Shown here in pieces: positions 1 to 36,149 of a stretch of DNA of 36,149 nucleotides. This DNA is from Candidatus Sysuiplasma jiujiangense (GTDB taxonomy: Archaea; Thermoplasmatota; Thermoplasmata; Sysuiplasmatales; Sysuiplasmataceae). The notes under the pieces were generated by a model. It made no database searches. It saw only the letters and a list, made by a program, of their open reading frames with translations, and was not told the DNA's origin. The stretch spans positions 62,001 to 98,149 of the forward strand of contig JAHEAD010000007.1 of NCBI GenBank assembly GCA_019721075.1, read 5' to 3'. A program made the position numbers and the translations under genes. Each line of letters starts with the position of its first letter. The stretch's first letter is position 1.

Positions 1-990
1 CAGGCGCACATAAAGAAAGGAAAGGCGAAATTGTTTTCAAGGCAGCTTGAAGACATAACGGAACAGTTTCCTGAAATAAGCCACGCTGTTGCGGAGGCGT
101 TCAGGGGAAGAGAGGGGATAGTCGAGGGTGAATGTGTTCCGGTGGACGTTAATACCGGGGAACTGCTTCCATTCCAGGTTGTTTCGAGAAGACGGGGAAG
201 GAAACATGGTGTCAAGGAAGCGGTGGAAGAATTCCCGGTGACGCTGTTCCTTTTTGACATACTGATGGCTGACGGAGAAGAGCTGCTGACCACTCCATAC
301 GTGGGGAGAAGAGACAGACTGAAGTCGCTTATTTCAGAAAGCGAACGGGTAAAACTTTCAACTGTCCAGATTGTGGACAATCTTAAGGATGCTGAAGACT
401 TCTTCAATCTCGCCCTCCAGTCAGGATGCGAAGGCGTAGTCGCGAAGTCGCTTGCCGAAAATGCAGTGTACCAGGCTGGAGCCAGGGGCTGGCTGTGGAT
501 CAAATACAAGAGGGACTACAAATCGGAGATGATAGATACCGTTGACCTTGTGATTGTCGGTGCTTTTGCAGGAAGAGGCAGAAGGAGTGGTACATACGGA
601 GCCCTCCTGATGGCCACATATGACAGCGGTAAGGATGTTTTTGAAACAGTGACGAAGCTCGGAACAGGTTTCGATGATGAAACGCTGTTCTCGCTGCCGA
701 AGTTGCTTAAGGATTATGAAGTGGCGTCAAGGGATCCTGGCGTAGAGAGCAGAATGCAGGCGGATTTCTGGTTCAGGCCCGGGATAGTTCTCGAAGTCCT
801 GGGCGCGGAGATAACACACAGCCCGGTACATACATGCTGCTGGAATGCGGTCAGACAGGACTCAGGTCTTGCGATCAGATTTCCGAGATTCACCGGAAAT
901 TTCAGGAAGGACAAGTCGCCGTTCGACGCAACCACCAGCAAGGAGATTCTCGAAATGTATAATATGCAGATGAAGAAGACCAGAGACTGA
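1..990 (+). CDS. lig: ATP-dependent DNA ligase, C-terminal part (5' end lies outside the window)
   Basis: Frame is open from base 1 (QAHIKKGKAKLFSR). Ligase motifs III (IVEGE), IIIa (FLFDIL), IV (EGVVAK), V (WIKYK), plus DLVIVGAF..GRR and VI (IRFPRF..FRKDK). Confidence 0.96.
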   Translation, partial: QAHIKKGKAKLFSRQLEDITEQFPEISHAVAEAFRGREGIVEGECVPVDVNTGELLPFQVVSRRRGRKHGVKEAVEEFPVTLFLFDILMADGEELLTTPYVGRRDRLKSLISESERVKLSTVQIVDNLKDAEDFFNLALQSGCEGVVAKSLAENAVYQAGARGWLWIKYKRDYKSEMIDTVDLVIVGAFAGRGRRSGTYGALLMATYDSGKDVFETVTKLGTGFDDETLFSLPKLLKDYEVASRDPGVESRMQADFWFRPGIVLEVLGAEITHSPVHTCCWNAVRQDSGLAIRFPRFTGNFRKDKSPFDATTSKEILEMYNMQMKKTRD

Positions 991-1112
991 ACCGCGGAAG
1001 TAATTTACATGGCGCCCACAGTAATCCGGATGTCCGTCGGGTGCTCCTCAGGAAACGTGAAATGGGCAGTCATGCAAAAACTTAACAACTTTCATGCCAT
1101 CGTGAGCCCGGA

Positions 1113-2015
1113 TTGGCCATGGAAAGGAGGATCTTCGGATATGCCGCTGTTATGACGGTGCTCCTGCTGATCGTTATCTTTGCGATTTTTCTGGTAACAT
1201 CGGTCTACAGGTTGATTCCTGTTAATTTTACAAGACTCGTGAACGCCATATTCGCCGTCATCATCATATTCTTCATTTTCAGGATCATAACGGGCTTTCT
1301 TTACCGCTATCTCAGGCGCTACCTTGACATCACAAAGGTTCATCCAATTATTTTCATAGTCAACATATTCGGATATTTTATCATCGGCGTGGCTCTTCTT
1401 GCCTCCCTCGGCATAGATGTATCATCACTGATACTCGGTGGCTCACTGATTTCGGTTGTCATCGGACTTGCCGCCCAGACAGTGCTCGCGAATCAGTTCG
1501 CGGGGCTGTTAATAGCCATAGTTCGACCATTCAAGATAGGAGACTCAATTACAATCAACACATGGCAGTACGGCGGGGCGTATCCGGTCCTCTTTCCGAA
1601 ATATTTTTCGGTCGACAGGCTTGAGATAACCGGGTACAGCGGGACTGTAATGAACCTTACAATAAACTACACTACAATAAGCATGGCCAATGGAGATCAG
1701 GTGAAGATACCCAACAATCTGGTCTTCCAGGCAGCGGTCATCATAAGAACAGGCAGTATATCGGTGAAGGCGAGGTACGAGGTACCGAAGTACATACCGT
1801 TTGACATTTTAAGACAGAAAGTAGCTGAAGAAATAGTGAAGCTACCGGACTACAGGGGGGAGGCGGCTGTCACCGTTGACGAAACGACACTGAACACCTA
1901 CATACTTATGGTCGTCGCAAAGTTCAACGGAACAGACGCCGATTTGATGCGCAGCAATATCCATAATCTGCTCATGGGGATAGTTGAACCGCAGAAGTTC
2001 AAATCCATGACATGA
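1113..2015 (+). CDS. Small-conductance mechanosensitive channel (MscS family)
   Basis: N-terminal TM helices and the MscS signature GLAAQTVLANQFAGL..RPFKIGD, followed by G.V..I..NYTTI and IPNN. Confidence 0.9.
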   Translation: MAMERRIFGYAAVMTVLLLIVIFAIFLVTSVYRLIPVNFTRLVNAIFAVIIIFFIFRIITGFLYRYLRRYLDITKVHPIIFIVNIFGYFIIGVALLASLGIDVSSLILGGSLISVVIGLAAQTVLANQFAGLLIAIVRPFKIGDSITINTWQYGGAYPVLFPKYFSVDRLEITGYSGTVMNLTINYTTISMANGDQVKIPNNLVFQAAVIIRTGSISVKARYEVPKYIPFDILRQKVAEEIVKLPDYRGEAAVTVDETTLNTYILMVVAKFNGTDADLMRSNIHNLLMGIVEPQKFKSMT

Positions 2016-2054
2016 CGGCCTCCGGCTGTTCCGGCTCGTGCTCCGTGTCCTTTA

Positions 2055-2264
2055 TCATTCTATTACCGATATTTTGCACTGCCCGGACGGTATCAGTGTG
2101 TATTTTCCCGTGCCATCAGCATCCTGCCTGTTCTCAATTATGTATACGCTCTGATCGATGCCGCGAAGGACACCCTCGAAAGTTATTCCGGGCGTCAGAT
2201 TCTCCTGCGCCTGGCCGAGAATCCAGACCCTCACGCTCTTTCCCACAAAGTCGTTGAGATTCAT
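2055..2264 (-). CDS. Small Sm/LSm-like fold protein (69 aa), putative
   Basis: Sm1-like pattern LNDFVGKSVRV...FEGVLRGID. It fills the gap downstream of sucD on the same strand. Confidence 0.55.
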   Translation of the reverse strand: MNLNDFVGKSVRVWILGQAQENLTPGITFEGVLRGIDQSVYIIENRQDADGTGKYTLIPSGQCKISVIE

Positions 2265-2354
2265 AGTCTTGAAACCGAGACAGCGGATTTAACTTTTGCC
2301 TGAATAAGCGGATCGGACCAGCTTTCAGCGCAAACAGCTCCCTCCGCCGATCCT

Positions 2355-3221
2355 TCATTTGCTGTGGCGCATGATTTCAGGTATTTCTGTTGGAAGTCTT
2401 GCCACTGTGACTCCGGCCTTTTCAAGGGCATTTATCTTGCTTTCAGCTGTCCCCCTTCCCCTGCTTATAATTGCTCCCGCGTGTCCCATCCTCTTGCCGG
2501 GCGGCGCGCTTTTCCCTGCTATGTACGCATAGACCGGCTTGCCAACATTTTCCCTGATGAATTCGGCCGCTTCCTCCTCCGCTGTGCCCCCAATTTCGCC
2601 AACCATGACAATGCGCCTTGTTTCCCTGTCGCTTTCAAACCTGGAGAGAATGTCCACAAAATTGGAACCTATGACCGGGTCTCCTCCGATGCCGACGCAT
2701 GTCGTTTCACCAAAACCTTTCTCTGTCAGTGCGTTAACGATTTCATACGTCAGCGTTCCACTCCTGGATATAACGCCAACATCGCCTCTGGCGAAAATCT
2801 TTGACGGCATGATGCCTATCTTTCCGTAGCCCGGTGATGTGACGCCCGGGCAGTTTGGTCCAATCACAACTGCTCCCTTCAGCTTTGCATAGGAGGTGAA
2901 CTGCAGCGCATCCAGAAAGGGGATATGCTCGGTAATCACGGTCACGAGGGCTATACCCGCATTGATTGCTTCGAACACGGCATCCTTTGCAAACCTGGCC
3001 GGCACAAATATGCAGCTCGCATTTGCGCCTGTTTCTGAAACAGCTTCCATTACAGTGTCAAAAACAGGCATGCCATCAACATCGCTGCCTCCCTTTCCGG
3101 GCGTTACGCCCCCAACCACCTCTGTGCCGAATTCCTTCATCGACTTTGCGTGAAAGCTCCCCTGATGGCCGGTAATCCCCTGGACTATCACCCTTGTTTC
3201 ACCATTCACGAGTATCGCCAT
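2355..3221 (-). CDS. sucD: Succinyl-CoA synthetase alpha subunit
   Basis: [29 protein letters not shown], and the phospho-His motif RMGHAGAII. Confidence 0.97.
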
Positions 3222-3222
3222 T

Positions 3223-4323
3223 TCAGTTCCCCTCCTCGCTTACCGCTTTTTTTGCTGCCTCAATGAGATCTGTCGTTGCCGCAATGCCTATGTCCGAAAG
3301 GATTTTCCTGGCGATATCGTCATTCACGCCCCTTATCCTGGCCACTATGGGTATCCGGATCCTGCTCTGTTCCACTGCGGATTTCACTCCGAGTGCCACA
3401 GTATCGCATTTGGTTATGCCTCCGAATATGTTGATGAAAATGACACGCGGTTTCGCATCATTCATGAGGTTGAATGCGGCTGTTACTTTTCGTGGATCGT
3501 CGGTTCCACCCAGATCCAGGAATATTCCTGCCCTGCCGCCGTTTATTGTCAGTATATCCAGCGTGGCCATCGTCAGGCCCGCACCGTTTGCAATGACGCC
3601 TATGTCTCCATCCAGCTGTACAAATGCGATACTCTCACGCTTCGCCCTCTGTTCCAGAGGGGTAAGGTCATCTATGTCTTCAGAAAATTCAGGATGCCTG
3701 AAAAGCGCATCATCGTTTATCGTAACCTTTCCGTCGGCAGCGATCATTTTCCCTTCGCCCGTTATGACCAGCGGATTTATCTCCGCAAGTTCGCAATCCT
3801 CTGCAACAAACATTGCGTACAGTTTCTGTATGATTTCGTCCAGTTGCGACAGCATGCTCCCGTCCACTTTCATTTTACCGCCCAAAACCCTTGTTATGAA
3901 AGATGAATATCCGTATGGAGGAACCGAAACCATTGCTATCTTGCCCTCCTCCACACTTTCAATTTCAACACCTCCCTCAGCGCTTCCCATAAAAAGCAAT
4001 GACCTGCTGCTCCTGTCCAGTATAAGACTCAGATAGAGCTCCTTTGAGACATTGAGTCTTTCCTCCAGCAGAACTGCCTTGACCTTTTCACCCTTGATCT
4101 GCATTTTCAATATTTCGTCTGTCCTATCCTTGGCGTCATCGACTGTTTCTGCAAATTTTATTCCACCTGCTTTGCCCCTCCCGCCAACAAGCACCTGTGC
4201 CTTGACCGCGACCGGATATTCTACGGATGTGATATCGTCACGCGATCTCACGACATGGCCCCTGGGCACGGGAATACCGTACTTTTCCATCATCTGCTTG
4301 GCTCTATATTCGAACAGTTTCAA
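3223..4323 (-). CDS. sucC: Succinyl-CoA synthetase beta subunit
   Basis: [42 protein letters not shown]. Start placed at TTG 4323 behind the SD-like AGGTGA (the ORF track starts at 4365). Confidence 0.96.
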
Positions 4324-4575
4324 TGAAATCACCTGTTTTTCTCTTGCGACCTGAAGCTTAAGCAAACCGTCCTAAACTTTCACTTTCTATTTTGTATCGG
4401 CTTTGCGAAGGGGACTATCCGTCTAAGTTTATTACACTTTACGTTTCTGGTGAATTGGAGCTGCACACATCAACCTGGAAATCTGCTTTCGCAGCGCGTA
4501 TGTTCAAATCAATAATGCAAAACTAAATAAGCAGGCGTTATAACACTTACAGCAACCTCAGGTTGGTGGTTTCAA

Positions 4576-5241
4576 TTGAAGCAGATTGACTGTTCAGGCT
4601 ACTGTGAATTTGAAGACGATCAACCCGTGAAGTGCAATATTCCATCCGATACACTCAGGGAAATTGTTGACACGCTTCATGGGGGCAACCTGATTGTTTA
4701 TCCAAGCGACACCATCTACTGCATCGGTGCAGACATATATGACGAGCAATCGGTGAAAAAGGTATTTATGGCAAAGAAGAGGCCGTTTGACATGCCGATA
4801 TCCGTCTGTGTTCCGAACTTCAAATCGGCGCTGGAGGTTGGTTATATCGACAGGACGGCAAGGATGATCATGGAGAAGTTCATGCCGGGCCCACTAATAA
4901 TCCTGGTGGACAAAAAAGAAGATGTACCCGATCTCCTCACCGCCGGCACCAATACAGTCGGAATAAGGATTCCTGCGCATCCTCTGGCCCTGAACATAAT
5001 GGAGGAATTCGGCCCGATTACTTCAGCAAGCGCAAATTTGCATTCAAAGAGGAGCCCTGTCACAATCGACATCTGCAAGAAGGATCTTTCTTCCAAAATC
5101 AGCATTTATCTTGATTGCGGCAGAACCAAGTACGGTGTTCAGTCCACGATAGTCGACGCAACGGGGGATACCCTTAAGGTAGTGAGAGAGGGCCCAATCA
5201 GGCGGTCAAAGATAGAGGAGTTCCTCACAACCATAACCTGA
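4576..5241 (+). CDS. L-threonylcarbamoyladenylate synthase (TsaC/YrdC/Sua5 family, short form)
   Basis: YPSDTIY, K.RP...P, PGPL, GIRIP, SANL and STIVD motifs. At 221 aa it lacks the Sua5 C-terminal domain. Confidence 0.92.
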   Translation: MKQIDCSGYCEFEDDQPVKCNIPSDTLREIVDTLHGGNLIVYPSDTIYCIGADIYDEQSVKKVFMAKKRPFDMPISVCVPNFKSALEVGYIDRTARMIMEKFMPGPLIILVDKKEDVPDLLTAGTNTVGIRIPAHPLALNIMEEFGPITSASANLHSKRSPVTIDICKKDLSSKISIYLDCGRTKYGVQSTIVDATGDTLKVVREGPIRRSKIEEFLTTIT

Positions 5242-5243
5242 AG

Positions 5244-6137
5244 GTGTTGCAGACGAACAGCGATCAGAGGGATAAGCTGCTGCAGGCCGGACGGATTGCC
5301 AGGGAAGCAAGGGAAAAAGGCATAATGCTCTCTGAGCCTGGCAGGAGAATTATAGATGTTGTAGAAGAGGTTGAAGAGCTCATAAGGAATAGAGGGGGTA
5401 TGCCGGCCTTTCCCGTCAATATAGGGATAGACGGCGTGGCCGCCCATTATACTCCCCCTTCAGGGGACACCCACCGTTTTCCTGAAAACGGCGTGCTGAA
5501 ATTTGATGTTGGAGTCCATATTGACGGCTACATTGCAGACACTGCTGCGACAAAGGACCTTGGCGGTTTGAACACTGCACTTGTTAATTCGTCCCTTGTT
5601 GCCCTCAATGAAGCGCTCGGTGTGATCAAACCAGGTGTTTCACTCCGGTTTGTAGGCAGCGTAATCGAAAAGGCTATCACGTCGAGCGGATACAGGCCAA
5701 TCACAAACCTGATGGGTCACAGCATTGAAAGGTACAACCTGCACGCGGGCTTCAGCGTGCCAAATGTGCCGGATATCACGGACATGCCCATTCCTGATGA
5801 AATCGTGATTGCTGTAGAGCCCTTCGCAACAAGCGGCAGGGGTCTGGTGGTCTCTGGAAAGATGGGAAACATCTTTTCGATGTCAAAGGACAAGGATATC
5901 GATGACGAAGAACTCGGATCGTTCAGGGACGAGATAGTAAAGGCGTACAACGGCCTTCCCTTCGCCGAGAGATGGCTTGCTGATTTCAAGAACCATAAAC
6001 AGCTGCTCAGCAGACTGCTGCGCCTCGGAGTCATTCACGGCTATCAGACATTAATCGAGGCAGGCGGGGGTCCTGTGAGCCAGTGGGAGCATACGCTTAT
6101 AGTCAGCAGGGATGAAGTTATAGCCACGAGCAAGTGA
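5244..6137 (+). CDS. map: Methionine aminopeptidase type II
   Basis: AFPVN, AAHYTP, DVGVHIDGYIADTA, NLMGH, IAVEPFAT and QWEHT motifs. Confidence 0.95.
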   Translation: MLQTNSDQRDKLLQAGRIAREAREKGIMLSEPGRRIIDVVEEVEELIRNRGGMPAFPVNIGIDGVAAHYTPPSGDTHRFPENGVLKFDVGVHIDGYIADTAATKDLGGLNTALVNSSLVALNEALGVIKPGVSLRFVGSVIEKAITSSGYRPITNLMGHSIERYNLHAGFSVPNVPDITDMPIPDEIVIAVEPFATSGRGLVVSGKMGNIFSMSKDKDIDDEELGSFRDEIVKAYNGLPFAERWLADFKNHKQLLSRLLRLGVIHGYQTLIEAGGGPVSQWEHTLIVSRDEVIATSK

Positions 6138-6140
6138 CAG

Positions 6141-6341
6141 ATGCAGACTGCACGAATAAACAGAAAGGCCGCTTTGATTGTAACGATCTACGCTGCCTTT
6201 GTCATCTTTGTAAATATTTTCCTGTCCGAATACGGCTACACTCCGCTGATTTTCTATTCATCGCTCTTCTGGATAGTCATTCCTCTCCTCGTCTATTCTG
6301 TAATAAAAAACCGCATCACCCGCAGGAAAGAAGGCCGATAA
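6141..6341 (+). CDS. Small two-TM membrane protein, hypothetical
   Basis: 66 aa with two hydrophobic segments and a basic tail. It starts 4 nt after the map stop and ends at the tRNA 3' end. Confidence 0.55.
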   Translation: MQTARINRKAALIVTIYAAFVIFVNIFLSEYGYTPLIFYSSLFWIVIPLLVYSVIKNRITRRKEGR

Positions 6342-6342
6342 A

Positions 6343-6415
6343 TAGCCCCGGGCAGATTCGAACTGCCGTCGCTGGCTCCAAAGGCCGGCATGATTGTCCA
6401 CTACACCACGGGGCT
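6343..6415 (-). tRNA. tRNA-Gln (UUG)
   Basis: Reverse complement AGCCCCGTGGTGTAGTGG...CCGGC-CTTTGGA-GCCAG...GGCAG-TTCGAAT-CTGCC-CGGGGCT-A folds as a cloverleaf. One C-A mismatch in the anticodon stem. No encoded CCA. Confidence 0.93.
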
Positions 6416-6523
6416 GTTCCGGTGTTGGATGTATTAGATCCTTAAGTCCTTTTCATATGGCGTCTTCATATGTGAAAATTGAGCCATGCGGCGATGATAC
6501 AAACGCTGGTTTCGCAATCATGA

Positions 6524-7828
6524 TCAACCTGCTGTTCCTGCTTCCTCCGGTATTGTGGCAGGTTTTGAGTCGGCGGAACCTACAAGATGTATCGGCGTCG
6601 ACCCTGTAATAAGGCAATTAACCGTCTTTCCTGGCGAATGCGTGCCGCTAACAATTATCTGCTTGTAGTTTTCGAGTCTGCCGATAGAATAGCCGTTCTT
6701 CCCTTCCTCTGTTATAAGTGCTTCGGCATTCCTTCCCTCATATTCACTGTTCCTCCTTCCGGAGATTGCGAATCTGAGGTCCGTGGCTCTTCTGGATCTC
6801 TCCTTTGCTATCCATCCGGGAATCTGTCCCTGCATTGAAGCAGCCGGTGTTCCTTCTCTTGCAGAAAAACGTGTAACGTTCACTATGTCCGGAGCTACAG
6901 TTTTCATAAGTTGAAGGCTCTGCTCGAAATCCTCCTCTGTTTCCGTAGGAAATCCCACTATGATGTCAGTGGAGATTGTTGCCTCAGGGTATCTCTTTCT
7001 GATGTTCTCCGTTATTTCAATGAATTCCCTGGCGGTATTACCTCTCTTCATGAGTTTCAGAATTCTGTCTGAGCCGCTCTGGAACGGAATGTGAAAAAAT
7101 TTGTATATCCGCCTGTCTTCGTAAACATCCAGAAGCTCTTCTAGAAGCGGGGAGAGCAATGAAGGATTCATCATTCCAACCCTGAGTCTGAAATCACCTT
7201 CAATGCTGAGTATGCGCGCAATGAGATCGGGCAATGTCGTCTTCAGGTCTCTGCCGTATGTTATGGCGTCCATGCCCGATAAGAGAAACTCCCGGATCCT
7301 CCCGGGCTTTAAGTTTTTCCTGATCGCATTCAGTATTTCTGCCGGATTCAGGCTCCGGAGCTTTGGTCTTGCCAGTCGGCTGAAGCAGTATGTGCATCTG
7401 GACAGGCAGCCCTGTGCCACAGGTATTATTATGTCGTTTCTGTCAAAAGAATTCCAGCAATCCTGATCCCTGCTGAAATTGAGTCCGAGAAGAGCTCCGA
7501 GCATTTCGTAGTTTCCCGGGCTGCATATCATTGCGCCGGGAGCTGCCTGCAGTATTGCTTCACGTTTTGTGGGGGCCATACATCCGGTGACCACCATCCG
7601 CTTTCCCATGCTGTCTATTTCCCTGAGTCTGCTGATCATCTTCCTTTCTGTGAAATCGATTACCGCACAGGTGTTAAGAACAACTATGTCAGAGTCCTCC
7701 GCCCTTTCAGCTATCTGGTAGCCGCCGGCGGCGATCAGAGCCGAGGCAATTCTGCCTTCGCCATAATTCATCGTGCAGCCATGCGATTCTATGTAAGCCT
7801 TCACGTTTTGCCCGATTGCCACCGGCAT
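6524..7828 (-). CDS. mtaB: tRNA methylthiotransferase, archaeal MtaB type (t6A37 to ms2t6A)
   Basis: UPF0004 domain (GCTMN, NTCAV, VTGC), radical SAM motif CLSRCTYC, RLRVGMMNP, TDIIVGFPTETEEDF, and a C-terminal TRAM domain. Confidence 0.88.
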   Translation of the reverse strand: MPVAIGQNVKAYIESHGCTMNYGEGRIASALIAAGGYQIAERAEDSDIVVLNTCAVIDFTERKMISRLREIDSMGKRMVVTGCMAPTKREAILQAAPGAMICSPGNYEMLGALLGLNFSRDQDCWNSFDRNDIIIPVAQGCLSRCTYCFSRLARPKLRSLNPAEILNAIRKNLKPGRIREFLLSGMDAITYGRDLKTTLPDLIARILSIEGDFRLRVGMMNPSLLSPLLEELLDVYEDRRIYKFFHIPFQSGSDRILKLMKRGNTAREFIEITENIRKRYPEATISTDIIVGFPTETEEDFEQSLQLMKTVAPDIVNVTRFSAREGTPAASMQGQIPGWIAKERSRRATDLRFAISGRRNSEYEGRNAEALITEEGKNGYSIGRLENYKQIIVSGTHSPGKTVNCLITGSTPIHLVGSADSKPATIPEEAGTAG

Positions 7829-7864
7829 TATATTGTTTTATGCAATCGCGTGGAGTTTTTTGAG

Positions 7865-7961
7865 CGCGAGGAGGGGGATTTGAACCCCCGAGTCCTTACG
7901 GACAATGGATGTTTGCCGCTCATTAGCAATCCATCGCCTTACCGGGCTGGGCCATCCTCGC
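7865..7961 (-). tRNA. tRNA-Ser (GCU) with a 13-nt intron at 37/38 (7911-7923)
   Basis: Acceptor stem GCGAGGA/TCCTCGC. Anticodon arm ATGGA-TTGCTA[ATGAGCGGCAAAC]A-TCCAT. Long variable arm and GGGGG-TTCAAAT-CCCCC T arm. The TTGC/GCAA central helix fits a relaxed BHB. Confidence 0.92.
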
Positions 7962-8005
7962 CCCTCGGTGCATCAGTGAAATCTCATAAAACACTTTTCT
8001 ATGCA

Positions 8006-8926
8006 TTATTTGGCAGAAAGTATCTCAGCTCCCTTTCCCGGCCTGGTGATAATCGACTGTGATTTCAATCCGGCACTCTTGAATGCACGTTCCATTGCAT
8101 CTGCAATGCTCTTTGAACCGTTTTTGCATATTGCAAACACTGCAGGGCCGGCGCCGCTCACCGAGAAACCCAGCGCACCTGCGTTGATTGCGGCCTTGTT
8201 CACCTTTTCATACCAGGGCATCAGCTGCTTTCTGTAGGGAAGGACAACAGCATCTTCAAGATATTTTCCAACCCTTTCTATGTTCTTCTCCAGCATCGCA
8301 TGGACAATGGTGGAACATTTCGATATGTTCTCCACTGCGTCAGTTAGCGGAACGCTCTTCGGAAGTACGCTTCTGGATTTCCTTGTTTCCAGGATTACAT
8401 CAGGCAGGACAACAACTATATCGAACTCAGGCAGTTTTTCAACCGGAATCGAAACAACATCCACCGGGCTCCTGTTCGAAACTATGGTGAAGCCTCCCAG
8501 AAGTGCTGCCGTAACATTGTCAATATGAGCGGAGCCTGATGCCATCTTTTCTCCAAGGGAGGAGGCCTGTATCAGATCCTCGTTCTTTGCATCGTAGTCC
8601 ATTGCGACCGCCATGGCGAGAGCCGCTCCGACGGACGATGCGGCGCTGCTGCCTATGCCGCTGCCCGGTCTGACGCCTTTGGTTATCTTCATCTTGAACG
8701 GTGCGTTTACCCGGTTTTTCCATGCGATGGCGCTTGCAGCCGCAAAGGCAGCATTCTTCTTTGTAGGAATTGAATAATCGGGGACAGTTTCAATTTCCGT
8801 CTCGTAAACATCCATTGTCAGTTCAATAATATCCCTGGGTCCTTCGAGTGCAAGGCCGAATGTGTCGAATCCCGGCCCAAAATTAGCGATTGTTGAAGGT
8901 GCGGCCACCTTTACTGCGGACTTCAA
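8006..8926 (-). CDS. thrB: Homoserine kinase
   Basis: APSTIANFGPGFD, GHMP motif PGSGIGSSAAS, H.DNV and SGAGP. TTG start with SD-like AGGTGA. Confidence 0.95.
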   Translation of the reverse strand: MKSAVKVAAPSTIANFGPGFDTFGLALEGPRDIIELTMDVYETEIETVPDYSIPTKKNAAFAAASAIAWKNRVNAPFKMKITKGVRPGSGIGSSAASSVGAALAMAVAMDYDAKNEDLIQASSLGEKMASGSAHIDNVTAALLGGFTIVSNRSPVDVVSIPVEKLPEFDIVVVLPDVILETRKSRSVLPKSVPLTDAVENISKCSTIVHAMLEKNIERVGKYLEDAVVLPYRKQLMPWYEKVNKAAINAGALGFSVSGAGPAVFAICKNGSKSIADAMERAFKSAGLKSQSIITRPGKGAEILSAK

Positions 8927-9007
8927 ATAAAATCACCTGTATGGCGGAGAAGGGTCATCGCACTGCGCAGTAATCAACCTTGGCATCCAAATTCTCTTGC
9001 TCTTTGT

Positions 9008-9331
9008 TCAGCTTCTGAGAACAATTTCTATATTGACCCCGTCGGGTACCTGAATCCTCATAAGCTGTCTTAGCGCCCTGTCATCCTCGGCATCCATATC
9101 GATCATTCTCTTATGGATTCGCATTTCCCAGCGATCCCAGGTGGCACTTCCTTCGCCGTCCGGACTCTTTCTTACGGGTACAACCATTCTCTTAGTCGGG
9201 AGGGGCACCGGCCCCTTCATGGTCACTCCAGTCTTTGTCGCAATCTGCTTAATCTGGGTGCAGACCGAGTCTATTTTTGCGGGATCTGTCCCGCTCAGGG
9301 AAATTCTAGCTCTCTGCGCCATATTCAACAC
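9008..9331 (-). CDS. rps10: 30S ribosomal protein uS10
   Basis: [30 protein letters not shown]. The start may be ATG 9322. Confidence 0.97.
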
Positions 9332-9334
9332 GCC

Positions 9335-10612
9335 TCACGTAGTTCTCTTCTCTACTTCAGTGCAGACGCCGGCAGCAACCGTCTGTCCCATATCTCTGAT
9401 TGCAAATCTTCCCAGCTGGGGGAAGTCCGAAGCCTTTTCAATAACCATCGGTTTTGTAGGCTCAATCTTCACGAATGCGACGTCTCCTGTTTTCAGGAAT
9501 TGAGGTTTTTCCTCCTTAACACCGCCAGTAGCAGGATCAATCTTCTTCTGAAGTTCTGTAAATGTGCATGCGACTTGAGAAGTATGGCAGTGGAACACAG
9601 GCGTGTAGCCCACGGTTATCAGGCTCGGATGATTCAGAATTGCAATCTGCCCGACGAATGACTTGGCAACGGTCGGCACCGACTCCATCGGACCGGCAAC
9701 ATCTCCTCTTTTAATGTCTGTCTTCGCTATTCCGCGCACGTTGAAGCCGACGTTGTCGCCAGGGTAGGCGGCTTCCATCTGTTCATGGTGCATTTCTATT
9801 GACTTTACCTCACCGGTCTTGTTTGATGGCATGAAAATGATTCTCATGTCCTTCTTCAATATTCCTGTCTCAACTCTGCCGACTGGGACCGTTCCTATTC
9901 CTGTAATCGTATAAACATCCTGAACCGGAAGCCTCAAGGGTTTGTCAGTAACCTTTGGCGGTTCCTTGAGCTTGTCGAGTGAGGACAGAAGCGTGTCACC
10001 CTTCCACCAGGAAAGATTTCCGGACGGTTCAGTTGTGTTGTCACCAACATATGCACTTACAGGTATGAATGGAATCTCATCTACCTTGTATCTGACTGAC
10101 TTCAAAAGATCGGTTACAGCCTTCTTGGTCTTTTCAAAAGCTTCCTGCGAATAGGGCGGCTGTGTAGAGTCCATTTTGTTCACGGCGACAATCAGCTGTG
10201 TAACTCCAAGGGTTCTTGCCAGAAAAACATGCTCTTTTGTCTGAGCCTCGGGACCCTTCCCAGCATCCACAACCAGGACAGCAGCGTCAGCCTGGCTCGT
10301 CCCGGTGATCATATTCTTGACAAAATCACGGTGACCAGGGGCGTCTATGATCGTGAAATAGTATTTCGGTGTATCAAACCGTCTGTGGGAAACATCGATT
10401 GTCACTCCTCTTTCCCTTTCCTCCTTCAGGTTATCCATGACCCATGCGAATTCGAACGTTGCCTTGCCCTTCTCTTCGGCTTCCTTCTTGTATTTTTCTA
10501 TTAGGTACTGATCAACGTTTTTTGTATTGAAAAGCATCCTTCCGACTAGCGTTGACTTACCATGGTCCACGTGACCGATAAAGACTATGTTAAGATGGGG
10601 TTTGTTAGCCAT
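9335..10612 (-). CDS. tuf: Translation elongation factor EF-1 alpha
   Basis: [30 protein letters not shown] and [10 protein letters not shown]. Confidence 0.98.
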
Positions 10613-10944
10613 AAATTACACTCTCTTGTAACGCGGTTTTTACGCGATTTGCTTATCAATCACAGTCTTGTATTTAATGTTTTCATGAGTCTGTCAGCCT
10701 TTCAGTTACAGCCTGACCTGAATAATCCCGTTCCATATCCCGGGAATGCTTTCCGGCTCCGCGTATTTAACACTCGTGCAAAAAAATATGAACAGAAGCA
10801 CTGGTTTTTTCCGCTTTGACCGTGTTTGTTGAGGTGTCAGCATTGCAGCCATCGTCCCAGAAACGTTGTGCAGATCATTGATTGAATGTCTGATTGGTTA
10901 AATCAATAAAGTGTGTGTCCTTTACAAAGACGGATTTGCAATTG

Positions 10945-11517
10945 ATGTGGTCGGAGAATCTAGTTTTTGGCCTGATACTCGGATTTACGCTTACGATTCC
11001 ACCTGGGCCAATGAATGCGTTCATTGCCTCCCAGACAGTGTCAGGAGGAAGGGCCGCCGGCATCCTGACGGGCCTCGGTGCCATGACTGCCGATATGATT
11101 CTCGGAGCCATTGTGTATTCCGCCAGATCTGTTATTGACATACATGAATATATTCGAATTCTGTATGCAGTTGGAGCCGCGGTGCTCATATTCCTAGCAT
11201 ATTCTTCCTTAAAGAGCAGGAATGTTGCGGACAGCGCGACCGGGGGGAAGAGAACGTATTACCGTGCACTGATTCTTGGAATTACAAATCCATATCAGAT
11301 ACTCTGGTGGATAACGGCAGGACTGGCATTTGCTTACCTTGGAGGCATTATACTCCTGATAGGTCTGTTCGCGGCAATTGCAGTATGGATAGTTTCCTTT
11401 CCTGTATTGCTTCATGCGGGAACAAGAAAATATCCTGGTCTCAGGAGGATTATATCTGCATTTTCCTCCGTTGCTATGATTTCATTTGCGGCCTATTTTG
11501 TCTATCTGGCAGTCTGA
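10945..11517 (+). CDS. LysE/RhtB-family amino-acid exporter
   Basis: GFTLTIPPGPMN, GLGAMTAD and ITNPYQILWW motifs with multiple TMs. Start placed at ATG 10945 (the ORF track starts at 10894). Confidence 0.88.
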   Translation: MWSENLVFGLILGFTLTIPPGPMNAFIASQTVSGGRAAGILTGLGAMTADMILGAIVYSARSVIDIHEYIRILYAVGAAVLIFLAYSSLKSRNVADSATGGKRTYYRALILGITNPYQILWWITAGLAFAYLGGIILLIGLFAAIAVWIVSFPVLLHAGTRKYPGLRRIISAFSSVAMISFAAYFVYLAV

Positions 11518-11519
11518 AA

Positions 11520-14500
11520 TCATTCCGCGTAGTAATTCGCATCATAAGGCTGCGGACTCAGACCCTTTCTCTTTCTTATTTCGGGAACGACCTTGTCTGA
11601 TATCTCCTTGGGCACTTTTTCATAGCCGGCATTCTCAGTTGACCACAGCGCCCTTCCCTGTGTTGCACTCCTGATGGCGCTCGCAAATCCGAACATTTCT
11701 GCGACCGGCGCCTTCGCTTCAATTACGGTATTCTCCCCATCCTGCCTCATGTCGGCGATTATTCCGCGCCTCTGCTGTATTTCCCTGATCGCGTCTCCCA
11801 TGACGTCCGGCGGGACATTGATGTAAATCTTCTGCACAGGTTCGTAGAGGGCCCTGCCAGCCACAGCCATCGCACCGTAAATCGCAGAACGCGTTGCCGG
11901 TATAACCTGTGCAGGTCCCCTGTGTATGCTGTCCTCATGCAGTTTGGCATCCACGAGTTTGACCTTGACTTTCATAACTCTCTCCTGCGCAAGCGGGCCC
12001 AGCCTCATTGCTTCTTCAAAAGACTGTTTGCATAATTCCATCGTTTCAAAAAGATACTGTATTCCTTTGGTATAGTCTATGAATACATTCGTGTCTATGA
12101 ACATCTGGACTCCTCTGGCTTCATCCCTCTCCATGCCTATTTCCTGAAGTTTTTTAGCAAGCGCTTTTGAATCCTTTATTTTACCTTCTGTTCTTATTTC
12201 GCCGCTGGCGATTGCCTGGACTACGCTTTCCTCAAGAGGCTCGACTTCGATGTAGAATCTGTTGTGCTTGTTCGGGGACTTGCCCTCAAAAGGGCCACCT
12301 TTCCCCTCAATGCTTTCTCTGTAGACAACAATTGGTTTTGACGCGTTGATTTCGCATTTGTAGTCATTCACTATTCTGTACTGCGTAACTTCCAGATGCA
12401 ATTCACCCATTCCGGAAAGCAGATGTTCGCCTGTTTCCTGGTTGATTTCTACAGATATTGAAGGGTCGGCCTTTGCAATATTCCGCAGCACATCGATCAA
12501 TTTCGGAAGATCCTTCATCTGCTTGGCCTCTATCGCCACGGTCACAACCGGCTCACTGTAGTGTGTCATTTTCTCAAACGGTTCAATTCCCTGAACCGAG
12601 CTGACTGTCGAGCCTGAAATGGCGTCTTTGAGCCCTGTAACTGCTGCAATATTTCCTGCCCTGATCTCTTCGACTGGTATCCTGTCAGCACCAACGGAAA
12701 GCGCAACCGTCTGCACCCTGTTAGGCTGCGGCATTCCTGAAATGTAAAGTTCCTGTCCCCGTTTCAGCGTACCTGAGAATAGCCTTCCTACTGCAACTTC
12801 GCCCGCATGCTGATCAATTATTATCTTCGTAGCCATGAATATCGTCGGTCCATCCGGGTCAGACTTGATCAGTGCCTGCCCAAGCTCAGAATTCAGGTCT
12901 CCTTTCCAGATGGCCGGAATCCTGAGTTTCTGTGCATCTATCGGATTTGGATGATTTTTAACAACAGATTCCAGCACAACCCTGTGCAGGGGTATCTTCT
13001 GCGCAAGTGTCTTCTGGTCACCGTTGCGCAGGTGTTCGTAAATCTGCGGAAAAGTCATGCCGGTCTTCTTCATGTATGTAGCAGAAATTGCCCAGTTGTT
13101 GTAGGCACTTCCGAACAGAACTGTGTCATCCTCCACCCGCACGCCCCAGATCTTCTTCAGTCCTTCCGGCGCCGCAGCGTAAATCCGCTTGTTAACATCG
13201 TTTATGATGCTTACGAACCTCCTCTGCATATCCTCCGGCGTCACCTTGAGCTCGTTTATGAGCCTGTCTACCTTATTTATGAATAGAATGGGTCTTACCC
13301 TTTCTTTCAGCGCCTGCCTGATCACTGTTTCAGTCTGGGGCATCACCTGTTCTACCGAGTCTACGAGTATTATCACTCCATCTATTGCGCGCATAGCTCT
13401 TGTGACATCGCCGCCAAAGTCAACATGCCCCGGAGTGTCAATGAGGTTAATCAGGTAGTATTTTCCTTCGATCTCGTGCACCATTGAGGCGTTTGCCGCA
13501 TTGATCGTTATTCCTCTTGCCTGTTCCTGTTCGTCATAATCGAGCAGGAGCTGTTTTCCTGCGAGCTCCTCGCTCATCATTCCTGCACCAGCAATCAGAT
13601 TGTCGCTCAACGTTGTGTTATGAACAATGAGCCCTTCCACAAGCAGGTTATGTGTTCCCTCCACCGTGAAATCATAGACAAATTCCTCGAAACTGTATTC
13701 GATTGACTCTATTTCAACAGCCACAAGCTCTGACGGGAGTGCGTATAGCATTGCCACGGGCATTCCATCCTCCATCATTGCAATATTCGACCCTTGCGAA
13801 CTGAGGCCTGACCCCTCTCCTGCAGTTTCAGGGTTGGAAACAAAGCTTTCGACTTTGCTTATATCGCTCAGAAAATTTCTGCTGTCCGGATCCAGTGCGA
13901 CCCTGATGCCGAAGCGCAGGAGGGCAAGTGATACAGCATGCAGAAAAGTTCTTTTCCGGCTGTCCATTTTTTCAGGATTCATTCTGTTTATCATTCCGGC
14001 TATCAGATCTAATGCCAGATCACTCTGCAGGCGGTAAAAAACTCCGCCATTTCCATTCCCACCGAATAATTTTTGCAGTACACCTGTTTCGTTGCCCTCT
14101 TCAAGCCCGGCAAAAAGCTTACCGATGAGTTCCTTCCGGTCTTTGCAGTTTATCTGCTCATCTGCAAGAAGTGACGTCTCGCTTAATTCCAAATCACCAA
14201 TATCGAGGAATGCCGGGGCTATGAGTCTGTCACCAGGTTTTAGTTCACACGATCGGAGTTCTGCAGTTTGACCATCCCGTAGAACAACAAATTTGTGTTC
14301 CGGAGTCACCGTAACTTCTCTTCCGTTATTTGGCTTAATCTTCAGCAGTTTTTCATCATTCCTGATCTTCCATACATGGGTGATCGGCCGTTTCTCCAGC
14401 TTCATTTCCTGTGTGTTAAGGCTAACAGTAACCTCCTTCCCACGGACCGTGTAGACGGTATTGTCCCTGTCTGAGAAAACAGGCTGCCCATGCGAGTACT

Positions 14501-14669
14501 TCCTGTAGAGTTCGTCGGCCGGAAGCCATGAGCCGTTGGAATAAACCATGGAATTCCCGCTCATGCATTTGCCATGGTCTATGTGTGCTGCCGTTCCGAT
14601 ATTTCTTATGTATCTCGGATCTTTCATTATGGCTTGAGCTCTTGCAATATTGTCTTCCTTTCTGCCCAA
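11520..14669 (-). CDS. fusA: Translation elongation factor EF-2, intein-containing precursor (1049 aa; 732 aa after splicing)
   Basis: RNIG..AHIDHGK/TTLSDNL, EQARGITI, DTPGHVDF, NKVD, GMGELHLE, and the diphthamide loop LHEDSIHRGPAQ. Confidence 0.97.
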   Translation of the reverse strand: MGRKEDNIARAQAIMKDPRYIRNIGTAAHIDHGKCMSGNSMVYSNGSWLPADELYRKYSHGQPVFSDRDNTVYTVRGKEVTVSLNTQEMKLEKRPITHVWKIRNDEKLLKIKPNNGREVTVTPEHKFVVLRDGQTAELRSCELKPGDRLIAPAFLDIGDLELSETSLLADEQINCKDRKELIGKLFAGLEEGNETGVLQKLFGGNGNGGVFYRLQSDLALDLIAGMINRMNPEKMDSRKRTFLHAVSLALLRFGIRVALDPDSRNFLSDISKVESFVSNPETAGEGSGLSSQGSNIAMMEDGMPVAMLYALPSELVAVEIESIEYSFEEFVYDFTVEGTHNLLVEGLIVHNTTLSDNLIAGAGMMSEELAGKQLLLDYDEQEQARGITINAANASMVHEIEGKYYLINLIDTPGHVDFGGDVTRAMRAIDGVIILVDSVEQVMPQTETVIRQALKERVRPILFINKVDRLINELKVTPEDMQRRFVSIINDVNKRIYAAAPEGLKKIWGVRVEDDTVLFGSAYNNWAISATYMKKTGMTFPQIYEHLRNGDQKTLAQKIPLHRVVLESVVKNHPNPIDAQKLRIPAIWKGDLNSELGQALIKSDPDGPTIFMATKIIIDQHAGEVAVGRLFSGTLKRGQELYISGMPQPNRVQTVALSVGADRIPVEEIRAGNIAAVTGLKDAISGSTVSSVQGIEPFEKMTHYSEPVVTVAIEAKQMKDLPKLIDVLRNIAKADPSISVEINQETGEHLLSGMGELHLEVTQYRIVNDYKCEINASKPIVVYRESIEGKGGPFEGKSPNKHNRFYIEVEPLEESVVQAIASGEIRTEGKIKDSKALAKKLQEIGMERDEARGVQMFIDTNVFIDYTKGIQYLFETMELCKQSFEEAMRLGPLAQERVMKVKVKLVDAKLHEDSIHRGPAQVIPATRSAIYGAMAVAGRALYEPVQKIYINVPPDVMGDAIREIQQRRGIIADMRQDGENTVIEAKAPVAEMFGFASAIRSATQGRALWSTENAGYEKVPKEISDKVVPEIRKRKGLSPQPYDANYYAE
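13617..14567 (-). mobile_element. Intein in EF-2 (residues 35-351, 317 aa) with an apparently degenerate endonuclease region
   Basis: In-frame insert between GK and T of the P-loop. It starts with Cys (CMSGNSMV), has block B (VTVTPEHKF), block F (FVYDFTVEGTHNL) and terminal HN followed by +1 Thr. Confidence 0.95.
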
Positions 14670-14694
14670 TTAAATCGCCCTTCTAAAGTGTGCG

Positions 14695-15342
14695 TCAGCG
14701 AGCCGACATTGCGACTCTCTCAATCTCATCTCTCTTTGAAACAGCCGAACTTGTCATGTCGCCGTTTGATGCGAGAACTATTTCATCTGCCAGACACTGC
14801 TCTATTGATTTGGTAGATCCATGTGAAGCACCGACCGCTCCAAGACAAATGTACCTCAGTGCCAAATCCAGCCTCCTGGAGGACGACACATCTACTGCCT
14901 TTGGCACAGATATGCCACCAAACTGAAGCCTGGTTATTTCCTCTCTGGGAGCGGAATGCTCGATCGCGTTTACAAGGATCTGCACAGGATTCTTACCGGT
15001 TTTTGAACTTATAATTTCAAAAGCCTTCTCTACGGTCTTAAGCGACTTGCTTTTCTTGCCTGTGTAGTTTTCGGTTCTCATCATCTGGTTTGCAAGTCTT
15101 TCGACAATATTCACTTTAGTTTTACCAAAATTTTTGTTGGCATGCTTGCCCGATGTATGCGGGACATATATCGGAGTCAGGTTTATGTACCTCAAAAGGC
15201 CAGGATCGGAGACGATGACCTCTGACAGATCGTACTTTCCGAAAAGAAGCGCATTGTAGAGAAGTACCTGCTCGGGCTCTTCGTTTTTTTCCTTTTGCTC
15301 TTCTTCAGATTCATTTTCAATATCAATATCATCGTCGGGCAT
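14695..15342 (-). CDS. rps7: 30S ribosomal protein uS7
   Basis: IVERL.N, NPVQILVNAI..SAPREE, AVDVS..RR.D.AL and K.DE.ERVA.SAR, with an acidic N-terminal extension. Confidence 0.97.
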   Translation of the reverse strand: MPDDDIDIENESEEEQKEKNEEPEQVLLYNALLFGKYDLSEVIVSDPGLLRYINLTPIYVPHTSGKHANKNFGKTKVNIVERLANQMMRTENYTGKKSKSLKTVEKAFEIISSKTGKNPVQILVNAIEHSAPREEITRLQFGGISVPKAVDVSSSRRLDLALRYICLGAVGASHGSTKSIEQCLADEIVLASNGDMTSSAVSKRDEIERVAMSAR

Positions 15343-15348
15343 GATTCA

Positions 15349-15777
15349 TCACCTGACCGGTTTTTCTTTTCTGCCTCGTACCATCTCATTCAGAGAAACG
15401 TTGTTCACCTTGATGACCTTGAATCTTACGCCTGGGATATCACCATATGACCTTCCCATCCTGCCTCCAATGCCTTCGACCAGCACCTCATCGTGTTCAT
15501 CAATAAAATTTATGGCGCCATCACCAACGGCAAAAGCGGTTATCTGCCTTCCGTTCTTGATTAACTGCACCTTGACGCATTTTCGTATCGCAGAATTGGG
15601 CTGTTTCGCCTCAATGCCTACCTTCTCCAGAACGATGCCCCTGGCCTGTGGTGCCCCCTCAAGGGGATCCGACTTCTCCTTGAGCCTGAGAATTCTCCTC
15701 TTGTAGGCTCTTTCGCTCCATCTGAATTTTTTCCTGCTGTTGTTTAATTTCCTAGCAGTGTTCATGCCACGGGCCAT
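15349..15777 (-). CDS. rps12: 30S ribosomal protein uS12
   Basis: [21 protein letters not shown] and [10 protein letters not shown]. Confidence 0.98.
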
Positions 15778-15991
15778 TATTATTACTCCTCTATCATGAC
15801 AGCTACAAACAGCGTTTTCTTTCCAACGGAAGGAATATACCGTAATGTGCGCAGTGAAATCATAGCAAAATGTCGCTCAATATATACGTTTCTATGGTCT
15901 CCATGTTTAGCATTGAGCCGTCAGGCTATCTTCTGTCATGGGAGAATGCAGGTGTATTCATGGTCTCATGTGATGCATGACATTTACAGGC

Positions 15992-16682
15992 TTAATGAAG
16001 GCGTGGCATGCCAGTTCCATGCCACGCAGGGCAGATAGAGCTGACTGTGCCCGCCACATGTAACGGGACAAAAGTTGCCAAGAAGAGGCCGCGTTAGCCC
16101 ATGATTTCAACCCTGCGATGGAGCGACCGCCAGAAGTATGTGTACCAACATCATCGACAGGCTGCGAACTATCGCCATAAAGGAACTGCTGAAGATGAAT
16201 ATATTGTGAACACGCTTTCATTCTGTTGCATCGGCGAGGGTATCATCGGCAACAACCGTCATCGGTTATTTTTCAGGAGGACGCCGTGACACAGGCAAAG
16301 GGAGGCGGTTCAGAAGATGGTTTAACCGCATTGTGAACTCAATGCCGTTCTACAGCCTGATGTCCATGACGGAATACAAGGCGATGTGGAAGAATGTGCC
16401 GGTCGTCTATGCCGGCGAGGCATACACATCAAAGCAGTGCCATGTCTGTCATGATATGGGGAGTTGAGGAACATAATCCTCCTTTGAATGTGATGCATTC
16501 GGGTGACGCGGAAATGCAGATATGAACGGCACTCTCAACATAGGACAGCGTTGGGAGAGGTTCATGTCGCTTGCCGGCCGGAACGGGGCTGACTCGACAC
16601 GGCCCATAAACCCGGCGGTGCGATATCCATGGAGGATGGACTTAACGGGAACCCCAACGATTCTAATCGTGGGAGGATGTCA
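15992..16682 (+). mobile_element. tnpB: Decayed IS200/IS605-family element: tnpB pseudogene (C-terminal part) with end hairpins
   Basis: Manual translation of ~16250-16560 gives NRIVNSMPFYSLMSMTEYKA...VPVVYAGEAYTSKQCHVCH..*..*..FEC..FG*..NADMNGTLNI, i.e. a TnpB Zn finger and RuvC-III with 3 in-frame stops. A right-end-like hairpin CCC-A-ACGATT-CT-AATCGT-GGG-AGGATGTCA lies at 16652-16682, and a perfect 10-bp hairpin at 16001-16027. Confidence 0.85.
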
Positions 16683-16705
16683 GTCAAGAATTCAGCAGTC
16701 AGAGA

Positions 16706-17101
16706 TTAAAACACACTGATGGTTGAAACCCTCCTCTGGATTTCATCCCTAATTTTTCTAACCTCATCAATCGATTTTCCCTTTGGATCTTCCAGTGCCC
16801 AGTCAACAAGTTTTTTATTCATTTCAGCAATCATCGGTTTCGGACAGGCCTGTTCCACGGAGCACCCCATGGTTATTACCATTTCTGCATCTTCAATCAT
16901 CCTCCGTGTCAGCATTTTTGGTTTACTTGCTGAAACATCCAATCCTATTTCCGACATAACCTGCACAACCACCGGATTTGGGCTTGATGCAGGGACGGTT
17001 CCTGCGCTCTCCGCTTGCAGTCCAATCGCCTTCGCGAAAGCTTCAGCCATAATGCTTCTGCCCGCATTCTCAACACAAACAAAAAGCAATTTTCCCGGCA
17101 A
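16706..17101 (-). CDS. arsC: Arsenate reductase, thioredoxin-type (LMW-PTP fold)
   Basis: CX5R loop FVCVENAGRS, distal cysteines TMGC....ACP, and DW.LEDP. Confidence 0.9.
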   Translation of the reverse strand: MPGKLLFVCVENAGRSIMAEAFAKAIGLQAESAGTVPASSPNPVVVQVMSEIGLDVSASKPKMLTRRMIEDAEMVITMGCSVEQACPKPMIAEMNKKLVDWALEDPKGKSIDEVRKIRDEIQRRVSTISVF

Positions 17102-17115
17102 AAAATCACACTCCT

Positions 17116-17523
17116 TCAGCCGGCAGCTGTAGTTCTGACTGTCACTGTCGGTTCGGACAGTCTGTTATCGATTTTCCCATTAACGTGCTGTTTCCTGTTT
17201 CGGTAAATCGAATCTGTGAGAAGTATCACGTCGCTTATCCTTTCCCCCGTCAGGCCAAAATATGTCCATTTTCCCTGCGGCCTTCTATATATTATGCCTG
17301 CTTCCTCAAGCGTTTTAAGATGATGCGTTACAGTTGGCTGTGACAGCTTCAGGGCGGAAGCAATCTCGCAGGTGCAGGTTTCTCCATACAATGCAAGTAT
17401 TCGCACTATCAGCAGCCTGGCAGGTTCTGCCAGAGCACTGAATACCGAAACCAGCCCGGATAGTGATTCCTGATTTGGGTCAATTGTAATTTTCCGTGGA
17501 ATGCATGTTTCCATGCCCTTCAC
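17116..17523 (-). CDS. arsR: ArsR/SmtB-family metalloid-responsive repressor
   Basis: FSALAEPARL.I, alpha3 cysteine motif ETCTCEI, and SQPTVTHHLK.L. Confidence 0.9.
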   Translation of the reverse strand: MKGMETCIPRKITIDPNQESLSGLVSVFSALAEPARLLIVRILALYGETCTCEIASALKLSQPTVTHHLKTLEEAGIIYRRPQGKWTYFGLTGERISDVILLTDSIYRNRKQHVNGKIDNRLSEPTVTVRTTAAG

Positions 17524-17533
17524 TATACTTTCA

Positions 17534-17557
17534 GTTAAATTTAAATTTATCTATTTG
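17534..17557 (-). promoter_or_regulatory. Putative ArsR operator upstream of arsR
   Basis: Minus strand CAAATAGATAAATTTAAATTTAAC matches the site upstream of arsD at 19 of 24 positions and ends 10 nt before the arsR start. Confidence 0.55.
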
Positions 17558-17665
17558 TACTATGATTCAAGCTGTCTAATTCCTCCACCATTTTTTGTAT
17601 CCATCCCGGAATATCGAAGTATTCAGTTGGAAAGATAGGAAATTTCGGATTGATTTGCATAAAAT

Positions 17666-17690
17666 TCAAATAGATGTAAATAAATTTGAC
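17666..17690 (+). promoter_or_regulatory. Putative ArsR operator upstream of arsD
   Basis: TCAAAT-N12-ATTTGA inverted repeat (TCAAATAGATGTAAATAAATTTGAC), ending 11 nt before ATG 17702. Confidence 0.55.
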
Positions 17691-17701
17691 CCAGGATAAC
17701 A

Positions 17702-18091
17702 ATGAGTAATTCAGAACATTCAAGGAAAGAATTGAGAGTGTTTTATCCTGATATGAAATATTCCGGAAGTGAGGCGACCAGCTCAGAAAGGGTCTTTGAG
17801 GTGTACGATCCTCCTATGTGTTGTTCCACCGGTGTCTGCGGTCCTTCTGTGGACACAGTGCTTATTGAGTTTGCCCAAAACTTGGAGTGGCTGAAAAGGA
17901 AGGGGGTGGATGTTGTCAGATACAACCTCTCACAGCAGCCCGGAGCGTTTGTTCAGAATTCTGAAGTCAGCAGACTGCTGTCTGCGGAGGGAAACGGCTG
18001 CCTTCCAATAACCATGCTTAACGGAAAGGTTGTAACTTCAAGATCTTATCCCGGGCGAGACGAACTGGCAAGAATCCTTGATTTGGAGTGA
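17702..18091 (+). CDS. arsD: Arsenite metallochaperone ArsD
   Basis: YDPPMCCSTGVCGPSVD, RYNLSQQPGAF, LP...NG......YP. The start could be ATG 17753. Confidence 0.93.
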   Translation: MSNSEHSRKELRVFYPDMKYSGSEATSSERVFEVYDPPMCCSTGVCGPSVDTVLIEFAQNLEWLKRKGVDVVRYNLSQQPGAFVQNSEVSRLLSAEGNGCLPITMLNGKVVTSRSYPGRDELARILDLE

Positions 18092-18097
18092 AATGCG

Positions 18098-19810
18098 TTG
18101 AAATTGTCAGGCGCCGTCAGGCGGTTTGTATTCTTTACTGGCAAGGGGGGAGTAGGAAAAACTACTGTTGCCTCTGCAGTCGCAGTATCTCTTGCTGATG
18201 AAGGGAAAAGAGTTCTCCTCATCAGCACCGATCCTGCCTCCAACCTAGATGAAATATTCGGCATACCGCTTACATCCTCCCCGTCACAGATACCAGGCAT
18301 TTCTACATTATTTGCTCTCAATATAAATCCCGAAACTGCCGCGGTCAATTACAGGGAACGTATCGTGGGACCTTACCGTTCACTTCTGCCAAAAGATGCT
18401 GTGATGAGTATCGAGGAACAGCTCTCCGGCGCATGCACGATGGAAGTTGCGACGTTTGATGAGTTTTCAAAATTTCTTGGCGATCCGCAGGCAACCGATA
18501 AATTTGATCACATCATATTCGATACGGCACCAACAGGTCACACAATGAGACTGTTGTCACTCCCGGCAGCCTGGTCAGATTTTCTCAGTTCGAGTTCATC
18601 CATAACAACATGCCTCGGTCCTCTAGCCGGACTGCGCGAACAGAAGATACTTTACGGCAGGGCAAGAAACAGGCTCACTGACAGCGCAATGACAACCATG
18701 GTTCTGGTGTCTCGTCCTGACAAGTCAGCGTTGTTTGAGGCGGAGCGCACCAGCTTAGAGCTCAGTGCCCAGGGCATCTCCAATCAGTATCTTGTGCTGA
18801 ATGGCGTTTTTGAAACTGATGAAAGTGGTGATCCGACTGCCATCGAGATCTGTGAACAGCAACAGGATGCAATTGAGAAAATGCCGGAGGGTCTGAAGCA
18901 TCTTGAAAGATTCGATTTCGCTCTCCAGCCATTCAACCCCATAGGTGTAGGGGAACTCAGGGCATTTATGAGTGGCAAAGCCAAGGCGGAGGCATCAAAC
19001 GGTCAGTACGGGATCGACATGCAGTACATGCCTTCTTTCGAGAACATGATTGATGCACTGGCAGTCGAGGGTTATGGAATAATAATGACTATGGGCAAGG
19101 GAGGAGTGGGAAAAACTACTGTCGCCTCGATGATTGCTGTAGCACTTTCCAATCGTGGATATTCAGTTCATCTGACAACTACCGATCCTGCAGGCAAATT
19201 CTATATGGATCCGCTGCCTCCTAATCTCCGGGTCAGCAAAATAGACGCTGAACTGGAAACGGCCGCATATGTGCAGGATGTACTCAGAATTTCTGCCCCC
19301 GGGCTGGACGACGAGGGAATGAAACTGCTTGAGGAAGATCTCAGATCGCCATGTACTCAGGAAATTGCTGTATTCCGTGCTTTCTCTGAGGTCGTGGCCG
19401 AAGGCGAAAACGGATTCGTGGTAATCGATACGGCACCAACGGGCCATACGCTGCTCCTTCTGGATGCAGCAGAATCATATCACAGGGAAGTTCTACGCTC
19501 GACTGGAAATTCACCGGAAAACATCAAAAGACTACTCCCGCGGCTGAGAGACCGGAAACTTACAAAAATAGTCATCGTTACTCTTCCGGAACCAACACCC
19601 GTCCATGAGGCAGCGCAGCTTCAATCAGACATGATTAGAGCAGGCATAACACCGTTTGCATGGATAGTAAACCGCAGTCTCATCCCACTGCACATTCAGG
19701 ATCATACGCTGGCCCATCGGAGGGCAGGGGAACTACGGTATTTTGCCGAGGTTGCAGGCATTTCAAACCGCACTTTTCTGGTAGGATGGAAGACAGAAAG
19801 GAATATTTAA
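18098..19810 (+). CDS. arsA: Arsenite-activated ATPase ArsA (two-domain)
   Basis: Two GKGGVGKTT P-loops, two DTAPTGHT motifs, and metalloid-binding cysteines in SGACT, TCLGP and RSPCT. Confidence 0.96.
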   Translation: MKLSGAVRRFVFFTGKGGVGKTTVASAVAVSLADEGKRVLLISTDPASNLDEIFGIPLTSSPSQIPGISTLFALNINPETAAVNYRERIVGPYRSLLPKDAVMSIEEQLSGACTMEVATFDEFSKFLGDPQATDKFDHIIFDTAPTGHTMRLLSLPAAWSDFLSSSSSITTCLGPLAGLREQKILYGRARNRLTDSAMTTMVLVSRPDKSALFEAERTSLELSAQGISNQYLVLNGVFETDESGDPTAIEICEQQQDAIEKMPEGLKHLERFDFALQPFNPIGVGELRAFMSGKAKAEASNGQYGIDMQYMPSFENMIDALAVEGYGIIMTMGKGGVGKTTVASMIAVALSNRGYSVHLTTTDPAGKFYMDPLPPNLRVSKIDAELETAAYVQDVLRISAPGLDDEGMKLLEEDLRSPCTQEIAVFRAFSEVVAEGENGFVVIDTAPTGHTLLLLDAAESYHREVLRSTGNSPENIKRLLPRLRDRKLTKIVIVTLPEPTPVHEAAQLQSDMIRAGITPFAWIVNRSLIPLHIQDHTLAHRRAGELRYFAEVAGISNRTFLVGWKTERNI

Positions 19811-20306
19811 TCTGCCTGTCCTAGGAAACCAGGGCTGTATTTGCCTGAAATACTACTTGCCATCGTCTACTTAACAGCCCGTTCCGTTCACATGATTGCA
19901 TCGAAAGCGAGCCAAAAGAAGTGACTCCGTGCCGCGTAAAATTGGAATCGAACTTATGCGATTACAATCTATTAAGTGATTCATTTTGTTTCGGCCCGTC
20001 CAGTAAGCATTTTCCAATCAAAGGCCGGCCCGCATTTCAGCCATCGCTGTTATCTGGAGCGATGGCAGACTTCTGCCGTCGGATTGTGCAAATACCAAGG
20101 ACTCAATCGGGAAATTCCCGGTTTGTCACTAATGCGGAATACAAATTACCGGCGTTGCATTCCGATGCCTGCCATGGATATCAGTCAGATTTCTTCTGAG
20201 AAATATCTGCAGTCAGAGGACGTTATGGCCAGGCCTGGATCAGAATTTATTGAAGCTAGACGTTTATCTGCAATAACTGCTTAATTGATACAACGCCGGT
20301 ATTTGC

Positions 20307-20669
20307 ATGAACACGGACTACAGGAAATTGGTGCATAGCGCGAGGGGAGAAAAGAAAAGATTCATGGAAGATTTTTTCAGGGAGCTACTAATATCCGACA
20401 GAAAACGGAGAATCGTTATGTTCGAGGAGCTAATTTCCGGCATCGCGAAGGTTACAGACGACAGAGAGTACATCGAAATGTGCAAATTGAGCCTGGAAGT
20501 AATTCTCGCTATGGACAAAAACGTAGCGGGGGAGGTTATAAACACGAGACTTGAGGCTCAATTTGAACTGCCAGAGGCGGAGAAAGTCATTGACAGTAGA
20601 AATTTGATGAGGGCAATAAATGAAATGCCGGAAAAGGATATCATACTGGCACTGATAGAAGCGAATTAG
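20307..20669 (+). CDS. Hypothetical helical protein (120 aa)
   Basis: ATG start, charged amphipathic composition and purine-rich coding-like sequence. No recognisable motif. Confidence 0.7.
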   Translation: MNTDYRKLVHSARGEKKRFMEDFFRELLISDRKRRIVMFEELISGIAKVTDDREYIEMCKLSLEVILAMDKNVAGEVINTRLEAQFELPEAEKVIDSRNLMRAINEMPEKDIILALIEAN

Positions 20670-20766
20670 GCGAATTCGTGTTCGAAAGCAGCCGCGCGAG
20701 ATGAAACCTGCGATTACCCATATTTGATTTATGCAGTTTCGCATTTCAGCATCTCAGCGAATTGAA

Positions 20767-20865
20767 TGCGGGAGGAGGGATTTGAACCCACGGACCCCTG
20801 CGGGACAGAATATCCCAGGTTTTTTCTTAAGTCCTGCGCTGTTGGCCATGCTTAGCTACTCCCGC
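20767..20865 (-). tRNA. tRNA-Leu (UAA) with a 14-nt intron at 37/38 (20812-20825)
   Basis: Acceptor stem GCGGGAG/CTCCCGC with discriminator A. Anticodon arm CAGGA-CTTAAG[AAAAAACCTGGGAT]A-TTCTG. Long variable arm and TTCAAAT loop. Confidence 0.9.
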
Positions 20866-21239
20866 TGTTCCTTTTGATTAACATGATCGGAATAAATAAC
20901 ATTGCCGTCCGATGTCGCGCAGGGCACTGTCCTATTTACGGTTGCTAGACACGATTAAGAGTACACAGCATGTCTCTGTAACGATTGTCTGGTCGCCTCT
21001 GCAATTTTCCCTGCTTGGGATGACAAACAATTGCGCCAAGTAATTTTCTACAAAGGAATGTGAGAGATAATTGCTGCATATTCTCATGAAATCAGAAACA
21101 TACTGACCTGCCGGCAAATATTCATGAAGAAACGGAAACGTCGCAGAATTAATGCTGATATCGAACAAATTCTGCCTTCATATGACAGATACTGGAAATC
21201 CTTAATCTATCCCTGCTGTAATAATCCGGTGGTGATTTC

Positions 21240-22751
21240 GTGGTAAAGGAATACGGCATCTTTGTTAACGGCGAATGGGCCGGCAGTTCGAGCGACAAAT
21301 CATTTGAAACGCTGAATCCTGCTACAGGTGAAGTACTTGCCAGGTTTCCGAGAGGAAACAAGGCAGATATTGAGACGGCTGTAAAATCCGCTGAGAAGGG
21401 ATTCAAAGTATGGAGGGATGTCCCTGCTCCTGTCAGGGGAGAGATACTTCTTAAGGCAGCTTGGAACCTTGAGAAGAAAAAGGAGGAACTTGCCAGACTT
21501 GTTTCAACCGAAATGGGAAAAGTCCTTGCTGAGGGAAGAGGAGAGGTGCAGGAGGCTATTGATTTTTTCAAGTACATGTCGGGTGAGGGAAGAAGACTTC
21601 TTGGAGAAACAACCCCATCAGAACTTCCGGATAAATTCAACATGACCGTGAGACTTCCAAAGGGCCCCGTCGCAATGATAACTCCATGGAATTTTCCTGT
21701 TTCCATACCTTCCTGGAAGATGGGTGCAGCATTGATTTCCGGGTGCTCTCTTGTACTCAAGCCTGCGAGCGACACCCCTCTCTGCGCAGCAAGATTTATT
21801 GAGATGGTGAATGAAGCCGGCTTTCCTCCGGGCGTCATAAATATGGTCACCGGCACAGGATCTGAAGTTGGAAACGCTCTGATAAATCATCCTTCGATAC
21901 GAGCTCTGTCTTTCACAGGTGGGGTAGAAACAGGAAGAGAGGTATACACACAGGGAGCAAGGCGGCTGATACAGGTACATCTTGAACTGGGAGGGAAGAA
22001 TCCGATGATAATAATGGATGACGCGAACCTGGAACTCGGGATTGAAGGACTTATATTCGGCGCGTTCGGAACCTCCGGCCAGCGATGCACTGCCACCAGC
22101 AGGCTGATTATTCAGGATGGCGTTTACAGCGAATTCATGGACAGTTTCATAGACCGTGTCGAAAAATTGAAGTTAGGGAATCCGCTCGATGAAACCGTCG
22201 ATATGGGCCCCGTGATAAACAGAAACGCCATGAAGAATATCATGGAATACATAGACATCGGACAAAAGGAAGGGGGCAAAATTGCCACAGGCGGCAAATC
22301 CATCAGCGATGGAACTTTTTCAAAGGGCAATTTTATTCAACCAACTGTGATTGAGACAAAACATGGCACACGCGTCAGCACCGAAGAAATTTTCGGTCCG
22401 GTACTGTCTGTAATAAAGGTCGGCAGTTTCAAAGAAGCCATCGAAGTTGCAAATGGAGTGCAATACGGTCTGTCATCTGCAATTTACACCAGAGATATAA
22501 ACAAGGCATTCAGGGCAATCAATGCGCTTGAGTGCGGAATAACATACATCAATGCACCGACCATCGGAGCAGAAATTCATCTTCCTTTTGGAGGCGTCAA
22601 GAATACGGGTACCGGTGGCAGGGAGGCAGGGACATCCGCAATAGAGGAGTTCACGGAACTGAAAAGCGTGTTCATTGATTACAGCGACATGCTACAGAAG
22701 GCACAGATTGACACTGACAGAAGAGTAAAGGAAAAAATTACTCCAACCTGA
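21240..22751 (+). CDS. NAD(P)-dependent aldehyde dehydrogenase
   Basis: ITPWNFP, KPAS.TP, FTGG, catalytic Glu in LELGGKNP, catalytic Cys in SGQRCTA, EEIFGPV and PFGG. Confidence 0.95.
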   Translation: MVKEYGIFVNGEWAGSSSDKSFETLNPATGEVLARFPRGNKADIETAVKSAEKGFKVWRDVPAPVRGEILLKAAWNLEKKKEELARLVSTEMGKVLAEGRGEVQEAIDFFKYMSGEGRRLLGETTPSELPDKFNMTVRLPKGPVAMITPWNFPVSIPSWKMGAALISGCSLVLKPASDTPLCAARFIEMVNEAGFPPGVINMVTGTGSEVGNALINHPSIRALSFTGGVETGREVYTQGARRLIQVHLELGGKNPMIIMDDANLELGIEGLIFGAFGTSGQRCTATSRLIIQDGVYSEFMDSFIDRVEKLKLGNPLDETVDMGPVINRNAMKNIMEYIDIGQKEGGKIATGGKSISDGTFSKGNFIQPTVIETKHGTRVSTEEIFGPVLSVIKVGSFKEAIEVANGVQYGLSSAIYTRDINKAFRAINALECGITYINAPTIGAEIHLPFGGVKNTGTGGREAGTSAIEEFTELKSVFIDYSDMLQKAQIDTDRRVKEKITPT

Positions 22752-22752
22752 T

Positions 22753-23331
22753 TCATGCCTTGCCCCGCGATTCTCCTCTAGTAATCGCACTGGCGAAAAT
22801 ATGTGCAAGTCTCAGAGCCTCGGGATAGTTGCCTCTGAATATGGACGCTTTCAGGAGAGAAACCGCGTCCTCCCTGTCTAAGCCCACCCAGCTTGCGTGT
22901 ATTTTCAACTTTCCTGACTTGACTGGAATGCTCTCGTACTCTCTTATAATCCTGTACCTCTCCTCCCAGTCGTCAAAATACTTTTGAAGCGCAGCGCGCA
23001 TTGCGTCGAGATTCGGCAATTTGCGTGTTACGCTCAAAACAGGCAGACCCGTGACGCTGTTGATTTTCCCGAGGTCGAATACATTAAATCCGCCGCAGGC
23101 TATGCCATCGAGAAGCACGGCTCTGAGCTGTTCCAGAAATCTCGATCTGAGTATTGTCTTGCATATATTCTGGGTGGAGTCCATTCCGTCTATAGTGCAC
23201 TCCGTTACAAGAGCACCTTCCACATATGAGGGGAGTCTGGCTATGATGCCCACAACCGGGACCACGCCCTCCCTGAAGCCGAATTTCCCGTCATCAAACG
23301 CAACTACTCTGGACTGTCTTTTCATCTGCAT
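22753..23331 (-). CDS. DUF99 (endonuclease V-like) family protein
   Basis: RVVAFDD, IDGMDST, LLDGIACGGFNV.D and YPEALRLAH. Start placed at ATG 23331, overlapping the pth2 stop (TGATG). Confidence 0.88.
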   Translation of the reverse strand: MQMKRQSRVVAFDDGKFGFREGVVPVVGIIARLPSYVEGALVTECTIDGMDSTQNICKTILRSRFLEQLRAVLLDGIACGGFNVFDLGKINSVTGLPVLSVTRKLPNLDAMRAALQKYFDDWEERYRIIREYESIPVKSGKLKIHASWVGLDREDAVSLLKASIFRGNYPEALRLAHIFASAITRGESRGKA

Positions 23332-23708
23332 CACAGCAGCGGGAGATTCCCGGTCACAGTGTCTATTTCCTGATTCTCTGCAGGACCGATGCCCACGCAC
23401 GTAACAGTTCCGGCTGGTATTTCTGTAAGACCGGCATCCGCAATAAGGCTGGTTATCAGCCCGTTTCTCCTGGCATCCTCTCTCAGTGCATGGAGTTCCT
23501 CGAGATTTTTGACCCTGACCACAATCTTCCTCTGCCCTTCATCCATCCATGAGGAAAATTTCTTTTTTTCCTTCTGGAGGCACTGCACAGCGCAGCTCAC
23601 AGCCGCATGCGCCACCTGGACTGCAGTTTTTCCTGCGCTCAGTTTCAAATCTGTTCTTACAGCGACCACAAGCTTGTAATGAAAGTCAACATCATCCCTC
23701 GAGAGCAT
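23331..23708 (-). CDS. pth2: Peptidyl-tRNA hydrolase Pth2
   Basis: VRTDLKLSAGK.AVQVAHA, GQRKIVV, DAGLTEI..GT.T.VGIGP and TGNLPLL. ATG 23708 lies behind SD-like AGGTGA. Confidence 0.95.
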   Translation of the reverse strand: MLSRDDVDFHYKLVVAVRTDLKLSAGKTAVQVAHAAVSCAVQCLQKEKKKFSSWMDEGQRKIVVRVKNLEELHALREDARRNGLITSLIADAGLTEIPAGTVTCVGIGPAENQEIDTVTGNLPLL

Positions 23709-23712
23709 TTTT

Positions 23713-24030
23713 TCACCTTTCACTTTTTTTCGTTCTTCTGAAATTGTTAAGCACTGCTGCAATGAGCAGGAGTGCTGTTATTGCCGTTTCCGCAATTATG
23801 AAAAATGTGAAGTCAAGGCCATGGTGCATATATTCATAAACGGCTGTCAGTGTGAACAGAAGAAGAGTGGAGACTGCGATGCTTATTCCTGCCGAAGCGG
23901 CCACCAGCTGAACAAGGTCGCTTCTCAATCTGCCATCCCTGTCAGAGAATGCAATGACTGCAGCAAAGCCAGGAAGGAAGAAAACGAACGCAGAAACAAT
24001 GGCGAGCTGAAGCAATGGGGCAAGAGACAT
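23713..24030 (-). CDS. Small membrane protein (3 TM), hypothetical
   Basis: Three hydrophobic segments and an FFLPGF motif. It heads an apparent operon with pth2 and is divergent from tgtA. Confidence 0.75.
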   Translation of the reverse strand: MSLAPLLQLAIVSAFVFFLPGFAAVIAFSDRDGRLRSDLVQLVAASAGISIAVSTLLLFTLTAVYEYMHHGLDFTFFIIAETAITALLLIAAVLNNFRRTKKSER

Positions 24031-24063
24031 CCCATCTTGAATGTAATTTAATTATAATAACTG

Positions 24064-25998
24064 GTGGTAATGGTTGCTGACATGCCCATTAAATTTGAAT
24101 TACTCGAGAGAGACGGGCCGGGTCGTATATGCTCGTTTGAAACTCCACATGGAACAATAGAGACCCCTGTTCTGCTGCCTGTCGTGAATCCGAGGCGGAT
24201 GATACTGTCTGCTGCAGAACTGCGCGATCAGTTTCATGCTGAGATGCTCATAACAAACTCCTTTATAATCGGGCAGGACGAGCAACTAAGCGAACAGACG
24301 AAGAGAAGAGGCATACATGAACAGCTTGGTTTTGATGGCCCCATAATGACCGACAGCGGAACATTCCAGACACATGTCTACGGAAAACTCGAAATTGATC
24401 CTTCGGCAGTCGTAGAAATACAGAGGTCGTTTGGAAGCGACGTACTGACTGTTCTTGACATATTTTCCGAACCGGATTTTTCACGCAGTGCGGCGGAAGA
24501 TGCCGTGAGTGTAACAAACAGGAGAGTGAGGGATGCAATCAGACTGACAGCAGGAGAGGCTATTGTCGCATGTCCCGTCCAGGGCTCCCTTTTTCCAGAT
24601 TTGAGGCGAAACGCTGCAGAAGATCTGAGTGGTGCAGGAGGTGAATATTTTGCAATCGGTGGCGTAGTCCCGCTTATGGAGGAGGGCAGATTCGCAGATC
24701 TTGCGAGAGTCATCCTCTCTTCCAAACTTGGTCTGAATCCCGCCGCACCTGTCCATCTCTTTGGTTGCGGTCATCCGCTTCTTTTTCCAATGGCCGTACT
24801 GCTGGGCTGCGACGTTTTCGACTCTGCCTCTTACATTAAATATGCCAGGGACGGCAGGATGATATTCCCGGAGGGAACATGTCGCCTATCCGAACTCAGG
24901 CACAGCCACTGCCTCTGCCCTGTTTGCTCATGCATTACTTTAAGCGAAATGAAATCAATGGACGCGGAAGAGAGAACTGTCAATATAGCAAAGCACAATC
25001 TGCATGTGCTCTTTTCAGAGATAAGGCGGATAAAGGAAGCAATTCATGAAGAAACACTCTGGGATCTTGCAGAAAGCAGGGCGAGATCAAACAGGGCTCT
25101 CCTCGAGGCTTTTGCCGTTATTTCCGAGTACAGGGACTACCTTGAGAAGCTGGAACCGATCTCGCGCAAACACGGTCTTGCCGTCGTTGATGATATCTCT
25201 CTGAACAGGCCGTCAATATGCCGTTATACCGAGCATGCTGGTAAATTGCGCCCAGGGAATCACAGAAAGCTGGTTATAGTTGATGGGAAAAAACCGTATT
25301 TTTCCCACTTTGATTTCAGCCTTGTCCACGACGACGAAGATGCTGTGGTTGTTTCCCCTTTCGGTATTGTTCCCTTCGCTTTAACGGAGACGTATCCATT
25401 TGCCCAGTCAGATTTCATGTGCTCATCGGCTGACGCCAACGTTTCAGGATACCCGGGACAGTTACACTATTCCGAATTCAGAACAGTGGACGGCGTCTGG
25501 AAAAGGAACGGCAATAAGGTACCGCAGAGCGCATACCTCAAGCTCGCAGAAACTGTATGCAGATACCAGTTCGGCGATAAAATCTCAGCGGCTATTCTTT
25601 CAGGAAATATCCAGCTGGGTTTTTCCAGGAACACTGGAAAACTGAGAACCGTTTCGACCGAAGGAAAGCAGCTCCTGTTCTTCCGTCCCGAAGACGGCCT
25701 TTTTTCACTGAAGATGTTTGGCGCGGAACGCATTAATGGAGCAACGGATAAGCCAGTGATGCGTGTAGTCTGTTCCATGGACGCTGTCCCGTTCGTCTCC
25801 GCAGGGAAAAGCCTGTTTTCGAAATTCGTGGTAGATGCGGATCCGGAAATCAAGCCATTTGGTGAATGCATAGTTACAGATGAAAAGGACAGGCTAATAG
25901 CCTGCGGACGGGCAATTCAGAACCGGAGGGAAATGCTGTCATTTAAAAACGGTGTTGCTGTGGATATCAGGGATCACTATTCTTCTTCAGCGCCCTGA
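24064..25998 (+). CDS. tgtA: Archaeosine tRNA-guanine(15) transglycosylase
   Basis: ETP.LLPVVNP, MTDSGTFQ, IGGVVPL, HLFG.GHP, FDSASY, Zn site C.CPVC...HNL and a C-terminal PUA domain. The start may be 24070 or 24081. Confidence 0.95.
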   Translation: MVMVADMPIKFELLERDGPGRICSFETPHGTIETPVLLPVVNPRRMILSAAELRDQFHAEMLITNSFIIGQDEQLSEQTKRRGIHEQLGFDGPIMTDSGTFQTHVYGKLEIDPSAVVEIQRSFGSDVLTVLDIFSEPDFSRSAAEDAVSVTNRRVRDAIRLTAGEAIVACPVQGSLFPDLRRNAAEDLSGAGGEYFAIGGVVPLMEEGRFADLARVILSSKLGLNPAAPVHLFGCGHPLLFPMAVLLGCDVFDSASYIKYARDGRMIFPEGTCRLSELRHSHCLCPVCSCITLSEMKSMDAEERTVNIAKHNLHVLFSEIRRIKEAIHEETLWDLAESRARSNRALLEAFAVISEYRDYLEKLEPISRKHGLAVVDDISLNRPSICRYTEHAGKLRPGNHRKLVIVDGKKPYFSHFDFSLVHDDEDAVVVSPFGIVPFALTETYPFAQSDFMCSSADANVSGYPGQLHYSEFRTVDGVWKRNGNKVPQSAYLKLAETVCRYQFGDKISAAILSGNIQLGFSRNTGKLRTVSTEGKQLLFFRPEDGLFSLKMFGAERINGATDKPVMRVVCSMDAVPFVSAGKSLFSKFVVDADPEIKPFGECIVTDEKDRLIACGRAIQNRREMLSFKNGVAVDIRDHYSSSAP

Positions 25999-26200
25999 TC
26001 GCAATATCCACGCAAACGATGAAATCATCGGCCGTTCTGAGGAGGCTGTTGAGATTGTCAGCATCAGCTTCTGCTTCAATCGTTTCCCCCACGGCTCTGG
26101 ATGTTATGTAACTGTCGTTATCGGGTAAGATTATCCTGTTCACCTTTTCAGCATCGGTTCCGCACTTTATGCTCAATGCCAGCCGGTACCTGGATATCAT
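25967..26200 (-). CDS. pcc1: KEOPS complex subunit Pcc1
   Basis: 77 aa with a .PDN motif and A....SL.RT.DD...C...A, typical of archaeal Pcc1. Confidence 0.75.
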   Translation of the reverse strand: MISRYRLALSIKCGTDAEKVNRIILPDNDSYITSRAVGETIEAEADADNLNSLLRTADDFIVCVDIAIRALKKNSDP

Positions 26201-26209
26201 CTTCCTTCC

Positions 26210-26491
26210 TCATAATTTAAGACCGAATGCCGTTGTAAATTCTTCCACGCGCTTGAATTCAAGCAGGAAATGCCTGCCCTTGTCTGTTATGTTGTATGCT
26301 GTCCTGTCCGCGTCCACCTTCTTTTCCACAAACCCGTTTTCTTCAAGCTGCGAGAGATATTTGAGCAACCTTTCATATGACATATTTGCCTTATAGAGTA
26401 TATGCGTGGGTTTCGCATCGTTTTCCTCTGCAACCGCCCTTAGAATATCGGCAAAAATTCTTGCCCTGGTCCTGTAGCCTCCATCAGGCAA
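26210..26491 (-). CDS. Archaeal winged-helix transcriptional regulator
   Basis: R.R..I.ADIL, PTHILYKANMSY..L.KYL..L...G, Y.IT.KG..FL. Start placed at TTG 26491, overlapping the upstream gene's stop (the ORF track starts at 26557). Confidence 0.88.
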   Translation of the reverse strand: MPDGGYRTRARIFADILRAVAEENDAKPTHILYKANMSYERLLKYLSQLEENGFVEKKVDADRTAYNITDKGRHFLLEFKRVEEFTTAFGLKL

Positions 26492-27113
26492 CCTGCGTCT
26501 TCCCCCGTTCTTCAGTTTTTGTCCTGCCGATGCCAATTGCCGTGTACAGGAGGACAAATGACAGAAGCTGGAATATGGAATAGTAGAGATACCCAGTCCC
26601 GAGGACGCGGGGCGAAAACAGAAGCAACCCGTTTATCAGATGCAACAGGAAGAGCATTGAAAAACTGGAAAGAACGAGGGCTGTGCTCGCTCCTGGATTG
26701 GAACGGTAGCTCCTCCAGACGCTTATAACAACTATAAGGAGCAGAATGAGTATGAAAAGCTGAAAGGTGAAGAAGAGCAGCAATGCGGCAGATATCGCCG
26801 CTGCAATATAATCCATTCTGGGCCTGATAACATACGCCAGCATTATGAGGAGATACGCAGTAACTTCCACGATACTGCTGATATAAATGATGGCGAATCG
26901 GCCCCCGGTTCCAGGCGAGTAGCGGCGATATGCGAGAGCTTCTGCGGCCAGCAGGACAAAATAAACTGACATCAGTGTGAATCCAATGCAGAGCAGGAGG
27001 AGATTTGTGTTCTTTGCCACAGCATAAACCCTGTACGCCCTGTATGATATTACGACAGCAACAAACAACGTTACAACTGTAACAACAACTTCCAGGACTT
27101 CAATATATGACAT
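26484..27113 (-). CDS. Polytopic membrane protein (about 6-7 TM), hypothetical
   Basis: Almost entirely hydrophobic helices with an internally repeated pattern (RAYR...N.LLL..GF.L / RSYR.....ALV..SF.M). It overlaps the wHTH gene. Confidence 0.8.
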   Translation of the reverse strand: MSYIEVLEVVVTVVTLFVAVVISYRAYRVYAVAKNTNLLLLCIGFTLMSVYFVLLAAEALAYRRYSPGTGGRFAIIYISSIVEVTAYLLIMLAYVIRPRMDYIAAAISAALLLFFTFQLFILILLLIVVISVWRSYRSNPGASTALVLSSFSMLFLLHLINGLLLFSPRVLGTGYLYYSIFQLLSFVLLYTAIGIGRTKTEERGKTQVA

Positions 27114-27224
27114 ACTACCAAATTACACAGACACTGTCAATTTGTCAGACTTATTAATGATTCGTCTAGATCTTTCGTTCTTTCTCCTTATAAGGCAGCG
27201 TATGAATTCTGCTTCCGTGACTAC

Positions 27225-27662
27225 ATGACAGAATTGAATAAGAAGACCGGCAGAATGAAATATTTCGCCCTGGGCGTCATCGCCCTTCTTGCTGCGGGCG
27301 GGTTAGTGGCCGCAACATATGCGAACGCATCGAGCCAGGTGGCAAACAGCAATACGTCCACAGGCTCAGTTTTCAATGGAGAATACCTGGAGATTGTTGT
27401 CTGGACATACAGCGGTGGCCAGCGGATTCCGGTATCGGACGCCAACGTGACCGTTTATGCAGTTTCAGAGCAGTCGGCCGCAAACGGAACAATAACAATA
27501 ACACTGACGCCAGTTGCAACAAACTCCACAAACGCCCATGGCGCTGCTTATTTCAACCTTGCAAACGGAAAATACGCAGCAATAGTACATTACAACGGCC
27601 ACAGGGGCCTGGCATTGTTCGCCTTAAACAACTACAAAACAGTATTTGTCAGGCTACGTTAA
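27225..27662 (+). CDS. Secreted or surface protein with a prealbumin/carboxypeptidase-regulatory-like beta domain
   Basis: Basic N-region plus hydrophobic signal peptide, several N-X-S/T sequons, and the pattern PV.DANVTVY...TN..G.AYFNL..GKY. Confidence 0.75.
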   Translation: MTELNKKTGRMKYFALGVIALLAAGGLVAATYANASSQVANSNTSTGSVFNGEYLEIVVWTYSGGQRIPVSDANVTVYAVSEQSAANGTITITLTPVATNSTNAHGAAYFNLANGKYAAIVHYNGHRGLALFALNNYKTVFVRLR

Positions 27663-27880
27663 ACATTTTAATCCAGCCGGGATATGGTCAGAAATAAAGT
27701 GTCTGATATTCCATATCCCTTATTGTTTTGTCAACAATCTTCTGAATATCAACGTTCAGAACCGATTTGAGCAGATACTTCATTCTCGTCCTTTCGCTTT
27801 CAGTCAGTTTATCACTGATTTTCAAGCGGAGATTCCATATAAAAAATGATCACTTCAATTATCTGCTTTGGCAGGGAACA

Positions 27881-28129
27881 TTATCTTCGCACTCTCCCCC
27901 GGTTTCCTTCACGCCTGAAATCGGAAGGTTCGGCGGATATCCTTTCCCTTTCCGTATGCAGTATTCCGAGCCAGTAGAGTTTGGCATTTTCCTTGCTGTA
28001 CTGCGCCTGTTTCTGGAGAAGCGCCATTCTCATCTTCTGACGAAACTGAAGAGCCTTGGTCTCGTTTTTGCCGGAAGGCGTGTCTCCTTCCCACAGCCTT
28101 TCAAACTGCATTTCTTTCTCGGACGCCAT
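27881..28129 (-). CDS. Small hypothetical protein (82 aa from ATG 28129)
   Basis: MASEKEMQFERLWEGDTPSGKNETKALQFRQ...ENAKLYWLG reads like a real charged helical protein. It is the best candidate in an otherwise empty ~720-nt gap. Confidence 0.5.
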   Translation of the reverse strand: MASEKEMQFERLWEGDTPSGKNETKALQFRQKMRMALLQKQAQYSKENAKLYWLGILHTERERISAEPSDFRREGNRGRVRR

Positions 28130-28384
28130 CAGGATTCCCTTGTCCCATGTGAGTCTGTCATCCTTTTTAATTTTTGCATTATGACAACTGGTGACGGAAA
28201 TAAAGTGCATACCTCGGCTGCATGAGATGCCGATCGCATCTTATCCATTTCAATGCAATTGCCAAAACTCCTGTTTTAATGGCAGGTGGCACTCGGGCAT
28301 TGCACCGCCACATGAAGTCAGAAGGTTGCTGCAAAATGCTAAAGACTAATTAGTGATTCAGTCATTTTAAGAGAAGGTAAAAAT

Positions 28385-28858
28385 ATGACTGAACTTGAAG
28401 TTGGTGAAAAGGCGCCTGATTTTGCCCTGCCAAAAAGCAGGGATCAGAAGGTTTTGCTGAAGGATCTTACAAAGAGTGGAAAAGTGGTCATTGTATTCTA
28501 TCCCGGTGATTTCAGTTCGGTATGCACAAACGAGTGGTGCAGCCTGAGAGACAATTTAAATGAGTTTGAGAAGCTGAATGCCAAGGTCGTTGGCATAAGT
28601 GGCGACAGCCACTTCACGCATGACGCATTTAGAAAGGCCAACTCGTTGAATTTCGATCTTTTGAGCGACTATGATCATCAGGTGTCCAAGCTTTTCAACG
28701 TTTATTACGATGATTTTCTTGGAATGAAAGGCGTTTCCAAGAGATCTGTATTCATTGTAGACAGAGAGGGCAGAATACGCTACAAGTGGGTCACAGAGGA
28801 CGCGTCAAAACTCCCTGATATAGAGGAGATAAAGAACGAGCTTGCAAAGATCAACTGA
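28385..28858 (+). CDS. Peroxiredoxin (BCP/PrxQ or AhpE-like)
   Basis: APDF.L, FYP.DFS.VCT.EWC (CxxxxC), GIS.D, LLSD and the conserved Arg in RSVFIVD. Confidence 0.93.
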   Translation: MTELEVGEKAPDFALPKSRDQKVLLKDLTKSGKVVIVFYPGDFSSVCTNEWCSLRDNLNEFEKLNAKVVGISGDSHFTHDAFRKANSLNFDLLSDYDHQVSKLFNVYYDDFLGMKGVSKRSVFIVDREGRIRYKWVTEDASKLPDIEEIKNELAKIN

Positions 28859-28954
28859 TTATTCTCAAAATGATTATGGCAACCTTCTCGACATTCAGTA
28901 AATAGGCTTCAAACACAAAATGCCTCAGACGTGTTTCAGGATTCATGAGTGTTC

Positions 28955-29056
28955 TGTGTGCTTGCATATCTCACAGAACGCATAGTAGAGATTGACGTGA
29001 GGGAATTGCATGCAGGAGAGGAACAGCCAGCACAGTTCGCTTCCTGCCGTTATAGC
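28955..29056 (+). repeat. Copy A of a diverged inverted repeat; probable transposase relic (IS1634/IS4-like C-terminal fragment)
   Basis: Shares TGTGTGCTTGCATATCTC (18 nt) and TGCAGGAGAGGAACA (15 nt), plus further collinear matches, with the reverse complement of 35237-35332. It translates as CVLAYLTERIVEIDV. Confidence 0.75.
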
Positions 29057-29352
29057 TCCACATCTTTGGGGAATGAGGCCAATTTTTTGCGACGGCTATT
29101 TTCGAACTGCCTCGGCCTGTCAAATGATGCCATCGCCTGTGATATCCACATTCGTGCCAAGAAGAAAAACGTCCTTTCGGGCCGGCAGACATGTGCAACA
29201 AAGCGGCCTCTCTGCAACGCAAGGCTTCCCGACGGAAGATACAGTCACTCAACAAACAACAGGATGCAGGAGGGGCTTGACCATGCGTATGTCATCTCGC
29301 GCGAAAAGCGGCTTAGTCGGATAATAATATATGTGTTATCATAACCCTCTTC

Positions 29353-30237
29353 ATGGTCTGTAAACGCGATTTCAGGGGTTATGGGGAGAAGCCGCCCAAG
29401 TTCAAGTGGCCTGGGGGAAAGTCTCTCGCTCTTTCGATTGTTTTCAATTTTGAGGAAGGCGCAGAGCATTCAATGGAGGAAGACGGCGTCGTCGAGACGA
29501 TAGGTGAATTCGGTCCCGTAAATATTCAGACGAGAGACATGGGCATGGAGAGTGTTTACGAGTACGGTCAGAGGGTGGGAATATGGAGAATACTGAACTT
29601 CCTGCGGGACCAGGAGGTGAAGGCCACATTCTTTGCTGCAGCACGCGCGCTGGAAGTCAACCCTGAAGCCGCAAGGAGGATAATGGCTGACGGCCATGAA
29701 ATATGCGACCACGGGCTGAGGTGGAACGAACTTTACGGAATGAGCTACGAGCAGGAAACCAGGGAAATCGGGCAATCCGTAGCCTTGATAGAGAATATCA
29801 CCGGAAAAAAACCCGTCGGCTTCTATGCAAGGGAACCGAGCAGCAATACGCTTGAAATACTCTCCCATTTCAAAAATTTCATCTATGATTCGGACTCGTA
29901 CAGCGACGATATACCGTACTATTGCCGCGAAACAGGCATGCTGGTATTGCCATACACGCCTGACGCCAACGATTTTCACTTTCTCAGTCCAATGCACCGC
30001 TTTTCGACTAGCCATGAATTCGGTCAGTACCTCAGGGATACGTTTGACGTGCTTTACGAGGAATCCGCCCGGCAATCGAAAATGATGACTGCCGCATTTC
30101 ATGTGAGAGTGACGGGCAGGCCGGGCAGATTTGTCGCTTTGAGGGAGTTCCTCAAGTACGTCAAGCGGAACGATCGGACATGGATTGCTACCCGGGAGGA
30201 AATAGCCAGGTTCTGGCTTTCGGAGTTTCCACGGTGA
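29353..30237 (+). CDS. Polysaccharide deacetylase-fold amidohydrolase of the PuuE allantoinase type
   Basis: NFEEGAE, ES.YEYG.RVG.WRI, HE...HGLRW (the Glu-His-Trp signature of metal-independent PuuE), YDSDSY.DD.PY, PYT.D.ND and H.R..GRPGR. Confidence 0.88.
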   Translation: MVCKRDFRGYGEKPPKFKWPGGKSLALSIVFNFEEGAEHSMEEDGVVETIGEFGPVNIQTRDMGMESVYEYGQRVGIWRILNFLRDQEVKATFFAAARALEVNPEAARRIMADGHEICDHGLRWNELYGMSYEQETREIGQSVALIENITGKKPVGFYAREPSSNTLEILSHFKNFIYDSDSYSDDIPYYCRETGMLVLPYTPDANDFHFLSPMHRFSTSHEFGQYLRDTFDVLYEESARQSKMMTAAFHVRVTGRPGRFVALREFLKYVKRNDRTWIATREEIARFWLSEFPR

Positions 30238-30286
30238 GCAGGACACAGCTCGATCTACGCTGAAAGCTGAAAATGAAAGAGAAACC

Positions 30287-30750
30287 AGCATCCTCAAACG
30301 AATGAATTCACGGGATGCCTTGTGGCATCAGGAAGCGACCTCTCTGCCGCAGGCGGTTTGCAATTCGACGACCGGATCCTCATTCCGCTCCTGGAAGACA
30401 GGGCCCGATTTCCATGCGCGTTAATTCCGGCATGCACATCCTACTGTCTTCAGTGCCCCGCGGAGGATGTTTTTCAATGCGCTGACATCATGTCGTTCAT
30501 ATGTCCGCATGGACGCTGATAACCCCTGTCTCTGAGTGCGAGCAATACATCGGCTCTTCTGCCGCACATCAGGCATTGCTGCGCGGTGCCGGCTGTTTCC
30601 ACTTTGACGTACATCCACATGCCGTTGTTGCGTGGATGAATGACATTTGCTGTCACGAGGCGGACCGCGTATCTGCCATTGTATCATCCGGTGGCATGAA
30701 GTGGTTTGCATGCGGCGGGCAACTTCATCTCGGGTACACCGTCTTCCGCA
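30287..30750 (-). pseudogene. tnpB: Second, heavily frameshifted tnpB C-terminal relic with a degenerate right end
   Basis: Minus-strand fragments across frames: YVKVETAGTAQQCLMCG..LALRDRGYQ.PCGH / HDVSALKNILRGALKTVG / MPELTRMEIGP. These are followed by CCCGTGAATTCATTCGTTTGAGGATG, which resembles the right end at 16652-16682. Confidence 0.72.
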
Positions 30751-30754
30751 AATT

Positions 30755-32350
30755 TTACATGATCCTGTCTGGTTCATAACCTGAATAAGGACGCGCGTCC
30801 ATGTACCTGTTCCCGCTGATTACCGCCCATGTATAGAATGCGATGGAGACGACGGTGAATACGACAAGGTCGTAAGGAAATGGTATCATGTTGTTTCCGT
30901 GAAAATCCGAACTTCCCGTTGCCGAAATAACCATGACTGCTATGAAATAGACGAACAGCCACAAACCTCCTTTCAGTTCAGAGCTGTCTATCTTCACCAT
31001 CCTAGCGTGATAGAAGAAGAGCAACAGACCCACCATTACCGACGGAATGGCTATTTGCACTATGTTCCAGCCTGTCCAGTATATCAGCAGGCCGCCGATT
31101 ACGAAACCGACAGGACACAGGACGCTGGCAAGCGGGAGCCTGTAAGGCTCACTGCTGGCCCTGATATGTTTTCTGAAAACCATGAGGGAGACTCCTGCCG
31201 GACCGTAGGATACCAGCGATGCGTCAACGAAAACAAGAGCTATGCTGATAAACACGGGTATCATGAAAGTGTATATCGCGCTGACAATGAGGACAACAAT
31301 CACTGCAACGTAAGGTATTCCCCGTCTGCTCAGCTTGCCAAAAATCGGTGGAAGATATCTGTTCTCCGCGAGTGCGGCCATCACCCTAGCTGCGCCGCCG
31401 CTGTATATCAGCGACGAAGAGGCGGATGAGTGGATAGACGTTATGAATATGAAATAAGCCATGAGCACCAGCCCCGCCTCGAATCCGAGCGCAGGCAATG
31501 GAAAGGTCAGAGTACTCAGACCCTGCCAGTTACCTGGGTGCAGGCCGAAATAATGCCAGTTGATAGAGCCGACGAAAGCAACGGACAGCGATTCATAAAT
31601 GAGAAACGAGATGAAAATCGAGAGTGCGATTGCTATAGGAATGTCCCGTTTATGGTTCTTCAGTTCCTCTGCATAATCGATCGGCTGCCTAAATCCCGCA
31701 TAAGCATAGACCGTGGTTGCCACCGCTAGCAGTATGCCCGCGGAGTGGTAGGGGTTGAATCCTCCCGGGAAAATCGTGAAATTCGAAGGATGAAAGTAAA
31801 ACGCCAGGAAAAAGACACCTATGAACGCGAGTGAGAACAGCTTGAGCCATGTCAGGAACGAATTTGACTGATTCAGGTATGCTATGCCGAAATAGTTTCC
31901 TATGAAGAAAAGAAAAACTATGAACAGTGTCAGAAGCTCACCTTCAAAGGTCATTGTGCCTATCTTGAAATTAAAGAGCGGGCGGTAAAAATAACTCAAA
32001 TATTCGACTATTGCGACCGTTTCCGAAACCGGTGCAAGTATGTAGCCCAGAAAGGCTCCCCACCCGTTGAGTATTCCCGCCAGAGAACCGTTGGAGATGT
32101 GTGGATAGGATGCAACGCCCCCTGTCCTTGGCATGAGTGTCCCAAGTTCGGCGTAAATGAGACCGATCACAAGCATCATCAGTCCGCCGATGATCCATGC
32201 AACTGTACCTGCTGGCCCTGCATCCGCCAGAACCGTCACCGGAATGAACAGTATTGCGGAACCCAGAATTGCGCTTGTTGCGAGAAAGACCACGCCGAAG
32301 AGACCCACTTCTTTTTTGTATTTGCCAGCCCTGATATCTTCTGCTGCGAT
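30755..32350 (-). CDS. APC-superfamily amino acid/polyamine permease
   Basis: TM1 AILGSAILF, YAELG..MP.TGG...Y, YAYAGFR....AEE.KN.KRDIP.A and R...A.A....LP..F. First canonical start is GTG 32308, but the frame and an APC-like YKKEVGL motif extend upstream. Confidence 0.93.
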   Translation of the reverse strand: MAAEDIRAGKYKKEVGLFGVVFLATSAILGSAILFIPVTVLADAGPAGTVAWIIGGLMMLVIGLIYAELGTLMPRTGGVASYPHISNGSLAGILNGWGAFLGYILAPVSETVAIVEYLSYFYRPLFNFKIGTMTFEGELLTLFIVFLFFIGNYFGIAYLNQSNSFLTWLKLFSLAFIGVFFLAFYFHPSNFTIFPGGFNPYHSAGILLAVATTVYAYAGFRQPIDYAEELKNHKRDIPIAIALSIFISFLIYESLSVAFVGSINWHYFGLHPGNWQGLSTLTFPLPALGFEAGLVLMAYFIFITSIHSSASSSLIYSGGAARVMAALAENRYLPPIFGKLSRRGIPYVAVIVVLIVSAIYTFMIPVFISIALVFVDASLVSYGPAGVSLMVFRKHIRASSEPYRLPLASVLCPVGFVIGGLLIYWTGWNIVQIAIPSVMVGLLLFFYHARMVKIDSSELKGGLWLFVYFIAVMVISATGSSDFHGNNMIPFPYDLVVFTVVSIAFYTWAVISGNRYMDARPYSGYEPDRIM

Positions 32351-32578
32351 ATTATTGCCCCCCAGTTGTTACGCAAGTGGAATGCGCCCATGATAAACCT
32401 TGTCATATATATCATTTGTTGACTTCTTCCCGATCACCCATCACCCCCATCCACGTGTGCGCCGGAATATATTCTACAGTATCACAGCTCCGTCACGGGA
32501 AGCGATGCACACTATATCTGCGGCCGCGACATCCTGTATTCAAACACTGATGCTGCGCCCGCACCGGAAGTGTGTCCC

Positions 32579-33511
32579 TCAGAAATGCGGCGGGACGTAC
32601 GGCGTACCATTATTCCACAGTCCCGTCGCGAGGAATCCCTCGATTTCTCCAAGAATCCTTTTCCTGAGACGTTCTGGCACCAGCAATAGAATCCCGCCAC
32701 CTTTTCCGTCATTTCTAATGAGAGCATTCCTCAGGCGCTCTTCAGGCTGAATGAGGTACCCTCCCATCCCCCTCGATTTATATGTATCCTGGAGAAGATA
32801 GAATCTTCTGCTTTGGGAGGCAGTAGTGCTTCGAATAATGCCACCGGCGATGAGGAAATGGCCGACATTCCATTCATCCCTGCTCCTGCATTTCCCGCTT
32901 TTCAGAAAATCCATGATATCAATTATTGAACCCATGTTGCGGTTTGAACAAAGCATATTCATCTGCAGATTGAATATGACATGCATGCTGTCTGCAGGAA
33001 AATGCTTCCACAGCATATCAGTAAGGAGTGCGAAGTTGTGTCTCGAAAACTGTGTCTTCTGTCCGGTTCTGGAGGGTATCGGAATAACGGCAAACCTTCT
33101 GCCCAGTGTGGCTTCAGTTGCGGCCACGAGTCCTTCCACGCTTGTGCCCAGCTCGTCTGCCTGTCCAGAAACGCTTAACGGAACACTGTAGTATTTCTGG
33201 CGTATCTGTTCATCCATTCTGTTTTCATCCTTTCCGCTGAACCTGACGCTTATATTGTGTTCTTCCTCTGAAATCACTGTTCCGGACACCAGTGCGAGGC
33301 TGTCCTCTGTAATCTTGCTGTCACCGAGTCCCAGTGATCTCAGGATTTTCAGTAGCGAATACGGGCCGCAGGTCTCACTCTTCTGATCACGGAGTTCGTT
33401 GAAGATGCGGTGAAGTCGATCGAGTGTTTTCACCGGCCTGAATTCCAACTTCAGTGATTCTGTATCGTCCGCTTCAGATGAGTTCAAGAAATTTTTCAAC
33501 CTCCCATTCAT
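32579..33511 (-). CDS. Uncharacterised protein with a papain/C39-like Gln-Cys-His-Asp arrangement (possibly DUF6885 family, from recall)
   Basis: Q43-KSET-C48-G, GTS..GL..A, W.VG-H218-F and YLLQ-D242-TY. It overlaps the upstream GS-like gene. Confidence 0.8.
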   Translation of the reverse strand: MNGRLKNFLNSSEADDTESLKLEFRPVKTLDRLHRIFNELRDQKSETCGPYSLLKILRSLGLGDSKITEDSLALVSGTVISEEEHNISVRFSGKDENRMDEQIRQKYYSVPLSVSGQADELGTSVEGLVAATEATLGRRFAVIPIPSRTGQKTQFSRHNFALLTDMLWKHFPADSMHVIFNLQMNMLCSNRNMGSIIDIMDFLKSGKCRSRDEWNVGHFLIAGGIIRSTTASQSRRFYLLQDTYKSRGMGGYLIQPEERLRNALIRNDGKGGGILLLVPERLRKRILGEIEGFLATGLWNNGTPYVPPHF

Positions 33512-34832
33512 CCACGTTTCTGCGATAAGTATCCCATTCGGATTTCCTGACCTTCAGGTATTCTTCAAAGAAGGTGTTACCCATGGCATTTCGCAGAACA
33601 TTGTCTGCCTCTGCGAAATGTATGCTTTCAATTAGTGATGTCGGCAGCGTCTTCACCCCCCGTTTCTGAAGTTCGGCCGCATCGATTGATGAAGGATCGA
33701 AGGTCATCGGCTCTCCGGGATCCAGTTTTTCTTCTATGCCATGAATCCCGGCCGCGAGGACCGCGCCAAGGGCGATGTATGGGTTGGCAGAGCAGTCAGG
33801 CAACCTGAATTCTATCCTCTTTGCAGATATTGAACCCGACGGTATCGACGGAATCCTTATCGCAGCTCCCCTGTGATCGTATCCATAGGAGATGTGTGCA
33901 GGTGCCCAGCTTCCAGGAACAAGCCGTTTGTATGAGTTGGTAAGCGGATTCACGAATGCACACAGTGCATTCATGTGCTCCATCAGTCCGCCTGTGAAAT
34001 TATAGGCGGTTTCGCTCAATCCGAGACCTCTTCTGTCACTTTCATCATGAAATGCACTGCCGGATGTTTCTGCAAAGGAAAGGGAGATGTGCATGTGCAT
34101 GCCGCTTCCCGCAGATAAGGTGTCCACCTTCGGCATGAAAGATGCAATCATGGATCTCGATGAGCCCATGGACTTGATTACGCTTTTCAATGCAATCATG
34201 TTATCGGAGGCGCGGAGCGCATTGGTATGCTTTGTCGTAATTTCGACCTGCGAGCTGCCGTACTCCTTCTTGAAATGTTCCACCTCAATGCCCATGTTCC
34301 CGAGTGCGTTGCCCACATCAAGCAAAAAACCGTTCAACGTATCCAAGCTATGGCTTGACATGAGACTACCTTTGATGATTGGCGTCCTGTCCAGTCCGTA
34401 GAGATAGAATTCCGGCTCGAAGGAACAGAACGGTTTCAATCCCATTTTCTCCAGCCTTGAGATCATTCTGCGCAGAAAGAATCTCGGATCGGTCTCTGAT
34501 GGTGAAAGATCGGCGGGTTCGCACAGCTCTGCCTGCATTCTTCCCATGCCTGGGACATGCGGAAGCGCGGAATAAGTACTCAAATCCGGGATAAGCTTGA
34601 ATTCGGAAGACTGGGCGCCATACAAGCCATCCGGAGCGAGTCTGTCAAGCACGTTGAATGACTGCTGCGCCTTTGTAACCCCTATTCCCTCCATTATTGC
34701 TTTGTCGAGAAACTTCACGGAAGTGCCCATGCTTCTTAGAACGAGGTCAAAACCCATCCAGTCTATCTTGACTATGCGAACCCCATCCTTCTCGATGCGC
34801 TCCATTAATTTCGTGACCGTATCATTGTACAT
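33474..34832 (-). CDS. Glutamine synthetase-like protein, probable gamma-glutamyl-amide ligase
   Basis: FEPEFYL, EYG..QVEI, FMPK....GSGMHMH.SL, NSYKRLVPGSWAP, R.AAIRIP and RIEFRLPD..ANPY. Start placed at ATG 34832, about 20-25 nt after a TTTAAA box (the ORF track starts at 34892). Confidence 0.93.
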   Translation of the reverse strand: MYNDTVTKLMERIEKDGVRIVKIDWMGFDLVLRSMGTSVKFLDKAIMEGIGVTKAQQSFNVLDRLAPDGLYGAQSSEFKLIPDLSTYSALPHVPGMGRMQAELCEPADLSPSETDPRFFLRRMISRLEKMGLKPFCSFEPEFYLYGLDRTPIIKGSLMSSHSLDTLNGFLLDVGNALGNMGIEVEHFKKEYGSSQVEITTKHTNALRASDNMIALKSVIKSMGSSRSMIASFMPKVDTLSAGSGMHMHISLSFAETSGSAFHDESDRRGLGLSETAYNFTGGLMEHMNALCAFVNPLTNSYKRLVPGSWAPAHISYGYDHRGAAIRIPSIPSGSISAKRIEFRLPDCSANPYIALGAVLAAGIHGIEEKLDPGEPMTFDPSSIDAAELQKRGVKTLPTSLIESIHFAEADNVLRNAMGNTFFEEYLKVRKSEWDTYRRNVDEWEVEKFLELI

Positions 34833-35236
34833 CTTGGTTAACCTTTGTTGTTTTAAATTGATAGTGCTGATACCCCGGTTATTAGGCATCAATTACTCCG
34901 GTCTACGCGCAACCCGGCATTTTAATCTATGTGCTGGTTCGGTGGAATGGCGTATCAGACACCCTTGCCTAAAACCCGAGTTCGACAGGATTTTTAGCAT
35001 GATCGTTCGGGAATTTCACTTTCGAAATGTAGTAGTAACTGAGAAGGAGCACCTGCTCTTCTGAACGGAACTGGACTCTCTGCAGTGAATACCTCCTTTT
35101 CTGTGTCATGAGCTTCAGCAAGTGAGGAATGCCGTCCTGTGAGTTCTGTTGCGGTTAACCATGTGCGCGTCGAATCGCGCTTCTAAGCATTCTCGCTGAG
35201 AATGATGTTCTCGCATATACACTGAATATGCTCTCC

Positions 35237-35332
35237 GCTGTAACGGTGGAAAGGGGCTGTCCCGGTTGTTCCTCTCCTGCAGCCTCTTCACATCTATCTC
35301 GCGATGCGTTCTAAGAGATATGCAAGCACACA
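35237..35332 (-). repeat. Copy B of the diverged inverted repeat; probable transposase relic
   Basis: The reverse complement matches 28955-29056. It translates as CVLAYLLERI, then a frameshift, then EIDVKRLQE. Confidence 0.75.
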
Positions 35333-35402
35333 TGTGATACATGTGATACGTCACGTTTCCAGGAATCAACAACAGCAGTCATGCAATTCTCAATCCGGTC
35401 TT

Positions 35403-36017
35403 TCAATTTCGGGCTTGGCTCCTGAATCCGCGGGCCACGATGTAAGTCTCGGAACTCTGTTTCCTGCTTGCTGCAGGTTTTGAAGTCCTTACATTCTCAA
35501 ATCTCTCTGAGATTCTCTCGATTACTTCCCGGGATCTTCTTCCTTCAAACATCTTTGCGGCAAATGTTCCGCCGGCAACAAGCGCATCCTCAGCCACTTC
35601 CAGTGCCGCATTTACAAGCTCCACCGACTTCTCGTGATCGAGATCATAGTTCCCGCTGATATTCGGCGCCATGTCGGAAAGAACAACATCGGCATCTCCG
35701 CCTAGAGAATCTATTATCCTTGCACGCGTCTCCTTGTCTGTTATGTCTCCGCGTAGAATAATTGCGCCCTCAAGTTTTTTTATTGACGATATATCGACAC
35801 CTATTACTCTTCCCTTTTCTCCAGCTATTTCCAGCTCAACCTGGAGCCATCCCCCCGGCGCGGCTCCGAGGTCAAGGCACCGCATGCCTTCGAACATTAT
35901 GCTGAATTTAGCCTGAAGCTGCAGCAGCTTATACGCGGCTCTGCTTCGGTAGTTTTCTTTCTTGGCCTTAAGGTAGTATGTATCCCTTTTCCTCTCCCTC
36001 ATCCAGCGCTTTCCCAA
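35403..36017 (-). CDS. rlmE: 23S rRNA Um2552 methyltransferase RlmE/FtsJ
   Basis: YRSRAAYKL, LDLGAAPGGW, VLSDMAP, K.F.G and KP.ASR..S.E.Y (K-D-K-E tetrad). Confidence 0.96.
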   Translation of the reverse strand: MGKRWMRERKRDTYYLKAKKENYRSRAAYKLLQLQAKFSIMFEGMRCLDLGAAPGGWLQVELEIAGEKGRVIGVDISSIKKLEGAIILRGDITDKETRARIIDSLGGDADVVLSDMAPNISGNYDLDHEKSVELVNAALEVAEDALVAGGTFAAKMFEGRRSREVIERISERFENVRTSKPAASRKQSSETYIVARGFRSQARN

Positions 36018-36149
36018 AGCTCAGATCACCGTTCCACGAAACTTACCCACTTATTCCGTTGGATGTGGTGTTCATTTCCTGAATCACAGGCGGGCACTGA
36101 GCACACGGCTCTGTAACCTCCCGCCTCAAACAGGCGTTTAAACTCTCCG

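Follow-up and report, generated by a model that had tools for sequence, protein, structure and literature searches.

The window, the whole 36,149-nucleotide stretch of Candidatus Sysuiplasma jiujiangense DNA analyzed here, contains an acquired, probably amine-handling module bounded by inverted IS1634 remnants. The module and its two flanking genes are arranged as follows.

28385..28858, plus strand, peroxiredoxin gene, left boundary marker outside the module
28955..29056, plus strand, 3' remnant of a decayed IS1634-family transposase gene, left block end
29353..30237, plus strand, PuuE-like polysaccharide-deacetylase-family amide hydrolase, within the same inserted block and convergent on the permease
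30755..32308, minus strand, 517-aa amino acid/polyamine permease of the APC superfamily, with an uncertain start codon
32579..33511, minus strand, 310-aa cysteine enzyme of family DUF6885 (PF21819), papain fold, with Q43/C48/H218/D242
33474..34832, minus strand, predicted GS-like gamma-glutamyl-amide ligase (GlnA3/PauA7/haloarchaeal GlnA2-type), 452 aa from the ATG at 34832
34974..35332, minus strand, 3' remnant of a decayed IS1634-family transposase gene, right block end, inverted relative to the left fragment
35403..36017, minus strand, gene for the rRNA methyltransferase rlmE/FtsJ, marking the right boundary outside the module

As the sequence-only reading had described, three genes are co-oriented on the minus strand, and the first two share 38 nt, with the DUF6885 start lying over the ligase stop. 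The acquired block is wider than these three genes and includes the PuuE-like deacetylase and the IS remnants. Comparison with congeners reveals that the ligase, DUF6885, permease and deacetylase genes fill a 6.5-kb gap absent from 3/3 of them; peroxiredoxin and rlmE lie 52–105 nt apart in all three same-genus genomes and 6544 nt apart here. The IS1634 fragments form an inverted repeat (77/102 nt). The left fragment has a weak tblastn match of its own (E 0.012), and its conceptual translation resembles the C-terminus of the intact transposase of congener G001, which passes NF033559. The right fragment matches the C23 copy at 71% over 362 nt and the G001 copies at 76%, and hits the G001 transposase by tblastn at E 8e-4. 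Neither intact IS ends nor a target duplication is seen at the block borders. Codon GC3 is slightly higher in the block (0.55–0.62) than in four flanking genes (0.48–0.52), with no difference in overall GC; composition thus gives no evidence of transfer. A promoter and terminator scan of the block stays at chance level, and Rfam gives no match in it. Contigs from one mine-drainage RNA library span portions of the permease gene and of the DUF6885 gene and miss the ligase gene, and those of a second run cover none of the block; such contigs cannot show transcription or co-transcription.

The permease matches PF13520 (Pfam, E 5e-38), reaches no NCBIfam cut-off, and is 43% identical to a G001 permease located two genes from the G001 PuuE-like gene. 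The deacetylase in the block matches PF01522 and scores 294 bits against TIGR03212, below the cut-off of 425, and congeners G001 and G003 carry a PuuE-like gene without ligase or DUF6885. The permease may belong to the neighboring PuuE-like gene as much as to the ligase pair.

The ligase is a glutamine synthetase relative with an altered ammonia site. Queried without its last 13 residues, it matches PF00120 (E 8e-95), finds glutamine synthetases as its top PDB matches, is 36% identical to Haladaptatus GlnA2, and scores 296 bits against the GlnA model TIGR00653 (cut-off 429) and 339 bits against its best NCBIfam model, gamma-glutamylputrescine synthetase NF045547 (cut-off 650). The latter represents Haloferax mediterranei GlnA2, an archaeal glutamate-putrescine ligase demonstrated by assay in the portion of PMC8394153 available; the window ligase groups with that of locus L092, on a branch apart from Haladaptatus GlnA2. 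In the alignment, the metal, ATP and glutamate residues E129, E131, E212, E220, H269, H271, R321, R339, R344, E357 and R359 are kept, whereas at the ammonia site D50 is replaced by K, N264 by A and E327 by W, and the Y179 column is gapped. The motif VPGSWAP is present as previously noted, its Trp being W309. Streptomyces coelicolor GlnA3 likewise has Trp at the E327 flap and has lost D50 and Y179, as the available text of PMC5403932 describes. By the criteria that the accessible parts of PMC5403932 and PMC8394153 give for GS-like gamma-glutamyl-amide ligases, the protein is of the GlnA3/PauA7/GlnA2 type, and by TIGR00653 score and the D50/Y179/N264/E327 columns it falls outside type I glutamine synthetases. 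A separate GSI in the genome passes the GlnA cut-off (572 vs 429 bits), which bears out the view that the block's enzyme is not an ammonia-using synthetase. All aligned DUF6885-adjacent ligases have the flap Glu replaced by W or F and retain the metal ligands. Judged by these residues, the ligase probably tags amines with glutamate.

The 310-aa partner, previously called unknown, has a Pfam family: it scores 133.4 bits against DUF6885 (PF21819; cut-off 27), and 70/70 aligned homologues match the model as well. All motif positions reported from the sequence are confirmed (Q43, C48, G49, GTS122-124, G127, G217-H218-F219 and D242). Q43 and C48 are each kept in 68/70 homologues (for C48, the other two rows are gaps), H218 in 70/70, and position 242 is D in 66 and E in the other four; thus, the motif is not due to chance. 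The predicted structure (pLDDT 95) is papain-like, of the clan CA fold, so that model and alignment agree on the expected fold and conserved Gln/Cys/His/Asp set. In the model, C48 opens helix 48-59, H218 stands at the start of strand 217-229, and D242 directly follows strand 234-241; from the fold match, C48, H218 and D242 would be adjacent. The top structural match is Alr0975, a Nostoc enzyme resembling phytochelatin synthase (Z 15.3–15.7, rmsd 2.5–2.7 over 173–178 residues), followed by C39 leader peptidases and isopeptidases, with C39 peptidases, staphopain and UfSP at Z 10–13. ESM Atlas neighbors after DUF6885 itself are phytochelatin synthases. Searches of PDB sequences with the protein or its profile return nothing meaningful, and hydropathy indicates no signal peptide or membrane segment. 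The protein matches neither PF07722 nor PF00117, and its fold is papain-like, not that of class-I glutamine amidotransferases; the claim, held at even chance, is that it would work like PuuD, not that it is PuuD. Longer or fused forms were not found, which is weak evidence. No paper naming DUF6885 was found in the literature; a 2009 study by Iyer, reportedly of amidoligase gene neighborhoods, could describe such pairs.

The likeness to phytochelatin synthase has limits. Alr0975 (NsPCS; C83, PF05023) shares the Gln...Cys/His/Asp order, but identity is only 12–18%. Compared against the features of phytochelatin synthases (a PF05023 match, Q-x5-C, a His-to-Asp spacing of 18, second-site Arg/Lys/Tyr and glutathione deglycylation), DUF6885 proteins have Q-x4-C (67/67) and a His-to-Asp spacing of 19–28 (20 in 44/70) against 18 in AtPCS1. 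Neither the query nor any of the 70 members matches PF05023 at E up to 1. The column that, judged by motif, would match the essential phytochelatin synthase arginine is Thr in 50/70. Relative to Alr0975 there are ~100 extra residues, including a conserved C-terminal WDNG(S/T)P. A search for the GCS2 family finds no gamma-glutamylcysteine ligase match in the Sysuiplasma genome. The earlier argument from phytochelatin synthases, that they act on gamma-glutamyl peptides, is weaker than claimed because, in the account accessible in PMC3855540, the enzyme takes Gly off glutathione without breaking the gamma-glutamyl bond, Alr0975 itself cutting Cys-Gly.

Gene linkage, as predicted, ties DUF6885 to GS-like ligases. 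Of 107 DUF6885 loci including the window, 91 have a GS-like gene no more than 0.6 kb away and 95 no more than 3 kb away; seven lack one and five are too short. Linkage holds in 15/18 informative sequence clusters (60% identity), and an adjacent GS-like gene occurs in 7/9 genomes of a second, evenly drawn sample, one of which (L189) repeats an earlier locus. The genes overlap or abut in many loci, and the pairing spans several ligase lineages in archaea and soil bacteria. The DUF6885-paired ligases do not form one clade (AU p 1.5e-6, 14 vs 11 rows) and are intermixed in the tree with ligases whose next gene encodes an amidohydrolase (5/5 Deinococcota loci viewed), a pattern that suggests a swappable hydrolase slot. 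In two Haladaptatus species, H. caseinilyticus and H. halobius, an annotated gamma-glutamylputrescine synthetase in a glnA2 operon directly precedes DUF6885, as the window ligase does. Haladaptatus strains are in culture, and WP_266081959.1 is a DUF6885 protein from that genus. Searching plasmids with the window DUF6885 protein returns the two Haladaptatus plasmids, and with an actinobacterial homologue, nothing. Archaeal loci L095 and L097 read permease, class-III aminotransferase, ligase, DUF6885, and L093 the same with the permease absent, with no other hydrolase nearby; the aminotransferase is inside the operon in L093-L097. Most genes around DUF6885 serve uptake or breakdown (permeases, aminotransferases, dehydrogenases and amidohydrolases); six further loci of the 107 have a PuuE-like gene.

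PuuD-like genes are rare near DUF6885, as anticipated, occurring in 1/107 loci at 7.3 kb, and in the second sample directly beside DUF6885 at L196. That no PuuD is encoded here is correct for the window and wrong for the genome, which has a PuuD-like Peptidase_C26 protein (C1:85264-86019, E 1.9e-54) with no linked GS gene. A genome-level exclusion of PuuD was rejected on strong C26 matches in G000, G345, G348, G349, G476 and G502; G026, G067 and G512 give no C26 match at E 1e-20. Several DUF6885-positive actinobacterial genomes have PuuD-like proteins elsewhere. Other hydrolases also accompany the family. An M20 amidohydrolase is found in 76/107 loci, mostly of one Solirubrobacterales lineage, and the two Haladaptatus operons contain one as well; at L123 there are two class-I GATases. 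Among GS-linked loci, another hydrolase of the panel of query families lies within 3.5 kb in 71/72 of the Solirubrobacterales lineage and 11/23 of the others, and a co-encoded second amide hydrolase could do the deglutamylation in many loci. The Sysuiplasma genome has no amidohydrolase_2 match. NpaG was discarded as a gamma-glutamyl hydrolase, being a salicylate hydroxylase in the available text of PMC11335346.

Taken together, gene position and residues suggest that DUF6885 most likely removes or passes on a glutamyl tag; whether it hydrolyzes gamma-glutamyl amides, as an enzyme of new fold within an amine pathway of a known kind, is, in our estimate, evenly poised. In such a pathway, the permease would import an amine or amino compound. 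The GS-like enzyme would use glutamate and ATP to form gamma-glutamyl phosphate and join this to an organic amine instead of ammonia; the residue pattern is observed, and the activity is extrapolated from GlnA3, PauA7 and haloarchaeal GlnA2. Transamination or oxidation would follow at the free end of the tagged amine, in some organisms by operon enzymes such as the class-III aminotransferase. The block holds no gene for this step, which presumably falls to enzymes encoded elsewhere in the genome, where class-III aminotransferases and aldehyde dehydrogenases are present. Finally, Cys48 would attack the gamma-glutamyl amide, assisted by His218 and Asp242 with Gln43 as oxyanion residue, and the resulting glutamyl thioester would release glutamate to water; fold and residues are seen in model and alignment, and the bond specificity is read from gene position. 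DUF6885 would thus fill the PuuD slot with yet another unrelated fold, besides class-I GATase, amidohydrolase_2 and N-formylglutamate amidohydrolase. A diamine, polyamine or similar omega-amino compound is the most likely substrate, which probably varies from one ligase lineage to another.

A possible but distinctly less probable alternative is that DUF6885 serves the same pathway by cutting another amide, either an N-acyl group or, as in phytochelatin synthase, the peptide bond beside a gamma-glutamyl residue, with deglutamylation left to a co-encoded M20 or amidohydrolase, or here to the unlinked PuuD-like protein. The frequency of second hydrolases fits this: M20 in the Haladaptatus operons, an alpha/beta-hydrolase after DUF6885 in L092, the PuuE-like deacetylase here, and, beside a related ligase in Allomeiothermus, both an FGase and an amidohydrolase. 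So do L012 and L121, two of the seven informative loci without a ligase, which pair DUF6885 with M20, and the deglycylation of glutathione by Alr0975 (accessible part of PMC3855540). Against it, the partner common to archaeal and bacterial clades is the ligase, not M20, several archaeal operons show no other hydrolase, and the genome's own PuuD-like protein scores 99.5 bits against a PuuD cut-off of 266.

It is unlikely that DUF6885 is instead a transpeptidase, with an amine acceptor resolving the acyl-enzyme to yield a gamma-glutamyl peptide or oligomer, or to transfer the tag to a second amine, in biosynthesis or storage. The nearest fold is a dipeptidyl-transferase family, an Orn/Lys/Arg decarboxylase occurs in 5/107 loci, and haloarchaeal IucA/IucC siderophore clusters contain ligases closely related to these, which makes a biosynthetic use plausible. 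The prevalence of uptake and breakdown neighbors, the lack of a GCS2 family match, the absence of PF05023 matches and the Thr at the presumed arginine column all speak against it. Similarly doubtful is the broader proposal that ligase and DUF6885 are a mobile pair in archaea and soil bacteria in which a phytochelatin-synthase-like transferase assembles a previously undescribed peptide or oligomer of gamma-glutamyl-amine type.

Action on protein, through processing or regulation of the ligase or removal of glutamyl or isopeptide marks, is quite improbable: the overlapping or abutting genes and the C39 leader peptidase and isopeptidase fold matches would suit it, but the neighborhoods are of small-molecule transport and catabolism, recurring ORF clusters (120 aa and longer) show no conserved gene for a small precursor or tag, and DUF6885 switches ligase partners across lineages. 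That the ligase is simply another ordinary glutamine synthetase with incidental neighbors, as its PF00120 and PDB matches might imply, is very improbable given the replaced D50, N264 and E327, the sub-cut-off GlnA score beside a true GSI, and a DUF6885 linkage that recurs across domains of life.

The pathway in the preferred reading, DUF6885 as a gamma-glutamyl-amide hydrolase, resembles known systems. The Puu pathway of E. coli (PuuP/PuuA/PuuB/PuuC/PuuD) and the Pau pathway of P. aeruginosa (PauA1-7, PauD), as outlined in the available parts of PMC9397018 and PMC8394153, also combine a permease, a GS-like ligase without ammonia-specific residues and a candidate hydrolase. Their hydrolase is a class-I GATase, whereas the adjacent candidate here has a papain fold, and Puu includes PuuB, whereas tblastn with two DAO-family queries found no PuuB-like oxidase in the Sysuiplasma genome. 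A non-PuuD hydrolase gene beside the ligase is likewise seen for GlnA3 (SCO6962) with amidohydrolase SCO6961, GlnA4 with FGase-family SCO1615, and PauA7; these hydrolases are themselves only predicted deglutamylases. SCO6961 and SCO1615 are metal amidohydrolases, whereas here a Cys-His-Asp enzyme would occupy the slot. The logic of gamma-glutamylation pathways is known and non-PuuD partners have been proposed before, so the surprise is moderate. If the preferred reading is true, it would give a function to an uncharacterized Pfam family and add a papain-fold solution to the deglutamylation step. It would also supply a candidate downstream step for the archaeal glutamylation route left open in the available part of the GlnA2 paper (PMC8394153), and the phytochelatin-synthase branch of the papain clan would gain a sister family acting on small gamma-glutamyl amides.

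The candidate gamma-glutamylation module consists of three co-oriented genes, as the sequence-only reading had described; the first two overlap by 38 nt:

33474–34832, minus strand: ORF of the GS-like ligase, 452 aa
32579–33511, minus strand: DUF6885 ORF, 310 aa
30755–32308, minus strand: APC permease, co-oriented with the ligase and DUF6885

The residues quoted for the ligase flap and for the motif of the 310-aa protein are likewise all in place. The window is archaeal, with a TgtA above its model cut-off. Parts of the permease and DUF6885 genes are covered by 99%-identical contigs from one RNA library, at most a slight sign that they are expressed. A further RNA-library contig matches the window from 36027 on, and its upstream part is unrelated sequence.

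When alignment columns are assigned from the genome's own GSI, the ligase retains every one of the eleven metal, ATP and glutamate residues examined; Lys, Ala and Trp stand in place of D50, N264 and E327, with a gap at the Y179 column. GlnA3 and PauA7 likewise have a flap Trp and lack D50, and have also lost Y179 (PMC5403932, accessible text). Haloferax GlnA2, which glutamylates putrescine, has lost both E327 and D50 (PMC8394153, accessible text). A second, canonical GSI in the genome contains PGYEAP and passes TIGR00653. The window ligase falls below every NCBIfam cut-off with a query 13 residues short at the C-terminus, and its best model is gamma-glutamylputrescine synthetase; this query, used in several searches, ended at 33514 and left the active-site columns unaffected. 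The residue pattern, the likeness to GlnA3, PauA7 and GlnA2, and the separate GSI make glutamylation of an organic amine a well-supported prediction.

The 310-aa protein belongs to DUF6885 (PF21819), scoring 133 bits against a Pfam profile cut-off of 27. A profile-free search returned 109 representatives at E ≤0.001, and 70 near-full-length sequences, fragments excluded, were aligned. The proposed catalytic residues are conserved: Q43 and C48 are present in 68/70 (the remaining two rows are gaps), H218 in all 70, and D242 in 66, with Glu in the other four. Five further positions (G122, N181, G217, G273 and W299) never vary, while Q255, R266 and N301 are nearly invariant. The AlphaFold2 model (mean pLDDT 95) has the predicted papain-like fold that had been expected. 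Nostoc Alr0975 ranks first by both Foldseek and VIA-align (Z 15.3–15.7, rmsd 2.5–2.7 over 173–178 residues), tied in a wide structure search by a newly released 'P210 CD lyase' (Z 15.2) and followed by C39 peptidases, PeiR and staphopain (Z 11–13). In the ESM Atlas, phytochelatin synthases come directly after the DUF6885 clusters. By sequence, DUF6885 is not a phytochelatin synthase: PF05023 matches none of the 70 members, and the family departs from AtPCS1 in both its Gln-Cys and its His-Asp spacing (numbering per PMC3855540, accessible text). Nor do phytochelatin synthases supply the precedent for gamma-glutamyl bond cleavage that the sequence-only reading drew from them, because it is Gly that such enzymes remove from glutathione (PMC3855540, accessible text).

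Comparison of 107 distinct DUF6885 loci, window included, supports the proposed linkage to GS-like genes. Eighty loci are the best 80 of 344 genome-scan matches, among which Solirubrobacterales predominate; 17 of 18 metagenome loci were used, one being too short for scoring, and the rest are genomes from evenly drawn searches. A GS-like gene lies within 0.6 kb in 91/107 loci and within 3 kb in four more (95/107 together); seven have none and five are too short. After clustering at 60% identity into 20 clusters, the ligase is found in 15 of the 18 informative ones. In a second sample, 10/401 genomes exceeded the cut-off and nine were examined (L189 repeats locus L034); the ligase is adjacent in seven, at 3.9 kb in one and absent from one. 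The family is rare and patchy, exceeding the cut-off in 1/60 relatives, 1/300 phylum members and 0/14 controls. The paired ligases are not monophyletic (single clade rejected, AU p 1.5e-6). Close relatives of the paired ligases are instead followed by amidohydrolase genes, in 5/5 Deinococcota loci viewed and at a second Haladaptatus ligase, or lie inside siderophore clusters. In a divergent DUF6885-adjacent ligase lineage (L014, L021, L029, L013) the flap is of the type RRRPGYFA(S/G)A, Phe replaces E327 and R359 is Lys, and the clusters at L021, L029 and L123 each contain at least two GS-like genes. At L102:2511-3930 the ligase 5' of DUF6885 is split into three reading-frame pieces, through assembly error or decay.

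Gene content around the pair varies. Two cultured Haladaptatus species show the order glnA2-DUF6885-M20-(aminotransferase)-permease; Haladaptatus accessions are WP_266081957.1 for the ligase and WP_266081961.1 for the M20 protein. Archaeal metagenome loci have permease-aminotransferase III-ligase-DUF6885, with no further hydrolase nearby, a set that matches the reported functional content of the Pseudomonas spu operons. At L099:7220-10860, DUF6885 and a GS-like gene adjoin a corrinoid protein and the monomethylamine methyltransferase MtmB. A large actinobacterial cluster (L043, L085) holds DUF6885, ligase, M20, permease, PuuE-like deacetylase and Orn/Lys/Arg decarboxylase genes, together with an isochorismatase-family hydrolase, two SDRs, a TPP enzyme, a nitrilase-family amidase and GntR.

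The peroxiredoxin and rlmE genes are 6544 nt apart in the window genome vs 52–105 nt in three same-genus genomes (G001, G002, G003), all of which lack the 6.5-kb stretch 28859–35402 at this site. No DUF6885 or close ligase match was found in these genomes (completeness 95, 95 and 78%). The gap contains the ligase, DUF6885, the permease, a convergent PuuE-like deacetylase and two IS1634 remnants:

28955–29056, left end of the block: decayed 3' fragment of an IS1634 transposase, inverted relative to the other end
34974–35332, right end of the block: decayed 3' fragment of an IS1634 transposase, inverted relative to the other end

Because no target duplication was seen at the block ends, transposition as one unit is only plausible; loss from the congeners may instead explain the difference. 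The permease is less securely tied to the pair than ligase and DUF6885 are to each other, because G001 has a PuuE-like gene with a 43%-identical permease and no ligase; permeases are present in 15/107 DUF6885 loci. The G001 locus (C9:7453-13078, L137) also encodes a KynB-like cyclase, an SDR and an aminotransferase, and lacks DUF6885.

Elsewhere in the window, the elongation factor 2 gene (11520–14669, minus strand) matches an intein-splicing domain (PF14890, E 4e-23) in the N-terminal region of its product, and arsD and arsA-like arsenic resistance genes lie at 17702–19810 (plus strand). The stretch 16728–16915 and beyond was compared with congeners by blastn only. Two tRNA matches (7865–7961 and 20767–20865, minus strand) have modest Rfam scores and at 97–99 nt exceed the model length, reflecting a long variable arm or an intron.

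In the most likely reading, which we hold with about even confidence, the amine would be imported, gamma-glutamylated by the ligase at the expense of ATP, and oxidised or transaminated at its free end, after which Cys48 of DUF6885 would free the glutamate; we infer these activities from the fold, catalytic residues, ligase residue pattern and linkage. A possible but clearly less probable reading is that DUF6885 cuts a different amide within the same pathway. The claim that no PuuD is encoded here stands for the window and fails for the genome, which has a stand-alone PuuD-like Peptidase_C26 gene at C1:85264-86019 (L005, L127) that has no GS gene close to it and is ~6.4 kb from a class-III aminotransferase. 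M20 amidohydrolase genes occur in 76/107 DUF6885 loci, and another hydrolase from a query panel covering only some hydrolase families lies within 3.5 kb in 71/72 GS-linked Solirubrobacterales-block loci and 11/23 other GS-linked loci. L123 contains class-I GATases, and L196 has the order ligase-PuuD-like-DUF6885-ligase. Some loci lack the ligase: DUF6885 occurs with M20 in L012 and L121, is paired with a decarboxylase in L025 and L059, and stands alone in L119. The unlinked PuuD-like gene, the co-occurring M20 and GATase genes and the ligase-less loci count against a plain replacement of PuuD; the pathway may therefore have two hydrolytic steps, with DUF6885 acting on another amide.

A role of DUF6885 in transpeptidation or biosynthesis is unlikely. 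On five haloarchaeal plasmids (L155, L171, L172, L175, L177), genes annotated glnA2/gamma-glutamylputrescine synthetase sit within IucA/IucC siderophore clusters, a placement that hints at biosynthetic use of such ligases. Action on a protein substrate is more doubtful still; in its favour, peptidases are among the fold matches, and the DUF6885 and GS-like genes overlap or abut in many loci. With D50, N264 and E327 replaced and a canonical GSI elsewhere in the genome, it is scarcely credible that the ligase is an ordinary ammonia-dependent GS.

In the literature searched, which lies largely outside subscription journals, we found no mention of the name DUF6885 and no report of its pairing with a GS-like ligase. 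The accessible text of PMC10318531 does not mention PF21819, and its supplements may list these proteins. A general precedent for the pair comes from other GS-fold ligases that carry a fused transglutaminase-like papain domain or have a link to GATase-like peptidases (PMC2588565, accessible text). The ligase-cysteine-enzyme pair is real and conserved, apparently undescribed, and represents a variant of an already known pathway type.
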